From Desulfobacterales bacterium (GTDB lineage Bacteria; Desulfobacterota; Desulfobacteria; Desulfobacterales; UBA5852), in the NCBI GenBank assembly GCA_963674755.2, contig CAXXVS010000002.1:1056001-1120000 (forward strand): a stretch of 64,000 nucleotides of DNA, given 5' to 3'. This document shows, in pieces, positions 1 to 64,000 of this stretch; within the stretch, counting starts at the first letter, position 1, and every line of letters starts with the position of its first letter. The position numbers were made by a program, and so were the translations under genes. The notes under the pieces were generated by a model, which saw nothing but the letters and a program-made list of their open reading frames with translations, had not been told where the DNA came from and did no database searches.

Positions 1-13
1 TAAAACCCCACTG

Positions 14-577
14 TTATTCTTTTACGCGCTCCACATACTGCCCCGTGCGCGTGTCAATGCGAATCTTCTCGCCCTCTTCCACAAATGGCGGAACCTGCAG
101 AACATAGCCGGTTTCCAATGTGGCCGGTTTGGTGTCGCCCGAAGCCGTATCGCCCTTGACCCAGGGATCGGCCTTGACGATTCTCAGTTCGACAAAGATC
201 GGCAGGGTCAGTCCGATGGACTTGCCATTGAAGAGCAGCACGCTGCAAACGGTATTTTCTTTAATCAGCTCGCGCGCATCGCCCACCTGCTCCCCTGAAA
301 GAAATTCCTGCTCGTAAGTAGAGGTGTTCATGAAACAATAGTTTTCACCATCCTGGTACAGATATTCCATCTCCACCTCTTCCAGGCTGGCCGGTTGAAA
401 TTTTTCACCGGAGCGATAGGTTTTGTCAAATTGGACTCCGGTAACCATGTTTTTCAATTTGCATTTATAAAGGGCTTGGCCCTTGCCTGGTTTGACGAAT
501 TCGAACTGCGTAATGATGTAAGGTTCGCCATCGATTTCAATTTTCAGGCCTTTCTTCAACGATCCGGCATCTATCAT
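14..577 (-). CDS. efp: Translation elongation factor P
   Basis: 187 aa; KPGKGQA loop, KPATLETG and VPPFV...IDTRTGQY motifs typical of EF-P; GGAGG RBS upstream. Confidence 0.97.
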   Translation of the reverse strand: MIDAGSLKKGLKIEIDGEPYIITQFEFVKPGKGQALYKCKLKNMVTGVQFDKTYRSGEKFQPASLEEVEMEYLYQDGENYCFMNTSTYEQEFLSGEQVGDARELIKENTVCSVLLFNGKSIGLTLPIFVELRIVKADPWVKGDTASGDTKPATLETGYVLQVPPFVEEGEKIRIDTRTGQYVERVKE

Positions 578-625
578 CGTGGTTCCTCCAGTTAGTCTAA
601 GCCCCAGGCGGACTGTGTTACAGGG

Positions 626-1432
626 TTAATGCCCTCCCGCCGGTTTTATCGGGAAAGGTCTATCTTGATCTTGGGCCGATGCCAAGCTAAGGGCGGCCCG
701 TCGTGCTTCGTCGACAAAACGCCGCACACGTTCCATATCTTTTTTAAACCTTACGGGGTCTCCATGTCGGTCCAGCATATTGGTGCGTGTACAGCTGTCC
801 ACCCCGGCCGGCACGACATTCAAAATTGCGTCATAAACGTTTTCCGGCGACAGGCCGCCGGCCAGAATCACCGGTATGTCTGATCTTCTCACAAGCTCCC
901 GGGCGGTTTGCCAGTGGCAGGTTTTCCCCGTGATACCCACAAAACCGTCGACCGGTTGGTCGGTCATGCCCGAATTGGAAGACAGCACCGTATCGGTAAG
1001 CAGCAGGTCGCTGACCGGTTGAAACATCTGGGACAGCGCCAAGGTCGGGACAGAGGTGTCACCCGGTTGTCGCCCGATGGGGATGGATCGCATGATCGCA
1101 ATCCCGGGGAAACGCGACCGCACCTCCCGCTGCAGGTCGATGAGACGCCGGCAAGCTTCCCGGCCCCATGACGTTAGCATCAGTACATCGCAAAAATGCA
1201 CGATATCGGGACGGAAATAATCCAAGGCCTGGAAAACGGTGGTAGGATCGTTGAACAGTGGAATCAGGGAACTCTTTTTCCCGCAGCTCTGAACAGCGCG
1301 CACCGTGTCGCGGATGACCGGCTGCTGCCAAGCATCGGCGGACAGCAGAACGCTTCCGATATGATCAACCCCGATGGCACATAGCAGATCGACCTCTTCG
1401 GGGGTCTGAATTTCGTATACCTGGGTGATCAA
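626..1432 (-). CDS. Phosphoribosylanthranilate isomerase (TrpF)-like TIM-barrel protein
   Basis: GITGKT.HW, PVILAGGLSPENV and GVDS motifs of the TrpF family; longer than typical TrpF (268 aa) and not in a trp operon, so function is uncertain. Confidence 0.7.
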   Translation of the reverse strand: MITQVYEIQTPEEVDLLCAIGVDHIGSVLLSADAWQQPVIRDTVRAVQSCGKKSSLIPLFNDPTTVFQALDYFRPDIVHFCDVLMLTSWGREACRRLIDLQREVRSRFPGIAIMRSIPIGRQPGDTSVPTLALSQMFQPVSDLLLTDTVLSSNSGMTDQPVDGFVGITGKTCHWQTARELVRRSDIPVILAGGLSPENVYDAILNVVPAGVDSCTRTNMLDRHGDPVRFKKDMERVRRFVDEARRAALSLASAQDQDRPFPIKPAGGH

Positions 1433-1775
1433 AAGGGGTTATTTCCCGTCATCAGCGTCGTACCAACACTTCCGTCCGGTGAGCATTTCAACCGTTTTTC
1501 CCTGCCATGGCCGGTCATAATCGGTGCTACAATTCGGTTGACTTTTGGAGCGGTCTCTAACATATTCAGCTTGAATTCGCAATCGGATCGATCCATTAGC
1601 AATCCCTGCCCGGCGTTTTGATCGGCACACCCCCAAGGCGTTTACAAACCGCCGCGATCACCCGCCGCCGGACGGACGAAAATACAAAAAACAGGAGCAT
1701 TGTCAGCATCAAGAAGGTTTTACCCTTATCCAGCGCGCCAGCGGCCGTAATCCGGCGCTAAGCCGCCATCCATGC

Positions 1776-1802
1776 AGGCGCCTCCTGGAAGCGCCTTTTT
1801 TT
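1776..1802 (+). terminator. Intrinsic-terminator-like hairpin in the guaA leader
   Basis: AGGCGC-N9-GCGCCT running into a 7-T tract that ends 10 nt before the guaA ATG. Confidence 0.6.
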
Positions 1803-1812
1803 AGAGGTTCGT

Positions 1813-3342
1813 ATGATCCTAATCATAGATTTCGGTTCCCAGTTCAACCAACTCATTGCCCGCCGGGTGCGCGAATGCCATGTCTACTGCCAGATTGAGC
1901 CGCCTGCGATCAGCTGCGCGCAAGTCAAACAACTCGCGCCCGAAGGCATCATCCTCTCCGGAGGCCCTTCCAGTATTTACGAGCCCCGCAGCCCCAAGAT
2001 CGACCCTGCCATTCTCGACCTCGGCATCCCTGTTCTGGGGATTTGTTATGGCTTGCAATACATGGTGCATACGCTGGGCGGCCACGTGGCCCGTTCCGAC
2101 AAGCGAGAGTATGGGTTTGCTGAATTCCAGATAAAGAAGGATGACGGCCTTTTCAAAGGCCTTACCGACCGCAGCACCTGTTGGATGAGCCATGGGGATT
2201 CCATTACCAAACTGCCCCCGGGGTTCAAGATTACCGGTTCGACGGAAAACACGCCTATTGCGGCGGCCAGTAATCCCCGGCGCAGGCTCTACGGCCTTCA
2301 ATTTCACCCGGAAGTGGAACATACCCCCCGTGGCAAAAAAATCATCCATAACTTTTTGTACGGCGTGTGCCATTGCCGCCGATCTTGGACCATGCAATCG
2401 TTTGCCACGCAGACCGTTGCGGACATCCGCAATCGCGTGGGCGACAAGAAGGTTATCCTGGGCCTCAGCGGCGGCGTCGACTCATCGGTAGCCGCCCTGC
2501 TCATTCATCGGGCGGTCGGCCGCAACCTGACCTGCATTTTTGTCGACAACGGCCTTCTCCGCAAGGATGAAGCCCAAAAACTGAAAAGCGTTTTCAAACA
2601 GAACCTGAAGATCAACATCCGTTCCGTCAAGGCGTCCCGTCTGTTCCTCAACGCCCTCAAAGACGTCCAGGACCCCGAGCGCAAGCGCAAGATCATCGGG
2701 AAATTGTTTATGGACGTCTTTGAAGCCGAAGCCCGGAAAATCAAAGAAGCGGACTTCCTGGCCCAGGGAACCCTCTACCCGGACATCATCGAATCCCGGA
2801 GTGCCTTCGGCGGCCCGACCTCCGTCATCAAGTCCCATCACAACGTGGGGGGGCTGCCCAAAAAAATGAAGCTCAAGCTGGTCGAACCCCTCAAGTATCT
2901 CTTTAAAGACGAGGTCCGCAAGCTTGGTCAAACACTTGGACTCCCCGAAGACATGACCTGGCGGCAACCATTTCCCGGCCCCGGTTTGGCGATACGAATC
3001 ATCGGCAACGTCACAGCGAAACGCCTTAAAATTTTACGTGAAGCCGACGATCTCCTCATGCAGGAGATTAAAGCGGCCGGCTATTATAAGAAACTATGGC
3101 AGTCCTTTGCCGTATTGCTGCCGTTGAAAAGTGTCGGTGTCATGGGGGACATGCGAACTTATGAAAATATTGTCGCCGTCCGGGCGGTCACCAGCAAGGA
3201 CGCCATGACAGCCGATTGGGCGCGTTTGCCGCATAGATTGCTCAACCGCATTTCCAATCGGATTATCAACGAAGTCGACGGCGTCAATCGCGTCGTCTAC
3301 GATATCAGTTCCAAGCCGCCTGGAACCATTGAGTGGGAATAA
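1813..3342 (+). CDS. guaA: GMP synthase (glutamine-hydrolysing)
   Basis: DFGSQF, GICYG, FHPEV, SGGVDS, IKSHHNVGGLP and C-terminal SKPPGTIEWE motifs. Confidence 0.98.
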   Translation: MILIIDFGSQFNQLIARRVRECHVYCQIEPPAISCAQVKQLAPEGIILSGGPSSIYEPRSPKIDPAILDLGIPVLGICYGLQYMVHTLGGHVARSDKREYGFAEFQIKKDDGLFKGLTDRSTCWMSHGDSITKLPPGFKITGSTENTPIAAASNPRRRLYGLQFHPEVEHTPRGKKIIHNFLYGVCHCRRSWTMQSFATQTVADIRNRVGDKKVILGLSGGVDSSVAALLIHRAVGRNLTCIFVDNGLLRKDEAQKLKSVFKQNLKINIRSVKASRLFLNALKDVQDPERKRKIIGKLFMDVFEAEARKIKEADFLAQGTLYPDIIESRSAFGGPTSVIKSHHNVGGLPKKMKLKLVEPLKYLFKDEVRKLGQTLGLPEDMTWRQPFPGPGLAIRIIGNVTAKRLKILREADDLLMQEIKAAGYYKKLWQSFAVLLPLKSVGVMGDMRTYENIVAVRAVTSKDAMTADWARLPHRLLNRISNRIINEVDGVNRVVYDISSKPPGTIEWE

Positions 3343-3348
3343 CCTAAA

Positions 3349-4200
3349 ATGAGCGTCAACGATTCCGACAGCTTCCGGCTGGGAACCCTGGATGATACCG
3401 GCGAGGTCGCGCCTGCGGTTGATGATACCGAACGTTTCGAATTGCAGATAAAAAAAGTCAAACGCCGAATGCGGTGGTTCATGTTCTGGCTGATTTTGCT
3501 GGTGGCCATCCTCTTCGCCGCGGGATATTGGGATCTTAAAAATCGTTTTGCGATGCAAACCAACAGCGGTATTCGGGAGATTGCGAATATCTCCACGGTC
3601 TTTGAAGACCGCTTCAACGAATTGCAGAAACGGATCGATGATGTGGGCAATTCCCTATCCCAGGAAATGACCTCCTTGGATCAGAAGACGGTGGTTTCGC
3701 AAAAAGATCTGGCCGCCTTGCGGCAAAAGATCGAGAAACTCGATGTCTCCGGTGTGGTGGAAAAAAAACAAAAAGCCATTCTCCAGGAAGTTCGCAAAGA
3801 GGTTGCCCCTCTTGATCAGCGCATCAAGTCCTTGCAGTCTGAATTGGCCGCGCTTGACAAGAAAATGCAGTCCCAGGTCAAACCGCTGTCAGACTCTCTG
3901 GCCAGCAACACCCAGAGAATCGAAGCCTTGAAAAACCGGATAGGACCTCTGAGCGGCGAAATTGTCAACCGGGACATGCTCGATCTGGAGCTTTTGAAGC
4001 TCCGCAAAGCCTACCGCCAAAGTATGGCAGACGAAGTTTCAGGGATGAACAAGCAGATCCATCTCCTCACCGAGAAAGTGGAACGGTTGCAACGCAGACT
4101 GGCGTCCGCGAATGCACCGGCCACCAACGCGGGGCCTTCCGGCAACGCGCAACCGTCCACCGGAAACACCACCGGGATTCAAGAACAGCCGCTGCCCTGA
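3349..4200 (+). CDS. Hypothetical bitopic membrane protein with long coiled coil
   Basis: 283 aa; basic cluster, one hydrophobic helix (WFMFWLILLVAILFAAGYW), then heptad-rich region; starts 6 nt after the guaA stop. Confidence 0.75.
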   Translation: MSVNDSDSFRLGTLDDTGEVAPAVDDTERFELQIKKVKRRMRWFMFWLILLVAILFAAGYWDLKNRFAMQTNSGIREIANISTVFEDRFNELQKRIDDVGNSLSQEMTSLDQKTVVSQKDLAALRQKIEKLDVSGVVEKKQKAILQEVRKEVAPLDQRIKSLQSELAALDKKMQSQVKPLSDSLASNTQRIEALKNRIGPLSGEIVNRDMLDLELLKLRKAYRQSMADEVSGMNKQIHLLTEKVERLQRRLASANAPATNAGPSGNAQPSTGNTTGIQEQPLP

Positions 4201-4245
4201 AGTTGTCGTTACGCGACCGTTATTGACATGAATGGGGCATCCCCA

Positions 4246-4995
4246 ATGGATCGAAAGCATCTCACACAACTCTTGCACAATGTCGCGGACGGCGTCCTCA
4301 CGATCGACGAGGCCACCCGACGCTTGTCGCACCTCGACTACGAAGATATCGCCTTCGCTCACATCGATCACCATCGTTCCCTCCGGAAAGGCTTCCCGGA
4401 AGTCATTTATGGCGAGGGCAAATCCGTTGACCAGATCATCGCCATCATGGAGCGCATGGCGGAGCAGGAGTCCGCGATTCTGGTAACGCGGTTAACGGCC
4501 GTACGCGCGGAACGCGTGATGGCGTCCGTTCCCGGCTGCCAATATGCTGAGGATGCCCGTATGATTGTGTGGGGGAGCCCTCCGGATGGGATTCAGGTCA
4601 GGGGGACGGTCCTGGTGATATCGGCCGGAACATCGGACATTCCGGTGGCGCGCGAAGCCCTGCTAACGGCTGAGATCATGGGCAATCCGGTGCGGTCCCT
4701 CTTCGATGTGGGGGTCGCCGGGCTGCACCGCCTGCTGGCGCATCGCGACCTGATCGAATCAGCCGCCGTGCTGGTCGTCGCTGCGGGCATGGAGGGTGCC
4801 CTACCCAGCGTGATCGCGGGAATGGTGGCACGGCCGGTCATCGCCGTCCCCACCAGCGTTGGCTACGGAACCAGCTTAGGCGGTGTTGCCGCTCTGCTTT
4901 CCATGCTGAACAGCTGCAGCTCCAATGTCGCAGTTGTCAATATCGACAATGGGTTCGGGGCCGGGTTTATGGCTTCCATGATCAACCGCCTATAG
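4246..4995 (+). CDS. larB: Nickel-pincer cofactor biosynthesis protein LarB (AIR carboxylase/PurE-like)
   Basis: DHHR..RKGFPEVIYGEGK, AGTSDIPVA.EA, DVGVAGLHRL, AGMEGALPSV and VVNIDNGFGA motifs; alternative start 4228. Confidence 0.9.
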   Translation: MDRKHLTQLLHNVADGVLTIDEATRRLSHLDYEDIAFAHIDHHRSLRKGFPEVIYGEGKSVDQIIAIMERMAEQESAILVTRLTAVRAERVMASVPGCQYAEDARMIVWGSPPDGIQVRGTVLVISAGTSDIPVAREALLTAEIMGNPVRSLFDVGVAGLHRLLAHRDLIESAAVLVVAAGMEGALPSVIAGMVARPVIAVPTSVGYGTSLGGVAALLSMLNSCSSNVAVVNIDNGFGAGFMASMINRL

Positions 4996-5032
4996 AAGGC
5001 TTGCCGGCCCTCTCACGATTCTTGCGCACGCC

Positions 5033-5239
5033 TTATCGTTCTGCCATTCGTCGATGATCGAAATAGCGGACAACCGCTGCTGTATAAGCGCGCCGCAACG
5101 CTGCCGCCTCCCGCCGCCTTAATGGATCTTCACCAATCGCGTTCATTCGTGCAATGATGTCGGCGATCCTGGCGCAGGCATGACGATAAGCCGGCTTGCC
5201 AATTGCCGCTGGGTACTCTTTGCCGTTGAAGTTTCTCAT
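5033..5239 (-). CDS. Small hypothetical protein (68 aa) translationally coupled to the CheX-CheX-FliN gene
   Basis: ATG at 5239-5237 overlaps the upstream TGA (ATGA); no recognised family. Confidence 0.4.
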   Translation of the reverse strand: MRNFNGKEYPAAIGKPAYRHACARIADIIARMNAIGEDPLRRREAAALRRAYTAAVVRYFDHRRMAER

Positions 5240-6897
5240 GCGACCAGACGCCCTGCTCTCTCCGCCGTGCATAGGATCTCTTTGATACGGATCCCATATT
5301 TGTCGTTTTCCACAAGGACTTCGCCTTTGGCGATCAGGCGGTTGTTGGCCCGAATATCCAGGGTTTCACCTTCCAGGTTGGAAAGCACGATAGCAGAGCC
5401 TTTTCCAAGTCCCAGAATATCCTTGATGTTCATTTTGGTTCGGCCCAGTTCGACGACGATATGGACGGGAATATCCTGAATAAAGGAAACATTTCCCCGC
5501 ATATCCGAATCGGTTGCTTCTGGTTTATCGCCGGTTGCCGATGCCGTGGCGGACGGCAAAGTCGATGCATGATCGGCCGCTTTTTCGCCCTCATTGTCGG
5601 ATGCCAGGGTGGTTGACGTCGCGGGATTTCTCTCGACCTGCCTGTCATGGGATCCCTTGTCGTTATTGGCGGACGCCAATAGAGCCTGAATCGCATCGTC
5701 ATCCAGGGTCTGATTGCTGTGGTCTTCCTCGGCCGAGGATTCGGAATGGGTTGCTGCCGCCGGGTCGGCTTCGTTCTGTCCTTCCTGATTGGCAGCCGCA
5801 ATCATTTTCTGGATAGCATCATCATCCAGCGGCGGCTGCGTTTCGCCCTCCATGTTTTGTGCAGCCGACGATTGCACGGGTTCCGGCTCATCGATCTTGA
5901 CACATACTTCTACCAGAATATCGTGATCGTTCAGTTTAAAAGAAAACCGTTCATAACGGTCCATATTCAGGATTTCGATGTCGAAGTCCAACCCCACGGT
6001 CAGCGAGGGCGTGGAAATCTGACAATCGAGGCCGGTATCGCAGAAAGCCGCCTTCAGATTGCCCCCGAGGATATTGGTCATTTCCCCGATAACGTCTTTG
6101 ACGGTCTCAATATCCTGGACTTCGTCAAGTTCCTGTCCCAGCATGCCGGCCGTAATCATGCGCGCAAATATTTTGGATACCTGAAACTGGATGCTACCGT
6201 GGACCCCCCCGGCAAAATCCACGGCCCCCATAACCCGAAAATCTTCCGATCCTTCAAAGGGCTCCCGATCGGAAAGATCTACTTCAAGCGACAACATGGT
6301 ATCGAAAAGTTCGATGATAGAGTCACCCACCGATGAAATGATATCGAGTCGCTGGAACTTGGAGATGTCGATCTTTTTTAGTTTCAGAATCGAGTGCAGA
6401 TCCGATTCGTCTTCCGGCACGAATTTCAGGGCGATTTCAACGCAGATGGATTCATCGCCGTAGGTGAAGGCAAATTTATCGTAGCGCTCCATGTGAAGGG
6501 TCTGGATCTGAAAATGATTGCCGGTCGTGATGGATGGCGTTGAGATCTGGCAGGCTAATCCGGCATCACAGAAATTGGATTTGAGGCCGCCGGCAACGAT
6601 ATTACACACTTCACGCAGGACGTCTTTGACCTCTTCGTCGCTTTCGATCTCCTCGATCTCCATACCCAGCATGCCGGCGGCCATTTCCCGTGCCATGTTC
6701 CGGGATACGCGGATATTGACACTGCCATTGACTTTGCCAGCCAGGCTGACGAATCCCACCAGGACGATTTCATTCTCGTCGCGTTCTTCAGATGCCTCTT
6801 CGACCGGTGTGATCTCCATGGACAGCATCGTGTCGAACAGTTCAACTACGGCTCCCCTGACGGACTGGATGATGTCGTTATTTTTTTCGTCTGTCAT
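5236..6897 (-). CDS. CheX-CheX-FliN fusion (FliY-like switch/phosphatase protein)
   Basis: Two tandem CheX-like domains with ExxN motifs (REVCN, GEMTN), an acidic linker, and a C-terminal FliN/SPOA domain (DIPVHIVVELGRT...IAKGEVLVENDKYGIRI). Confidence 0.88.
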   Translation of the reverse strand: MTDEKNNDIIQSVRGAVVELFDTMLSMEITPVEEASEERDENEIVLVGFVSLAGKVNGSVNIRVSRNMAREMAAGMLGMEIEEIESDEEVKDVLREVCNIVAGGLKSNFCDAGLACQISTPSITTGNHFQIQTLHMERYDKFAFTYGDESICVEIALKFVPEDESDLHSILKLKKIDISKFQRLDIISSVGDSIIELFDTMLSLEVDLSDREPFEGSEDFRVMGAVDFAGGVHGSIQFQVSKIFARMITAGMLGQELDEVQDIETVKDVIGEMTNILGGNLKAAFCDTGLDCQISTPSLTVGLDFDIEILNMDRYERFSFKLNDHDILVEVCVKIDEPEPVQSSAAQNMEGETQPPLDDDAIQKMIAAANQEGQNEADPAAATHSESSAEEDHSNQTLDDDAIQALLASANNDKGSHDRQVERNPATSTTLASDNEGEKAADHASTLPSATASATGDKPEATDSDMRGNVSFIQDIPVHIVVELGRTKMNIKDILGLGKGSAIVLSNLEGETLDIRANNRLIAKGEVLVENDKYGIRIKEILCTAERAGRLVA

Positions 6898-6990
6898 AAA
6901 TGCAACGCTTTCCGATCCGGAATTGGTGTGGTCGCCATTTCTCCATAATCATCGCGGGTGCGCTTCAAGATTGGCGCTGTCAGGAAAATA

Positions 6991-7006
6991 AGCAAGATAG
7001 GTGCCA
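6991..7006 (-). promoter_or_regulatory. Sigma54 (-24/-12) promoter for the CheX-CheX-FliN gene
   Basis: Minus strand TGGCACCTATCTTGCT, a near-perfect match to TGGCAC-N5-TTGC. Confidence 0.85.
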
Positions 7007-7283
7007 GCAATTTGGGAATTTGGTCTGAGAAAAGCGACCGCACGTGCTTTATCTGTTTTTTGATCGCGCCTTTTGCCGCTATGATTGCTATCGGAAACCG
7101 CGGTGCTTAGCGCCATTCTTACATTTGAACAGGCCTCTATTGCGGCATCACTTGAGGCGGCCGTTGCGACTGCCTCAAAGGACCATGAGCATCGCAGGCC
7201 GCCGTTTTTTTGACAGCTGTCACAAATGGCAACAGCGCTGAAGCATCCCTTTTGTCATATTCGAAATTTCCGGCAGATGGACA

Positions 7284-7481
7284 TCAAGGGCGGGGGGAAA
7301 AATGAAGGCAGCTTATTCCCGGTGTAGCGCGCATCACTTCCAGGGAGGGCGTGCGCCGGCTTTTGAACGCCATGGCATGGCACCCGTAAGGATGACGGGG
7401 CTCCCAGGTGAGATAATAGTGACGGCAATCACGACACATCGGCGGGCGCGATCGTGTTTGTTTGGTCTTGGACGTCAGCAT
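7284..7481 (-). CDS. Small Cys-rich, probably metal-binding protein
   Basis: CxxC-xx-YYLTW...PYGC..MAFKS...P...V.....C..F pattern with four Cys; resembles a widespread ~60-aa family I recall being loosely annotated as 'uracil-DNA glycosylase'. Confidence 0.7.
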   Translation of the reverse strand: MLTSKTKQTRSRPPMCRDCRHYYLTWEPRHPYGCHAMAFKSRRTPSLEVMRATPGISCLHFSPRP

Positions 7482-7542
7482 CGGGCAAACTTGGTCGACG
7501 GAAGGAGATTGCCATGATCTTCGGGAAATAAGGTCGATGCGT

Positions 7543-8010
7543 TCAGCGTTGAGTCTCGATTTCGATTCCCATTTGCTTCAGCATGTCCCACGCCCGGTCA
7601 TACGCCTCGCCACGTTGTCCGGACGACGCCACGACAATGGCATGGATCACGTCATCACTCACGCCGGATTGTTTCAGTTCGACAAGGTCCTGGACGGAAG
7701 ATAACCGCAGTGGCTTTAGCGACCGCCCGTAGACGATCGGTCGGGACTGCTTCATAAAGGATCGTTCCGTAACCAGGATTTCCATGGTTTCATCTGTCAT
7801 ACCGGCTTCTTTTAGCTGAATGAGTTCTTCAACGGTGAAGGCCGCCGTTTCGATTACCTTCTCCCGCACCACCGCCTGAATAACCCGATCACCCAATCCG
7901 GCTTGTTTTAAGGCCACCAGATCCCTGGACGACATTCCTGCCGCTTCGCCAGGCCCGTAGACGGCCATCAGAAAGCAAACCAAAACGGCTTTAACCATGC
8001 GAGACATCAT
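7543..8010 (-). CDS. Secreted/periplasmic hypothetical protein with three short helical repeats
   Basis: Signal-peptide-like N-terminus; repeats DLVALKQAGLGDRVI / ELIQLKEAGMTDETM / DLVELKQSGVSDDVI; ATG overlaps the flgL stop (TGATG). Confidence 0.75.
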   Translation of the reverse strand: MMSRMVKAVLVCFLMAVYGPGEAAGMSSRDLVALKQAGLGDRVIQAVVREKVIETAAFTVEELIQLKEAGMTDETMEILVTERSFMKQSRPIVYGRSLKPLRLSSVQDLVELKQSGVSDDVIHAIVVASSGQRGEAYDRAWDMLKQMGIEIETQR

Positions 8011-8879
8011 CAACTCAGAAAATTCATCAGGGTTGGCTGAATGATCTTGGCGGCAGCGTTCAAGGACATTTCATAAGCCAATTCCTGGTTGTTGAAATCA
8101 ATGATGGTTTCTTCGGGAACGGCCTTTTCCGTCCTATCCATCATTTCCTCGAAGGTGAGTTTCAATTTGGCCGTCTGTCGCTCTACCAGCTCAAGTTGCT
8201 CATATTTGGCCCCGCTTTCGGCACGAACCATCTCAACCTGATCCTTGGCTTGATCGAAGCGGTCGACCTGGTCCCGAATCAGGGTCACATCGTCTGTTTG
8301 CAGCCCGACCAGCAACTGATCCAGGGCATCGAAGACATCTTCCGCGCCTTGGAACACCCGGCTGCCGTCCGCTTCGACCTGCATCTCCATGTTGTCCGCC
8401 GTCATGACGCTGTAATAGCCGTTGTCGCCATTATAAGTACCGGTAGCATCAAAAGCCGGCGTCAGGCTTTGAAACCCTGAAAAGACATAGACATTGCCCA
8501 TCTTGGAGTTGCCCAACTGCACCAGCTGGTCGCGGATATTCTGCACACTGGTGATGGCGGCCTCACGATCCATAGATTCTGAACCGGCCTGGTCTACGGC
8601 CCAGTTTTTGGCATCCACGATCAATTCTTCCACGCCCTCCAGAGCAGTTTCAAGAAACTCGACGCGGTTTTTGGCACTCTGAATGTTGCGGTCGTACTGG
8701 TCGAGAGAAGAGAGGGTCTTGCGGTAGTCCAAAACCTTGCCAAATCCCAGAGGGTCGTCGGAAGGCCGGTTGATCCGTTTGCCGGATGACATGGTTTCCT
8801 GTTTGCGGGCCAGTTGCTCGGACTGGCGGAACAGATTACGTTTAACCGTGGCGGTCATCATACTGTTGGTAATGCGCAT
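8010..8879 (-). CDS. flgL: Flagellar hook-associated protein 3
   Basis: MRITNSMM start with AGGAG RBS; SSGKRINRPSDDP; C-terminal QPTLMNFL; follows flgK. Confidence 0.95.
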   Translation of the reverse strand: MRITNSMMTATVKRNLFRQSEQLARKQETMSSGKRINRPSDDPLGFGKVLDYRKTLSSLDQYDRNIQSAKNRVEFLETALEGVEELIVDAKNWAVDQAGSESMDREAAITSVQNIRDQLVQLGNSKMGNVYVFSGFQSLTPAFDATGTYNGDNGYYSVMTADNMEMQVEADGSRVFQGAEDVFDALDQLLVGLQTDDVTLIRDQVDRFDQAKDQVEMVRAESGAKYEQLELVERQTAKLKLTFEEMMDRTEKAVPEETIIDFNNQELAYEMSLNAAAKIIQPTLMNFLS

Positions 8880-8971
8880 GGCGTTCTCCTTGAAGGCTTG
8901 GGACCAGGCTCCAGGGCTGAGATTCATCCGCCTCTGGCGGATCGAACGAAAAAACGTGTTTGCGATATGGT

Positions 8972-10381
8972 CTAGACCATATTCAACACCGTATTGAGCA
9001 TGTCGTCCACCGTGGTAATCAACTTGGCGGCGGCTTGATAGGCATGTTGGAACTTGACCAGATTGACCATCTCTTCGTCCAGGGATACCCCCGATACGGA
9101 CTCGCGATAGTTTTCGAGATGGGATACCATGGCGTTTTCATACTCGGCGTTGGCGGAGGCGTTGCTCACATCGCTGCCGACACCGCTGGCCAACGCGCTG
9201 TAGTAGCTGTCGAAAGTCGTACTGGCGCTGTTCATGGTCAGCACCCCCTGTAAGTTGGCCATAGCGATGGCGTTGGTGTTGTCCCCCGGCACGCTGGCCG
9301 CGGTGGCCGCCGCGGCAATGCGGTTGACATCCCCGGCAATAGCTGCGTCGACCTCCATGGTGGCGGCTGTGGTGCCGACGAAAAAGGGTTGCCCGGTTAC
9401 CGGATCGCCGGTAGTCGCATCGATGGTCATGCCGAATCCGGACTGGTGGATGGCATTCACTTCGGTTACGATCGTGCTGGCCAGCTCATCCAGACGATCC
9501 AGATAGTCCTGAGCAAATCCGTCACGAACATCGAGCCATCCCTTGAGCTCACCCCCCCCAATGCTGCCGGTGATGTCGATGCCCGTTCCGCCCCTGTCCA
9601 TCCAGACGACATCCTGCAACCCGTCGGCACTGGTGACCGTAGAGAGCTCATAGGCATAAGGGCTCTGCACCAGCGGGTTTCCGTTGGCCGTCATCACCGT
9701 GACCTGCCCCTGGTCATTCTCGTAGGTATTGATGTCGATCAGTTTGGACAACTCTTTCAGTAGTTGGTCGCGCTGGTCCCGGTAGTCGTTGGAATTTTGC
9801 CCGGCGATTTCCACCTGGCTGATTTTTTCGTTCAAGTCGACAATTTGCCGACTAATGCCATTGATTTCATCCACAGTCCCTACAATCGACTGATCATAAT
9901 CAAGCTGAATTTGTTGCAGGTTCGCCGACATGGTGTTGATCGTTCGGGCAAGGGTCTGGCCGCGCGTCAGTAGTGCCGTGCGCTCCGGATAACCCGAGGG
10001 ATTGTTGGCCAAATCCTGCCAGGACGCCCAGAATTGGCTCATGACCTCTTCGAGACCGGCGCCGGAACTTTCATTGAAGATCAATTCGATACGTGACAAC
10101 CCGCTTTCGGTTGCTTCCCATTGACCCAGTTTGGAATTCTCGCCGCTGATCTGCCCGCCGATAAAACTGTCGTAAATACGCTGGATTTCAGCGGCTTTGA
10201 CACCGGTGCCCATTTGACCGGGCTCAAAATTGATCGGTGTGCTGGGCTCCATGACCACCCGCTGCCGCGAGTAACCCGGCGTGTTGACATTCGCGATATT
10301 CTGCCCTGTGACATCAATGGCTTTTTGCTGCGTCAACAAGGAGCGGGTCGCTACGTTTAAGATTCCATAGATATCAGGCAT
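8972..10381 (-). CDS. flgK: Flagellar hook-associated protein 1
   Basis: GQNIANVNTPGYSRQR and SVSGVSLDEEMVNLVKFQHAYQAAAK motifs. Confidence 0.97.
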   Translation of the reverse strand: MPDIYGILNVATRSLLTQQKAIDVTGQNIANVNTPGYSRQRVVMEPSTPINFEPGQMGTGVKAAEIQRIYDSFIGGQISGENSKLGQWEATESGLSRIELIFNESSGAGLEEVMSQFWASWQDLANNPSGYPERTALLTRGQTLARTINTMSANLQQIQLDYDQSIVGTVDEINGISRQIVDLNEKISQVEIAGQNSNDYRDQRDQLLKELSKLIDINTYENDQGQVTVMTANGNPLVQSPYAYELSTVTSADGLQDVVWMDRGGTGIDITGSIGGGELKGWLDVRDGFAQDYLDRLDELASTIVTEVNAIHQSGFGMTIDATTGDPVTGQPFFVGTTAATMEVDAAIAGDVNRIAAAATAASVPGDNTNAIAMANLQGVLTMNSASTTFDSYYSALASGVGSDVSNASANAEYENAMVSHLENYRESVSGVSLDEEMVNLVKFQHAYQAAAKLITTVDDMLNTVLNMV

Positions 10382-10402
10382 GGCTCATCACCTTTTTACA
10401 GT

Positions 10403-11452
10403 CTATCCATTCCCATTGCGCGCCAACGCGTTGAAAATCGCCTTGGGGACTTTATGCAGCGGCTGGATTTCATGGACGCCACCGAGTTTGATGGCCTCTT
10501 TGGGCATCCCGAAGACCACGCAGGTCTGTTCATCCTGGGAAATATTGTAGGCGCCGTTCTGGTGCATCGCCAGCATTCCTTTGGCGCCGTCAGCCCCCAT
10601 GCCGGTGAGAATGACGCCGACCGCGTTGCGCCCGGCATGCTTGGCCACCGAATGGAACATGACATCGACGCTCGGTCGCTGGTAATGAACCCGGGGACCG
10701 CCTTTGATTTGCACCAGATAGTTCCCGCCACTGCGGTGCAGGACCATGTGGTGGTTGCCCGGCGCAATCAGGGCCAGACCGGGCACCACGTGATCGTTGT
10801 CTTGGGCTTCGCGAACTTCCATGGGGCAAAGGCTGTTCAGTCGCTCGGCGAACGTCTTGGTGAATGTCTCCGGCATATGCTGGACAATGACAGTTCCGGG
10901 CGATCCTGCCGGCAGGTCCTTGAGAACGGCCTCGATGGCTTTGGTGCCTCCGGTCGAAGCGCCGATGGCGATAATCTGGTGAGTGGTTTTGGTCAAAAGA
11001 CCGCTGCTCAGGCTGACTTTTTCATGTCTCCCGTCGACATTACTGGACGAGACGGCGCTGACTTTGGCGTTCGCTGCGGCCCGAATGGCATGCACCAGCT
11101 GTCGAGACGCATCCTGAGTGGAGTACGCGGAACCGGTTTTGCATAGGACCTCGACAGCACCCAGATCGAGGGCCTTGATGGCGGTTTCGCTGTTGCGCGG
11201 TGTCAGTGAACTCAGCACAATGACCGGCAGAGGATAGTGTTTCATAAGCTTTGCCAGAAACGATAACCCGTCCATGCGGGGCATTTCCAGATCCAAAGTG
11301 ATGACATCCGGCTTGAGCTTGATGATCTTATCCCTCGCCACATAGGGATCGACGGCCGTGCCGACAATGTCGATATCCTCATAACGTGACAATTGGTCGC
11401 TCAGTATTTTCCGTACGACTGCGGAATCGTCTACAATCAGAACTTTAATCAT
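10403..11452 (-). CDS. cheB: Chemotaxis response regulator protein-glutamate methylesterase
   Basis: REC domain (IKVLIVDDS, TLDLEMP) plus methylesterase motifs GASTGG, VQHMP and GMGADG. Confidence 0.96.
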   Translation of the reverse strand: MIKVLIVDDSAVVRKILSDQLSRYEDIDIVGTAVDPYVARDKIIKLKPDVITLDLEMPRMDGLSFLAKLMKHYPLPVIVLSSLTPRNSETAIKALDLGAVEVLCKTGSAYSTQDASRQLVHAIRAAANAKVSAVSSSNVDGRHEKVSLSSGLLTKTTHQIIAIGASTGGTKAIEAVLKDLPAGSPGTVIVQHMPETFTKTFAERLNSLCPMEVREAQDNDHVVPGLALIAPGNHHMVLHRSGGNYLVQIKGGPRVHYQRPSVDVMFHSVAKHAGRNAVGVILTGMGADGAKGMLAMHQNGAYNISQDEQTCVVFGMPKEAIKLGGVHEIQPLHKVPKAIFNALARNGNG

Positions 11453-11511
11453 AGCGGCTCTCTGGTATTCCGAATACGGGCCTGAATCAGCTGCAAGCAT
11501 TGCTCACGCAT

Positions 11512-11985
11512 TCATGTGGACCGTAAGTAAAGTTGACATTCGCCTTCATCCAGACTCAAAAAAGCCGAAGCATAACCTTGGGGATCCGATTGGTACTCCT
11601 TGATCAACGCCTTTGCGGCTTCAGCCTCCAGAATTTGTGGTTTCTGGATATCAAAAACGGCCTCAACGCCTCCAATGCGCGGCAGGAGATTTCCACAAAT
11701 TACATTCAAAGCTTCCTGCAGGGCATCCTTTTGCTGATCGACCGGTGGTGCTTCATCTTCCTCAAGCCCCAGCATGTTGGCGGCGAGTTCGGGCAGGGCC
11801 GCAGAGGAAATAAGCATCAGCAATCCTCCCTGGGCGTGGCCATTGAAGGTGACATGGCAGCTGGTGACACTTTCCGCCCATATGGCATCGGGATCCACAT
11901 CGTCCGCAAAGCTGAAAATAAACGCCAGCTGCTCCAATGTTTCTACGGTGACTTCCATCAGCACATCTGAATGCTCATGATGCAT
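11512..11985 (-). CDS. cheX: CheX-like chemotaxis phosphatase
   Basis: 157 aa; LAANMLG and DALQEALNVICGN (ExxN) pattern; adjacent to cheY. Confidence 0.8.
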   Translation of the reverse strand: MHHEHSDVLMEVTVETLEQLAFIFSFADDVDPDAIWAESVTSCHVTFNGHAQGGLLMLISSAALPELAANMLGLEEDEAPPVDQQKDALQEALNVICGNLLPRIGGVEAVFDIQKPQILEAEAAKALIKEYQSDPQGYASAFLSLDEGECQLYLRST

Positions 11986-12367
11986 TGCTATCTCCTATTC
12001 CCGTTAAGGCATGAATGGAGTCCCGTATGATTTCAGGCGTAAAGGGTTTATGGATAAATTTTATCCCTTTACGTTCAAGTCGTTCGATACGGGTGGCACT
12101 GCCCTCGGTCGAAATCACGATGGTCGGCAGATTCGCCAACTCCGGGTCGGCCTTCATGTGATCAATCATTTCCTCGCCATTCATAACGGGCATATTGATA
12201 TCGGCGACCACCAGATCGACCCAATTGCCGCGGGCGGCATCCAGCCCCTCCTGTCCGTTGCCGGCCTGATAAACTTCCCCCAAGTCAAGCCCGCTCATTC
12301 GTATGGTTTTGATAATCATCGCCCGCATAACACTGCTGTCATCGACGATTAGAACATTGAGTGGCAT
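11975..12367 (-). CDS. cheY: Single-domain response regulator (CheY-like)
   Basis: VLIVDDS, ADINMP, ISTE and HKPF motifs; lies within the che block. Confidence 0.85.
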   Translation of the reverse strand: MPLNVLIVDDSSVMRAMIIKTIRMSGLDLGEVYQAGNGQEGLDAARGNWVDLVVADINMPVMNGEEMIDHMKADPELANLPTIVISTEGSATRIERLERKGIKFIHKPFTPEIIRDSIHALTGIGDSNAS

Positions 12368-12401
12368 AGCATTACCCCATTACCCTTTTCCCGTTGCACG
12401 G

Positions 12402-13253
12402 TTATTCTTCTAAAAAAACGTCTGAGAGTTCTTCGATCCACTGCAGCGTCTGACTGGCAACACGCTCCAACGTGAATGGCTTCAGGCCGAGGCGGCGTGT
12501 GACCGCAGGTGATGGCTTGTACTGCAGCCCTTCCCGGCCGACCCCGATTCCCATCATCAGGCAGAGGACATTGGCGACATGAACGACATCCGTTGTACAG
12601 TTCGTTGTGTCGGCTCCTTCGGGATCATGGTGCCAGCGCACCGCATGAACCAGATCTCCAGGAAGCGACCAATTCGAGAGAATGTGGGCGCCGATTTCGG
12701 CGTGGTCGATGCCCAGCACCGCTTTTTCAGCAACTTCAAAGGATATGTCGCTGCCGGCAGCGGTCTGGATGGCAGCCAGATCCTCCTGGATAAATTGGCC
12801 CAGAATCAGTTTGCCGACATCATGTACCAAAGCGGCGGTAAAGATATCCTCCGTGTCCTTCAGTTTTAACTCCCGGCTTAATCCTTCCGCCGCCACTGAA
12901 ACGGCGATGGAGTGGCGCCATAGTTCACCCCCCGGCAAATCGTAGCCGGGAATCGGCCCATTCATCACGGCCCCTACACAGGAAGTCATCACGAGTTGTT
13001 TGATTTTTTTTATGCCCAACAGCATGACGGCGCGTTTGACCGATCCGACTTTGGAGGTCAGACCGATATAGGCTGAATTGCTGAGCTTGAGAACGTTGGC
13101 AGTCATACCCGGATCCAACCGCAGAACGTCTTCAATGGCCTGAACGGATGTTTCCGGGTCTTCCAACATGTTAAGAAGTTTGACAGTCGATCCTGGAATG
13201 CTCGGAAAGGCGTCAATCTTGACTAAAATCTTTTCGAGATATTCTGATTTCAT
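12402..13253 (-). CDS. HDOD domain protein
   Basis: DPGMTANVLKLSNSA, LWRHSIAV, ALVHDVGKL, DHAEIGA and AVRWHHDP motifs. Confidence 0.92.
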   Translation of the reverse strand: MKSEYLEKILVKIDAFPSIPGSTVKLLNMLEDPETSVQAIEDVLRLDPGMTANVLKLSNSAYIGLTSKVGSVKRAVMLLGIKKIKQLVMTSCVGAVMNGPIPGYDLPGGELWRHSIAVSVAAEGLSRELKLKDTEDIFTAALVHDVGKLILGQFIQEDLAAIQTAAGSDISFEVAEKAVLGIDHAEIGAHILSNWSLPGDLVHAVRWHHDPEGADTTNCTTDVVHVANVLCLMMGIGVGREGLQYKPSPAVTRRLGLKPFTLERVASQTLQWIEELSDVFLEE

Positions 13254-13723
13254 AGCTGGCTCACTGACCCGTTGCTGGAAATTTTGACTTCTCCGGTAGT
13301 AATGTCGAAATGCACGGTTCGCCCGGCATGCCCTCCGACATCGTCAGCCTTCAGAAGAACGTTGTTTTTCCAGAGCAGCTTTTTCAAGACCGTGAAATTG
13401 CGTTCCCCGATTTTAAAGATTTCGTTTTTACCCAGCGGTTGACCGCAGCCGGCCGCTTTGACAACCAAGCGGCTTTTCTCTCCGCCAATCCGGTAAATTT
13501 CCTTAAACAACTTGGGAACTCCCAGATCCACGAACATATAGGGGTTGTTAGCCGCTTTTTCCGGGTTAATCTTGGACAGGGGCAGCATGGCATGCAGAAG
13601 GCCCCCTACCAGGGCCTGCGGGTCATAAACCATTAGACCCAGGCAACTCCCCAGAGCGTGGGTGACTAAGACATCGCCCTTCTTGCCTAGTTTCATATCG
13701 GCTACCACAACGACATTTTTCAT
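13250..13723 (-). CDS. cheD: Chemoreceptor glutamine deamidase
   Basis: LGSCLG, LLHAMLP, IGERN and DVGG..GRT motifs. Confidence 0.92.
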   Translation of the reverse strand: MKNVVVVADMKLGKKGDVLVTHALGSCLGLMVYDPQALVGGLLHAMLPLSKINPEKAANNPYMFVDLGVPKLFKEIYRIGGEKSRLVVKAAGCGQPLGKNEIFKIGERNFTVLKKLLWKNNVLLKADDVGGHAGRTVHFDITTGEVKISSNGSVSQL

Positions 13724-13746
13724 TTATGCCATCCGAACCCTGTAGT

Positions 13747-14568
13747 TCATTTCCGTTTTCGATAGATTGCGGGTTTCATATACTGAAAAGCGTGACGCAC
13801 TCCGGAAAGGCCTTCGGAATGGCCCACAAAAAGATACCCCCCCGGCATCAACAGCTCATAAAAGCGGTTCACCAACTCCTGCTGGGTCGGGCGGTCGAAA
13901 TAAATCATAACGTTTCGGCAGAAAATGACGTTGAAAGGCCCTTTCATAGGCCAGGCCTGCATCAGGTTCAAGGGCGCCAAACGCACCAGTTTGCGCAATG
14001 CCGGTTTCACACGATAGCGTTTTTCCACGCCATTGGGGCAGCATTCGAAGTATTTCTGAACCAACGGCCGGGGAACATCCACCATACGTTCTTGGGAATA
14101 GACGGCTTCACGCGCGGTTTCCAACATCCGGTCGGAAATGTCCGTGGACAGGATCAAAACATCTTTTTTATCGATCGCGGCGATATTTTCCCGCAACACC
14201 ATAGCCAGCGTGTAAGGCTCCTCACCCGAGGAGCAGGCCGCACTCCAGAATCGCAGCCGCTGCTGATCGAGTTCGGGAAGAATCGCTTCGGCCAGATAGT
14301 CGAAATGCGCCGACTCCCGGAAAAAGCTGGTTTTGTTGGTGGTCATGACATCGATCAGGGTATGGATTTCGTCTCGACCCCGTTCGCTGGCGATCAAATC
14401 CATATAGGCCTTGATGCTCGGAATCGCCAGCGCCCGCAGGCGTTTCATAAGCCGTGCACGTACCAAGGCTTCCTTGCCGGATTTCAGGTTGATACCGCAT
14501 TGCTGGTAAACAAGCTGGCTGATTTCTTCGAATTGCCGGTGGTTTAATTCCGCTGTCGACAAGCTCAT
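13747..14568 (-). CDS. cheR: Chemotaxis protein methyltransferase
   Basis: TTNKTSFFRE, WSAACSSGEEPY, IFCRNVMIYFD and GHSE motifs. Confidence 0.96.
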   Translation of the reverse strand: MSLSTAELNHRQFEEISQLVYQQCGINLKSGKEALVRARLMKRLRALAIPSIKAYMDLIASERGRDEIHTLIDVMTTNKTSFFRESAHFDYLAEAILPELDQQRLRFWSAACSSGEEPYTLAMVLRENIAAIDKKDVLILSTDISDRMLETAREAVYSQERMVDVPRPLVQKYFECCPNGVEKRYRVKPALRKLVRLAPLNLMQAWPMKGPFNVIFCRNVMIYFDRPTQQELVNRFYELLMPGGYLFVGHSEGLSGVRHAFQYMKPAIYRKRK

Positions 14569-14597
14569 CGTCTTACGCTTTCCTGCTAAGTGGTAGA

Positions 14598-17381
14598 TTA
14601 GGCCACCGCCTGTACAGGCGGTGCGTCGCTCAGGCGCTTTTCCTTCGTTCCTTCCTGTCCGTCTCGGCAGGCGTAGCGCATCAGGCTGCCCACATCCAGA
14701 ATCAGGCCCACACGTCCGTTCGGCATGATGGCGCTTCCGGAAATACCGGGAATGTGGCGCATCGTCTCCCCAAGGGTTTTGATAACGACTTGCTGGCGGC
14801 CCATCAGTTCATGGATCACGAGCCCGGCCTTATGGTGTTCGTCTTCCACGATCACCACCAGCATATTCTCATCGTCAACATCGTCTCCCTTTAAGCCGTA
14901 GAGATCCACCAGGCGAACCAACGGAATCAGCTTGCCCTGCATCGAGATCATCTCGCCCCGGCCGTATACGGTCGAGATGTCTTGGGGTTCCGGTTTGATG
15001 GATTTGATGATGGAAACGGTGGGGATGACGTATGTCTCACACCCGACCTTCACCACCATCCCGTCGATAATGGCCAGGGTCAGGGGCAGGCTCATTTTAA
15101 ACGTACTGCCGACGCCCTTGACCGAATGGATTTCCACCTGACCGCGGAGCGATTCGATGTTTTTGCGAACCACATCCATGCCGACACCACGACCGGAAAC
15201 GTCGGTCACTTCCGCAGCCGTTGAAAAACCGGGTTCGAACACCATGTTGAAAATATCCCGATCGCTCAACGCGGCCCCCTCACTGACCAATCCGTTTTGA
15301 ATGGCTTTGTTCAAGATCACATCACGATCGAGGCCTTTACCGTCATCCTGTATTTCCACGACCACGTTGCCGGCCGAATGATAGGCGGCCAGCTTGACCT
15401 GCCCGGTTTCCTCTTTGCCGTTTTCCCGGCGCTTTTCCGGTGCTTCGATGCCGTGATCCACGGCATTGCGGATCATATGGACCAGGGGATCGTTAATGAC
15501 GTCAACCAGGTTGCGATCGATTTCCGTCTCTTCACCATCGGTAACGAGATGAACCTGTTTGCCGGTTTTGCGCGAGACATCGCGCACCAGGCGGGCCATT
15601 TTACTAAAGGTGGCCTTCAGGGGCACCATTCGCAGGGACATGCTCATATCCTGCAATTCGCGGACGATCTTGGTGGTATGCGCGATTTTTTTAATGAGGT
15701 CGTGATTGTTGCCGTTGATGACGATATCATCTTGGGCCACCATGGAATGGGCGATCACCAACTCGCCGACCATATCGATAAGGCGGTCCAGGCGGCTGGT
15801 GCTGACCCTGACCGAACTGTCCACGATATTCTGGGGGTTTTTCATCCGCTGCTGGGTTCGCAGGGCTTGGCTAACCTCCTTCACAGAGGCTTGCTGAGTT
15901 CTCACCATCTTGACCCCGATCGGTGCCCCTTCGCCCGAACCGACCGCATTTTCGATCTGCTCACGGGTAGCCGTGCCCTGCGCCACCATGATGTCGCCGA
16001 CACGCGGTGATGTGACGGTTTCCTCCACATCCTCCCGGCTCACTTTACCCTGGGCCACGAGCAAATCGCCCACACGCGGCAAGGGTGCATCGCCGGTTTC
16101 CTCGGAAATGCCTGCCGCCTCGGGTGCCGCCAATACCGTCAGCAGCTCATCATAGCCCGGCGGCTTCATCAGCGCTGCTCCGCCCAGCGCTTCCTGGACC
16201 CTTTCGATCAGGGCCTTGAGCATATCCAGGGCGCGCAGAGACAAATCGGCATAACCGCCGGTGTAACGGATTTCGCGGTCTCGTACCCGGCTGAGCAGAC
16301 TCTCGGCATGATGTCCCATATCGGCAATGATCGCCAGTTCGAGAAAAGCGGAGGTTCCTTTGATGGTATGGAAAGCCCGGAATACCATCCCGACAGCGTC
16401 CATGTCGTCCGGATCGGTTTCCAGCATGAGCAGTGCTTCTTCGGCCTTGGCAATCAGATCGATGCCCTCTTCGATAAATTCACCGATCAGCTCAAAATCG
16501 GGTTCACCCGGCATGTAATCATTTAAATCCCGTTGCGGTACGGCAGACGATACGCCTGGCGCAGGCATTTGGTCGATGTCGCTGGCATCCTCGGCAGGCG
16601 ACGCTTCAGGTTCACCCCCGGCAGTCCCCGCTGTTTCAACGGACATGTCTTCGGTATCGAGGATGGGAAATTCATCATTTTCCTCCATGGTTTCCTTTTG
16701 ATCCTCCACCGGAGCACATTGGGTTTTATCCATAAAAAGATCCATAGCCGACTGAATCTGTGCGCCAATAAGGTCAGTCGCATCATCGGTCAGGCCGGCC
16801 TCACTGGCCAACATGGTTTTCAGCGCAGCACCGGCGTCTCGCAAGATGGTCCGAACGGCGTCCGGATAACGGTCTTCCTCTCCCAATTGTCCCAAAACGT
16901 CTTGAATCGCGTACCATTCGGCGGCATTGTTGGTATCTGCCTGAACGAGCATTGCCGCGGCATCATCGATACTGACCGTCGGCTGGAGCGCCGCTTCGGC
17001 CTCCGGCGCTGGCGTTAGCTCGTCTTCTCCCTGGCAACTGCTGCCCAGCAGTTCTTCCATACGATCGATGGCCTTTTGCACCCTCTTTTTCCGATCCGAA
17101 CCGTTTTCGAGATAATGTCGCGCGGCTTCGAAACCATCGGCAATCGCGTCAATAATCGCCAAATAATCATTGAGCGATTTCTGCGCGATGGCGTCGATCG
17201 CTCGCCGACAGCCCGCCAAAAGGGTTCGAATGGATTTCATCTGACCGGGAATCGTCGTCTCGATCGTGGCCACCTCACGCGCCATTGCGCACCAGCCTTC
17301 ACGATCGTTCAAACTGAGGCTGTCAAGATTCTCGATAAATTGATTCAGTTGGGGAATAACTTTGGATCCTGTCTTGGTCAT
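14598..17381 (-). CDS. cheA: Chemotaxis histidine kinase CheA with long N-terminal extension and MshEN-like repeats
   Basis: HPt (FRAFHTIKG), dimerisation (RLDRLIDMVGELVI), HATPase (HMIRNAVDHGIE, SGRGVGMDVV) and CheW-like domains; start taken at the first ATG downstream of flgN. Confidence 0.95.
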   Translation of the reverse strand: MTKTGSKVIPQLNQFIENLDSLSLNDREGWCAMAREVATIETTIPGQMKSIRTLLAGCRRAIDAIAQKSLNDYLAIIDAIADGFEAARHYLENGSDRKKRVQKAIDRMEELLGSSCQGEDELTPAPEAEAALQPTVSIDDAAAMLVQADTNNAAEWYAIQDVLGQLGEEDRYPDAVRTILRDAGAALKTMLASEAGLTDDATDLIGAQIQSAMDLFMDKTQCAPVEDQKETMEENDEFPILDTEDMSVETAGTAGGEPEASPAEDASDIDQMPAPGVSSAVPQRDLNDYMPGEPDFELIGEFIEEGIDLIAKAEEALLMLETDPDDMDAVGMVFRAFHTIKGTSAFLELAIIADMGHHAESLLSRVRDREIRYTGGYADLSLRALDMLKALIERVQEALGGAALMKPPGYDELLTVLAAPEAAGISEETGDAPLPRVGDLLVAQGKVSREDVEETVTSPRVGDIMVAQGTATREQIENAVGSGEGAPIGVKMVRTQQASVKEVSQALRTQQRMKNPQNIVDSSVRVSTSRLDRLIDMVGELVIAHSMVAQDDIVINGNNHDLIKKIAHTTKIVRELQDMSMSLRMVPLKATFSKMARLVRDVSRKTGKQVHLVTDGEETEIDRNLVDVINDPLVHMIRNAVDHGIEAPEKRRENGKEETGQVKLAAYHSAGNVVVEIQDDGKGLDRDVILNKAIQNGLVSEGAALSDRDIFNMVFEPGFSTAAEVTDVSGRGVGMDVVRKNIESLRGQVEIHSVKGVGSTFKMSLPLTLAIIDGMVVKVGCETYVIPTVSIIKSIKPEPQDISTVYGRGEMISMQGKLIPLVRLVDLYGLKGDDVDDENMLVVIVEDEHHKAGLVIHELMGRQQVVIKTLGETMRHIPGISGSAIMPNGRVGLILDVGSLMRYACRDGQEGTKEKRLSDAPPVQAVA

Positions 17382-17430
17382 GATGAGTGTTCCGAATCTC
17401 TGCCTGAAGTTAGGGTAGAATGAATGATGG

Positions 17431-17931
17431 CTAAACAGCACCGGAAAGCATTCGACCGGTATAGCCTTCCTTGTGAATACGCCCCGTAGCATGATAGACC
17501 GGGTTCGGTCTCGATAACGCTGTTAATAGTTTGATCGACCCGCTGACAAACCGCAAGGCCTGCAGACATAGGGATCGGTTCCGTTCCGAGATGACTTGGA
17601 TCTCATCGATCAGAGCCTGGAGCCGCACCCCTTTTTGTTTAATCTGGGAGGCGTACGGTTCGTCGACCCTTTCGCTCAGTTGCGAGATGGTCAGGGAAGC
17701 CTCCTCAACCCCCAGGAAAGCAGCCATTTCGTGGGCCGTCTGGCGTCGCAGGTGTTCGGCTTTGCGAATATTCTGGAGGAGCATCTCCTTGTCCATCAGA
17801 ACCCGGTTGAGTTCTTCAAGATCGGAAGCCAGAACAGCGCTGCGTTCGGCATTAAAGAGATCCCGGAGTTTGCGATAGAGGTTCAGCTGCCGGTCAACAC
17901 AATCACTCAAAGCACTCAGCAATTTTTCCAT
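17431..17931 (-). CDS. flgN: Flagellar export chaperone FlgN
   Basis: 166-aa helical protein directly after flgM, with C-terminal Y...G motif. Confidence 0.85.
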   Translation of the reverse strand: MEKLLSALSDCVDRQLNLYRKLRDLFNAERSAVLASDLEELNRVLMDKEMLLQNIRKAEHLRRQTAHEMAAFLGVEEASLTISQLSERVDEPYASQIKQKGVRLQALIDEIQVISERNRSLCLQALRFVSGSIKLLTALSRPNPVYHATGRIHKEGYTGRMLSGAV

Positions 17932-17987
17932 TCCACTCTCCGTAGAATCGACCGCAAACTTCCAATAGCCTTATCGATGTGGGTTCG

Positions 17988-18305
17988 TTAGTTCATGTTA
18001 AAGCTATTGTTGAACGTCATATCCCGCATCATGCGCTCAGCGATCTGGCTGCCGTCGATTTTATACGCCCCCGTTTCAAGCTGAAGGCTAATTTGGGCCA
18101 CTTTGGGCTCATCCATATCAGGTATCTCATCCAGCAGTTTGCGGGCCTCCTGGATCTCGCGGGCCTTGGGCGACAAGACCACTTTGTCAACCAGAGCGGT
18201 TTCAGCGGAAACCCCTTGCGACTGCTCTTGAACGCCGGCGGCCTCTCTGGTCTTTTGGGCATAGGCCTCGAAATTAATGTGAACGTTGCTGTCATTGATC
18301 TTCAT
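17988..18305 (-). CDS. flgM: Anti-sigma28 factor
   Basis: DKVVLSPKA...KVAQI...G.YKID...IAERM pattern; GGAGG RBS. Confidence 0.9.
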   Translation of the reverse strand: MKINDSNVHINFEAYAQKTREAAGVQEQSQGVSAETALVDKVVLSPKAREIQEARKLLDEIPDMDEPKVAQISLQLETGAYKIDGSQIAERMMRDMTFNNSFNMN

Positions 18306-18426
18306 ACGTAACCTCCAGCTGCGGATCCTGCGGTTTAAAAGTCATCCATGGTCGAAGCGATGTCTCAGCGGCGGTCTTTTAAACGTCCGGTCACCGACGT
18401 TCGAAAGATCTAATCCCGCAAGGGGC

Positions 18427-18454
18427 TTATCGGCCGCTCCCAGCTGGAGCTTTA
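18427..18454 (-). promoter_or_regulatory. Sigma28 (FliA) promoter upstream of flgM
   Basis: Minus strand TAAA-N16-GCCGATAA. Confidence 0.8.
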
Positions 18455-18462
18455 GTTGTTTA

Positions 18463-18822
18463 TCAGTCCTTCATCTCCAAGACGGTCTTGCCGATCGCCT
18501 CAGGATCCAATGTGCTGCGCATCTGCTGTGCCAACCCTAAACTGCCCTGCCCGAGAGCCATTTCCCGGGCGATCTGCTGGTCCAGCATGGAGGTATAGAT
18601 TTCCTCGGCCCGGCCACTGTCAGCTAATCCGGATTCGGGAACGCTGGTGCGCATCGTCTTAAACAACTGCTCGACAAAAATCGCTTCAAAGTCGGCACAT
18701 GCCTTAGCCAGTCGTTGCTCCTTTGATACGGCATGCGCGGCATCGGTCGAACTCCCGCTACATTTGGATGACGATAACGAAGCCGCATTCGGCACCCGCG
18801 AATTCAAATGAATGTCCGCCAT
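18463..18822 (-). CDS. flgJ: Rod-binding-only FlgJ (no muramidase domain)
   Basis: 119 aa; ACADFEAIFVEQLFKTMR...MLDQQIA motif; follows flgI. Confidence 0.9.
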   Translation of the reverse strand: MADIHLNSRVPNAASLSSSKCSGSSTDAAHAVSKEQRLAKACADFEAIFVEQLFKTMRTSVPESGLADSGRAEEIYTSMLDQQIAREMALGQGSLGLAQQMRSTLDPEAIGKTVLEMKD

Positions 18823-18836
18823 ATTTCTCTCTTCTC

Positions 18837-19988
18837 CTAAATAATCTGCAATTCGGCCTGGAGGGCCCCTGCGGCCTTCAACGCCTGAAAGATGGCAATC
18901 AGGTCCCGCGGCGATACGCCCAAGGCATTCAGGGCGCGCACGACCTCGCCAATGCTGACGCCGGATTCCACCAGGAACAACGGGTTGCGGCCCTCCTGTA
19001 CTTGCATGCTCTGATCGGAGGTCACCACCGTCTGACCACCGCGGGAAAACGGCAGCGGCTGGGACACATTGTCTTGTTTATTGACCTCGATGCTCAAATT
19101 GCCGTGGGCGATGGCAATGGTGGCAATACGCACATTCTCCCCCATGATTACCGTCCCGGTGCGTTCATTGATGATGACCTTGGACACCATATCCGGGGTT
19201 ACTCCCAGATTTTCGATCAGGGCGACCAGTTCGACGCTCCGACCGCGGTACAAATCCGGAACCGCCACTTTGATCGTCCCGGCGTCCGGCGCGTGGGCCA
19301 TGGTATCGCCGAAAGCGGTATTGATGGCGTTGGCCACGCGGGTGGCAGTGGTAAAATCCGGTGCATGCAGGGCCAGGGTCAATTCTTCGCGCTGGTTGAA
19401 ATTGCTCGCGATTTCCCTCTCGATCAGAGCGCCGCTGGCAATACGCCCCACAGTGGGAAAATTTTTCTGCACGCCGGTGCCGGTGCCTTTGCCGTATGAA
19501 AATCCGCCGGTGCTGATAGGCCCCTGAGCCACGGCATAGACATTCCCATCGGCGCCCTTCAAAGGGGTTAACAAAAGCGTTCCCCCCTGCAGGTTTTTGG
19601 CATCGCCGATGGAGCTGACCAGGACATCGATCCGGCTGCCCGTCCGTGCGAAAGGCGGCAGGTTGGCCGTAATCATCACGGCGGCCACGTTTTTGACTTT
19701 TATATCATTGGGGTTGATGGTTACCCCCATCTTCTCAAGCATGCTGGAAAGGGATTGCAACGTGAAGAGCGATTTGTTGCCATCGCCGGTTCCATCAAGC
19801 CCCACCACCAGCCCGTATCCAAAAAGCTGATTCTGACGTACGCCGCGAATACTGGCGATGTCCTTGATGCGGGCCGCTTGCGCTACGGCAACAGTGATCA
19901 GCATTAATAGGACTGCGGTCAAAGCTGCAGTTCCAATGCCGGGTTTGATCCCCGCCGTATGAGTTGCTTCCATGATAGAATATCTCAC
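18837..19988 (-). CDS. flgI: Flagellar P-ring protein
   Basis: RIKDIA...NQLFGYGLVVGLDGTGD and AGALQAEL motifs; signal peptide; exact start uncertain. Confidence 0.97.
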   Translation of the reverse strand: MRYSIMEATHTAGIKPGIGTAALTAVLLMLITVAVAQAARIKDIASIRGVRQNQLFGYGLVVGLDGTGDGNKSLFTLQSLSSMLEKMGVTINPNDIKVKNVAAVMITANLPPFARTGSRIDVLVSSIGDAKNLQGGTLLLTPLKGADGNVYAVAQGPISTGGFSYGKGTGTGVQKNFPTVGRIASGALIEREIASNFNQREELTLALHAPDFTTATRVANAINTAFGDTMAHAPDAGTIKVAVPDLYRGRSVELVALIENLGVTPDMVSKVIINERTGTVIMGENVRIATIAIAHGNLSIEVNKQDNVSQPLPFSRGGQTVVTSDQSMQVQEGRNPLFLVESGVSIGEVVRALNALGVSPRDLIAIFQALKAAGALQAELQII

Positions 19989-20010
19989 GTAGTTGAAAGG
20001 TAACGCGGCT

Positions 20011-20724
20011 CTAAAAGGGCCAGACCGAATTCAGGGTATTGGCGATCCATCCGGGTTTTTGTCGGTCGTCAACGATGCCGGCGCCACTGTAGGCAATGCG
20101 GGCATCGGCGACGAAAGTTGATAACACAACATTGTTTTCGGAAATGTCGCGTGGCCGCACAACCCCATAGATGGTCATGATCTGCTTCTCATTGTTCACC
20201 ATGATCTCCCGTGAACCGACAATTTTCAGATTGCGGTTAGGCATGACGTCAACGACCCGCGCCGTTATGAACGCATCCAGAGACCCGCTGCGCGATGTGC
20301 TTCCCGACCCTTTGAAACCACTCTTGAGGTCCCCGCTGACCGAAAAATCCTGCAGGGTCGTCGCCTTCATACCGAAAAACTCGCTGATGCCGGCGCTGAG
20401 GGAAGAATCGCGGTCCGTGGAAGTATCGGCGGTGTTGGAAGCGCTTGATGATTCAGCGATTTTTATGGTGATGACATCACCCGCGCGCCGGGCCTTGGGG
20501 TCGCTGAACAGGTCGCCGAAAGCCACATCGTCGGACCAGATGGACATATTGTTGTCCTCATCGGCGGTCTTGGTGGCGGGCGAAACGACGGGGGCAGGCG
20601 ACGGCCCCACCGGATCCGTGCTGACCGACATGCCGCCATAAGGCGTGGCACACCCCACAACCATCAGAAGGGCCAGCCCAATCGTTACGCTCCAGACAGA
20701 CCGATAGCGAAGTACAGCTTTCAT
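20011..20724 (-). CDS. flgH: Flagellar L-ring lipoprotein
   Basis: Lipobox VVGC; DPKARRAGDVITI, GVVRPRDI and C-terminal WPF; AAGGA RBS. Confidence 0.95.
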   Translation of the reverse strand: MKAVLRYRSVWSVTIGLALLMVVGCATPYGGMSVSTDPVGPSPAPVVSPATKTADEDNNMSIWSDDVAFGDLFSDPKARRAGDVITIKIAESSSASNTADTSTDRDSSLSAGISEFFGMKATTLQDFSVSGDLKSGFKGSGSTSRSGSLDAFITARVVDVMPNRNLKIVGSREIMVNNEKQIMTIYGVVRPRDISENNVVLSTFVADARIAYSGAGIVDDRQKPGWIANTLNSVWPF

Positions 20725-20737
20725 TGCGGCATCCTTT

Positions 20738-21742
20738 CTAAAATTCAACCTGGACGGTTCGGGCGTCGATCACACGGGCCAGCAGCGTTTTATTGGAATC
20801 CAGATTCACCACCCGAACCCGTTCCCCGACCTTGGCAGAATTTTGAATCTCACCAATGGTGGTAATGCGCAGACCGGAAGATTCGGCCAGGATGATCACC
20901 CGGTCCCCTCTTCTTACAACCGGTGGGAATTCAAATTGGTCAGTCCGTAAAACAGTTTGGGGACCGATAGTGCGTCGCGCGCGTTGTCCCGCTATATCTT
21001 CAAAAGAAAGCACTGCATTGGCCGGCAAACCGGTCATATCCATGGTCTGCATCATCACATCATCTCTTTGGATAAGCTGGTAGCGGGCGATGGGATGTTT
21101 GGTCACCGGGACCTCTTTCATCAGAACCACATTCACGGTCGCCATGACGCGCTTGACCAGGACCCCATCGATACTGAAGAAAATATTGACCGGCAGCGTT
21201 CCCGAAGGCCTGCTTTGGGGTAAGTATTGCATCTCATGCTGAACATCGCCGGTGGGCAGCATGATGTCGCCCGGCAGGCGTACGCGGGTGATGGCCATAT
21301 CGGCATCGTTGAAAGGGGGATGGGCGGCAACGTATTCGCGGACCAGCATTTCAAGGTCGCTCGTCGAGATGGTCACCGCACGCCGTACGAGGGTCACTTT
21401 ATCCGGCACATTCATGCGGATGGCGCCCGGATCGATACCGGACTGACGTATTCGCAGGGCGATATAGTCGCGGCTGATCGTGCGGGAATTGCCGGGCAAC
21501 GGGGCTCGGCCGACAACAATGCCTTGCAGTTGCCGGGTGAGGGCTGGATCACCCCCTACAATATCCGCCAGGTGACCCAAGGCCACTTCAGCGCCATCGA
21601 CTTCCACCCTTTCCGGCATGGTCAAGCCAAGTTGACCCCGGGTGGTGTCGGCTTGCAGCGGGCTGAATGCCAGGCCCAGCATCAGGAGCATCGTCATGGA
21701 TACCCAACCGATGCGTCCTCTGTGCCGCTTTGCAACGTCCAT
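20738..21742 (-). CDS. flgA: P-ring assembly chaperone FlgA
   Basis: Signal peptide; C-terminal VVRRGDRV...GERVRVVNLDSNK SAF/ChapFlgA motif; lies between flgG and flgH. Confidence 0.9.
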   Translation of the reverse strand: MDVAKRHRGRIGWVSMTMLLMLGLAFSPLQADTTRGQLGLTMPERVEVDGAEVALGHLADIVGGDPALTRQLQGIVVGRAPLPGNSRTISRDYIALRIRQSGIDPGAIRMNVPDKVTLVRRAVTISTSDLEMLVREYVAAHPPFNDADMAITRVRLPGDIMLPTGDVQHEMQYLPQSRPSGTLPVNIFFSIDGVLVKRVMATVNVVLMKEVPVTKHPIARYQLIQRDDVMMQTMDMTGLPANAVLSFEDIAGQRARRTIGPQTVLRTDQFEFPPVVRRGDRVIILAESSGLRITTIGEIQNSAKVGERVRVVNLDSNKTLLARVIDARTVQVEF

Positions 21743-21761
21743 AACGCCCCTTCCGCGATGC

Positions 21762-22550
21762 TTATCGCTTGACATTGTTGGCCTGCTGCAGCATGTCGTC
21801 GGCGGCCTGAATCGTCTTGCTGTTGATTTCGTATGCCCGCTGGGCCGTGATCATTTTAACCATTTCGTCCACGACGCTTACATTGGACATCTCCAAAAAC
21901 CCCTGGGCCAAACTCCCGATGCCGTCTTCTCCGGCGGTACCGACGATGGCATCGCCGGAGGCATTGGTCGGCAGATAGAGGTTGCGACCAATGCTGTGCA
22001 ATCCGGCGGGATTGACAAACCGTGCCAACGTAATCGTGCCGATTTCAGTCGGAGTGCTGGAACCGGCCTGCATTACCGAGACGGTTCCATCGATTCCGAT
22101 GGTCAGGGATATGCTGTCGCTGGGGATCGTAATTTCAGGCTCCAGCAGAAATCCGTCGGAGGTCACGATGCGCCCCTCGCGATCCATTTTAAAAGCGCCA
22201 TCCCGTGAATAGGCAATTTCGCCGGTGGGTTGGGTTATCTGGAAAAAGCCATTCCCTTCAATGGCTATGTCCAAGTCGTTTTTCGTTTGCTGGAAATCCC
22301 CCTCGGTGAAGATCTTGTGACTGGCCACGGGGCGGCTGCCGTGTCCCACCTGAATACCGGTCGGGACATCGGTGGTTTCGGAGGAGGATGCACCCGCCTG
22401 CCGGAGGGTTTCGTAGAGAAGATCCTGGAAATCCGCCCGGCTGGTCTTAAATCCCGTGGTATTGACGTTGGCCAGATTGTTGGAAATGACATCGATGTTG
22501 AGCGATTGCGATTTCATTCCGGACGCTGCCGTCCATAAACTGCGTATCAT
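21762..22550 (-). CDS. flgG: Distal rod protein
   Basis: [28 protein letters not shown] and RAYEINSK motifs. Confidence 0.97.
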
Positions 22551-22573
22551 ATGATCCTCCCTGCAGGATTTTG

Positions 22574-23326
22574 CTATTCGATGGTACCGACACCGCTGAT
22601 AACGCGCGCGTCGATTTCTCCCATGGTTTGAATCATCTTCTGATAGGATTCGTATCCGCGTTGGACTTCGATTAGCTCTGTCATGGCCTGGACAGGATTG
22701 ACGTTGGATCCCTCCAGAAAGCCTTGTTGGATACCGCCATAAGCCAGCTGTTCTTCAGAGCCCTGGGTTTCATCCAGTTGAAACAGGGTTTTCCCGACTT
22801 TGTGCAAAGCGGTCCGATCGGAAACCGAAACAATGCGAAGCTTGTCAACTTCCGCCCCATCGACAAGCACCGCACCCGATCCGTCGAATCGCACGTCGCT
22901 GCCGTCGATCGTGATTTCACCTCCGTCTCCCATCACCGGATCCCCATCTGCGGTTGCCAGAACCCCGTCCGGGTTGATCGAAAAGGCGCCGTTGCGCGTG
23001 TAGCGAACCCCTTGTTCGGTTTGAATGCTGAAAAATCCGTCGCCATCGATGGCCAGATCAAGCGGCCCGCCCGTTTGTTCAAGCGGACCCTTGGTGAAAT
23101 CGGTATGCGTTGTCATCGGAATGACGGCGCTCATCAAAGTATTGACGCCGCCTGAAGCAGCATCGGAAGACGTGCTATTTGGCATATTTTGATCCGATAT
23201 GCGAAACATGGTCTGATCTTCCTTGAAGCCGGTCGTATTGAGATTGGCGAGATTATTGGACAATATCTGCAGGCGGAGACGTTGCACCTCGGCCCCAGAT
23301 GTCGCCATATAGATGGATCCACTCAT
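22574..23326 (-). CDS. flgF: Proximal rod protein
   Basis: [20 protein letters not shown] and LEGSNVNPV motifs; precedes flgG. Confidence 0.92.
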
Positions 23327-23408
23327 TTGGAATCTCCCGCAAGTTGCATTTGAGAAGATAAAAAGACTTCACAAAAACCTTGTCAGCGCTATCTCTTCAG
23401 ATCCATTT

Positions 23409-23424
23409 TGCAAGAAGTAGACCA
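23409..23424 (-). promoter_or_regulatory. Sigma54 promoter upstream of flgF
   Basis: Minus strand TGGTCTACTTCTTGCA (GG-N10-GC). Confidence 0.7.
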
Positions 23425-23670
23425 TGTTGTTCCTAACCAAGCCAAAGCAACTGACTGTCGTCTATCGGGGTAACGCTGACGTTTCGGACGGGAAAGAAGG
23501 ATAAAGCGGTATATTTTGCCGGTCAGCAGGAATGATTTGCCGACGTGCCCCGCTGGACGTGCGGGGGCAATGGTCGAACGGCAAAGAAGTCGGTTAAAAA
23601 AGGAAGTCGTCTGCGCTAAGACCATCAGCTTCTATGCAAAAAAGCAAGCATGGCATTTTTGTGCCGCCGC

Positions 23671-24180
23671 CTACATGCCGGCCTTGGTCTGGGGTTCGGC
23701 CGTAGACGCATGGCGTCTTTCTTTCGCAAACGCCTGAAGACCGCGCAGAAGTTCCACTTCACCTTCCATTAAACCGCAGTGCTGTGAAATTCGGTTGGCG
23801 CTCGCCCCCCGATTCATCATTTCTTCCGCCAGGCGATAGCGCCGCTGGCGTTCCCAGCCGCCGTTGCCAATCGACTGCGGTAAACGATCATGGTCAGACG
23901 CTTTTGAATCCACGCCGGTTCCCATCAGGCGCAGCGACGCAAACTCCCTTGCCAAGGACTGCTGCAGATTGTCATAGGCCTTTTGGGACTGTTGCGTCAT
24001 CATATGCAAGGATACTTGATCCGCAAACCCGGCGGAGGAGTTGCCCTCGCGTGCCTTGAGCACCAGGCGTCCATATTTGCGCCGGTTAACCAGTAGAAAT
24101 AGAATCAGCGCCAAACTGCAGGCTATCGCTAACCCATTCAAGATAGCGGCCAAATCGATGTGATGGGAGATCGTTTCCAT
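23671..24180 (-). CDS. Membrane-anchored protein with DUF2802-like C-terminal HTH
   Basis: N-terminal TM helix; C-terminal AEEMMNRGASANRISQHCGLMEGEVELL resembles the flagella-associated DUF2802 pattern; AAGGA RBS. Confidence 0.65.
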   Translation of the reverse strand: METISHHIDLAAILNGLAIACSLALILFLLVNRRKYGRLVLKAREGNSSAGFADQVSLHMMTQQSQKAYDNLQQSLAREFASLRLMGTGVDSKASDHDRLPQSIGNGGWERQRRYRLAEEMMNRGASANRISQHCGLMEGEVELLRGLQAFAKERRHASTAEPQTKAGM

Positions 24181-24224
24181 AAGGCATTCCTTTGATAAGC
24201 AAGACCGCTTCCGTAGCCGCGGTT

Positions 24225-24482
24225 TCAGATCCGCACGTCAATGCGCCGTCCGGTTGACGATTGCCCCTCATTACCCGCGGAAGTTTGAGAATTCTCATTC
24301 AGTTCAGCGCCTGTTTGTTGATCTGTTGGGGCGTGTGTCGATTCTTCCGGGTTGGTCTGTGATTCGTTCCCACCTTGCTGTTGACGTTCTTTGTGAGAAT
24401 CCGGGCGGCGTTCCACTGCGCGCAATGGTCCAGACGGTGTGATGACTCCGATAGAACCTGTCCGGCGAATGCTGTCGACCAT
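24225..24482 (-). CDS. Small hypothetical protein downstream of fliA
   Basis: Strong GGGAGG RBS; low-complexity middle; C-terminal GRRIDVRI resembles the G..ID... tails of small flagella-linked proteins. Confidence 0.6.
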   Translation of the reverse strand: MVDSIRRTGSIGVITPSGPLRAVERRPDSHKERQQQGGNESQTNPEESTHAPTDQQTGAELNENSQTSAGNEGQSSTGRRIDVRI

Positions 24483-24548
24483 GGGGGACCTCCCTTCCGC
24501 CCCAAGTCTCCCGGCGGGCGCAATACCCTATGATCGTGGAGCGCCCTT

Positions 24549-25337
24549 CTAATGTTCGATAACGTTGGCGCGCCGCAGTTTATTGCGCAGTCGGATAATG
24601 GCCTGGGAATGAATCTGGGAGACTCTGGATTCCGTAATATTCAAAACTTTCCCGGTTTCCTTCATGTTGAGCTCGTCAAAATAATACAAAGACAACACCA
24701 ATTTCTCTTTGTCCGGCAATTGTTCGATCGCTTGCGCCATCACAACCTTGAGCTCGTTCAGGTTGGCCATGGAAAAGGCATCCGGGGCGTCGTCGGTGAC
24801 ATATTTCAAAAGACGCCCCTTGTCATTGGAGTCGGAATAGCCCATCTCTTCGAAGCTGATAAAAGAAATGGTGGAGAGCTTCTTGATGGCATCGAGCTGT
24901 CCAAGATCAATTTGCAGCATCTCGGCAACTTCATGGTCATCGGCATCACGTCCCAATTGCTGTTCGAGCAGTGCATAGGCGTGATCCATCTCCCGGATCT
25001 TGCGACGGTTGGACCGTGAGAGAAAGTCGCGCGACCGCAATTCGCTTAACACCGCCCCGCGAATGCGGTGGGTGGCATAAGTGATAAATTTGTTGTCGCG
25101 GCTGGCGTCATAGCGATCGATGGCCTGAATCAATCCGATCACGCCGACGTTGTAAAGATCATCGATGTCAACCGAGGAAGGCAGGTGGATCGCCATCCGA
25201 TTGACAATCCGTTTGACGTGCGGCAGGTACTCCATCATCAACTGCTCCCGGCTTTGCGGCAAGTTCTGCTCCATCTGATGGGTATCGCTTTTCAATGCTT
25301 TCATAAGGGCACCTTTGGAACGTTTTAACGGTTCCAT
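24549..25337 (-). CDS. fliA: RNA polymerase sigma-28 factor
   Basis: DDLYNVGVIGLIQAIDRYD, RIRGAVL.ELR..D and ITESRVSQIHSQA motifs; start may be 25304. Confidence 0.95.
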   Translation of the reverse strand: MEPLKRSKGALMKALKSDTHQMEQNLPQSREQLMMEYLPHVKRIVNRMAIHLPSSVDIDDLYNVGVIGLIQAIDRYDASRDNKFITYATHRIRGAVLSELRSRDFLSRSNRRKIREMDHAYALLEQQLGRDADDHEVAEMLQIDLGQLDAIKKLSTISFISFEEMGYSDSNDKGRLLKYVTDDAPDAFSMANLNELKVVMAQAIEQLPDKEKLVLSLYYFDELNMKETGKVLNITESRVSQIHSQAIIRLRNKLRRANVIEH

Positions 25338-25352
25338 CGAAATTGCATGAGG

Positions 25353-26270
25353 TTAATATTTTCGTGAAATGACACCATCCTGGAAGATATGGCCCCAGAA
25401 AAGATGGGGCACGCCCTGGTCGACTTTGACTTCCGGCAGCGCCTTGGTTCTGCGGGCCAGGTTCCGAAAGCCATACGTCGCCGCCGATTCCGGATAGGCC
25501 TGGCTGATGATCCGCTGCTTTTTCACACAGCGCACGAGATTCTCATCCTGCTGAATACAGCCGAAATAATCCATATTGATGGCCAGGAACTTCTGGGTGA
25601 CCAGGTTTAGTTGGCGGAAAATCTCGCGGCCTTCCTGTTCGCTGGACACCTGGTTGACAATCAAATGGCAGGTTTTCTCGGCATAGCGGGTGGAAAGAAC
25701 TTTCATCAGGGCGTAGGCGTCTGTAATCGAGGTCGGCTCGGGTGTTACCACCACCATAATTTCCTGGGCCGAAACACTGAAATCCATCACATTCGGAGAG
25801 ATACCGGCGGCTGAATCGATCAGAAGGATGTCGATTGAATCCAGAAGTTGATCCAGCGCACTGAGCAAACGCATTTTCTGTTCGCGTGAAAGCTGGGTGA
25901 GCTCCTGAATTCCGGAGGCGGCCGGTAAAATGGATACGTCACCCGGCCCTTCGATAACGATATCCCGGATCGATTTTTCGCCCGATAAAACATGGGATAG
26001 ATTGAACCGGGGGGCCAGCCCGAGCAGAATATCAAGATTGCCCAGGCCGAGATCGGCATCGAGGATCAGCACCCGCTGGCCCGCACGGCTCAGCTGATAC
26101 CCTAAGTTGGCGACAATATTGGTTTTCCCAACACCGCCCTTGCCACTGGTAACCGATATTATCCGTGCGGCTGAGCGTCTGGCGGCCGTGAGGCCGGCCA
26201 TGGAAACCGCCGGCCGGGGTTTGCGGGAATGCAGCGAAATGATTTTCTCGTTGAACTGCTGTGTTGTCAT
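25353..26270 (-). CDS. flhG: MinD/ParA-family flagellar number regulator FlhG/FleN
   Basis: SGKGGVGKT, DADLGLGN and PEPTSITDAYALMK motifs; lies between flhF and fliA. Confidence 0.93.
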   Translation of the reverse strand: MTTQQFNEKIISLHSRKPRPAVSMAGLTAARRSAARIISVTSGKGGVGKTNIVANLGYQLSRAGQRVLILDADLGLGNLDILLGLAPRFNLSHVLSGEKSIRDIVIEGPGDVSILPAASGIQELTQLSREQKMRLLSALDQLLDSIDILLIDSAAGISPNVMDFSVSAQEIMVVVTPEPTSITDAYALMKVLSTRYAEKTCHLIVNQVSSEQEGREIFRQLNLVTQKFLAINMDYFGCIQQDENLVRCVKKQRIISQAYPESAATYGFRNLARRTKALPEVKVDQGVPHLFWGHIFQDGVISRKY

Positions 26271-26308
26271 CGAGGTACGGCTCCTGGCTTTTAATCGAGA
26301 CCTTGGGG

Positions 26309-27682
26309 CTATAGGGCAGCGCGCTCCCTGGACAAAATACCGGTGATAGACAAGTGTTGCGGATTACAATAACGGCACGGTTTGAAACGGTGGTTCAGGG
26401 CTTCGGCAAACGAACCGAACTCGACAATGTTGGCCCGGTTGATCAGCCGGATCCATTTGCATTCGGGGCGATGGAAGATGTCGGAATTCTTGTTGGCGAG
26501 ATAAATTCCGCTGAGCTGTTCGTCCGGCCCAAGGCCGGTCTTCGGTGGATGCCCGTCTTCTAACCCTTCGGGGGCATTCCCTGCTTCCTGCGGCAGGAAA
26601 CGGGCCGTCAGGTTTTCAATCGTCGCTTGCGTCAAGTCAAGCGGAACCCGGGGGCCGGCACTATAGTAATAGACAGCCAAGCCGTGCCGGCAAAGGAAAT
26701 TGACCAGGTCCGTGTAAGCTCGTGTCAGGTCGGTTTTGGTGATGACGGTTCCCACAGGGTTTAAAACGGCATAGCGCTGGAGGGTGGCGTTTAAATCGTC
26801 TTCACGATTTTCAGCGCTCACGACCAGAAGTGGTCGTACGCCTCCCAAGCGCTGGAATTGGGCTTGAATGCACGTCATCTGCTGGTTGGTATGGGGATGG
26901 ACCGCCGGGGTGTCGATTAGAATGATGCGGCAGTGTTGCAATCGTTCCAAGGCCTGCGGCATATCGTTTTCCGTTTGCGGCAATGCCAGGGGAAGCTTCA
27001 TGCTGTCGGCATAGCACTGGAGCTGTTCATGGCCGCCAATGCGATGACGATCCAGAGAAATCAGGCCGACCGATTTTTTTTGGGTGTACGTGAAAGCGGC
27101 CGCCAGTTTGGCCAGGGTTACGGTTTTCCCCACGCCGGCGTTTCCCACCAGGCCAATGAGGGTCGGACCGTCCTGGTTCAGCTGCACGGCCCCCACGGTC
27201 AATCCGTTTTTCGCCAGGTAGCGTCCCATCGAGAGATCGTTGGCCTGATGCGAAGGGCGCTGCGCTTTGTCAACGCCTTCTTGACCGAGGGCATCGGTCT
27301 GCGCGGATGACCGGCGCGCTGCATCATGGGTTTGGTAATGTCTGACCGCGCGCGCCGCCAGGGCTTTAAATCTTGTGATATCATTGCGCTGGTGGACTGT
27401 TTCCCGACGGGCGTGATTGGCGGCCGCCCCGTCGACGGCAACCGGCTGCCCTTTTCCGTCGGGGAGTTTTTTCGCTGCAAGGTTACGATCGGGCAGCGTA
27501 CCCGGGTAGTCTTCATCCACGGCCGCCGTCACTTCCACCCCGATCTTGCGCGAAATGCCGAGCAGACGATTTTCCCGCCGCAAGTCCTTGGCCGACAGGA
27601 TAACGGCTTCCGGCCCGAGAGCCCGTTTGATCTGGCGCAAGGCATCCGTCATGTTTTTGGCCTCAAAGCGCTTAATCTGCAT
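26309..27682 (-). CDS. flhF: FlhF SRP-type GTPase with C-terminal Ada-like zinc-binding domain
   Basis: N-terminal MQIKRFEAKNMTDALRQIKRALGPEAVIL; G motifs GNAGVGKT, DRHRIGG, DTPA and TKTD; extra C-terminal H-x3-C-x27-C-x2-C domain. Confidence 0.9.
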   Translation of the reverse strand: MQIKRFEAKNMTDALRQIKRALGPEAVILSAKDLRRENRLLGISRKIGVEVTAAVDEDYPGTLPDRNLAAKKLPDGKGQPVAVDGAAANHARRETVHQRNDITRFKALAARAVRHYQTHDAARRSSAQTDALGQEGVDKAQRPSHQANDLSMGRYLAKNGLTVGAVQLNQDGPTLIGLVGNAGVGKTVTLAKLAAAFTYTQKKSVGLISLDRHRIGGHEQLQCYADSMKLPLALPQTENDMPQALERLQHCRIILIDTPAVHPHTNQQMTCIQAQFQRLGGVRPLLVVSAENREDDLNATLQRYAVLNPVGTVITKTDLTRAYTDLVNFLCRHGLAVYYYSAGPRVPLDLTQATIENLTARFLPQEAGNAPEGLEDGHPPKTGLGPDEQLSGIYLANKNSDIFHRPECKWIRLINRANIVEFGSFAEALNHRFKPCRYCNPQHLSITGILSRERAAL

Positions 27683-29774
27683 GCTTCATCTCCACCGTAC
27701 CAATCGTTTGAATCTGCGCATTGTTCATGACCTCATCATAGGATAGCACCGCCAAGTTGGGCACCATCCGGTCGATCAACCGTTTGAAGTGCGGTCGCAC
27801 CTGCGCGGAGCACAAGACGACCGGCTGGCTGTTGAGGGCGGCAAACGTCTCGATGTGTTTGCCCAGAGCGTGAACGATCTTCTCCACGGAACGCGGATCC
27901 ATGGCCAAAAAGCTGCCATGATCCGTACGCTGGATCGCATCGGAGACGGCTTTTTCGACGCTATGGTCGAGGGTCACCCCGGCCAATGTGCCATCGGTTT
28001 TCAGGTAGGTTCGTACAATCGAGCGCGCCAAGGCTTGGCGGACATACTCCGTCAGAATATCCAAGTCTTTGGTCATGGGCGCCCAATCCGCGAGGGTCTC
28101 CAGAATGGCCAGCAGATCGCGAATCGGAACTTGCTCTTTCAACAGGTTTTGCAGCACCTTGACGACACCGCCCAGCGGCAGGAGATTGGGAATCAATTCC
28201 TCCACCACCTTGGGGTAGGTCTGCCTGAAATGGTCCAACATGCGTTGGACTTCCTGGCGTCCGATCAGTTCATGTGCATGGCGGGTGATCACATCCGAAA
28301 TATGCGTCGTCATGACGGTGGCCAGATCGACAACGGTAAAGCCGTTTGCAATAGCGCTTTCGCGATAGTTCTCTTTGATCCATACGGCGGGCAGACCGTA
28401 CGTCGGCTCATTGGTCGAAATGCCTTCGATCTGGCCGACGGCATCACCGGGGTTCATGGCGAGAAAATGGTTCAGCATCAATTCCCCACGGGTGATTTCG
28501 TTTCCCTTGAGCATAATGCGATATTCTCCGGGCTGCAATTGCATGTTGTCCTGAATGTGAACTGGAGGCACAAGCAGCCCGATTTCATCCGCGGTCTGAT
28601 GCCGAATGGATTTGATGCGTGTTAAAAGCTCTCCGTTTTGCTCCACATCCACCAGTGGAATCAAACCGTAGCCGACCTCCAGGGATAAAATGTCGAGAGG
28701 CGGCAGTGTCTCGATGTTTTCGACGACGTTTTCCGATTGCGATAAAAGATCCGCAGCTTCCTCTTCCTTGGCGGCGTCATCACCGGCCTTGTATATGACA
28801 TAGGCCACGGCAGCTGCGAGGGCGGCCAACGTAATGAAGGGCAGGGTCGGCAACCCGGGAATCAAAGCAAACCCGAAAAGCACGGCTGAGGTAATACCGA
28901 TGGCGCGATGTTGCATAAGAACTTGCGAGGTGATGTCGCGTCCCAGACTGGACTCGGATCCGGCTCGGCTCACGATGATGCCGGCCGCGGTTGAAATGAT
29001 CAATGCCGGAATTTGCGAAACGAGGCCGTCGCCAACGGTCAGCAGGGTATAATTTTGAGCGGCATCGCCGAAGTTCATACCGTTTTGGAGGACTCCGATG
29101 GTCAAGCCGCCCAGGATATTGATCATCGTAATGATGATACCGGCAATGGCGTCTCCCCGTACGAATTTATTGGCGCCATCCATGGCGCCGTAATATTCGG
29201 CTTCACGGGCAATATTTTCACGGCGTTTGCGTGCTTCGTCTTCGGTAATGAGCCCGGCATTCATGTCTGCGTCAATGCTCATCTGCTTGCCGGGCATGGC
29301 GTCCAATGTAAAGCGCGCGGCCACTTCGGCAATCCGTCCCGCGCCTTTGGTAATGACCATGAAGTTGATGATGACCAGAATCAGGAAGACAATGATACCG
29401 ACTAAATAATTGCCGCCCACCACAAAGCTGCCGAAGGCCTGAATGACTTTGCCGGCAGCGCCGGTGCCTTCCATGCCGCCCAACAGGATGACCCGGGTGG
29501 AGGCAATATTGAGCGACAGACGAAACAGGGTGGCCAGGAGCAGAATCGTCGGAAAAGAGGACAATTGCAGGGGGTGGACGATATACATCCCCACCAGCAA
29601 AATGACGATGGAGAGGGTAATATTGAAGCTGAGCAGGAGGTCCAGAATAAACGCCGGCAGAGGGAGAATCATGAAAACCAGGATGCCTACGACCAGGACC
29701 GCCATGAGGATGTCGGAATTATTGGTCAGGGCGGCCAATTGCCCCGGAAGTTGTTTCTGCTCGGCGTATTCCAT
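27672..29774 (-). CDS. flhA: Flagellar export gate protein
   Basis: RIAEVAARFTLDAMPGKQMSIDAD and GAMDGANKFVRGDAIAG motifs; the sigma54 promoter overlapping 29840 supports a start at 29774. Confidence 0.97.
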   Translation of the reverse strand: MEYAEQKQLPGQLAALTNNSDILMAVLVVGILVFMILPLPAFILDLLLSFNITLSIVILLVGMYIVHPLQLSSFPTILLLATLFRLSLNIASTRVILLGGMEGTGAAGKVIQAFGSFVVGGNYLVGIIVFLILVIINFMVITKGAGRIAEVAARFTLDAMPGKQMSIDADMNAGLITEDEARKRRENIAREAEYYGAMDGANKFVRGDAIAGIIITMINILGGLTIGVLQNGMNFGDAAQNYTLLTVGDGLVSQIPALIISTAAGIIVSRAGSESSLGRDITSQVLMQHRAIGITSAVLFGFALIPGLPTLPFITLAALAAAVAYVIYKAGDDAAKEEEAADLLSQSENVVENIETLPPLDILSLEVGYGLIPLVDVEQNGELLTRIKSIRHQTADEIGLLVPPVHIQDNMQLQPGEYRIMLKGNEITRGELMLNHFLAMNPGDAVGQIEGISTNEPTYGLPAVWIKENYRESAIANGFTVVDLATVMTTHISDVITRHAHELIGRQEVQRMLDHFRQTYPKVVEELIPNLLPLGGVVKVLQNLLKEQVPIRDLLAILETLADWAPMTKDLDILTEYVRQALARSIVRTYLKTDGTLAGVTLDHSVEKAVSDAIQRTDHGSFLAMDPRSVEKIVHALGKHIETFAALNSQPVVLCSAQVRPHFKRLIDRMVPNLAVLSYDEVMNNAQIQTIGTVEMKHAD

Positions 29775-29834
29775 TCGTGTTCCGATAATAAAGGCTGAGG
29801 TTGACGGACGCTGCACGCGTTGACCGGAAGCATT

Positions 29835-29852
29835 TTGCATGAATCATGCCTA
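29835..29852 (-). promoter_or_regulatory. Sigma54 promoter upstream of flhA
   Basis: Minus strand TAGGCATGATTCATGCAA (GG-N10-GC). Confidence 0.7.
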
Positions 29853-30325
29853 ACAATGGATAGGGCCGGGACCTTGCGCACATCGCCGGTCATGCGCAAA
29901 ATTATCGGAACAAATTCAACATAATATCGAGGCGTCGACGACTTCGCCGGACGTGAAATGCCCATGCCGAATCGTGCTTTAGCTGCCAAGCAGGGGGTCA
30001 ATGTCAAGCTTTTGACGGACGCGGCCCTGCCGTGCAGAATCTGATTTATATAGGGGGCATCCATCGATGGCCAATTTTGGTTTCCGGCATGGCCGAGTGC
30101 GTTTTCCAGCTCTGCGGGGCTGCCATCCGATCGATTCCGAACGGTGGGTGTCGACCGGAAGTTGATCGTTGGCGATTTCAAGGAATGGAAACGAGCGCGA
30201 ACGCCGACGTGTCCGCCAAAGGTGGATATATCCCGGATCGGGGTCCCGGAGAGGCATTCATGTGCCCTACCCGTTTGTCAGCCATAACAAGGAGGCGCTA
30301 CCTTAAAAGGCCAAACAGAGGGAGA

Positions 30326-31402
30326 TCAGCCGGGATGACTAATGCCCTTGAGGCGATAGACGTAGGCCAGAACTTCCGCCACGGCACGGTAAAGTTCGGT
30401 CGGAATAAACCCGCCGATCTCGGTGGAGCCATAGAGCGCTCTTGCCAGGGGCTTGTTCTCGACCAAGGGCACATCGTGTTCCTGGGCGATTTCACGAATG
30501 CGCTGGGCGATATGGTCGGCGCCTTTGGCGACCACCTGGGGAGCGTCCATCTTCTGGGCGTCAAACGTGATGGCAATGGCAAAATGCGTGGGGTTGGTGA
30601 TAACCACATCGGCCGTTGGAATCGCCGCCATCATGCGGCGCTGGGCCATTTCCATCTGCATGCTGCGAATGCGTGACTTGACCTGCGGGTCACCGTCGCT
30701 TTGTTTGCGTTCTTCCTTGACTTCCTGCTTGGTCATCATCAGGTCCTTGCGATGCTGCCAACGCTGGTAGGCAAAGTCCGCTGCCGCCAGAACGATGAGT
30801 CCCAGGCACACGAAAAAAGCGATTTTAAACGCCACGGTCCCCATATAGAGGGCCGTTTCCGTGACATCAGCACGGATCAGCGCAGGAATGGCCACAAGTT
30901 CCCGGCGCAAAACCAGATAGGCAATCAGCCCCACGAACCCGATTTTAAGAATCGACTTGACAAGCTCCACCAACGCCTTGATCGAAACCAGGCGTTTTAC
31001 CCCACTGATGGGGTTGAGCTTTTTAAGGTCCGGGGCCAGCATATCTTCTTTGATATTGAAGCCAACCTGCGCCACGTTGGCCACGATGCCGATGACCAGC
31101 AGGGCGACCATCATCGGCATGAGAATGGACAGGGTCCCCTCCACCAGCCAGACGGCCATGAGACGAACCGATTCCACCGAATGCGTCCACCCGCCATTGA
31201 GGTTCCGAAAACTGACCTGCATGAGATCGGCCAATTTGCGTGCCATGGTCTGGCCGCTGAAAAAGAAAACCGCCAGGGAGGTCATCAGAATCATGGCCGA
31301 AGGAATCTCGCGGCTCTGGGCCACCTGCCCTTTTTTGCGCGCATCCGCCAGTTTCTTGGCGGTCGGTTTTTCGGTACGGTCCATGCCGTTGTCTTGGGCC
31401 AT
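30326..31402 (-). CDS. flhB: Export substrate-specificity switch protein
   Basis: RTEKPT, QEVKEERKQSDGDP and NPTH autocleavage motif. Confidence 0.97.
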   Translation of the reverse strand: MAQDNGMDRTEKPTAKKLADARKKGQVAQSREIPSAMILMTSLAVFFFSGQTMARKLADLMQVSFRNLNGGWTHSVESVRLMAVWLVEGTLSILMPMMVALLVIGIVANVAQVGFNIKEDMLAPDLKKLNPISGVKRLVSIKALVELVKSILKIGFVGLIAYLVLRRELVAIPALIRADVTETALYMGTVAFKIAFFVCLGLIVLAAADFAYQRWQHRKDLMMTKQEVKEERKQSDGDPQVKSRIRSMQMEMAQRRMMAAIPTADVVITNPTHFAIAITFDAQKMDAPQVVAKGADHIAQRIREIAQEHDVPLVENKPLARALYGSTEIGGFIPTELYRAVAEVLAYVYRLKGISHPG

Positions 31403-31412
31403 CCTCTCCCCC

Positions 31413-32195
31413 TTATTGTCCCATCAACCTGAAAAGCGGCACCAGCCCTGCCCCGAAATGATTGAACAATTCCTGCAGGTAGGGCTGTAGATAGGGCAGG
31501 CTGAAGACGATGAAAAGCAGCCCCACCACGATCTTGAGCGGCATGGCCACGATAAAGATGTTCATCTGGGGCACCGTACGCGCCATCAGCCCGAAGGATA
31601 CGCTGGTCAGAATGAGCACCACGATGATCGGTGCGCCGATCTTGAGCGCGATGACAAACATATTGCCGGCCATCTGCATCAGATACCCGACAAACGAGGA
31701 TGACAATGAAAATTCAAACGGCGGGAGGATGACGAAACTCTCCACCAGTGCCCGGAAAAACCAGTGATGGGCGTTGATGGTCAGAAAAATCAGCATAGCC
31801 ATCAGGTTGAAGGCCTGGGCCAGGATGGGGGTCTGCATGCTGGTGGCCGGATCCATGATGTTGGCGATGGCCAGCCCCATCTGATAGCCGGCGACCTGAC
31901 CGGCCATCTGGACACCGGCCATAATGAGACGGATGGCCAGACCGACGCCCAGCCCCAGCAGAACTTCACTGATGACACCCAGCGTCAGAAAAGACCACCC
32001 CTCCATCCCCGGCGGAACGCTCAATTTCATCACCGGAAACAAAGTCCAGGCCACGGCCAGGGCCAGACCGGCTTTAAACATGTTCGGCACATTGTTCCCG
32101 CTGAAAATGGGCAGACTCATCACAATCGCGGTCACCCGCAGGAAGACCAGAAAAAACAACTGAACCTGGGGATAGGAGAAGGTCAGAGCGATCAT
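31413..32195 (-). CDS. fliR: Flagellar export protein
   Basis: Polytopic; GYQMGLAIANIMDP and RTVPQMNIF motifs. Confidence 0.95.
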   Translation of the reverse strand: MIALTFSYPQVQLFFLVFLRVTAIVMSLPIFSGNNVPNMFKAGLALAVAWTLFPVMKLSVPPGMEGWSFLTLGVISEVLLGLGVGLAIRLIMAGVQMAGQVAGYQMGLAIANIMDPATSMQTPILAQAFNLMAMLIFLTINAHHWFFRALVESFVILPPFEFSLSSSFVGYLMQMAGNMFVIALKIGAPIIVVLILTSVSFGLMARTVPQMNIFIVAMPLKIVVGLLFIVFSLPYLQPYLQELFNHFGAGLVPLFRLMGQ

Positions 32196-32217
32196 TGGCG
32201 GTCACGCGAGGACAGGA

Positions 32218-32487
32218 TCAACGGATGGCTCCGGGCAGTCCGATGATCAGGTTTTGCATGAAATCGATGAGCACCTGAAGCATCCAGGGAAATGCCAGCA
32301 GGAGCGCTACGGCTACGGCCAACATTTTGGGGATGAAGGTCATCGTCATCTCATTGATTTGGGTGGCCGCCTGAAAGACGCTGATCAGCAAACCGACCAC
32401 AAGACCGGCCAGCAGCATGGGGGCGGACAGCAAAATGGTCAGCTTTATGGCTTCCAGAAAAAAGCCGGTCACAAATTCCGGTGTCAT
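32218..32487 (-). CDS. fliQ: Flagellar export protein
   Basis: FQAATQINEMTMTFIPK motif; GAGGAG RBS. Confidence 0.95.
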   Translation of the reverse strand: MTPEFVTGFFLEAIKLTILLSAPMLLAGLVVGLLISVFQAATQINEMTMTFIPKMLAVAVALLLAFPWMLQVLIDFMQNLIIGLPGAIR

Positions 32488-32503
32488 GACAGTCTCTCCT
32501 CGA

Positions 32504-33280
32504 TCAGGCAAACCCCTTGACCAATGAACCGACGATCAGATGCCAGCCGTCGGCCAGGACAAACAGCATCAATTTGAACGGCAGGGAAATCATGACCGGC
32601 GGCAACATCATCATCCCCATGGACAGCAACACCGAGGCCACCACCATATCGATGATCAGAAACGGGACATACAACATGAACGCCATCTGAAAGGCCGTTT
32701 TCAGCTCGCTGATAATGAAGGCGGGGATCAGCGCGCTAGTGGGCACTTCCGCCATGTTCTTCGGATGGGGTGCTTTTGCGATCTCCATGAGCATGGCCAG
32801 GTCCTTTTCCCGGGTCTGTTTGAACATAAACTGCCGGACGGGTGCCATGGCGCGTTGCAGCGCTTCCTTTTGGGTGATCTGGCTTTCCAGGTAGGGTGTG
32901 AGCGCCTCTTGGTGCACCTGTTCCCAGACGGGCGACATGACAAAAAAGGTCAGAAAAAGCGCCAATCCGATAATGACCTGGTTGGGCGGCATTGATTGGG
33001 TGCCGATCGCCTGACGCAGGACAGAAAGAACGATGGCCATCCGCGTGAAGGAGGTCAGCATAATCAAAAGGGCCGGCGCCAGCGAAAGTACCGTCAGCAG
33101 GAGAAAAATCTGCATGACCACCGAGGTTTGGGCCGGATTGTCGCCCTTGGCCATCTGGACGCTGAAAAGGGGGGATACAGCCCCATCCGCAGCATAACCC
33201 GTACCGGCCAAAACCAGCATGACAAGGACGACGACAATGACCGTCGGGCCGGCACGGAAGGGTAAAATGCGGTTCAACAT
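32504..33280 (-). CDS. fliP: Flagellar export protein
   Basis: [20 protein letters not shown] and [14 protein letters not shown] motifs. Confidence 0.97.
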
Positions 33281-33681
33281 GGCTTCGAATCCACGGGCGC
33301 GACCGGGTCGGCCTGCATCGGCCGGCGCTGCCAGGCGTCGGTCACTTTCCGCAACTGATCCTGAAACGAGGAAAAGCGCGGCTGCTCCTGGACATCTGCC
33401 AGATCGGCATAGTCACGGCCGTCCATACGATCCAGCAGGGTGATGCGGTCCGCGGTCACGCCCAGAACCAGAACCGCCCCGGGCACCTTGAGCAGCGTGA
33501 TCGATTTTTTCAATCCCATGGGCGTACTTTCAAGGATTTGGAGGTGCTTCCCCCCTCTCCCGCCCAGGCCGCTTTTCAAAAACCGCTTGGAATACCGGTT
33601 GACAGCCAGCAAAGCGCCGATGATCAGCGCCAGAACACCGATCATCTTCAGTGCGGCCGTCATCAGCTCCGGCGGCATCAT
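33274..33681 (-). CDS. fliO: Flagellar biogenesis protein FliO
   Basis: Single TM helix followed by [17 protein letters not shown]...LVLGVT...ITLL; lies between fliN and fliP. Confidence 0.88.
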
Positions 33682-34073
33682 TTAAGTTTCTCCACACGTT
33701 CCATGGGGCTGATGATTTCGGTGACGCGAATGCCGAACTTCTCGTTGACCACGACCACTTCACCGCGGGCCACCAATTTCTGGTTGGCAAGAATCTCCAG
33801 GGTTTCACCGGCCATCTTGTCGAGTTCGATGACCGAGCCCTGCCCGAGTTTGAGGAGATCATTGACCAGCATGCTGGTTCGCCCCAGTTGGACCGTGACC
33901 TCCAGGGGGATGTCAAGGATGAAGCTCAGGTTATTGCTCTTGGCGGCGCCATCACGGCCGCGCAGGGAAGAAAACTGATATCCGCTATCATTCGGACCAA
34001 CTTTGGAAGAACCTGCGCCTTCCGCCGATACGTCCTTGAGTTTGACATTTTTGGGGTCGCGTGAAGGATTCAT
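33678..34073 (-). CDS. fliN: Motor switch protein
   Basis: ILDIPLEVTVQLGRT and RGEVVVVNEKFGIRVTEI motifs. Confidence 0.95.
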   Translation of the reverse strand: MNPSRDPKNVKLKDVSAEGAGSSKVGPNDSGYQFSSLRGRDGAAKSNNLSFILDIPLEVTVQLGRTSMLVNDLLKLGQGSVIELDKMAGETLEILANQKLVARGEVVVVNEKFGIRVTEIISPMERVEKLK

Positions 34074-35068
34074 GATGGTTCCGCGGCAGCCTCCTCTGGG
34101 GATAGGGTCGCAACGACTTCTACGGCACGGTTTCCGTTAATGATGCCCGGATATCCCTTGTATTTGGGCACGCTTTCGATATTGACCGTAATGGGATCGT
34201 GCGGCCCGGTGTTCAATGTAAAGATGTCATCGACCTGCAGCGCCAGCAGATCACCGAAGGTGTGCACCGTCTGGCCTAGTTCGGCGATAAGATTGACTTC
34301 GGTTTCTTCCAGCGTCTTTTGAATGCGGTCGCTGAAGGCGGCCTCCGAATCCTTGGCGCGCAGATAGCGGGACGAGAGTTTTTCTTTGATGGGTTCCAGC
34401 ATCCGATAGGAAAGACAAAGATGGAAATTGCCCGTGAATTCATCTCCTTTGATGGAGAAAGCAATAACGATCATCAATTCGTCGGGGCTTACCAAATGGA
34501 CGAATTCCGGCTTTGTTTCGGTCTTCTTGGTGGTGATGTTGATCGCATATACGGTCCGCCAGGCCTGTTCGAAATCCTTCAGCATTTCACGACTCAGCCG
34601 TTTGACCATGCCAATCTCGATCGGGGTAAACTCCCGGCGCTGCTTCAAAGGAGTGCCCTTGCCGCCGAACATGCAGTCGATCATGGAAAAGACCAGACCC
34701 GGTTCGATGGCCAGTAGAGCGGATCCGATCAGGGGGTCCATGTTGAACACGTTGAAACTGGTGGGATTGGAAAAAGCCTGGATGAAATCGCCGTATTTGA
34801 CCATTTCGGTGGAAACGAACTCAACCTCGAAAGATTGTTGAACAAGCCCCGACAGGGACGTTTGCAAAAGGCCCGAAAACTTGTCGTAGACTTCCTCCAG
34901 GGCCGAGAACTGATCCCGCAACATAATGTTCTGGGAAGTGATGTCATAGGCCTCGGCCTTGACTTCGGGAGGGGTATCTTTTTTGGTCAGGTCGACTTCA
35001 CCGCTGTCCATTGCCGACAGAAGGGCATCGATCTCATCTTGGGAAAGTACATTGTCAGCCATGGTCAT
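34070..35068 (-). CDS. fliM: Motor switch protein
   Basis: N-terminal LSQDEIDALL CheY-binding peptide; FGGKG; REFTPIE. Confidence 0.95.
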   Translation of the reverse strand: MTMADNVLSQDEIDALLSAMDSGEVDLTKKDTPPEVKAEAYDITSQNIMLRDQFSALEEVYDKFSGLLQTSLSGLVQQSFEVEFVSTEMVKYGDFIQAFSNPTSFNVFNMDPLIGSALLAIEPGLVFSMIDCMFGGKGTPLKQRREFTPIEIGMVKRLSREMLKDFEQAWRTVYAINITTKKTETKPEFVHLVSPDELMIVIAFSIKGDEFTGNFHLCLSYRMLEPIKEKLSSRYLRAKDSEAAFSDRIQKTLEETEVNLIAELGQTVHTFGDLLALQVDDIFTLNTGPHDPITVNIESVPKYKGYPGIINGNRAVEVVATLSPEEAAAEPS

Positions 35069-35076
35069 TCCACCCG

Positions 35077-35538
35077 CTATTGGATGACAAATTCTGTAAA
35101 GTAAATATTGGCGACACCATTGCCGTTCAGGATTTCATTCAAACGGCCCATAATCTCGGTGCGCAAAGCCGCCTTGCCCTCAACCGTTCGAATATCCTTG
35201 AATTCTTTGGTGGGAAGAATTGTCAGGACAACGTCACGAATCTGGGGGAGTCGTTGTTCGATGGTTTCCTTGTGTTCCTCCGGGGCCAGCTCCAACTGCA
35301 TCGTCGCCCGCAGATAGCGCTTGCCGCCGGCATCCGCCAAATTGACCACAAAAGAATCGAGGGGGAACATTTCGCCCACCGCGGGGGCCTCCTCGGCACC
35401 TTCCGGGTTATCGGCGACCGCTTCCTCCGGAGGTGTCAAGCTGGCGATTTTCGTCCACATCATGAAAAAACCGCCTCCCACCAGCGCCATGAATACGATC
35501 GCTACGGAGGTGAGAATAATAATGGCCTTTTTACTCAT
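35077..35538 (-). CDS. fliL: Flagellar basal body-associated protein
   Basis: N-terminal TM helix; FVVNLAD.GG.RYL, PQIRD and IYFTEFVIQ motifs; start at MSKK with AAGGG RBS. Confidence 0.93.
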   Translation of the reverse strand: MSKKAIIILTSVAIVFMALVGGGFFMMWTKIASLTPPEEAVADNPEGAEEAPAVGEMFPLDSFVVNLADAGGKRYLRATMQLELAPEEHKETIEQRLPQIRDVVLTILPTKEFKDIRTVEGKAALRTEIMGRLNEILNGNGVANIYFTEFVIQ

Positions 35539-35744
35539 TTGGTCTTTCCCTTTCAGCAGAACAAGCTCAATCCGTCGATTGGCAGCACAGTCCAGAGGCC
35601 CTGACCGGTTTGTGTTCTTCTCCGATACACGTTTGGGGTTTGGTCGTTCACATGCGACCGCCACTATTTATGAGAATCCAAGTCCGTGACCGACAGCGTA
35701 GCGGCAAACGTTGTCTTCCGTGTCTTCTGTCATCCCGTTGTTTG

Positions 35745-35760
35745 AGCAAGGACTGTGCCA
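35745..35760 (-). promoter_or_regulatory. Sigma54 promoter for the fliL-flhB operon
   Basis: Minus strand TGGCACAGTCCTTGCT. Confidence 0.88.
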
Positions 35761-35940
35761 TGCGCAATTCGTTCTTACACGCTGCCGGAAACAATTCGGG
35801 CCGTCCTGTGCTTAGCGACTATCTTTCCGTTTTTACAATATATTTCAACATTACAAGTGGTTTACGGCGGCATCTGCATATGAGGAGTGGCGAAATGCGC
35901 TACGCGGGAAATCCATAGGACGCGTGGGAGGTATTGACGC

Positions 35941-35958
35941 CTGTCAACGCGTTGACAG
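35941..35958. promoter_or_regulatory. Perfect 18-bp palindrome, candidate enhancer (UAS)
   Basis: CTGTCAACGCGTTGACAG, about 185 bp upstream of the fliL sigma54 promoter; core GTCAA-N4-TTGAC recurs at other promoters. Confidence 0.65.
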
Positions 35959-36020
35959 AAAAAGGCCGACCAAAGGGGACGGCCGGAATGATGTTGTGAG
36001 CGCTTTTGTCATTCCGGCCG
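35957..36020 (-). terminator. Hairpin/terminator after flgE
   Basis: 12-bp stem CGGCCGGAATGA/TCATTCCGGCCG (35980-36020) overlapping a GGCCG-N11-CGGCC-TTTTT hairpin on the minus strand. Confidence 0.55.
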
Positions 36021-36040
36021 CAGGAAGGGAATTGCTCCCC

Positions 36041-37270
36041 TTATCGTTTGATATTGATTAACTCATTCAAAATCTCATCGCTGGTGGTAATGACCCGCGA
36101 ATTGGCTTGGAAAGCGCGCTGGGTGGTAATCATTTTTACAAATTCCTGGGCCAGATCCACGTTGGACATTTCGATGGAGCTGGGACTGATACTTCCCAGG
36201 CGGCCGGTACCCGGCAATCCGGGCATGGCATCACCGGATTCCAGAGAGGAGCTGTAGAGGTTGTTCCCCATTTTGGTCAGTCCGTAATAAGAGGGGAAAT
36301 CCACCAGCGCCACCTGGAAGAGCGGCACCAGCTGCCCGTTGGAATAAGAGCCTGTAACAACTCCGGCTTCGTCCACGGAAACACTGCGCAGCATGCCGGC
36401 CGGGTATCCGTCCTGGGTCTGGAAGGAGGTCGTGGAAGCGGTCGCGTATTGGGTCAGGTCGCCGTTGGTCACGTTGCCAGTGTCGTACAAATCCCATGTC
36501 AAGGCCGGCATGACAGCACCATTGGAAAGGGTGAGGTTGATGGTCGGATCGGTACCGTTGGTCAATTCGCCCGTGTTGGGGTCAAAGGTAATGGCCGTGG
36601 CGCCGGCCGGAGTGACGGCGGTCGCCATCGGTGAGCTGGCCTGCCAGGTCCAGGCGTTGTTGGCGGTTTTAACAAAATCGATCGCTACGGGGATGTCATT
36701 ACCCAGGGAGTCATATACGGTAATCGTGGTGGAATAGGTGTCCCCCACGGCAGCCCCGGAGTTCAGGTTGACATCCACCGAGAATTCAGTGGTGGCCGAA
36801 GGCGGCGAAGTGCTCTCGGTGGGAATCTGGATATTGGTAATGGAACCCAGGGCCATGGTACCGTCGGCGGCCACCGACTGAACCGCATAGCCTTGGAGCA
36901 CAAGACCGTCCGGATTGATGAGTTCGCCTTCGTTGTTGAAGGTGAACTCCCCGGCGCGGGTATAGAAAGAGGATCCGGCATCGTCTACAACTTCGAAAAA
37001 GCCACGGCCGTTGATCGCCATATCCATAGGAGAGCTGGTGTTCTCCAGGGAGCCCTGGCTCCAGACCGGGGTCGTGCCCCAGAAATCCACCCCGCGACCA
37101 ATGTCGCTTCCACCGCCGCCTCCCAAACTCTGGCTCAGGACGTTGGCAAACGAGGCCCGGTTGGATTTAAAGGCCGTCGTGTTCACATTGGCGATGTTGT
37201 CGCCAATTACCGTCATCGCTGTCGAATTGGCATTGAGTCCGGAAATTCCTGCGAATAATGAACCTATCAT
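36041..37270 (-). CDS. flgE: Flagellar hook protein
   Basis: SLFAGISGL, IGDNIANVNTTAFK and SNVDLAQEF..MI..QRAFQANSR motifs. Confidence 0.96.
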   Translation of the reverse strand: MIGSLFAGISGLNANSTAMTVIGDNIANVNTTAFKSNRASFANVLSQSLGGGGGSDIGRGVDFWGTTPVWSQGSLENTSSPMDMAINGRGFFEVVDDAGSSFYTRAGEFTFNNEGELINPDGLVLQGYAVQSVAADGTMALGSITNIQIPTESTSPPSATTEFSVDVNLNSGAAVGDTYSTTITVYDSLGNDIPVAIDFVKTANNAWTWQASSPMATAVTPAGATAITFDPNTGELTNGTDPTINLTLSNGAVMPALTWDLYDTGNVTNGDLTQYATASTTSFQTQDGYPAGMLRSVSVDEAGVVTGSYSNGQLVPLFQVALVDFPSYYGLTKMGNNLYSSSLESGDAMPGLPGTGRLGSISPSSIEMSNVDLAQEFVKMITTQRAFQANSRVITTSDEILNELINIKR

Positions 37271-37377
37271 GAGTTCCTCCTAATATCAGTTGTTCCCGCA
37301 CGATCATATCGGGTTATGGGGTTTACGAGGGAACGTATATCGTTTTATGTATCCCGTTTCGGACCTACATCTATGGA

Positions 37378-38058
37378 TCAGGCATCTTCATTTGTCTCCT
37401 CCTGAATGACCTTTATTACCGAATCCAGCGGAACGGTTAAGTCATTCACGATCAATGCAGCCTCCCCGTTGCGATACGACACGCCACTGACCCGTCCGCT
37501 GCTAAGGGGAGACACATCGATTTCATTGCCGGAACCGTCCACGGCTTTCACTTCAAACCAGTAATTTCCATCCGGCAAAGGATTGCCGTCCATATCCGTA
37601 CCGTCCCATTCGATCTCGCCCGGTCCGGCGTTCATTGCATCGGTACTGAAGGTGGACCGCAAATCGCCGTCCGCATCGTAAACGCTCACGAAAACTTCAT
37701 CCGCCCGATTAACAAGTGCAACCTGCAAGGGGTCCACGTTACCGTCGGCGATGCGCGTCGCGTTCCCATATGCGAGAATCGTGCGCCCGATATAGTTAAC
37801 GGCCTGGGAGTTGTTGAGGTCCGCCTGGGCGGTCGATAGTGTTTCAAATTGTTCACTTATATTGGTCAGCTGCTCCAAGGAACTGAATTGGGCCAGTTGG
37901 GCGGTAAAATCCCCACTGTCCATCGGATTCAACGGGTCCTGGTATTGCAGCTGGGCCACCAACAGGTTTAAAAAATCATTGCGTCCCAATTCGCCGGGGG
38001 CTTGGGTGACGCCGCTGGCCGTCGTATTGCCGGTGCTGGTTACGCCGCTGATGGTCAT
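37378..38058 (-). CDS. flgD: Hook capping protein
   Basis: FLNLLVAQLQYQDPLNPMD...FTAQLAQFSSLEQ and WDG.D..G..LPDG.Y motifs. Confidence 0.96.
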   Translation of the reverse strand: MTISGVTSTGNTTASGVTQAPGELGRNDFLNLLVAQLQYQDPLNPMDSGDFTAQLAQFSSLEQLTNISEQFETLSTAQADLNNSQAVNYIGRTILAYGNATRIADGNVDPLQVALVNRADEVFVSVYDADGDLRSTFSTDAMNAGPGEIEWDGTDMDGNPLPDGNYWFEVKAVDGSGNEIDVSPLSSGRVSGVSYRNGEAALIVNDLTVPLDSVIKVIQEETNEDA

Positions 38059-38141
38059 GGTCGCCTTCTCCTCAACTTATTACAATCACTTAAAAAATCT
38101 TGTGCGAGACAGGCCTTCGCAAATCGTACCCCGAAGTCCCG

Positions 38142-39719
38142 TCAAGCGAAATAGTCGATGCCGCGTGAACGGTCCCGTCCGGTCGAGGCCTGGTGCATGT
38201 CGGATGGAAGCGGGCGGAGGTCTTCTTCCGGGGTCGCTTGCCCCTTAGAGGCCATCTGGCGAAAAAAGAACTCTCGCTGGCGCTCACCGCGATAAGCATC
38301 GCCCTGGCCGTTCGAAACGGACACTTCGATATGTTCAACGGTCAGCCCCTGATGCTGGAGCTCCGCTTTGAGCTGGTGGGCATGGGTATCGATTAAATCG
38401 CGTGCCGCCGGCGATTCGGTCATGATCTTGATGCTCACCAGGTGGTGCTCTGTTACGACTTGCATCTGAACATGACCGAGATGGTCGGGTTTAAGGGCAA
38501 TGCGCGCCTCGGACTGTTCGCCCCGCACCGCGAATATGGCGCGTTCCACTAGTTGGTTGAAGTTATCCTGATGAAACTGCTCGGTCGCCGCCATGGTGGT
38601 TGCTGCCCCTGCTCCGGGGGATACGGTCTCAGTCCTGCTGGCCGTTGCGGCAGTCGTAATCGATATCATGGGATCGTGCGGGACCTGACGGTCGACGGTT
38701 TGACCGTTAGCGTCGTTCGCCATAGGTGTCAGTGTTTCGCGCCCCGTCGCTCCCGCAGATTCCAAATCGCGCGGCGGCGTCTCCCCATTCGAGGAATGTT
38801 CGCTGCGCATCACCTGTGGTTCGACAGATGTTTTTTGCCCGGGAACATCACGTGCAGCCTCCCCTTTACGGCCGTCAGCCCTGCTCGGGAGCGATTTGGC
38901 ACCCCCGTCCATCGCGAGTCGGCCGTTTTCCCCGGCATCGCCATCTTCCGTGGCGAGGCTGTTTCCGGCACCGGGGGCTTCGTCCCCGGTTTCATCACCG
39001 AGAACCGGCAGGATGGTTTCGGCCTTCTTTTTCTCCTGCAAGGACTTGCCTGTCTGGTTCATCGGGTCGGGCGCAGCGGCACCTCCTGCTGCAATGTTTG
39101 CGGCGTCAGCCGACGGTGGTGACGCCGGTGTCGGGGTTTGCTGCGAAAGATCGACCGGCGTTTGGGAAACTGATTCAGAGGTTGCCTTAGCTACCGTTGC
39201 GGCCTCGGGGTTCACCTTGGGCGCGAGTTCCTCTCCCTGGGCATCGCCGGGCGTAACGGCCTTCTTGTGGAGCGCTTCCTGGGATTGGAAACCAGTTTGC
39301 GATGTGATTGGGGTTTCGTTATTCGTAGCGTTTTCAGCCTTCGCGACGCCCCCCTCTTCACTCTTGCCCGCCGCAGGCCCTGCGGGAATTTCTTCCCCTT
39401 CGAGGTTCTCATTCCGATTCAGCGGGGCCGGCATGGCCTGTGCCGATTCCTCGCCGTTGCAGGGTTTATCCTCATCTCTGACCGATCGGCGCTCTTTAAT
39501 TTCATTGTCGCGTTCATCGCTGGTCTCACTGGCCTGAGATTGGTGGCCGTCTCTTTCTGTATGGTGATGCTCATGGACCGCCTTCAGGGTCGAAGCAAAA
39601 CTGGAGGTGCCTTCCGCCCGGCCGTATTCGCCCGCATTTGGCAAAGGTCTCTCGGTTTTAAGCGTCCCTCCCGTGATTTCCATGGGTCCGGTCGGTAATG
39701 GCATAGCATTCATCATCAT
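38142..39719 (-). CDS. fliK: Hook-length control protein
   Basis: Long low-complexity N-terminus; C-terminal IALKPDHLGHV...LKAELQHQGL domain; precedes flgD. Confidence 0.9.
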   Translation of the reverse strand: MMMNAMPLPTGPMEITGGTLKTERPLPNAGEYGRAEGTSSFASTLKAVHEHHHTERDGHQSQASETSDERDNEIKERRSVRDEDKPCNGEESAQAMPAPLNRNENLEGEEIPAGPAAGKSEEGGVAKAENATNNETPITSQTGFQSQEALHKKAVTPGDAQGEELAPKVNPEAATVAKATSESVSQTPVDLSQQTPTPASPPSADAANIAAGGAAAPDPMNQTGKSLQEKKKAETILPVLGDETGDEAPGAGNSLATEDGDAGENGRLAMDGGAKSLPSRADGRKGEAARDVPGQKTSVEPQVMRSEHSSNGETPPRDLESAGATGRETLTPMANDANGQTVDRQVPHDPMISITTAATASRTETVSPGAGAATTMAATEQFHQDNFNQLVERAIFAVRGEQSEARIALKPDHLGHVQMQVVTEHHLVSIKIMTESPAARDLIDTHAHQLKAELQHQGLTVEHIEVSVSNGQGDAYRGERQREFFFRQMASKGQATPEEDLRPLPSDMHQASTGRDRSRGIDYFA

Positions 39720-39757
39720 TCATCCTTCGTCATCGGTTGGTCATGGGACTCACTTAA

Positions 39758-39773
39758 AGCAGGTTTCATGCCA
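39758..39773 (-). promoter_or_regulatory. Sigma54 promoter for fliK-flgD-flgE
   Basis: Minus strand TGGCATGAAACCTGCT. Confidence 0.78.
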
Positions 39774-39956
39774 TTCCAGTCAATGTTTCCCCTTCCCTCA
39801 CTGCGCAATGCTAACCAGATCATATTGCCTCCGAAATCTGCAGATCCAAAGGGATTCCCCTTGCCGGTTGGGCGGCAACCCTACGCGTATGGCCTTGGCC
39901 GATCAAAACCGTTTATCGGGAAGATCTTACCACCTGCGGCAAATTGTGCCGCCTGC

Positions 39957-40406
39957 TCAGATTTCCCTGGCGTTGCGCTGATAGCGGGTGATCGCCACAT
40001 CGTTCAACAATTTCTGCTCCCTGCCCCGCTCCTCGACTTCCAATTGGTTCAAGTGGTGCTCCCTTAATTTTTCAATCACCTTGCGATCTTTTAAAGCGGC
40101 CATGAGGGCCTGTCGCTGTTTTTCTTTTTCCTGCCGATGCGCCTGAACAACCTTCTCTTGAGCTTGGATTTCAGTATCGAGACGTGTCAGGTAGTGCATA
40201 TACATAAGGATTTCCGCTGCGGCCTCCCCGTTGCGCTGTTGGCGCCGTAAGTCCTTACGGTAGGTTTGACGCGTCGTTTGCATGGCCGCCAACCGCTCCT
40301 GCTGCTGTCGCAATTTCCGCATCTCATCAGCGTATCGTTTGCGCGCGGCATCTTCACGATGCCGGCGATGATTTAGAACGACTTCCAGCTTGAACGGGCG
40401 AGCCAC
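39957..40406 (-). CDS. fliJ: Flagellar export chaperone/stalk FliJ
   Basis: FKLEVVLNHR...RKVIEKLRE...EQKLLND pattern; GGAGG RBS before the GTG start. Confidence 0.92.
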   Translation of the reverse strand: MARPFKLEVVLNHRRHREDAARKRYADEMRKLRQQQERLAAMQTTRQTYRKDLRRQQRNGEAAAEILMYMHYLTRLDTEIQAQEKVVQAHRQEKEKQRQALMAALKDRKVIEKLREHHLNQLEVEERGREQKLLNDVAITRYQRNAREI

Positions 40407-40418
40407 GGCAGGCCTCCA

Positions 40419-41738
40419 TTATTGGAACAAGGCGATCAAATCTTCGATGCTGTCTTCAAAGGTGACCGTATCCGCGACGTCCTGTTGCAAATAGGCGTTG
40501 ATGTTCCCGATCATTTGGATCGCATAGTCGATCTCGGGATTGCTGCCCGCGGCATAGGCGCCGATATTGATGAGATCCTCCGCTTTGCGGTAGGTTGCCA
40601 GAACGGATTTAAATTTTCGCGCGCATTCGCGGTGGCGATCGGCGATGATGTCCTCCATCACACGACTGATGCTGCAGGAGACGTCGATGGCCGGATAATG
40701 GCCCTGCATGGCAAGGTCCCGCGTGAGCACGATATGGCCGTCCAAAATGGATCGTACGGCATCGGCGATGGGTTCATTGGTATCGTCGCCTTCCACCAGA
40801 ACCGTGTACAGTCCTGTTATCGAGCCCCGCGTGGCGGATGTGCCGGCCCTCTCCATCAGCTTGGGCAGAAGGGTGAACACCGACGGGGTGTAGCCTTTGG
40901 TCGTGGGAGGTTCTCCTAAGGCCAGGCCGATTTCCCGCTGGGCCATGGCAAAACGGGTCACGGAATCCATCATTAAATTGACCTTGAGCCCCTGGTCGCG
41001 GAAATATTCCGCTACGGCCGTCGCGATGAAAGCCCCCCTCATCCGGATCAACGGCAAATGATCCGACGTCGCGACAACGATTACCGACCGCTGCAGACCG
41101 TCTTCCCCCAGCTGTTTTTCGATGAAGTCGTTGAGCTCCCGGCCGCGCTCCCCGATCAAGGCGATCACATTCACATCGGCGCGGGTTTTTTTGGCAATCA
41201 TGCCCAGCAGGACACTCTTGCCCACCCCGGAGCCGGCAAAAATGCCGATCCGCTGCCCGCACCCCACTGTCAGCAGCCCGTTGATGGTGCGGACACCCAG
41301 GTCCAAGGGGTCACAGATGCGTTTGCGTTTAAGGGGATTCAGAGGTTTGGCATAGATCGGATAGGCTTCCTTGGCGTGGATAGGGCCTTTGCCGTCGATG
41401 GGATTTCCAATACCGTCGATGATGCGCCCCAGCAGGTGCCGCCCCACGGGGATGTAGGCTTCGGTCTGACGCGCCACCACGCGGCTTCCCGGTCCGATAC
41501 CGTGAATTTCCTCCAGCGGCATGAGCAGCACCCGATTGTCTTTGAAGCCCATGACCTCGGCCGGAAATTTACGGCCGCCGTCCTTGGTGAAAATATCGCA
41601 GACGGTGCCGAGCCGGCATTCCGGACCGATGGATGCCACGGTGAACCCGACGACCTGGCTGACCTTTCCATAGGCTTGAATCGGACGACAATCATCGAGG
41701 CAGGCGTGGTAGCGATCCAGGCATACAAATGAACTCAT
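40419..41738 (-). CDS. fliI: Flagellar export ATPase
   Basis: GIFAGSGVGKS, LIGERGRE, DSVTRFAMAQREIG and LDGHIVL motifs. Confidence 0.97.
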   Translation of the reverse strand: MSSFVCLDRYHACLDDCRPIQAYGKVSQVVGFTVASIGPECRLGTVCDIFTKDGGRKFPAEVMGFKDNRVLLMPLEEIHGIGPGSRVVARQTEAYIPVGRHLLGRIIDGIGNPIDGKGPIHAKEAYPIYAKPLNPLKRKRICDPLDLGVRTINGLLTVGCGQRIGIFAGSGVGKSVLLGMIAKKTRADVNVIALIGERGRELNDFIEKQLGEDGLQRSVIVVATSDHLPLIRMRGAFIATAVAEYFRDQGLKVNLMMDSVTRFAMAQREIGLALGEPPTTKGYTPSVFTLLPKLMERAGTSATRGSITGLYTVLVEGDDTNEPIADAVRSILDGHIVLTRDLAMQGHYPAIDVSCSISRVMEDIIADRHRECARKFKSVLATYRKAEDLINIGAYAAGSNPEIDYAIQMIGNINAYLQQDVADTVTFEDSIEDLIALFQ

Positions 41739-41744
41739 AATAGT

Positions 41745-42476
41745 CTATCTCTGCTCGGCAATGGTGCTGCGCATCTCGGCGCGCAAGGCTTCTTCGATAT
41801 AGCGCAGCTGTTCTTCAAGCCGTGCATCGACCTCGCCATATTCGGTGTGGATATAACAGCCCCCGCTTTCGATTCCGGCATCTTCTTCAAAATGGATGTT
41901 TTCAAAATTTTCAAAAGCGGCCTGCGAGCGTTCTCCGGCCTCCCGTAACCGCTTAAGATCGAGGGGATTCAATCGAATGGAAATTTTCTCGGGGTCATCC
42001 AACTGGGCCATCGCCTCTTTGACAACCCCGATAATGGCATCATCGGAAATCGCTACTTCCCGCTGGATCACCTTGCGTGCCACATGCATGGCCAGCTCCA
42101 CCACTTCCCGCTCCAGCTGCTGTTTTATCCGGTTGCGAACCCCATCGAGTTCGGCGAGGGTCGTCTGCAACGTCGTGATCAAGGGGGCGGTTTTTTCCTG
42201 GGCAGCTATCCGACCGTCTTCTTGTCCTTTACGCAACCCCTTTTCATATGCCTGACGGTGAATGTCTTCTTCCTTTAATCGCAGTTGATCTTCGGGCGTT
42301 AAAGATCTTGATCCGTGGATCGTCGCAGCGGAAACCGTTAGATTTCCGGCCCCGGGCGCACTGCTCCCCTGGACAGCACCCTCATCACCAGCATGCGGTG
42401 CCGGAATGCTGGGAAAATAGTGGAGCCGGAAGGTATTGACCTGTTCCGTGTTGGAGCTTTTGATGATCTTACGCAA
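41745..42476 (-). CDS. fliH: Flagellar assembly protein
   Basis: AYEKGLRKGQEDG GxxxG repeats; IRLNPLD; GGCYI.TEYG.VDA. Confidence 0.92.
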   Translation of the reverse strand: MRKIIKSSNTEQVNTFRLHYFPSIPAPHAGDEGAVQGSSAPGAGNLTVSAATIHGSRSLTPEDQLRLKEEDIHRQAYEKGLRKGQEDGRIAAQEKTAPLITTLQTTLAELDGVRNRIKQQLEREVVELAMHVARKVIQREVAISDDAIIGVVKEAMAQLDDPEKISIRLNPLDLKRLREAGERSQAAFENFENIHFEEDAGIESGGCYIHTEYGEVDARLEEQLRYIEEALRAEMRSTIAEQR

Positions 42477-43446
42477 CGAGCGCCTCTCCCCGTCGTCCGC
42501 TGATGATCAATTCGCCCTTGAATTCCATATCTTGAATCAATCCGGTGATTTTTTGCTGGGCGGCTGAGACATCGTTCATGCGGACCGGTCCCATGTCGGC
42601 AATTTCTTCACGCAGCATATCGCCGGCGCGGGCCGACATGTTGCGGAAAACTTTCTCTTTGACCTCGTCCGAAGCCGCCTTCAGGGCCACGGCCAGTTCC
42701 GCTGTCTCCACTTTGCGCAGCAGTTTCTGGAAGCCCTTGTCATCCACCAGAATAATATCTTCGAACACGAACATTTTCTGTTTGATCTGAGCCGCCAGTT
42801 CGGGGTTTTGTTCTTCGATTTCCCCCATAATCAGCTCACTGGACATCTCATCGGCCAGGTTAAGAATCTCGGCTAAGCGGTCAACACCGCAAGCTTCGTG
42901 GGTTTGGGAGGTTTCCTTGTTACTCAGGATAGCCTCGATAACCTGGTTGATTTCCTCCACCATACCGCTGCTGACTTTATCCAGCCTGGCAATCCGCAGG
43001 GCGACGTCTGTTTTGACCTCATCCGGCAGGCGCGACATGACCTCGCTGGCCGCTTCGGTTTTGGCATGGACCAGAATGATGGCTATCGTTTGGGGGTGTT
43101 CGTTCTCCACCAGTTTGAACAGCCGGTCCGGTTCAAGCGTGGCAATCGCTTCCAGGTTGGTACCACCGGATTTGGCCACCGCCTTGGCATCGCTATCGTC
43201 ATTTAAGGCTTTGCCGGGGTTTCGGTCATTTGCAGGGCGGTTCCGACGCTGCATCTTTTCGACAAACTCCTCCGCAATTTTCTCCACCAACTCGGGCGAT
43301 ACAGTGCCCAATTGTTCCATCTGGGCGAGTACGGCCTGCTTTTCCGTATCGGCCAGATTGCGCATTATGATCTGGGACGTTTCCGCGCCCAGAGATTGGA
43401 TCAAAATCGCAATTTTTAATGAACCCGGGAGATTCCGCGCATCCAT
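42469..43446 (-). CDS. fliG: Motor switch protein
   Basis: EHPQTIA, KMFVFED and NMSARA...LREE...GPVR motifs. Confidence 0.96.
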   Translation of the reverse strand: MDARNLPGSLKIAILIQSLGAETSQIIMRNLADTEKQAVLAQMEQLGTVSPELVEKIAEEFVEKMQRRNRPANDRNPGKALNDDSDAKAVAKSGGTNLEAIATLEPDRLFKLVENEHPQTIAIILVHAKTEAASEVMSRLPDEVKTDVALRIARLDKVSSGMVEEINQVIEAILSNKETSQTHEACGVDRLAEILNLADEMSSELIMGEIEEQNPELAAQIKQKMFVFEDIILVDDKGFQKLLRKVETAELAVALKAASDEVKEKVFRNMSARAGDMLREEIADMGPVRMNDVSAAQQKITGLIQDMEFKGELIISGRRGEALVA

Positions 43447-43476
43447 GTCAACTTATCCCCTTGTCACCCAAGCGGT

Positions 43477-45084
43477 TTAACGCTCCTGAATCCAGTCTCG
43501 CATCACACCCAGGGAATTTTGGTTATCACTCGCAATCATCTGTTGAACCCGGTCACGGTACGGCAGACTGGCGGCATTTCTGGTATATTCCCGCTCCAAT
43601 TCACTGACGGTCTTCGGCAATTGGCGTACAATCTGTCCTCCGGCGGGTTCCGCCGTGAGCCACCGGACAATCGGGCGAACCAGAAACATAAAACTGAAGA
43701 TGACAAACAACCCCAGGAGCAGGTACTCGATAATAAACTTGAACTTGCGGATCATATCGATCCAATTGCCGGTTGGTTCATCCGTCTTGCTTGAATCCAG
43801 TTGGCCCGTTTCAAAGGGTATATTTTCGATTTCCACGGTATCGCCGCGCCTGGCATCAAAATTGATAGCGCTTTTGACGATTTTCTCGAACTGCGCCATT
43901 TCCTCGGCCGTGCGAGCCGTGTACTGCCACTCTTCCTTGCCCTTGCGTTTGGAAACGTTCTGGTAGTTGCCGTCCACGATCACCGCCGCGGAAACGCGGC
44001 GCACCGTGCCGGAAGGCATCACTTTACGGCTGACCACTTTGCCGATCTCGTAGTTCTTGGTCTGATCCTGCTTGCGGAACAGGGTCGCATTGCCGCTTCC
44101 GGATTGTCCCTGCTGGGTATTGTCAATGCCGACGCTGTTGGAGTTGATATTGGCGCTGACCCCCGGCACACCCATGGCCGCAGGACTGTTGTCCGTGGTT
44201 GCCTCGTCGTGGATTTGTTCGCTGCGCACCACCTGATTTTCCGGCAAAAACGTTTCTTCGGTCTGCTCTTGCCGCATGAAATCGAGGTCACAGGAAACCC
44301 TTACGATGGCTTTGTCAGGCCCTAGGACTTCTTCCAGCATGGTCTTGATGCGGCTTTCCAGAGAGCTTTCCATTTTGCGCTGATACATGAATTGGTCGGT
44401 GCTCATGGCGGCTGCGGAAGTTGACTCCCCCTTTCCGGCCAGCAGCTTGCCGCGGTTGTCCACAACGGTCACATTTTCCGTATCCAACCCGGATATGCTC
44501 GATGAGACCAGGTGGACGATGCCCTGGATCTGACTCTGTCCGAGCTGTTTCCCCGGCTTCAGTTTTAAAACCACCGAGGCGCTGGCCGGTGTCGCATCTT
44601 CAATAAACAAGGTCTGGGTCGGCATGACGATGTGGATGCGGGAGCTTTCGATTTCGTCGATTTGATTGATCGTGCGCGCCAGCTCACCCTGCAGGGCGCG
44701 CTGATAATTGACATTCTGCATGAATTCGGTCATGCCGAGTTTGGCATTGTCAAAAACCTCAAACCCGATCCCGGACCCCTGGGGAAGCCCTTCGGAAGCC
44801 ATGACCATGCGCAGCTCGTAGACTTTCTCCGCCGGCACCTCGATGCAGGAGCCCCCGTCGGTTATCTGGTAGGGAACCTTCTGGCTTTTCAATTGTTCGA
44901 CAATCATCCCGGCGTCGTCCATCGACAAACCCGTATAAAGTCTTTCAAAATTGGGACGGCCGCTCCATTGGATGAGATAGATCAACCCACCCACCGTCAG
45001 TCCGATGATCGCCAGAAGACTGACCTTTTTTTTAAGAGGCATGGCGGCCAGCGCCGCTCCCAATTGTCCCGCAACCTTATCCAT
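43477..45084 (-). CDS. fliF: MS-ring protein
   Basis: Two TM helices; GFEVFD...GMTEF.Q.VNYQRALQGELARTI and ASASVVL motifs. Confidence 0.97.
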   Translation of the reverse strand: MDKVAGQLGAALAAMPLKKKVSLLAIIGLTVGGLIYLIQWSGRPNFERLYTGLSMDDAGMIVEQLKSQKVPYQITDGGSCIEVPAEKVYELRMVMASEGLPQGSGIGFEVFDNAKLGMTEFMQNVNYQRALQGELARTINQIDEIESSRIHIVMPTQTLFIEDATPASASVVLKLKPGKQLGQSQIQGIVHLVSSSISGLDTENVTVVDNRGKLLAGKGESTSAAAMSTDQFMYQRKMESSLESRIKTMLEEVLGPDKAIVRVSCDLDFMRQEQTEETFLPENQVVRSEQIHDEATTDNSPAAMGVPGVSANINSNSVGIDNTQQGQSGSGNATLFRKQDQTKNYEIGKVVSRKVMPSGTVRRVSAAVIVDGNYQNVSKRKGKEEWQYTARTAEEMAQFEKIVKSAINFDARRGDTVEIENIPFETGQLDSSKTDEPTGNWIDMIRKFKFIIEYLLLGLFVIFSFMFLVRPIVRWLTAEPAGGQIVRQLPKTVSELEREYTRNAASLPYRDRVQQMIASDNQNSLGVMRDWIQER

Positions 45085-45110
45085 GAATCAGGATCCCTTC
45101 GCCTTAGTTA

Positions 45111-45248
45111 GTGTTCATCCAGAGATGGTAGATTTTGGTTTCGGCCAAGGCCGCCGTGATTTGGAAACCGCAGGCCTAGCGGGGCTACGCGAGGATTTCC
45201 AAAGCGCCCGCCGGCCGGTGCCAAAAGACGCCACATATGGATGAGCAC
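45111..45248 (-). other. Long imperfect inverted repeat / structured RNA in the fliE-fliF spacer
   Basis: Nested complementary segments TCATCCA/TGGATGA, TTTTGG/CCAAAA, GGCCG/CGGCC, TTTGGAAA/TTTCCAAA and TAGC/GCTA. Confidence 0.55.
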
Positions 45249-45251
45249 CGG

Positions 45252-45554
45252 TTAGATCTGCATGCGCATAACGGTCTCGTAGGCGGATACCACTTTGTTG
45301 CGTATCTGCATGAGAAGCTGGAAGGAAACATCGGCCTTCTGGAGCGCGATCATGGTGTTGTGGACATCGGCGCTACGCCCTGCGGCCAGCGCTTCGACTG
45401 CCTGGTCCGCCTCATGGTGCAATTTGCCGACCTCTCCGATGGCCCCCGTAAGAAGGTCGCCGAATCCTTTTGAACGCTCGGCAGAGGTCGCTTGGCCGTT
45501 GACCGGTGGCATCGGCAAAGGGCTGGATACCCCTTTAATCGTCATGTCGCTCAT
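45252..45554 (-). CDS. fliE: Hook-basal body protein
   Basis: DVHNTMIALQKA.VSFQLLMQIRNKVVSAY...MRMQI motif. Confidence 0.95.
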   Translation of the reverse strand: MSDMTIKGVSSPLPMPPVNGQATSAERSKGFGDLLTGAIGEVGKLHHEADQAVEALAAGRSADVHNTMIALQKADVSFQLLMQIRNKVVSAYETVMRMQI

Positions 45555-45557
45555 GAA

Positions 45558-45998
45558 TTACCTCCCGATTTCCAGGGCTTTCAGAACCATGTTCTTGGTG
45601 GCCTTCACTGCCGCAATGTTGGCTTCATAGCTGCGGGAAGCCGACACCAGATTGACCATTTCCTCGGTCACACTGATATTGGGCATGGCGACAAATCCAT
45701 TTTGGTCGGCATCCGGATGATCCGGTTCATATTTCATGATGGGATCGCGGCCGTCTTTCACGACGCCGACCGTTTGGACCTCCACAACCTCACCCTGCTG
45801 ACGGGCCTGCAGGACATCCTGGAAGGAATCGGCACGCGGCGAAGCGGCCGAAAAAATCGGTTCGCGCCTTTGGTAGGGCCCCCCTTCAGGTGTACGGGTG
45901 GTATTCACATTGGCCAGGTTACCGGCAATCAGTTTCATGCGCATTCGCTGGGCCGACAATCCGGACGCACTGGCGCGCAACGCATCAAGAAATCCCAT
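45558..45998 (-). CDS. flgC: Proximal rod protein
   Basis: ASGLSAQR.RM..IAGNLAN, YEPDHPDAD and RSYEAN motifs. Confidence 0.97.
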   Translation of the reverse strand: MGFLDALRASASGLSAQRMRMKLIAGNLANVNTTRTPEGGPYQRREPIFSAASPRADSFQDVLQARQQGEVVEVQTVGVVKDGRDPIMKYEPDHPDADQNGFVAMPNISVTEEMVNLVSASRSYEANIAAVKATKNMVLKALEIGR

Positions 45999-46000
45999 GA

Positions 46001-46420
46001 CTATTGTCCCCCTTTGATAACGTCTTTGAGCATTTTGAACTTGCTTGAAATAATGCGTGTGGCCGTATTGTAGAGCAATGTGTTTTCCGCCAGATTGGCC
46101 ATCTCGCGGTCCAGTTCGACCGTATTGCCGTCACCTCTTAGTGCCAGCGGATCCTCTTCAACGCGCTCGATACGTCCCAAATCCGAGGAACCGGAGAAGG
46201 CCGTCCCAAGGTGTCCCACCTGGGTCCTGGTCATGCTCAGTTGCGGCTGATTCCCGTTGGCATCTTGCATCTCCTCGCCCACCATCATTTTAAAGGCTTT
46301 GAAGTTGGGCGTGTCCATGTTGGCGATATTCGAGGTTATCAATTTCTGGTTTTGGGCGCGCAGATTCAAGGAGCGTTCCAGGGTCGCCATGGTTTTGTCG
46401 AACAGCATATTTGCTTTCAT
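46001..46420 (-). CDS. flgB: Proximal rod protein
   Basis: SNIANMDTPNFK and RGDGNTVELDREM motifs. Confidence 0.96.
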   Translation of the reverse strand: MKANMLFDKTMATLERSLNLRAQNQKLITSNIANMDTPNFKAFKMMVGEEMQDANGNQPQLSMTRTQVGHLGTAFSGSSDLGRIERVEEDPLALRGDGNTVELDREMANLAENTLLYNTATRIISSKFKMLKDVIKGGQ

Positions 46421-47874
46421 CGGTCGGCATCCTTTCCAAGCGCTTCCGTGCGCTGCCTGTATTCGCGAAGCTTGTTGCGCAAGGTGCGCACACTGATGCC
46501 CAGCATTTGGGCCGCCCGCTCACGGTGGTCGTTCACCTCGTGCAGCGTTTTCCTGATAAGCGCTTCCTCGACGGCCTTGACCGAAAGACCGGCCCGAATG
46601 GCCAGCGGGTCAGAAGCATCGTCGGCCCCTTGATCCGGTTGGCAAGCCTGCCCCGGTATTCCGTTCAGTGAGCCGATCAAAACAGCGCGTTCGATGCTGT
46701 TTTCAAGTTCGCGGATGTTCCCCTGCCATTCACGGCGCATCCACAATGCCATCGTATTTGCATCGATTTCAGGTGGTTCTCTCTGATATTGATGGCTGAA
46801 GCGCCCCAGGAAGTGATTCACCAGAAGCGGAATATCCTCACGTCGTTCCCGCAAGGGTGGCAGGTGCAGCGGGATAACGTTGATGCGATAGTAGAGATCT
46901 TCCCGCATCTTCCCGCTGCGGACCAGGTGCTCGAGATCGCGATTGCTGATGGCAATCACCTGGGCATCGAACGGAACCTGCTGCCGGCTTCCGATACGAT
47001 CGATCCGTCTCTCCTGGAGCACACGCAGGAGTTTGGCCTGCAGCGTCAAAGGCATTTCACTGATTTCGTCCAAAACCAGGGTGCCTTCGCCGGCTTGTTC
47101 GAATTTGCCCTCTTTGCGGCTCATGGCCCCGGTGAAAGCGCCTTTCTCGTATCCAAAAAGCTCGCTCTCCATCAGGGTGTCGGGCAGGGCCGCACAATTG
47201 ACGGCGACGTAGGGCGCCGCGCTACGGCCGGAATGCCGGTGGATATAGGAGGCCAGGACCTCCTTGCCCGTTCCGCTTTCACCGGTGATCAGAACAGTGG
47301 CCCGACTGCCGGCGACGGCCCGGCCGGTTTCCAAAATCTGCTTTATGGCCGGGTTATCCGTAATAAAAGGATTGTCCTCCAAGGAGCGGGTCGCATGGTG
47401 TGATGAAACAAGCCGGGTTTCACGGGTCACAAGATGGAGCACGCACGATTCAAGCATGTCCGCCCCGAGGGGCTTCATCAGGTAGTCCATCGCGCCGTTC
47501 TGCATCGCGTCCACAGCATGCCGAACCGTGGCCGCGGCGGTTGTCATCACCACCGTAAGCTCAGGGTTTTCAATCTGCAGGCGCTTCAGAAGATCCATAC
47601 CGTGACGGTCATCCGCACTACTGTCGATTAGGGCGAGCGCATAAGTCCGCTGGGCCAAACAGTGCAGGGCTTGTTCGGCACTGTCGACCTTTTCCAAGGA
47701 AAGCCCTCTTCTCCGCAAACGGCGTACGACCTGCATTGGCAAGTCGTCCGCTTTGTCGACGATTAAAATGGCGCACGGCGTCGTTTCATCGGGGCAGCCG
47801 GTATCAAGGTTAAGGGCGGCTTGACTCATGACGTCACGATGATCCTTGGATGGCTGCTCTGTCGATGGCGGCAA
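46417..47874 (-). CDS. Sigma54-dependent enhancer-binding regulator (REC-AAA+-HTH; FleR/FlrC/FlgR-like)
   Basis: GESGTGKE, ESELFGYEKGAFTGA, LDEISE and GNIRELEN motifs; Fis-type HTH AAQMLGISVRTLRNKL; stop overlaps the flgB start; exact start uncertain (47874 or 47829). Confidence 0.92.
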   Translation of the reverse strand: MPPSTEQPSKDHRDVMSQAALNLDTGCPDETTPCAILIVDKADDLPMQVVRRLRRRGLSLEKVDSAEQALHCLAQRTYALALIDSSADDRHGMDLLKRLQIENPELTVVMTTAAATVRHAVDAMQNGAMDYLMKPLGADMLESCVLHLVTRETRLVSSHHATRSLEDNPFITDNPAIKQILETGRAVAGSRATVLITGESGTGKEVLASYIHRHSGRSAAPYVAVNCAALPDTLMESELFGYEKGAFTGAMSRKEGKFEQAGEGTLVLDEISEMPLTLQAKLLRVLQERRIDRIGSRQQVPFDAQVIAISNRDLEHLVRSGKMREDLYYRINVIPLHLPPLRERREDIPLLVNHFLGRFSHQYQREPPEIDANTMALWMRREWQGNIRELENSIERAVLIGSLNGIPGQACQPDQGADDASDPLAIRAGLSVKAVEEALIRKTLHEVNDHRERAAQMLGISVRTLRNKLREYRQRTEALGKDADR

Positions 47875-47953
47875 TGAGATCGGTCATATTGTTTTATTTT
47901 TCTATAAGTTATGACACTTACCGGAATATGCCGGCGGAAACGCTCATCTTTTC

Positions 47954-47969
47954 TGCAATCTATATGCCA
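47954..47969 (-). promoter_or_regulatory. Sigma54 promoter for the regulator-flgBC-fliE-J operon
   Basis: Minus strand TGGCATATAGATTGCA. Confidence 0.85.
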
Positions 47970-48209
47970 CTCACACCGGACGGCATTGGGCCCCCATTAA
48001 TGGTCTGGGACCCCTCAACCCTGGAATGGGGAAACCTATGTTAACCATCTATTTTCGCTTTATTTCTAATCCGTTATCACGATTCGGAACAACACTTGGA
48101 AAGGCCTGTGACATGAGGAAGGAAATGAAACGCGGAAGGTCGTTCGTCAAAATCGACAGTTTTTCGTCATCTCTTTGACGCTACTAGCGCCTGGGATCAA
48201 ACCCGGGGC

Positions 48210-48236
48210 TCAAGAAAATCTTTCTCCGGTCGATAA
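48210..48236 (+). promoter_or_regulatory. Sigma28-like promoter upstream of the diguanylate cyclase
   Basis: TCAA-N15-GTCGATAA. Confidence 0.55.
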
Positions 48237-48312
48237 TAGACGCGTCAGATCTCGGTCGCCGGGGGGGCGACGTTATGGCGGTTACCATCAAGGGAGGCAG
48301 GAGAAAAACGGC

Positions 48313-49398
48313 ATGTTTTTAAAAAAACGAAAGCATCTTGATGACGATAATGTGGTGGAATTGAGCAGTCGCCTCCAGGTCAGTGAAACCCGTGAACAAG
48401 CCTATCATGCCGTCATCCAGACGCTTTTGGTGTTGATGAAAGATTTTGCTTTGGACATTGCGGAGATCCGGACCGACCGCTTCCACGCCGCTGTCGATCG
48501 TTTTGGTCAAACGATTGCGGAGCGTGAAGTTCCCAAACGCATCCTCGCGCGTTTTGACAAGCATAAGGCGACAATCGCCGGCTTCATCGACGATCAAAAA
48601 CATTACATCGATGAACGCGAAACCGAACTTCGCAACATCATCGATTTGCTGACCCGGGCCATGGTCTCGGTGGATGTGGAAAATGATGCCTACCATCAAA
48701 AAATCCTGGAACAAGGCGAAAAAATGGAGCAGATTACCCGGCTTGACGACATCCGCAAAATCAAGTCCGCCCTAGAAAAGGAAGTGCAAACCCTGCGAGA
48801 GACCGTTCGCCATAAACAGGACGGAGAGCAGGCGCGAATCGAGAACCTGGCCGGTCAGGTAAAAATCCTGCGCCGGGAGCTCGAGGCCGCCAAGGAAGAA
48901 TCCCGTCGTGACGGCCTCACCGGAACTTATAATCGCAAGGCTTTTGACGATCATCTCCAGTCATTTGTCGAGCGCAACCTGATCCACCGCCTGGATTTCG
49001 CTCTGCTGCTCCTGGACATCGATGATTTCAAAAAGGTCAATGACACCTATGGCCATCCTGTCGGCGACCGGGTCATTCTGGCCATGGCCAATACCTGCAA
49101 CCATATGATACGCAGCGACGACTTCCTGGCGCGTTACGGCGGGGAGGAATTTGTGATTCTTCTTCCGGGAGCTTCACGCCGCAATGCCGCCAAGAAAGCG
49201 AAACAGATCTGCAACACCATCAACAGCACCCGCTACACCCTTGACCAGGACGTTAGGGACGGAGCGCTTTCTCTGACGGTCAGCATTGGGGTTACCGCTT
49301 TCAAGCGAGGGGATAGCGCCGCAAGCATTCTTGAACGGGCCGATCAGGCCCTCTACAAAGCGAAAAGCGCCGGTAAGAATACGGTTTTCACGGCTTGA
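48313..49398 (+). CDS. Diguanylate cyclase (coiled coil + GGDEF)
   Basis: DGLTG.YNR and DIDDFKKVNDTYGH..GD motifs; RSDD I-site five residues before GGEEF; AGGAG RBS before the ATG at 48313. Confidence 0.93.
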   Translation: MFLKKRKHLDDDNVVELSSRLQVSETREQAYHAVIQTLLVLMKDFALDIAEIRTDRFHAAVDRFGQTIAEREVPKRILARFDKHKATIAGFIDDQKHYIDERETELRNIIDLLTRAMVSVDVENDAYHQKILEQGEKMEQITRLDDIRKIKSALEKEVQTLRETVRHKQDGEQARIENLAGQVKILRRELEAAKEESRRDGLTGTYNRKAFDDHLQSFVERNLIHRLDFALLLLDIDDFKKVNDTYGHPVGDRVILAMANTCNHMIRSDDFLARYGGEEFVILLPGASRRNAAKKAKQICNTINSTRYTLDQDVRDGALSLTVSIGVTAFKRGDSAASILERADQALYKAKSAGKNTVFTA

Positions 49399-49517
49399 TG
49401 ACCCGGTACGGCAATATTTTCCGCAAGGCAGCTCTATAGGGGCAATATTTTCAATACGCCCTCTCTGCTACTGATGGTATTTCCTTGAAACGAAAGGCGT
49501 TTGGCAAATTCCGGCCC

Positions 49518-49533
49518 TGGCATGCAGTTTGCT
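49518..49533 (+). promoter_or_regulatory. Sigma54 promoter for the hypothetical + lytic transglycosylase genes
   Basis: TGGCATGCAGTTTGCT. Confidence 0.82.
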
Positions 49534-49606
49534 TTTAATCCGGATGATGTGTTTTCAATGGTCTTGTTAAAGAACAGACCCCATCGTGCCAGCAAAGGAG
49601 TTGATT

Positions 49607-50059
49607 ATGAAAATAGGACACACCACGCCCTTTACGCCATTGGATCAGAGCGTGTCACTATCCAAAACCAAATCCGCGTCTTCCCGTTTTGAACAGGTTT
49701 TCAATGAGTCCCTGCAACGGCAAGCCGGTGCGAAGCGGGACCCATCACCTGTTGTTCAAACGACGGCGACCATGCCCTGCAGCCTGAACGCGATCGATTC
49801 GGCTGACCCCGTATCCGGTGCCCAAGCGATGGAAGACTTTATCGACGCCCTGGAAGGCTACCAGCAGCAATTGGGGGATCCCTCAAATTGCCTGCGGGAT
49901 ATTGCCCCATCCGTGGAGCGCCTTGAGCAGGCCCAGCGCCATCTGGCGGATTTTGCTTTCGAGGAACCTGCCGATTCGCCCTTGGGCCCTATCATGAACG
50001 AAGGCCTGGTCACGGCAGCCATGGAAATCCAACGCTTTCGCAGCGGCGTCTATTGTTGA
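49607..50059 (+). CDS. Hypothetical protein, probably flagellar regulon
   Basis: AAGGAG RBS; downstream of a sigma54 promoter; disordered N-terminus with F...F..SL motif and helical C-terminus. Confidence 0.7.
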   Translation: MKIGHTTPFTPLDQSVSLSKTKSASSRFEQVFNESLQRQAGAKRDPSPVVQTTATMPCSLNAIDSADPVSGAQAMEDFIDALEGYQQQLGDPSNCLRDIAPSVERLEQAQRHLADFAFEEPADSPLGPIMNEGLVTAAMEIQRFRSGVYC

Positions 50060-50141
50060 CCGTTGGCGCGCCCCCCAGGGCTTTTGATATGATATGCTGG
50101 AAAGTTTTTCATGCTTCTGAGCATCTTTTACACCGCATGCC

Positions 50142-50882
50142 ATGATTAAATCGACTCATAAAACTATACAGGATTACTTTCAGCCGGCCCAGCCCCCGTC
50201 CAAGCGGACAATAGCGCGATCAACCCGGGAGAGCTCTTTTAACGCCACCTTGCAGCGCATCTATTCCACAACCCGCCCCGCACCCGACTCCGGATCGACC
50301 GGGCGCGATATCCGTGACTATATGGAACGCCGTCTGGTCGATGCCGCCGCTGCGGCCGCAGCGCGTTTGAACACCGCCAATCGGTCGTCCCGCACGCCGG
50401 CGCAATCAGGAAATGGGGGCGGCGCCGCGGAGGCGCCTTCATCTCAGCCCCCATCTTCCGAAATGGATGCAACCGGGTCCGAAGCCCACGCGATTAAGCA
50501 GGCGATTCAACACGCCGCCGCCCGCTATGAAGTTTCTCCCGAATTGATTCAGAGCGTTATCCGCTGTGAGTCCAATTTCAAAGCAGATGCCGTTTCACCT
50601 GCCGGCGCCCAGGGATTGATGCAACTGATGCCCGGCACGGCACGGGATTTAGGCGTTAGCGATCCGTTTGATATCCAACAGAATATCGACGGGGGGACAC
50701 GCTATCTGCGTCAAATGCTGGATCGCTTCGAAGGCAAGGTTGACGTCGCCCTGGCAGCCTATAACGCCGGACCGGGCAATGTCAGCCGCTATGGCGGCAT
50801 TCCACCCTACCAGGAAACCCAGACCTACGTAAAAAAAGTGCTGCAATTCGCCGGTGTCTCCGGAGCGGTTCCTGCAACCTGA
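50142..50882 (+). CDS. Lytic transglycosylase (SLT domain)
   Basis: VIRCESNF (catalytic ES), [25 protein letters not shown] and ETQTYVKKV motifs. Confidence 0.93.
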
Positions 50883-51100
50883 GACAGGGCGGACAAAGCG
50901 CACAAGAATCATGTGGCAAAAGCGGCCTGGATAAAGGAAGCACCTCGTTCTTGGTCGCGCGGCAGCGGTAAAATCTGACCCCGGACAATTTTGTGAAAAA
51001 CGTGGAATAGCGATAGAGAGGACAAGTTTCGCGAAGGCATTTGGCGCGATCGTTCACGGCTGCTGATGAATGCCGCTGAAGGAATTGCCCGTCATTTCCG

Positions 51101-51886
51101 TCATTCTTTGAGGGGCAGGCGCTGACGAAGCATTTTGCGCTGCATGTTGTAGAGCACCCGGGTAAGGGATTTTTCTTCATTTCCTTCAATACGCGAGAAC
51201 TGGAAGGCATACTGGCGATAGCCTGTCACGGGATTCGTTTCCACCCGCACAATGGTGGCCTCAGCGACGCGAATCTTTGTGGTCACATTCTCATCCCGAA
51301 AAAGCAGTTCCAAACTTTTCAGATGGCGGCCCCTCGTCAACATAAGGTTGCGCTTGATGCGCTCCCGGGCTGACTCCACGACGCACAACAGCCCTCCCAG
51401 GCTGAAATCGAGGACCACCATTCGCAGGGCCGGTTGAAGCTGACGGAGGATGAGCTCCGTTCCCATCGGGGCTTCAAGCCGGAAATTGCGTCGTCGCTGA
51501 ATGCGGTCAACTTCGTCGGGGACAGGAATCCAGACTTCCCCCCGTCGCCATTCGGGGGCGGGCGGTATCTCGAAGGTATAGAGCACTTTGTCCTGTCCGT
51601 TGAATTCGAAGCGAAGGTGGCCGCAGTCCTTGCTTTGCAGAACGATCTGAAAATTATCCGGGCTGTCGATGCAGAATTGGGCCTGTCCATTCCTTGAGCG
51701 TAGTCCGGTGATGACAGTGACGCTTTCGTACCCCGTGCCCTTGACCGCGAGCTTTACGAGAACACGCTTGTCCATGAGGTATTTGAAAAGCTGGTGGGTC
51801 TTTTCTTTCGATAATTTTGCAGCGCCATCCATGTCAAATATACGATTAACCTTTGTGGCAAGCGATGCTGGCGACACTGCTTGCAA
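51101..51886 (-). CDS. PilZ-domain flagellar brake protein (YcgR-like)
   Basis: QRRRNFR (RxxxR) and DFSLGG (DxSxxG) c-di-GMP-binding motifs after an N-terminal beta domain; start may be 51832. Confidence 0.85.
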   Translation of the reverse strand: MQAVSPASLATKVNRIFDMDGAAKLSKEKTHQLFKYLMDKRVLVKLAVKGTGYESVTVITGLRSRNGQAQFCIDSPDNFQIVLQSKDCGHLRFEFNGQDKVLYTFEIPPAPEWRRGEVWIPVPDEVDRIQRRRNFRLEAPMGTELILRQLQPALRMVVLDFSLGGLLCVVESARERIKRNLMLTRGRHLKSLELLFRDENVTTKIRVAEATIVRVETNPVTGYRQYAFQFSRIEGNEEKSLTRVLYNMQRKMLRQRLPLKE

Positions 51887-52310
51887 ATTCCTGGTCTTCC
51901 ATTAACAGTTTGGCAAACGTAATGTATTTTTCGGCAATCGCCCGCACCGCAAACTGGAGCGCAAAGGGCCGGATCGGTTTCTCCAGAAGATAGTTCACAT
52001 TCGAGGCCATGCACATATTGACGACATCCTCGCTGGCATTTCCGGTAACGACGATGGCATCCTTGTGGGCCGCGGGAAACTTCTTTTCGACGGCATCGAG
52101 AAAAAAGAACCCGCTCTTGCCGCCCAGAAAAACGTCAACGATAAAAATACCAACCCCGATCGGACTGCTGAGGCAGTAGAGAATGGCCTCATCGGCATTA
52201 TTGAAGGGTCGGACTTCACCCCACGTATAAAAGGTTTTGACCGAGTCAGCGATCAACTGACAAACAGAAGGATCATCATCCACAATGATAACGTCGAGAC
52301 CGTCGGACAT
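51846..52310 (-). CDS. Response regulator (REC domain with short C-terminal helix)
   Basis: VIIVDDD, FIVDVFL, VVTG and EKP motifs; AAGGAG RBS before MSDG. Confidence 0.85.
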   Translation of the reverse strand: MSDGLDVIIVDDDPSVCQLIADSVKTFYTWGEVRPFNNADEAILYCLSSPIGVGIFIVDVFLGGKSGFFFLDAVEKKFPAAHKDAIVVTGNASEDVVNMCMASNVNYLLEKPIRPFALQFAVRAIAEKYITFAKLLMEDQEFASSVASIACHKG

Positions 52311-52417
52311 GTCGCAACTCCTTCCGCCCATGGTTTAATCACGTTCCGCTCCCGGGGGCCTCGATGTGTCGATGGCACACCCTCCGGCTAACAGCGGCCA
52401 AGATCATATTCATCGAT

Positions 52418-52431
52418 AATTAACGTTAATT
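52418..52431. promoter_or_regulatory. Perfect 14-bp AT-rich palindrome, candidate operator
   Basis: AATTAACGTTAATT in the intergenic region upstream of the REC-PilZ pair. Confidence 0.35.
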
Positions 52432-52598
52432 TTAGCAGATTGTCAATGGATGCGGGAACAGCCTCCGGTCGTCGATCTGTCCGGTAACCTCCAATGCTTT
52501 TCCGGAATGATCCAGGGATTTGGAAACCACAACACGCTGATCGGAAGGTATTTACCATAGTGCTCTCATGTTATCAGGTAACAGAGGGCACCCTCATT

Positions 52599-54101
52599 TC
52601 ATCCAAGAAGGGTGTTGAACATTTGACGCAACTCATCGAAGCGATACGGTTTGGCCACCACACCGCAAAAACCATAATCGGAATAATGCGTCACACCGGG
52701 ATCATTGGCATACCCGCTTGAAACAATCGCTTTCACTTGGGGGTCCAAAGCAATCAGGTGCCGAATGGTTTCCTTGCCGCCCATCCCGCCCTTGACGGTG
52801 AGGTCCAAGATAACGGCGTCAAAAGGGGAGCCTTTTTGCAACGCCGCTTCATAGGCGGCAATCGCCTCTTCGCCGTTGCAGGCAAAATGCGGTTCGAAAC
52901 CCAATTTCCCCAGCATGCTGCCTGCCAGTTTGCGAATCATGTTCTCGTCATCCATCACCAGGATCCTGCCGCTGAAAACGGATTGCTCGGAAACCGTGGC
53001 GGGTTCCGGAAGATCGGCTGCTCCGCAGGTCGAAAGGGAAGCCGGTAAAAACACGTGGAACAATGCGCCCTCACCCGAAGGAGCTTCGACAATGATTCGC
53101 CCCTCGTGTTGTTCGATAATAGAATTGGCAATGGACAAGCCCAGCCCCATACCGCGCTGTCCTCCCATTTCCTTGGTCGAAAAATAGGGATCAAATATTC
53201 TGCCCACGACTTCTGGAGAAATGCCGGTGCCGGTATCCTTGATGGAAACCGCCACATAACGGCCAGGCTTCATATGCGTGCCCTCCGGCATGGACTCCTG
53301 ATTGACCGCGCTGACAAAGAGAGTGCCGCCCTCCGGCATGGCCTCGCGGGCGTTGATGACCAGATTGTGGAAGGCCTGGCCGATCTGGGTGCGGTCCACA
53401 TCGGCGCACCGAAGGTCGGCGGCAATATGGAATTCCGCGACGATGTTGGAGCCGCTGAGCGCAAATGCGGTCACACTCTCGATCAACCCGGCGATGTCGA
53501 CCGTTTCCTTCTGGGGGGCGCCGCCTTTGGAAAAGGTGATGAGTCGATTGGTCAGCTCTTTGGCAATCAGGGCCGCATCCTGGGCTTGCGAAAGCCAATC
53601 GTATATGGCGTCGTCTTCCGGGATGCCGGTGAGGGCAAGGGATATGTTGCCCATGATGGCGGTTAACAAATTATTGTAATCGTGAGCGATGCCGCCGGAA
53701 AGCGCTGCTATTGACTCAAGCTGCCGGGCCTTGAGCAGTTCCTTTTCCATTTTTTTGTGTTCGGCGATGTCGCGCACGATAACAATCTGGACCTCTCCCG
53801 GTTCGCCCTCCACCGAATGCAATGAAACAGCGACGTCCCGAAGGGAGCCGTCAGCCATTTTTAAACATGCTTCCCACACCATTAACGGTTCCGAAGTTTC
53901 GGGCGGTTCCCGTTCTAGGTGAAAATCTGCCGGCAAACCATCGAACAGGTCGTCCAGTGTCTGTCCAGTCATTTTGGAGCGCGTCATATCCGTCATATTC
54001 AACATGGCACAATTGACTTGGCGAACACGTCCTCCCTCGAACGTGATAATGCCTTCGTCGATACGTTCGATGATAATCGGATCGTATGGTTTGCTGATCA
54101 T
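52599..54101 (-). CDS. PAS-domain hybrid sensor histidine kinase (PAS-HisKA-HATPase-REC)
   Basis: GGIAHDYNNLL H-box, NLVINAREAM, DTGTGI, FSTK and GMGLGL motifs; C-terminal REC (VMDDE, ILDLT, AKPY); start uncertain (54101/54143). Confidence 0.92.
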   Translation of the reverse strand: MISKPYDPIIIERIDEGIITFEGGRVRQVNCAMLNMTDMTRSKMTGQTLDDLFDGLPADFHLEREPPETSEPLMVWEACLKMADGSLRDVAVSLHSVEGEPGEVQIVIVRDIAEHKKMEKELLKARQLESIAALSGGIAHDYNNLLTAIMGNISLALTGIPEDDAIYDWLSQAQDAALIAKELTNRLITFSKGGAPQKETVDIAGLIESVTAFALSGSNIVAEFHIAADLRCADVDRTQIGQAFHNLVINAREAMPEGGTLFVSAVNQESMPEGTHMKPGRYVAVSIKDTGTGISPEVVGRIFDPYFSTKEMGGQRGMGLGLSIANSIIEQHEGRIIVEAPSGEGALFHVFLPASLSTCGAADLPEPATVSEQSVFSGRILVMDDENMIRKLAGSMLGKLGFEPHFACNGEEAIAAYEAALQKGSPFDAVILDLTVKGGMGGKETIRHLIALDPQVKAIVSSGYANDPGVTHYSDYGFCGVVAKPYRFDELRQMFNTLLG

Positions 54102-54123
54102 AAGCTCTTTCCGGCAAAAATCC

Positions 54124-54540
54124 TTAATGGAGGGTGATGTCATCGCGCAGAAACCAGTCTTCGGGCGGGATGACAATGGTTTTGGTTCTTTCCTGGCCCC
54201 AGGCAAACAGGATCAGCTCCCGCGTGTCTTCCACCCAGAACCCGGTGCAAGGGACTCCCGGAGGACCGTTTTCCGACGGCCTCAACGTGGCATCGCCACA
54301 GGGACAAAGGGCCATGTCGTAAAGCGCTTGGTAGATACGATGCTGGGATGCCTGATCGATTTCAATATCTTCAAGCGATATTTCATTGAGCCGATCGGTG
54401 GCAATGTCGAGCGCAAGGCTGACCGATTGTTTGATGCGTTTCAAGGGTTTCCTCCATTCCCTGACAATCTTATGCCGGCAGCTGCATGACGCGAAGTGCG
54501 GCTGTGATACGTTGCTGTCGTTATCGGCAAATGACGGCAA
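54124..54540 (-). CDS. Hypothetical protein
   Basis: 138-aa ORF with globular-looking composition (CSC, CPC, FWVED...WFLRDDITLH); immediately upstream of and co-oriented with the hybrid kinase; start uncertain. Confidence 0.55.
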   Translation of the reverse strand: MPSFADNDSNVSQPHFASCSCRHKIVREWRKPLKRIKQSVSLALDIATDRLNEISLEDIEIDQASQHRIYQALYDMALCPCGDATLRPSENGPPGVPCTGFWVEDTRELILFAWGQERTKTIVIPPEDWFLRDDITLH

Positions 54541-54606
54541 ACCCTAAAGTAAATTCAATTAGCAATGCACAGCTTGGTTTGAATCTGGAATTCTTGATCC
54601 CTCCTG

Positions 54607-54622
54607 AGCAAATGCTGTCCCT
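54607..54622 (-). promoter_or_regulatory. Possible sigma54 promoter for the hypothetical-kinase operon
   Basis: Minus strand AGGGACAGCATTTGCT (GG-N10-GC, imperfect -24). Confidence 0.4.
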
Positions 54623-54780
54623 CCATCCCATCAAGCAACAACCGACATAACCGAACGTCAATCGTTTGACGAATGCGGGTTCATCAGAAGTGCCGCGAGG
54701 TTCGAAAGCATTCCCGGAGTTATGGCACTACCATTATTTACTATCTGATATTTTTAGCTATTTTTTTTTCTTGTCAATTC

Positions 54781-54796
54781 TGGCATTTCATTTGCA
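54781..54796 (+). promoter_or_regulatory. Sigma54 promoter for the sugar biosynthesis operon
   Basis: TGGCATTTCATTTGCA, preceded by an AT-rich tract and a GTCAA-N4-TTGAC box at 54657-54670. Confidence 0.82.
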
Positions 54797-54962
54797 ACTT
54801 AGCAGAGAAAATGGCCGAAGATGCGAATCGTCATTCAAGAATCAGGATTTTTGCATTGCCCAAAGGAAGTATTGCGGTTGGTTAGCCGCCTCTTCGTCTG
54901 CCGCAAACGTTACGCGAAATCACTTTGATCCCCCAATGATCAAAGTTTGAAAGTTCGATGAC

Positions 54963-55955
54963 ATGCAAATCAAAAACCGAAATATACTGGTCACCGGTGC
55001 TGACGGCTTTATCGGATCGCATTTGACAGAGATGTTGGTGCAAAGAGGGGCCAAGGTTAAAGCATTGACCTGTTACAATTCATTTAACACTTGGGGATGG
55101 CTCGAGGATCTCGATTGCCTTTCAGAGGTCGAAATTGTCTGCGGGGACATCCGCGACGCTCAGTTTTGCCGCTCCATAACGAGAAACATCGACATTGTTT
55201 TTCATTTAGCAGCGCTCATTGCCATCCCCTATTCATATCAAGCGCCCCAAAGCTACATCGAGACCAACGTCAATGGAACGCATAATATCTGCCAAGCTGC
55301 GTTGGAGAACAATTGTCAACGGGTTCTTCACACATCGACAAGCGAGGTTTACGGAACAGCCCGTTATGTCCCAATTGATGAGAATCATCCCCTGCAACCC
55401 CAGTCGCCTTACAGTGCCACCAAAATCGGCGCCGATGCATTGGCCACGAGCTTTTTCCATTCGTTCGGTCTTCCTTTGGTAATCGGCCGCCCTTTCAATA
55501 CGTATGGGCCTCGTCAATCGGCACGCGCGGTCATCCCTACCATTATCTCCCAAATCGCTTCCGGACGTAACACCATTGTTTTGGGTGATACCCGACCAAC
55601 TCGCGATTTCACATTTGTAAAGGATACCTGTAGCGGTCTTATTGCCCTAGCGGAATGCGATAAGGCGGTCGGCGAGGTCGTCAATATTGGGAGCAATCAG
55701 GAAATCCGCATCCAGGATCTTGCCCATCTGATTGCTGAGGTAATGGAGGCAACAATCACCCTAAAAGCATCAAACGAACGCTTGCGACCTAAAAATTCGG
55801 AGGTTTTTAGACTTTTGTGTGACAACCGCAAATTCTTGACCTTAACAGGTTATAAGCCAAGCTACGCGTTTCGTGAAGGACTGCACGCCACCGTAGCCTG
55901 GTTTAGGACCGCGGATCATTTGAATCGGTATAAAGCGGATATCTACAATGTGTAA
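54963..55955 (+). CDS. legB: NAD-dependent NDP-GlcNAc 4,6-dehydratase (LegB-like)
   Basis: GADGFIG, YNSFN.WGWL, HLAALIAIPYSY, STSEVYG, YSATK, RPFNTYGPRQS.RAVIP and C-terminal YK.DIYNV. Confidence 0.85.
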   Translation: MQIKNRNILVTGADGFIGSHLTEMLVQRGAKVKALTCYNSFNTWGWLEDLDCLSEVEIVCGDIRDAQFCRSITRNIDIVFHLAALIAIPYSYQAPQSYIETNVNGTHNICQAALENNCQRVLHTSTSEVYGTARYVPIDENHPLQPQSPYSATKIGADALATSFFHSFGLPLVIGRPFNTYGPRQSARAVIPTIISQIASGRNTIVLGDTRPTRDFTFVKDTCSGLIALAECDKAVGEVVNIGSNQEIRIQDLAHLIAEVMEATITLKASNERLRPKNSEVFRLLCDNRKFLTLTGYKPSYAFREGLHATVAWFRTADHLNRYKADIYNV

Positions 55956-56718
55956 CAAGGCTGTTATTCTGGCAGGTGGCAAGGGAACCCGCCTGGCGCC
56001 CTATACGACCGTGTTTCCCAAACCTCTCGTGCCGTTGGGGCATCGACCAATTCTGGAGATTATAACCCTCCAGCTCATGCATCACGGTATCACGGATATC
56101 GTTTTAAGTCTGGGCTACCTCGGTGAACTTATCCAAGCCTATTTTCAAAATGCCAACGGGCGCTTCGCCAACTTGAACCTGAGCTATATCAAAGAAAAAA
56201 AGCCTCTGGGTACAGCGGGCTCCCTTGCATTGATACCGGATTTCCATGAAACCTGTATCGTAATGAACGGCGATGTACTGACGACCATGGACTACTCTCA
56301 GCTCGTCAGCCATCACAAGGCCCATGAGGGCATCCTCACCATCGGCATGTTCCGCAAACCGGTCAATATCGATCTGGGTGTGATTGAAACCGATCCCGAC
56401 GGCGCCATCACGGCCTATATCGAAAAGCCGACCCAGCAATATAACGTCAGCATGGGGATCTACGTGTATGAACCCGAGGTTCTGAAATACATCGAACCCG
56501 ACACCTACCTCGATTTTCCCGATCTTGTGAGCCGATTGTTGGCGCACGGCGAAAGAGTGGTCGGCTATTCGTTTGACGACTTCTGGCTTGATATCGGACG
56601 CCATGAAGATTATGCCCTGGCCCAGCAGCAATTCGACAGCATGCAAGAGCGCTTGCTTCCGACTGACAACCCAATCCCTTACGGTGAAATGAATCATGTG
56701 GACCATCTCCTTATCTGA
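55948..56718 (+). CDS. Sugar-phosphate nucleotidyltransferase
   Basis: LAGGKGTRL.PYT...PKPL, PLGTAG, MNGDVL, EKP and WLDIG motifs. Confidence 0.9.
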   Translation: MCNKAVILAGGKGTRLAPYTTVFPKPLVPLGHRPILEIITLQLMHHGITDIVLSLGYLGELIQAYFQNANGRFANLNLSYIKEKKPLGTAGSLALIPDFHETCIVMNGDVLTTMDYSQLVSHHKAHEGILTIGMFRKPVNIDLGVIETDPDGAITAYIEKPTQQYNVSMGIYVYEPEVLKYIEPDTYLDFPDLVSRLLAHGERVVGYSFDDFWLDIGRHEDYALAQQQFDSMQERLLPTDNPIPYGEMNHVDHLLI

Positions 56719-57877
56719 CACTCGCTTCGATACCGGCGATGCGGAGGCGGTATGCAACGTACTGGCCTCAGGATGGATCAGCATGGGTGCGGTCACCGAG
56801 CAGTTCGAGCGGCGCTTTGCCGAGATGGTCGGCGCACGGCATGCCATTGCGGTTGCCAACGGAACAGCTGCCCTACACCTGGCGCATCGGGCGGTCGGCA
56901 TAGGTCCTGATGACGAAGTGATCTGCCCCGCGCTCACCTTCGTGGCCACCGCCAATGCAATCGTATACGCCGGGGGGCGTCCTGTATTTGCCGATATCCA
57001 AGGTGACCATAATCTGACCGTATCACCTGCATCGATCGAAGAACGGATCACCGATAAAACGCGCGCCATAACCGTGGTCCATTATGCCGGCCACCCTTGC
57101 GACATGCACGTTATCCTTTCTATTGCCCAACGGTATAACCTCCATGTGATCGAAGACAGCGCCCACGCCCCCGGCGCCCGCATCGGCAACCGGTACTGCG
57201 GAACATTCGGCGACATCGGCTGCTTCAGTTTTTTCGCCAACAAAAACATGACCACCGCCGAAGGCGGCATGATCACCACGGACAACGACCTGCTGGCCCG
57301 TCTTATTCGCCGCATGCGCTCCCACGGCATGACGTCCTCGACCCTCGATCGCCATCAGGGGCATGCCTACAGCTACGACGTCGTGGAACTGGGCTACAAT
57401 TACCGGATCGATGAAATCCGATCCGCATTAGGGTTGCGTCAGATAGATAATCTACCCCGCTGGAATGCCCGCCGGGGAGAGCTTCAGCAGCGCTACCGCG
57501 ACCGGTTATCGGACATCGATCACCTGTTCATCCCTTTTTCCAGCCCGCAAGGCGAGCCCGCCCATCATATCTTCCCCATCCTGCTGGCAAGGGATATCGA
57601 TCGGCGGGACTTTATGGCCTATTTGAAAGCACTAGGGATCCAGACCAGCATCCACTACCCCCCGGTGCATCTTTTCAGCCACTATCGCCGTGCCTTCGGC
57701 TGCAGCGAGGGGCTGCTGCCCCGAACCGAAGACGTCGCCGCCCGGGAAGTGACCTTGCCGCTATACCCGGTCATGCAAAACGAAGATGTGGACACCGTCT
57801 GCCGGAGCGTCAAATCCTATTTCGTACGGTCGGGAATGCACGCGGGCCCGGGCCGTGCCTTTTCAACCCATCCGTAA
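56696..57877 (+). CDS. DegT/DnrJ/EryC1/StrS PLP-dependent sugar aminotransferase
   Basis: NGTAALHLA, TFVATANA, EDSAHA, FSFFANKNMTTAEGG and GYNYR motifs. Confidence 0.93.
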   Translation: MWTISLSDTRFDTGDAEAVCNVLASGWISMGAVTEQFERRFAEMVGARHAIAVANGTAALHLAHRAVGIGPDDEVICPALTFVATANAIVYAGGRPVFADIQGDHNLTVSPASIEERITDKTRAITVVHYAGHPCDMHVILSIAQRYNLHVIEDSAHAPGARIGNRYCGTFGDIGCFSFFANKNMTTAEGGMITTDNDLLARLIRRMRSHGMTSSTLDRHQGHAYSYDVVELGYNYRIDEIRSALGLRQIDNLPRWNARRGELQQRYRDRLSDIDHLFIPFSSPQGEPAHHIFPILLARDIDRRDFMAYLKALGIQTSIHYPPVHLFSHYRRAFGCSEGLLPRTEDVAAREVTLPLYPVMQNEDVDTVCRSVKSYFVRSGMHAGPGRAFSTHP

Positions 57878-57894
57878 CGATTGATTATATCGCA

Positions 57895-58614
57895 ATGGCA
57901 AAGAGCACATCTCATAACGAAACCATGCCGAACGGCTTTCTGCGGGAAGGTCACCTGTCTGCACGACGCTATACGGTGGCCCTGCTCTTCGACCGGGACA
58001 ACGACTGGCTTTATCATACGATGCAATCGACTGAGCGCCTGGCAGCCATGAAGGCCCGCTACGGCATCAGCATCCATTTCGATCACCGCACGGTTCGCGA
58101 GCGCGATATCGTTTTCGTCCTAGGCTACACCAAACTGCTGAAACCCGAATTCCTGGCGGCCAACAAACTTACCCTGGTGGTGCATGAAAGCGATCTCCCC
58201 CGGGGTAAAGGCTTCTCTCCCGTTCAATGGCAAATTCTGGAAGGACGCAACGAAATCACCGTCTGCCTGATTCAAGCCACGTCAAACCTGGATGCCGGTG
58301 ATATTCTGGAAAAAGATACCCTGCGGCTGCAGGGACATGAACTTTTCGATGAAATCCGCCGCCGGCAGGCCGAAATGACGCTGACGCTGATGGAGCGTTT
58401 CCTGAAGCGCTATCCGCATTTTTCGGCGATCTCCCAGCATGGCCGGGAAACCGTCTACCGCCGGCGTACCAGCCGCGACGATCGTCTCGACGTCCACCGC
58501 TCTATCGCCGACCAGTTCAATGCCCTGCGAATCGCCGACAATGAAAGGTATCCAGCTTATTTCGAGCTGAATGGCCACACCTACTACCTGAAAATCTACA
58601 GGAAACCGTCGTGA
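57895..58614 (+). CDS. Formyltransferase-fold protein (putative sugar N-formyltransferase)
   Basis: VHESDLPRGKGFSPVQWQILEG (HxSxLP) and LDAGDI motifs; C-terminal QFNALRIADNERYPAYF. Confidence 0.8.
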   Translation: MAKSTSHNETMPNGFLREGHLSARRYTVALLFDRDNDWLYHTMQSTERLAAMKARYGISIHFDHRTVRERDIVFVLGYTKLLKPEFLAANKLTLVVHESDLPRGKGFSPVQWQILEGRNEITVCLIQATSNLDAGDILEKDTLRLQGHELFDEIRRRQAEMTLTLMERFLKRYPHFSAISQHGRETVYRRRTSRDDRLDVHRSIADQFNALRIADNERYPAYFELNGHTYYLKIYRKPS

Positions 58615-59690
58615 GGAAACAGACCGTTATCAACAAAGGCAATTACACCATGGAACCGGATGAGCGCGAGGCGCGCTTCGAGACTTTGCGGGCCTTTGGA
58701 TGGGAAAAAGAGTACGCGGTCTACCGTCGTCAATGGCATGACCTCCCCCAGGAGCGTCGTGTATCCAATTATCCCCTGCTTGTGGATATCGAACTATCGT
58801 CGATTTGCAACCTGCACTGCCCCATGTGCTATACGATAACGGATCAGTTCAAACAGCAGGTCCCTGCAACCCTGATGAATTTTGACCTGTTCAAAAAAAT
58901 CGTCGATGAGATAGGCGGACGCGTACCCGCCCTGCGCCTCTCGTACCGGGGTGAGCCCACGCTTCACCCGCGGTTCATCGACTGCATCCGTTACGCCAAA
59001 GCCAGCGGCATTGGTGAAGTTTCCTTCCTCACCAACGGAAGTCGTCTGTCCTCTCCCTATTTTGAAAAAATCCTGGCCGCCGGCGCCGATTGGATTACGG
59101 TTTCGGTTGACGGTATCGGGGCTGAATATGAACGCATTCGTTCACCATTGAAGTTCGAGGCGACCTTCAGCCGTCTCAAGGCGATGCACGCCCTCAAACT
59201 CAAGGCAGGCGCCGACAAACCCGTGATCAAGGTTCAGAGCGTCTGGCCGGCCATCCAGCGCAATCCCGAAGAGTATTATAATCTTCTCGCTCCATGGGTC
59301 GATCTGATCGCATTCAATCCCCTGATCGATTTCATGAATTCGGATGACAACATCGCCTATATCGATCAATTTTATTGCCCCCAGCACTATCAACGACTGG
59401 TCATCGGCGCCGACGGCCGCGCCATGATGTGCGCGAATGATGAAAATACGGAAGAACCCGTCGGCAATGCCGTCGAATCATCCATCCACGCTATCTGGCA
59501 CGGCCGCCGTTTGACGGAAATACGGGCCTGCCACCAATCCGTCGAAGGCTTCAAACATGTGGCGGTCTGCCGGCGCTGTTATCTCCCGCGGGTGGTGGAC
59601 ACCCGAGAAACGGCAACGGTCAACGGACGGACCTTTGCCATTGCTAATTATGCCCGAGCTAACCTGGGCGATTGTTTAACCGCAAGCTGA
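58611..59690 (+). CDS. Radical SAM protein with SPASM/twitch domain
   Basis: CNLHCPMC (CxxxCxxC), GEP and TNG motifs; C-terminal C...DG....C...GN......IW....CRRC. Confidence 0.9.
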   Translation: MRKQTVINKGNYTMEPDEREARFETLRAFGWEKEYAVYRRQWHDLPQERRVSNYPLLVDIELSSICNLHCPMCYTITDQFKQQVPATLMNFDLFKKIVDEIGGRVPALRLSYRGEPTLHPRFIDCIRYAKASGIGEVSFLTNGSRLSSPYFEKILAAGADWITVSVDGIGAEYERIRSPLKFEATFSRLKAMHALKLKAGADKPVIKVQSVWPAIQRNPEEYYNLLAPWVDLIAFNPLIDFMNSDDNIAYIDQFYCPQHYQRLVIGADGRAMMCANDENTEEPVGNAVESSIHAIWHGRRLTEIRACHQSVEGFKHVAVCRRCYLPRVVDTRETATVNGRTFAIANYARANLGDCLTAS

Positions 59691-59755
59691 TGAGGAGCCC
59701 GGACCGTCGCGCCAGCTATTCGCCGGGAGATCATTTTCGTGACATAGGGGCTATC

Positions 59756-60772
59756 ATGCTGAAGCATTATCACCCTCTGCGCTGCTATATCATTGCCGAA
59801 ATCGGCGGCAATTTTACAACCTTCGAACAGGCGCGTCTCTTGGTCGACCTGGCGGCCTCCTGCGGAGTGGATGCCGTCAAGCTGCAAACCTATCGCGCAG
59901 ATACGATCGTCAATCGTACCGCCCTGTTTGATCTGGACAATATCGGCCAGCTTCCGCAACATGAATTTTTCCGCCGGTTTGAAATCGACGAAGCGCTTCA
60001 CCGGGAGGTTTTCGACTACATCCGCTCCAAAAAACTGGACTGGTTCTCGACCCCCTCGCATCCCAGCGATGTGGAGCTGCTCGAGCGGCTTAAGGTTCCT
60101 GCTTATAAAATCGGTGCCGATGACGCGACCAACCTGCCGCTCCTGCGTCTTGTGGCGTCGAAAGGAAAGCCGCTGTTTCTTTCGACTGGTCTGTGCACGC
60201 TCGACGAAGTCAGAGAGGCCGTCGATACGGTGCTCGCCGCCGGCAATCGGCACCTGTTCCTTTTTCACACCGTTTCCAACTACCCAACCCGTCCGGAGGA
60301 AGTCAATCTCCGGGCCATCCGGACGCTGCAACAGGCATTTCCCCAGATCCCAGTCGGCTTTTCGGACCACACCATTGGAACCAACGCTGCCATATTTGCG
60401 GCCGCGTTAGGCGCCCGGTTCATCGAAAAACATTTCACCTGGGATAATAAAGCCGATGGCCCGGATCACCTCATATCGGCGACACCGGAGGAGATGAAAG
60501 CCATCGTGGATGCCATCCGTGAGCTGGAAGTCATGCAGGGGGACGGCTCCAAATTACCGGTAGGCAAAGAAGTGGGGAATCGCCTTAAAAACCGCAAGAG
60601 CATTGTTCTTGTGAAGCCGGTGGAAAAAGGCGGCCCTTTGACGCCGGCCGTTATGGATATCAAACGGCCCGGATTCGGCATCGCCCCTAAATACATCGAT
60701 CGGGTTGTCGGATGCCTGGCCAGCCGCGATCTTGAAGCGGACGAGGTTCTCCAGTGGTCCGATATCCATTGA
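59756..60772 (+). CDS. N-acylneuraminate/nonulosonic acid synthase (NeuB/LegI/PseI family) with SAF domain
   Basis: IIAEIG, DAVKLQ, LSTG, SNYP, GFSDHT, IEKHFT and GPDH motifs; C-terminal KRPG.GI.P antifreeze-like domain. Confidence 0.92.
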   Translation: MLKHYHPLRCYIIAEIGGNFTTFEQARLLVDLAASCGVDAVKLQTYRADTIVNRTALFDLDNIGQLPQHEFFRRFEIDEALHREVFDYIRSKKLDWFSTPSHPSDVELLERLKVPAYKIGADDATNLPLLRLVASKGKPLFLSTGLCTLDEVREAVDTVLAAGNRHLFLFHTVSNYPTRPEEVNLRAIRTLQQAFPQIPVGFSDHTIGTNAAIFAAALGARFIEKHFTWDNKADGPDHLISATPEEMKAIVDAIRELEVMQGDGSKLPVGKEVGNRLKNRKSIVLVKPVEKGGPLTPAVMDIKRPGFGIAPKYIDRVVGCLASRDLEADEVLQWSDIH

Positions 60773-61485
60773 TCGGCGTTGTCGTCCAGGCCCGCATGGG
60801 CTCGACGCGTCTGCCCGGGAAAGTGCTGATGCCAATCGGCAGCCGGCCGCTTCTGGACCATATCCTGCGACGGATCGAGCGCCTGGAGCATCCGGCCCGG
60901 GTCGTTATCGCCACCAGCACCGCCCTGCGCGACGACAGCGTGGCCCGCTTTGGCCGAGATAACGGCGTTGAGGTCTATCGCGGCAGCGAAAAGGATGTCC
61001 TCGGCCGCTACCGCCACTGTGCGATGGCCTTCAGCTTCGACCATGTTGTCAGGCTCACCGGGGACAACCCTTTCGTGGACGTGGACGAACTCGACCGGCT
61101 CATTGCATTGCACCTGCGACATCATGCGGACTATTCATCCTCCCTCGGCAGTCTGCCCGAAGGCGTCGGTGCGGAAATCTTCACCTCCGCCGCCCTGCAG
61201 ACGAGCCACACCCACGGCCGTGAAGAGCACCACCGCGAGCATGTCAACGAATATATTCTGGAGCACCCGGAGCGTTTTCGGATCATGGACCTGACCGTGC
61301 CGGTGATCAAGCAACGACCGGATATCCGACTGACCGTCGATACTCCCGAAGATTTCCGCCGGGCCTGTCGGATCGCCGATGCCTGCGGCGGTTCTTCGGT
61401 CGGCACCGTGGAGGCCATCGCCATGGTCGCCCCCAAGGATTGGCGCCTGCCGAAGCCTGTTCCAGGCGAGGTTCAAGGCACATGA
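60754..61485 (+). CDS. SpsF-type cytidylyltransferase
   Basis: QARMGSTRLPGKVL, RGSE.DVL.RY, VRLTGDNP, REHV and RLTVDT.ED motifs. Confidence 0.88.
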   Translation: MVRYPLIGVVVQARMGSTRLPGKVLMPIGSRPLLDHILRRIERLEHPARVVIATSTALRDDSVARFGRDNGVEVYRGSEKDVLGRYRHCAMAFSFDHVVRLTGDNPFVDVDELDRLIALHLRHHADYSSSLGSLPEGVGAEIFTSAALQTSHTHGREEHHREHVNEYILEHPERFRIMDLTVPVIKQRPDIRLTVDTPEDFRRACRIADACGGSSVGTVEAIAMVAPKDWRLPKPVPGEVQGT

Positions 61486-62444
61486 TCGCCATCTGCATCG
61501 AATCCTCCCATGCCAAGGGGCTGGGGCATCTGTTTCGCGGCATCCACCTGGCCCGTTGTCTGGCGCGCCACCACCGGCGGCACATCATTCTGGTCAACCG
61601 TCATCCGCCTTCGATCCGACTTTTGGAAGCATCCGGGCTTCCCTTTATGATCGTCCCCCTGAATGCCGCACAAGAATGGGAACCGTCTGTCATCACCGAA
61701 CTTGGCATTGATCTCTGGATCAATGACCGGCTGGATACCTCTCGCCGGCATGCCGAACGGGTCAAGGCCTGCGGTGTGGCCCTGGCAACTTTTGACGACG
61801 CCGGCAACGGGGCGGCCTTGAGCGATCTGCACATCGCCCCGTTGGCCGGTTTCCGCCGCGCGCCATTGACGGGAGAAAGGCTGCTGACCGATCTGCGCTA
61901 CCTGATTCTTGACCCGGCCCTGTCCCCATATCGACGCCCCCGCGAGAAGATGAACCGGCTTCTGGTCACACTGGGCGGCAGCGACACCCACGCCGTTGTG
62001 ATCACGGTTGTGGACATGCTCACCCGGTTGGGTTGGGGTGCCACGATCCATAGCGGTCCCGGTTCCAAGTACGGCGACGACCTTAAACGCAGGTTGGGGA
62101 AAGCCTTTACACTGGCGTCCTCGGTACCGTCCATGGGCGCCCTGTATTGGGAACACGACCTGGCCATTACCGGCGGCGGCATCACGCCTTTTGAAGCGGC
62201 GGCCACCGGTCTGCCAACGGTGGTTATCGCCAATGAACCTTTCGAAATACCGACCGGAACTTTCTTGGCGGCCAAAGGGGCAGCCTGTTTTGCGGGGCAT
62301 CACGCCCGGCTTACATTTGACGGGCTTGACAACGCCCTTGCGGCGGCCGGGGAGCGATTGTGCGCAATGAGTGCCTGCGGCCTGTCAACCATCCCCCAAG
62401 ACGGGGTTGAGAATGTTTACCATGCCATTTGCCGATACTTATAA
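61482..62444 (+). CDS. PseG/SpsG-like NDP-sugar hydrolase (GT28-like fold)
   Basis: GLGHLFR, LVTLGGSD and DLAITGGGIT.FE motifs; ATGA overlap with the upstream gene. Confidence 0.82.
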   Translation: MIAICIESSHAKGLGHLFRGIHLARCLARHHRRHIILVNRHPPSIRLLEASGLPFMIVPLNAAQEWEPSVITELGIDLWINDRLDTSRRHAERVKACGVALATFDDAGNGAALSDLHIAPLAGFRRAPLTGERLLTDLRYLILDPALSPYRRPREKMNRLLVTLGGSDTHAVVITVVDMLTRLGWGATIHSGPGSKYGDDLKRRLGKAFTLASSVPSMGALYWEHDLAITGGGITPFEAAATGLPTVVIANEPFEIPTGTFLAAKGAACFAGHHARLTFDGLDNALAAAGERLCAMSACGLSTIPQDGVENVYHAICRYL

Positions 62445-63153
62445 CACCGCCGTCATCCATCAACCCGACTTCATGCCCTACCCCGGTTTCTTCCATCGGT
62501 TGCTGGACGCGGACCTGTTCGTCGTCCTGGATCATGTCCAGTTCATGCGCGGCAGCCGAAGCTGGCACCATCGGGACCTGATCAAAACCCCCCAGGGAAC
62601 GGCCTGGCTCACCGTGAGTGTCAAAAAAAACCGCAGAGATACCGCCATCAAGGATATTCTGCTTTCGGAGGCCGTGGATTGGCGCAGCAAACATCTACAC
62701 CTCCTCCTTCACCATTACCGCAAAGCGCCCTTCTTTGAGGAAATCTTCCCCTACGTCCAGAAACTTTATGCCTGGCCTTGCGATACCCTGGTCGAATTCA
62801 ATTTGGCTTCTATCCGCATGTTGTTGGATCTTTTCGCCGTGACCGTCAATATGGTTCACAGCAGCGTACTTGGGTCCACGGCCAAAGGCTGCGACCTGCT
62901 TGTGGATCTTTTACGGAAAGTAAAGGCCTCCCGTTACCTATCCGGCAACGGTGCCCGGGACTACTACCGGCCTGAGCCGTTTGAACAGGCCGGCATCATG
63001 GTTCACTGGCAAAAATACGAGCCTGTGGTTTATCCCCAGCGCTACACCGGCTTCATTCCCAATCTGAGCAGCATCGATATGCTGTTCAACTGCGGTATTC
63101 AGAATTCCAGGCAATTGCTGCGCAAACGGACGGAGAAAGGAAAGCGACCATGA
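62413..63153 (+). CDS. WbqC family protein
   Basis: IHQPDFMPYPGFF, LDHVQF, WLTV, YRKAPFF, YLSG.GA..Y and LSSIDMLFNCG motifs; start 62413 or 62422. Confidence 0.9.
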   Translation: MFTMPFADTYNTAVIHQPDFMPYPGFFHRLLDADLFVVLDHVQFMRGSRSWHHRDLIKTPQGTAWLTVSVKKNRRDTAIKDILLSEAVDWRSKHLHLLLHHYRKAPFFEEIFPYVQKLYAWPCDTLVEFNLASIRMLLDLFAVTVNMVHSSVLGSTAKGCDLLVDLLRKVKASRYLSGNGARDYYRPEPFEQAGIMVHWQKYEPVVYPQRYTGFIPNLSSIDMLFNCGIQNSRQLLRKRTEKGKRP

Positions 63154-63950
63154 AAATTGTCGGCACCATTGAAGCCCGCATGGGCTCCAGTCGTCTCCCC
63201 GGTAAAACCCTCATGCCCATATACGGCGACAAAACCCTGCTCGAGTTGGTGGTGGCACGTTTTAGACGCTGTCACGAGGTCGATGCCGTGTGGGTCGCCA
63301 CCTCCCGGGAACCGTCCGACGACGCCATTGCCCGGTGGTGTGCCAGCCATGGCATAGCCTGTTTTCGGGGATCCGAAGCGGACGTTCTGGATCGGGTAAC
63401 GCGAACCGCCAGAGAAGCCTGCGCCGACGGCATCGTCCAGATGGGAGCGGATTCAGCTTACCTCGACGGTGCCCTGACCGATGAGCTGGTGGCCCGGTTC
63501 CGCACCAACCGCTATGACTACGTCTGCAACGACATGCGCTTGACCTATCCACTGGGGATCTACGGCCATGTGGTACGCACGGCCTGCCTGCAAGCCCTCA
63601 ACGAGCGCCGCGATCTTGATGCCCAAGACCGTGAAGACGTGGTGCGCCCCATCTGGGAGCATCCGGAACGCTATGCCATTTTGAGCTTGTCGGCCCCGCC
63701 CGGGCTGCACTGCCCCGAAATCCGGCTGACCATCGACTACTCCGAGGATTTGACGCTGGCACGGCAAATCTACCGTCATTTCGGCCGAACCGATTTTACC
63801 ACCCGGGATATTCTGGACCTCTACGCCCGCCAACCGGACCTGTTCCGCGAAACCCGGGGATTGATTCAACGGCAGGCCCCTTTTCTCAGTGCGGTGAGCG
63901 GGTATGAAACAGCGCCTGCTTCCCCATCGGGCCGGACGATGGCCGCATGA
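63150..63950 (+). CDS. Second SpsF-type cytidylyltransferase
   Basis: EARMGSSRLPGK, RGSEADVL.R and RLTIDY.EDL motifs. Confidence 0.85.
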   Translation: MKIVGTIEARMGSSRLPGKTLMPIYGDKTLLELVVARFRRCHEVDAVWVATSREPSDDAIARWCASHGIACFRGSEADVLDRVTRTAREACADGIVQMGADSAYLDGALTDELVARFRTNRYDYVCNDMRLTYPLGIYGHVVRTACLQALNERRDLDAQDREDVVRPIWEHPERYAILSLSAPPGLHCPEIRLTIDYSEDLTLARQIYRHFGRTDFTTRDILDLYARQPDLFRETRGLIQRQAPFLSAVSGYETAPASPSGRTMAA

Positions 63951-64000
63951 ACCCCCGGACCTCCATATTGTCCTCCGCCATTATCGGGACCGGGCAAATC
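63947..64000 (+). CDS. Partial CDS, probably a Gfo/Idh/MocA-type oxidoreductase (cut by the window end)
   Basis: ATGA overlap with the previous stop; reads MNPRTSILSSAIIGTGQI, with a Rossmann-like AIIGxGxI. Confidence 0.5.
   Translation, partial: MNPRTSILSSAIIGTGQI

Follow-up and report, generated by a model that had tools for sequence, protein, structure and literature searches.

An FlhF GTPase with a C-terminal Ada_N-like module in the flagellar gene cluster of a Desulfobacterales bacterium

FlhF, Ada and the flagellar genes of the window

FlhF acts at the membrane, and together with FlhG it makes up the best-studied switch for the place and number of flagella; the mechanistic work on this switch has all been carried out on FlhFs of the B-N-G layout and on FlhGs that carry a DQAxxLR motif. 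Canonical FlhF forms homodimers in dependence on GTP, and the FlhG N-terminus stimulates its GTPase. Ffh (SRP54) consists of an NG domain, a linker and an RNA-binding M domain. For Ada, sequence-specific DNA binding is known to require the helix-turn-helix (HTH) domain of the protein.

The layout of Ffh also appears in a figure legend of PMC12826062, Cys38 of Ada has been described as the methyl acceptor (PMC10814553), and DQAxxLR is described as the activator motif of FlhG (PMC11236974). The N-terminal part of the Shewanella FlhF is given the name FliG-interaction domain (FID) in the same article. FipA is a DUF2802 membrane protein whose gene is located downstream of flhA-flhF-flhG-fliA (PMC11620751). 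Finally, small Ada-like zinc modules are grouped in ECOD as ADA_N-like (Cwp27, ArfC, ribosomal protein L4 of Cutibacterium, and ComEC/Rec2 of C. difficile), and these domains, carried by a ComEC/Rec2 protein and by cell-wall proteins, are mostly found at the C-termini of unrelated proteins (PMC12353581).

The stretch of DNA that we analyzed (hereafter the window) comprises 64,000 nucleotides from a Desulfobacterales bacterium. It contains the gene order flhA-flhF-flhG-fliA with a FipA-like gene after it, an arrangement that is shared with canonical FlhF (B-N-G; PDB IDs 2px0 and 8r9r; Shewanella, Vibrio, Bacillus). The features of the locus are as follows:

27672..29840, minus strand: flhA (Pfam FHIPEP, 922.8 bits)
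26309..27682, minus strand: flhF, 457 codons, stop codon TAG; shares 11 bases with the end of flhA and ends 38 bases ahead of flhG
27518..27682, minus strand: N-terminal structured part of the B domain, residues 1-55, FliG-interaction-type, three strands and one helix
27242..27508, minus strand: rest of the B domain, residues 59-147, predicted to be disordered (AF2 pLDDT <50) and without conserved columns
26588..27241, minus strand: NG (SRP-type GTPase) domain, residues 148-365, AF2 pLDDT mostly >90
27122-27145, minus strand: G1, GNAGVGKT, fitting GxxGxGK[TS]
26903-26914, minus strand: G3, DTPA in place of DTAG
26729-26740, minus strand: G4, TKTD, fitting [TS]KxD
26513..26587, minus strand: linker tethering the tail, residues 366-390 (25 residues), disordered, AF2 pLDDT about 30-57
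26354..26512, minus strand: predicted Ada_N-like zinc module, residues 391-443, Pfam PF02805
26471-26473, 26459-26461, 26375-26377 and 26366-26368, minus strand: codons of the putative ligands H404, C408, C436 and C439, respectively
26312..26353, minus strand: short C-terminal segment, residues 444-457 (14 residues), a low-confidence helix conserved in the window's close clade
25353..26270, minus strand: flhG, MinD/ParA-type ATPase (Pfam AAA_31, CbiA, ParA)
24549..25337, minus strand: fliA sigma factor (Pfam Sigma70 r2, r3, r4)
23671..24180, minus strand: FipA-like gene, encoding an N-terminal hydrophobic helix and DUF2802

A first-pass annotation, made from the letters of the DNA, had read ORF 26309..27682 as an FlhF that runs on into an Ada-like tail. 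The hmmscan check that it proposed found both domains above their cut-offs, namely the SRP54-type G domain (PF00448, residues 174-363, E 2.7e-22) and Ada_Zn_binding (PF02805). The closest PDB relatives of the protein are FlhFs (8r9r_A, E 9.6e-20; 2px0_A, E 3.1e-17), and the NCBIfam FlhF equivalog TIGR03499 aligns from residue 1 onwards with a score of 169.8 bits, slightly below its cut-off of 174.15.

Residues 1-55 (AF2 pLDDT 85-95; strands at 2-8, 27-38 and 43-55, helix at 11-22) are the most conserved region of the family, and residues 2-55 are predicted to form a FliG-interaction-type domain, the model matching the description in PMC11236974. This domain, the disordered B region, the NG domain, G1 and G4 are all held in common with canonical FlhF. 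On the other hand, the window FlhF differs in having a linker and a zinc module added after the G domain, in possessing DTPA at G3, where both solved FlhFs show DTAG at the aligned position and the window's own family DTPG or DTPA, and in being paired with an FlhG whose N-terminus reads NEKIISLHS at the place of the canonical DQAxxLR. The full-length AF2 model is confident for the NG domain and the tail, and of low confidence for the linker joining them, which shows no conservation and varies in length among relatives.

The FipA-like gene scored 35 bits against PF10975 in the genome search, above the cut-off, and 33.0 against a cut-off of 33.5 in hmmscan. The FimV/HubP core (TIGR03505) had no match in the genome, and the control genomes were likewise without a match. 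Inside the flhF span, the contigs of one metatranscriptome reach 26912-27182 and 27503-27709 only and stop short of the tail.

Fold, putative metal ligands and relatives of the tail

PF02805 matches residues 393-441 (window 26360-26506), in frame after the G domain, scoring 31.3 bits within the full-length protein and 35.2 bits when the tail is scanned alone (curated cut-off 23), and the sole NCBIfam match on the tail is the Ada equivalog PRK15435 (E 4.9e-5), confined to the zinc module. The only solved sequence relatives of the tail are Ada N-domains (4 out of 4 hits). A phmmer comparison with the solved N-domains of E. coli Ada (N-Ada10; PF02805; PDB IDs 1adn, 1eyf, 1wpk, 1u8b and 1zgw) gave a best E of 1.8e-4 and aligned H404 with C38, C408 with C42, C436 with C69 and C439 with C72, the loop being longer by one residue in the FlhF tail. 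The motif H-x3-C-x27-C-x2-C, and its correspondence to the four metal-ligand positions of Ada, had both been proposed in the first-pass annotation and are upheld by this alignment.

Predicted structure leads to the same family. A model of the tail alone has a pLDDT of 93-95 over residues 1-50, and with this model the first three Foldseek ranks are Ada structures (TM 0.59-0.67), the top match being 1u8b_A (TM 0.67, rmsd 1.3 Å over 49 columns, 35% identity); VIA-align gives Z scores of 7.0 and 5.0 to Ada and 3.5 to the best other structure. Leads from an ESM Atlas search with the tail were all below 0.9, and each is a small Ada_Zn_binding protein. Pfam score, N-Ada fold match and aligned ligands thus support the earlier view of a non-canonical FlhF with an added Ada-like module. 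'Sunset domain', a name given to such modules, had no NCBIfam match, and the phrase returned no relevant paper in a literature search.

The four putative ligands are invariant in 62 out of 62 aligned relatives, and of the 120 best relatives all but one, which is cut off at its C-terminus, show the motif with identical spacing (119 of 120), a recurrence far beyond chance. N-Ada and the FlhF tail are also alike in the basic residues that come right after the second and third ligands, positions at which 99% of 143 FlhF tails have K or R. Net charge in these 143 tails has a median of +3 and is positive in 95%. Position +5, one of these, is K or R in 99% of FlhF tails and position +6 is Trp in 94%, the Trp being present also in 37% of non-FlhF copies. 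FlhF tails form a tight subgroup of their own with additional invariant residues: counted from the His, Ala-Asn (-8/-7) and Ser-Asp (-4/-3) are variable in other copies, and position +28 is Arg in FlhF tails and Gly elsewhere. These FlhF-specific columns could mark a protein-binding surface.

Ada and the FlhF tail differ at the first ligand, which is the methyl-accepting Cys38 in the former and His in the latter, and in the place of the module, which lies at the N-terminus of a transcription factor/repair protein in Ada and at the C-terminus of a GTPase here. Unlike Ada, the window FlhF has no Pfam or NCBIfam match to an AraC-type HTH or an MGMT domain; the absence of the Ada HTH is a point against nucleic-acid binding by the tail. 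In the 6.7-Mb genome PF02805 is found in the FlhF tail only, which leaves no canonical Ada with a role for the tail to echo.

At E <= 1e-3, the tail profile matches 11,413 representative proteins. Pfam was run on 117 of the best 150 matches and identified 14 FlhF pieces, 11 SNase, 5 Lactamase_B and 1 Endonuclea_NS_2 proteins, with the module standing alone or in arrays in 85 of the 117; His is the first ligand in 258 of the 261 ligand motifs in these scanned best matches. The FlhF tail is a member of a very large His-first Ada_N-like subfamily that includes solo modules, tandem arrays, and SNase, MBL-fold and NS-type nucleases. The nuclease and tandem-array copies are of the same kind as the ECOD ADA_N-like examples, and together with ComEC/Rec2 (PMC12353581) they substantiate the earlier statement that His-for-Cys variants occur on nucleases and competence-type proteins. 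The FlhF tail shares its C-terminal placement with most ECOD domains of this group, whereas the ECOD examples are Gram-positive, largely secreted or membrane proteins and FlhF is a cytoplasmic protein from another phylum (PMC12353581). Nuclease-linked copies are mostly found in signal-peptide proteins; their action outside the cell (PMC12353581), set beside the cytoplasmic location of FlhF, is a second point against nucleic-acid binding by the tail.

The first-pass annotation knew of no described FlhF with this architecture, a claim that stands in part. Our literature search found no paper that describes an Ada-like module in FlhF, section 2.2 of PMC12353581, on ADA_N-like domains, makes no mention of FlhF, and a term search of a 2025 review on the diversification of the FlhF-FlhG switch found neither 'zinc' nor 'Desulfo', and 'Ada' only within words like 'adaptation'. 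The domain as such, however, is already labeled in NCBI annotation, where the name given to these proteins is 'Ada metal-binding domain-containing protein'.

Occurrence and evolution of the tail, and the FlhG change

The search for this architecture in relatives, also proposed at first pass, detected the fusion in at least 83 of the 221 FlhF-bearing genomes in a sample of 401 genomes from the window's order, where 83 of the 150 FlhF matches listed extend through the tail. P-loop and tail share one reading frame in 26 of 27 FlhF loci of other genomes, the 27th ending at a contig end, and where contigs from three other studies span the G domain-linker-tail junction, they differ by substitutions only, with no indels or joints. 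That flhF was joined to a separate small gene by a frameshift or misassembly, a danger raised in the first-pass annotation, is refuted by the junction-bridging contigs, the recurrence in the order and the shared frame, which leave this reading practically no probability.

In a tree of the FlhF core every tail-bearing FlhF falls within one clade, with twelve tail-less FlhFs nested inside it. Exclusive monophyly of the tail-bearing FlhFs is rejected (p-AU 0.001). Because the tail-bearing forms make up one clade in which tail-less forms are nested, the pattern fits a single gain of the tail at the base of this clade, followed by its loss or replacement in several sublineages; some of the nested tail-less FlhFs bear unrelated, conserved C-terminal extensions instead. 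Taking architecture, fold and evolution jointly, we regard it as very nearly certain that the ORF is one genuine FlhF gene with a C-terminal Ada_N-like module gained in one clade.

The partner protein has changed in the same clade. None of 32 loci within the tail clade has an FlhG with DQAxxLR, compared with 15 of 18 outside; N.VI.L-type motifs take its place inside the clade. As a trait specific to the tail this change is rejected, since it is found also with nested tail-less FlhFs, and DTPG at G3 is rejected likewise, being found with nested tail-less FlhFs and in a sister group. Gain of the tail and change of FlhG amount to a single event on one branch and therefore lend no statistical support to a functional link. 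Genomes that have the tail and genomes that lack it both showed DUF2802 matches near flhF (examples inspected), and these matches are mostly below the Pfam cut-off, with 15 of the 401 genomes above it.

What the tail may bind

Our best explanation is that of a genuine tailed FlhF with a structural zinc and a nucleic-acid-binding head, and as a whole we put it just short of an even chance. The tail would bind one structural zinc via its His and three Cys residues, would not carry out methyl transfer, and would act as a binding head that is positively charged and held on a flexible tether. The most likely ligand of this head, judging from N-Ada and the nuclease-linked copies, would be the phosphate backbone of DNA or RNA, in which case FlhF would contact the nucleoid or a transcript besides the flagellar base. 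We infer nucleic-acid binding from the nuclease company of the module and from its conserved positive charge; binding of nucleic acid or another polyanion by the tail is tentative, and its likelihood lies noticeably under one half. Binding to flagellar promoters has been reported for purified C. jejuni FlhF, which is itself without such a tail (PMC7105676), so that DNA contact by an FlhF would have a precedent. A complex prediction for the NG domain (148-365), the tail (391-457) and zinc, run without controls, returned a score of 0.00 and a mark of 0.32, a result that weighs neither for nor against docking.

Alternatively, the tail might dock a protein within a rewired FlhF-FlhG switch and so set the position of FlhF or the timing of its GTPase, with the FlhG N-terminus, the FipA-like protein, FliG or a polar landmark as the partner. 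We consider this unlikely but worth serious attention. The tail clade coincides with the exchange of the FlhG motif and G3 is altered too, while tail-less members have kept the changed FlhG motif, making it independent of the tail, and the gain of the tail and the FlhG change are the one branch event described above. A FipA-like gene is present in the cluster, but DUF2802 genes lie near flhF irrespective of the tail, and the FipA of γ-proteobacteria binds FlhFs that are tail-less (PMC11620751). Docking is also suggested by the invariant surface-type columns that other copies of the module lack, and by the other conserved C-terminal extensions of nested tail-less FlhFs, as if the docking element were exchangeable. 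Indeed, a replaceable element for docking or spacing would account for these nested forms and their extensions no less well than a DNA-binding head would.

Returning to the nucleic-acid-binding head, Ffh is topologically like the window FlhF, as both have an SRP-type NG domain followed by a flexible linker and a small C-terminal binding domain. The M domain of Ffh and the Ada-like module are not homologous, and that the FlhF tail binds RNA is no more than a possibility. It is conceivable, if rather improbable, that the FlhF of this clade is an Ffh-like, nucleic-acid-binding SRP-type GTPase whose tail would hold an RNA (a flagellar mRNA or a small RNA) or else the chromosome in the vicinity of flagellar genes; the earliest flagellar building blocks, or the transcripts for them, would in this way arrive at the pole, and the loss of DQAxxLR from FlhG throughout the clade would belong to the same rewiring.

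There is a slim chance that anionic phospholipid head groups, which are phosphodiesters as in DNA, are the ligand of the basic zinc module, and that the module helps to hold FlhF at the polar membrane. The conserved positive charge beside the ligands, the near-invariant Trp that follows it and the flexible tether would suit this role, and so would the action of FlhF at the membrane. Against it stand the sharing of the Trp with more than a third of non-FlhF copies (the 37% given above) and the FipA-like membrane anchor already encoded in the cluster, and we know of no lipid binder in the domain family of the tail.

Slimmer still is the chance that the His-Cys3 site senses zinc or redox state, the latter an idea of the first-pass annotation, which had proposed that the module could link polar flagellum placement to DNA or redox state. 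Oxidation or loss of zinc would unfold the tail and alter FlhF activity, so that flagellation in an anaerobe would be coupled to its redox state. The strictly conserved ligands, three of them Cys, in a cytoplasmic protein of anaerobes might suggest this. Specific support is absent, however, a purely structural site equally predicts conserved ligands, and many subfamily copies are carried by secreted nucleases outside the cell, where thiol-based sensing is unlikely.

Lastly, the homology of the tail to N-Ada could mean that a zinc-bound Cys accepts methyl groups of alkylated DNA and the tail thereby reports alkylation damage, but the first-pass annotation had already judged this unlikely, and we find hardly any room for it, because the Cys38 position, the methyl acceptor of Ada (PMC10814553), is a His in each of the 119 intact FlhF tails, with His likewise in all but three of the 261 motifs of the wider subfamily, and both the HTH and the MGMT domain are absent from FlhF.

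A large and ecologically important clade of sulfate-reducer type therefore departs in three linked ways from the FlhF-FlhG systems on which the mechanistic work has been done: by the zinc module of FlhF, by the change at G3, and by replacement of the FlhG activator motif. A tail that binds nucleic acid would give the placement GTPase its first built-in link to DNA or RNA, and one that binds protein would point to a new partner; the tail is a small, well-folding domain with which either reading is directly testable, and it offers the His-first ADA_N-like subfamily a cytoplasmic, assayable member. Should the Ffh-like reading be true, FlhF in this clade would have a targeting role nearer to its SRP ancestors than that of any FlhF studied to date.

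FlhF and its C-terminal zinc module

The genes at the locus all lie on the minus strand, in the order flhB, flhA, flhF, flhG and fliA:

before flhA in gene order, minus strand: flhB (ORF list alone)
27672-29840, minus strand: flhA (Pfam)
26309-27682, minus strand: flhF, encoding a 457-residue protein
25353-26270, minus strand: flhG (Pfam)
24549-25337, minus strand: fliA (Pfam)
24225-24482, minus strand: ORF of 85 codons between fliA and the FipA-like gene, without a Pfam match
23671-24180, minus strand: ORF of 169 residues downstream of fliA

Judged by its sequence, the 457-residue protein is FlhF on three lines: SRP54 spans residues 174-363 (Pfam, E 2.7e-22), TIGR03499 aligns from residue 1 (NCBIfam; 169.8 bits, slightly below the curated cut-off of 174.15), and the closest solved structures are the FlhF chains 8r9r_A (E 9.6e-20) and 2px0_A (E 3.1e-17). 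It differs from canonical FlhF in this slightly low equivalog score and in its G3 GTPase motif, which reads DTPA instead of DTAG (26903-26914, minus strand).

The first-pass annotation had FlhF continuing into an Ada-like domain, and this is correct, as are the coordinates it gave: Ada_Zn_binding (PF02805) matches residues 393-441, in frame after the G domain, scoring 31.3 bits in the whole FlhF and 35.2 bits for the tail alone (cut-off 23). When the tail was compared with all solved chains (phmmer), the four distinct sequences recovered were all the E. coli Ada N-terminal domain (best E 1.8e-4), with H404, C408, C436 and C439 aligning to Ada C38, C42, C69 and C72; the loop in between is one residue longer than in Ada. 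In Ada the zinc-bound Cys38 is described as accepting the methyl group from methylphosphotriesters (PMC10814553); the ECOD paper gives the acceptor as Cys69 (PMC12353581), and we take Cys38 to be the acceptor.

AlphaFold2, run on the full-length protein with an alignment of 62 relatives, models three parts with confidence: an N-terminal domain of three strands and one helix (residues 2-55), the NG domain and the tail (pLDDT 84-87). Residues 59-147 come out as disordered, and the linker that precedes the tail (366-390) has low confidence (pLDDT about 30). Folded alone from 18 sequences, the tail reached pLDDT 93-95 across its first 50 residues. Ada entries took ranks 1-3 in a Foldseek search of the PDB with this model (1u8b_A: TM 0.67, rmsd 1.3 Å, 49 columns, 35% identity), and non-Ada matches had probabilities of at most 0.04. 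Independently, when 48,161 representative chains were scanned, Ada scored Z 7.0 and 5.0 and the next chain 3.5; a Z of 7 is by itself middling on that scan's own scale, and the Ada-fold assignment is safe because structural and sequence evidence agree. The tail thus belongs to Pfam Ada_Zn_binding and has the ADA_N-like fold. Nine positions (A396, N397, S400, D401, H404, C408, I414, C436 and C439) are unchanged in all 62 aligned relatives. What follows the GTPase is a flexible tether of about 25 residues carrying a folded, Ada-like His-Cys3 module that is under strong purifying selection.

FlhF tails are also basic (median net charge +3; 95% of 143 tails positive), and Lys or Arg directly follows the second and third ligands in 99% of the same 143. 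No other PF02805 domain was found in the 6.7-Mb genome, which is therefore without a canonical Ada. Unlike E. coli Ada, the FlhF of the window has no acceptor Cys, no HTH and no MGMT domain, and these absences rule it out as an Ada protein.

Reality, distribution and origin of the fusion

A frameshift or misassembly joining two genes, which the first-pass annotation had named among the results that would undo its reading, is excluded by relatives, by in-frame loci and by bridging contigs. Among the 120 best relatives in a collection of 5.8 billion proteins (87% to 31% identity), precomputed PF02805 and PF00448 occur together in 113, so the fusion does recur in relatives; direct inspection found H-x3-C-x27-C-x2-C, His first and with the same spacing, in 119, the last one ending inside the motif at its C-terminus. 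The tail and the FlhF P-loop share a frame in 26 of 27 FlhF loci from other genomes, the 27th ending at a contig edge; two additional fetched loci were non-FlhF. Logan contigs from three other studies, compared over 26250-27750, run from the G domain through the linker into the tail and differ by two to three substitutions, with no indels or joints, and a single contig of 6,303 bases spans 26322-27750.

Close relatives with named records are MAGs of Desulfobacterales and Desulfobacteraceae. Of 401 sampled genomes from the window's order, 221 had an FlhF match (E <= 1e-40). With a tail called where the match reached profile position 459 or more of 482, 83 of the best 150 of 224 FlhF matches reach through the tail and the remainder stop at 305-419; five more genomes have the tail on a separate contig, from a split flhF. 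Among the best 150 of 1,096 matches in a phylum sample (401 genomes), only those of two genomes, G000 and G390, reach the tail, and both belong to the window's order.

We inferred a maximum-likelihood phylogeny from the FlhF core, C-terminal extension removed (quick IQ-TREE, rooted on the outgroup locus L041), from 64 rows picked to span families, 34 with and 30 without the tail. Loci L003, L004, L006, L009, L015-L017 and L021-L027 were excluded as near-duplicate or truncated, and L018 and L019 as non-FlhF. All 34 tail rows fall in a single clade of 46 rows (SH-aLRT 99), in which 12 tail-less rows are nested; the other 18 lie outside. An exclusive clade of tail-bearing FlhFs was ruled out by the AU test (lnL difference 109.6, p-AU 0.001), and under one genus code the tail-less L032-L034 have the tail-bearing L049 and L050 as their sister group (support 100). 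Tail presence requires a minimum of six changes; if just the starred branches are considered, two are forced. The simplest history is that the tail was gained once, in the clade's common ancestor, and later lost or replaced several times; whether the deepest node marks a gain or a loss depends on the root, an outgroup of our choice.

Several nested tail-less FlhFs (L032-L038 and L070) have other conserved C-terminal extensions where the zinc module would be, one type a PPEILAEKM.DFE-like helix and another MRWLPL with a basic, aromatic end after it. A short terminal [G/S/N]-Y-[R/S] motif, which may be a docking peptide, recurs in many FlhFs of the clade, whether or not they have the module (e.g. 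L031, L037, L042, L049, L056 and L057; a loose pattern matched 34 of 137 tails); the window's own clade ends differently (..RERAAL). In P0176, a metagenome protein of 125 aa, the FlhA C-terminus runs straight and in frame into an FlhF-type zinc tail, the remaining FlhF being absent; either a natural deletion or a chimeric contig would account for it.

Changes in FlhG and G3, and a FipA-like neighbor

FlhG is described as stimulating FlhF through an N-terminal DQAxxLR motif (PMC11236974). Outside the tail clade we found this motif in 15 of 18 frames downstream of flhF, the FlhG start not being captured in the other three; inside the clade it occurs in none of 32 loci (0/12 tail-less, 0/20 tail-bearing), and most of these FlhGs have an N.VI.L-type motif in its place. 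Within its first 20 codons the FlhG of the window reads NEKIISLHS where DQAxxLR is expected. The G3 motif is DTAG in 14 of 18 rows outside the clade; a sister group and most clade members have DTPG, and DTPA (Gly to Ala) is confined to close relatives of the window. The FlhG and G3 changes are clade traits, kept where the tail was lost, and constitute one evolutionary event. The FlhG change extends across the clade and does not depend on the tail.

The ORF at 23671-24180 codes for a hydrophobic helix at the N-terminus plus a DUF2802 domain (genome search 35 bits; hmmscan 33.0 against 33.5). It has the same position and build as FipA, an FlhF partner described in γ-proteobacteria (PMC11620751). 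DUF2802 matches lie close to flhF in many genomes of the order (104 of 401 at E <= 1e-3, 15 over the cut-off), and therefore FipA-like proteins seem to extend past the γ-proteobacteria.

Wider family and possible role of the module

A profile of 18 tails, run against 1.84 billion representative proteins, gave 11,413 matches at E <= 1e-3, of which 1,288 also passed E <= 1e-10. As many as seven tandem copies occur in the top matches. From the best 150, 33 were set aside as FlhF, 8 being among the 120 best relatives and 25 called by length (about 450-494 aa) and a single C-terminal match; a regular-expression filter (P-loop, G4-type motif, single module) later picked proteins of the same kind as these 25. 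The 117 scanned with Pfam comprised 14 FlhF pieces, one FlhA-end fragment, 11 proteins with SNase, 5 with a metallo-beta-lactamase domain, one with Endonuclea_NS_2 and 85 with modules or module arrays alone. His comes first in 258 of 261 ligand motifs from 142 proteins new to the profile search. One Bacillota locus encodes an MBL-fold protein that carries an N-terminal membrane segment and ends in the module, and a second encodes a stand-alone module protein of 68 residues. The ECOD curators place Cwp27, ArfC, ribosomal L4 of Cutibacterium and a ComEC/Rec2 protein in an 'ADA_N-like' group with functions still to be determined, and the section on that group does not mention FlhF (PMC12353581).

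We would expect the module to hold one structural zinc and, because the acceptor cysteine is replaced by His, to transfer no methyl group. Our best guess, a tentative one drawn by analogy, is that the head of the tail might bind the phosphate backbone of nucleic acid, since N-Ada does so and the nuclease-attached sister copies suggest the same; FlhF would thereby gain a contact to DNA or RNA. Such contact would not be unprecedented, as C. jejuni FlhF, without such a tail, has been reported to bind flagellar promoters by EMSA and ChIP-qPCR (PMC7105676). Against backbone binding stand the lack of an HTH in FlhF and the mostly extracellular nature of the nuclease-linked copies. Two further observations against it, that unrelated extensions took the tail's place in nested lineages and that FlhF tails possess invariant columns of their own, fit at least as well with the main, if somewhat doubtful, rival, in which the tail would be a protein-docking module. 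Less likely still are lipid binding, redox sensing and methyl acceptance of the Ada type.

The first-pass annotation knew of no described FlhF of this architecture. Among the papers listed by our literature searches, there was likewise none describing FlhF with an Ada-like zinc module, and none on Ada_Zn_binding that dealt with FlhF; by term search, 'zinc', 'Desulfo' and 'C-terminal extension' are absent from a 2025 review of FlhF-FlhG diversification, and 'Ada' matches there only within words like 'adaptation'. Yet the architecture was already visible in databases, some tail-bearing proteins being named 'Ada metal-binding domain-containing protein' by NCBI and FlhF by JGI. The tail, whose proposed function is an inference, genuinely modifies a much-studied switch; the modification is ancient and widespread, and it is linked with an altered FlhG activator.
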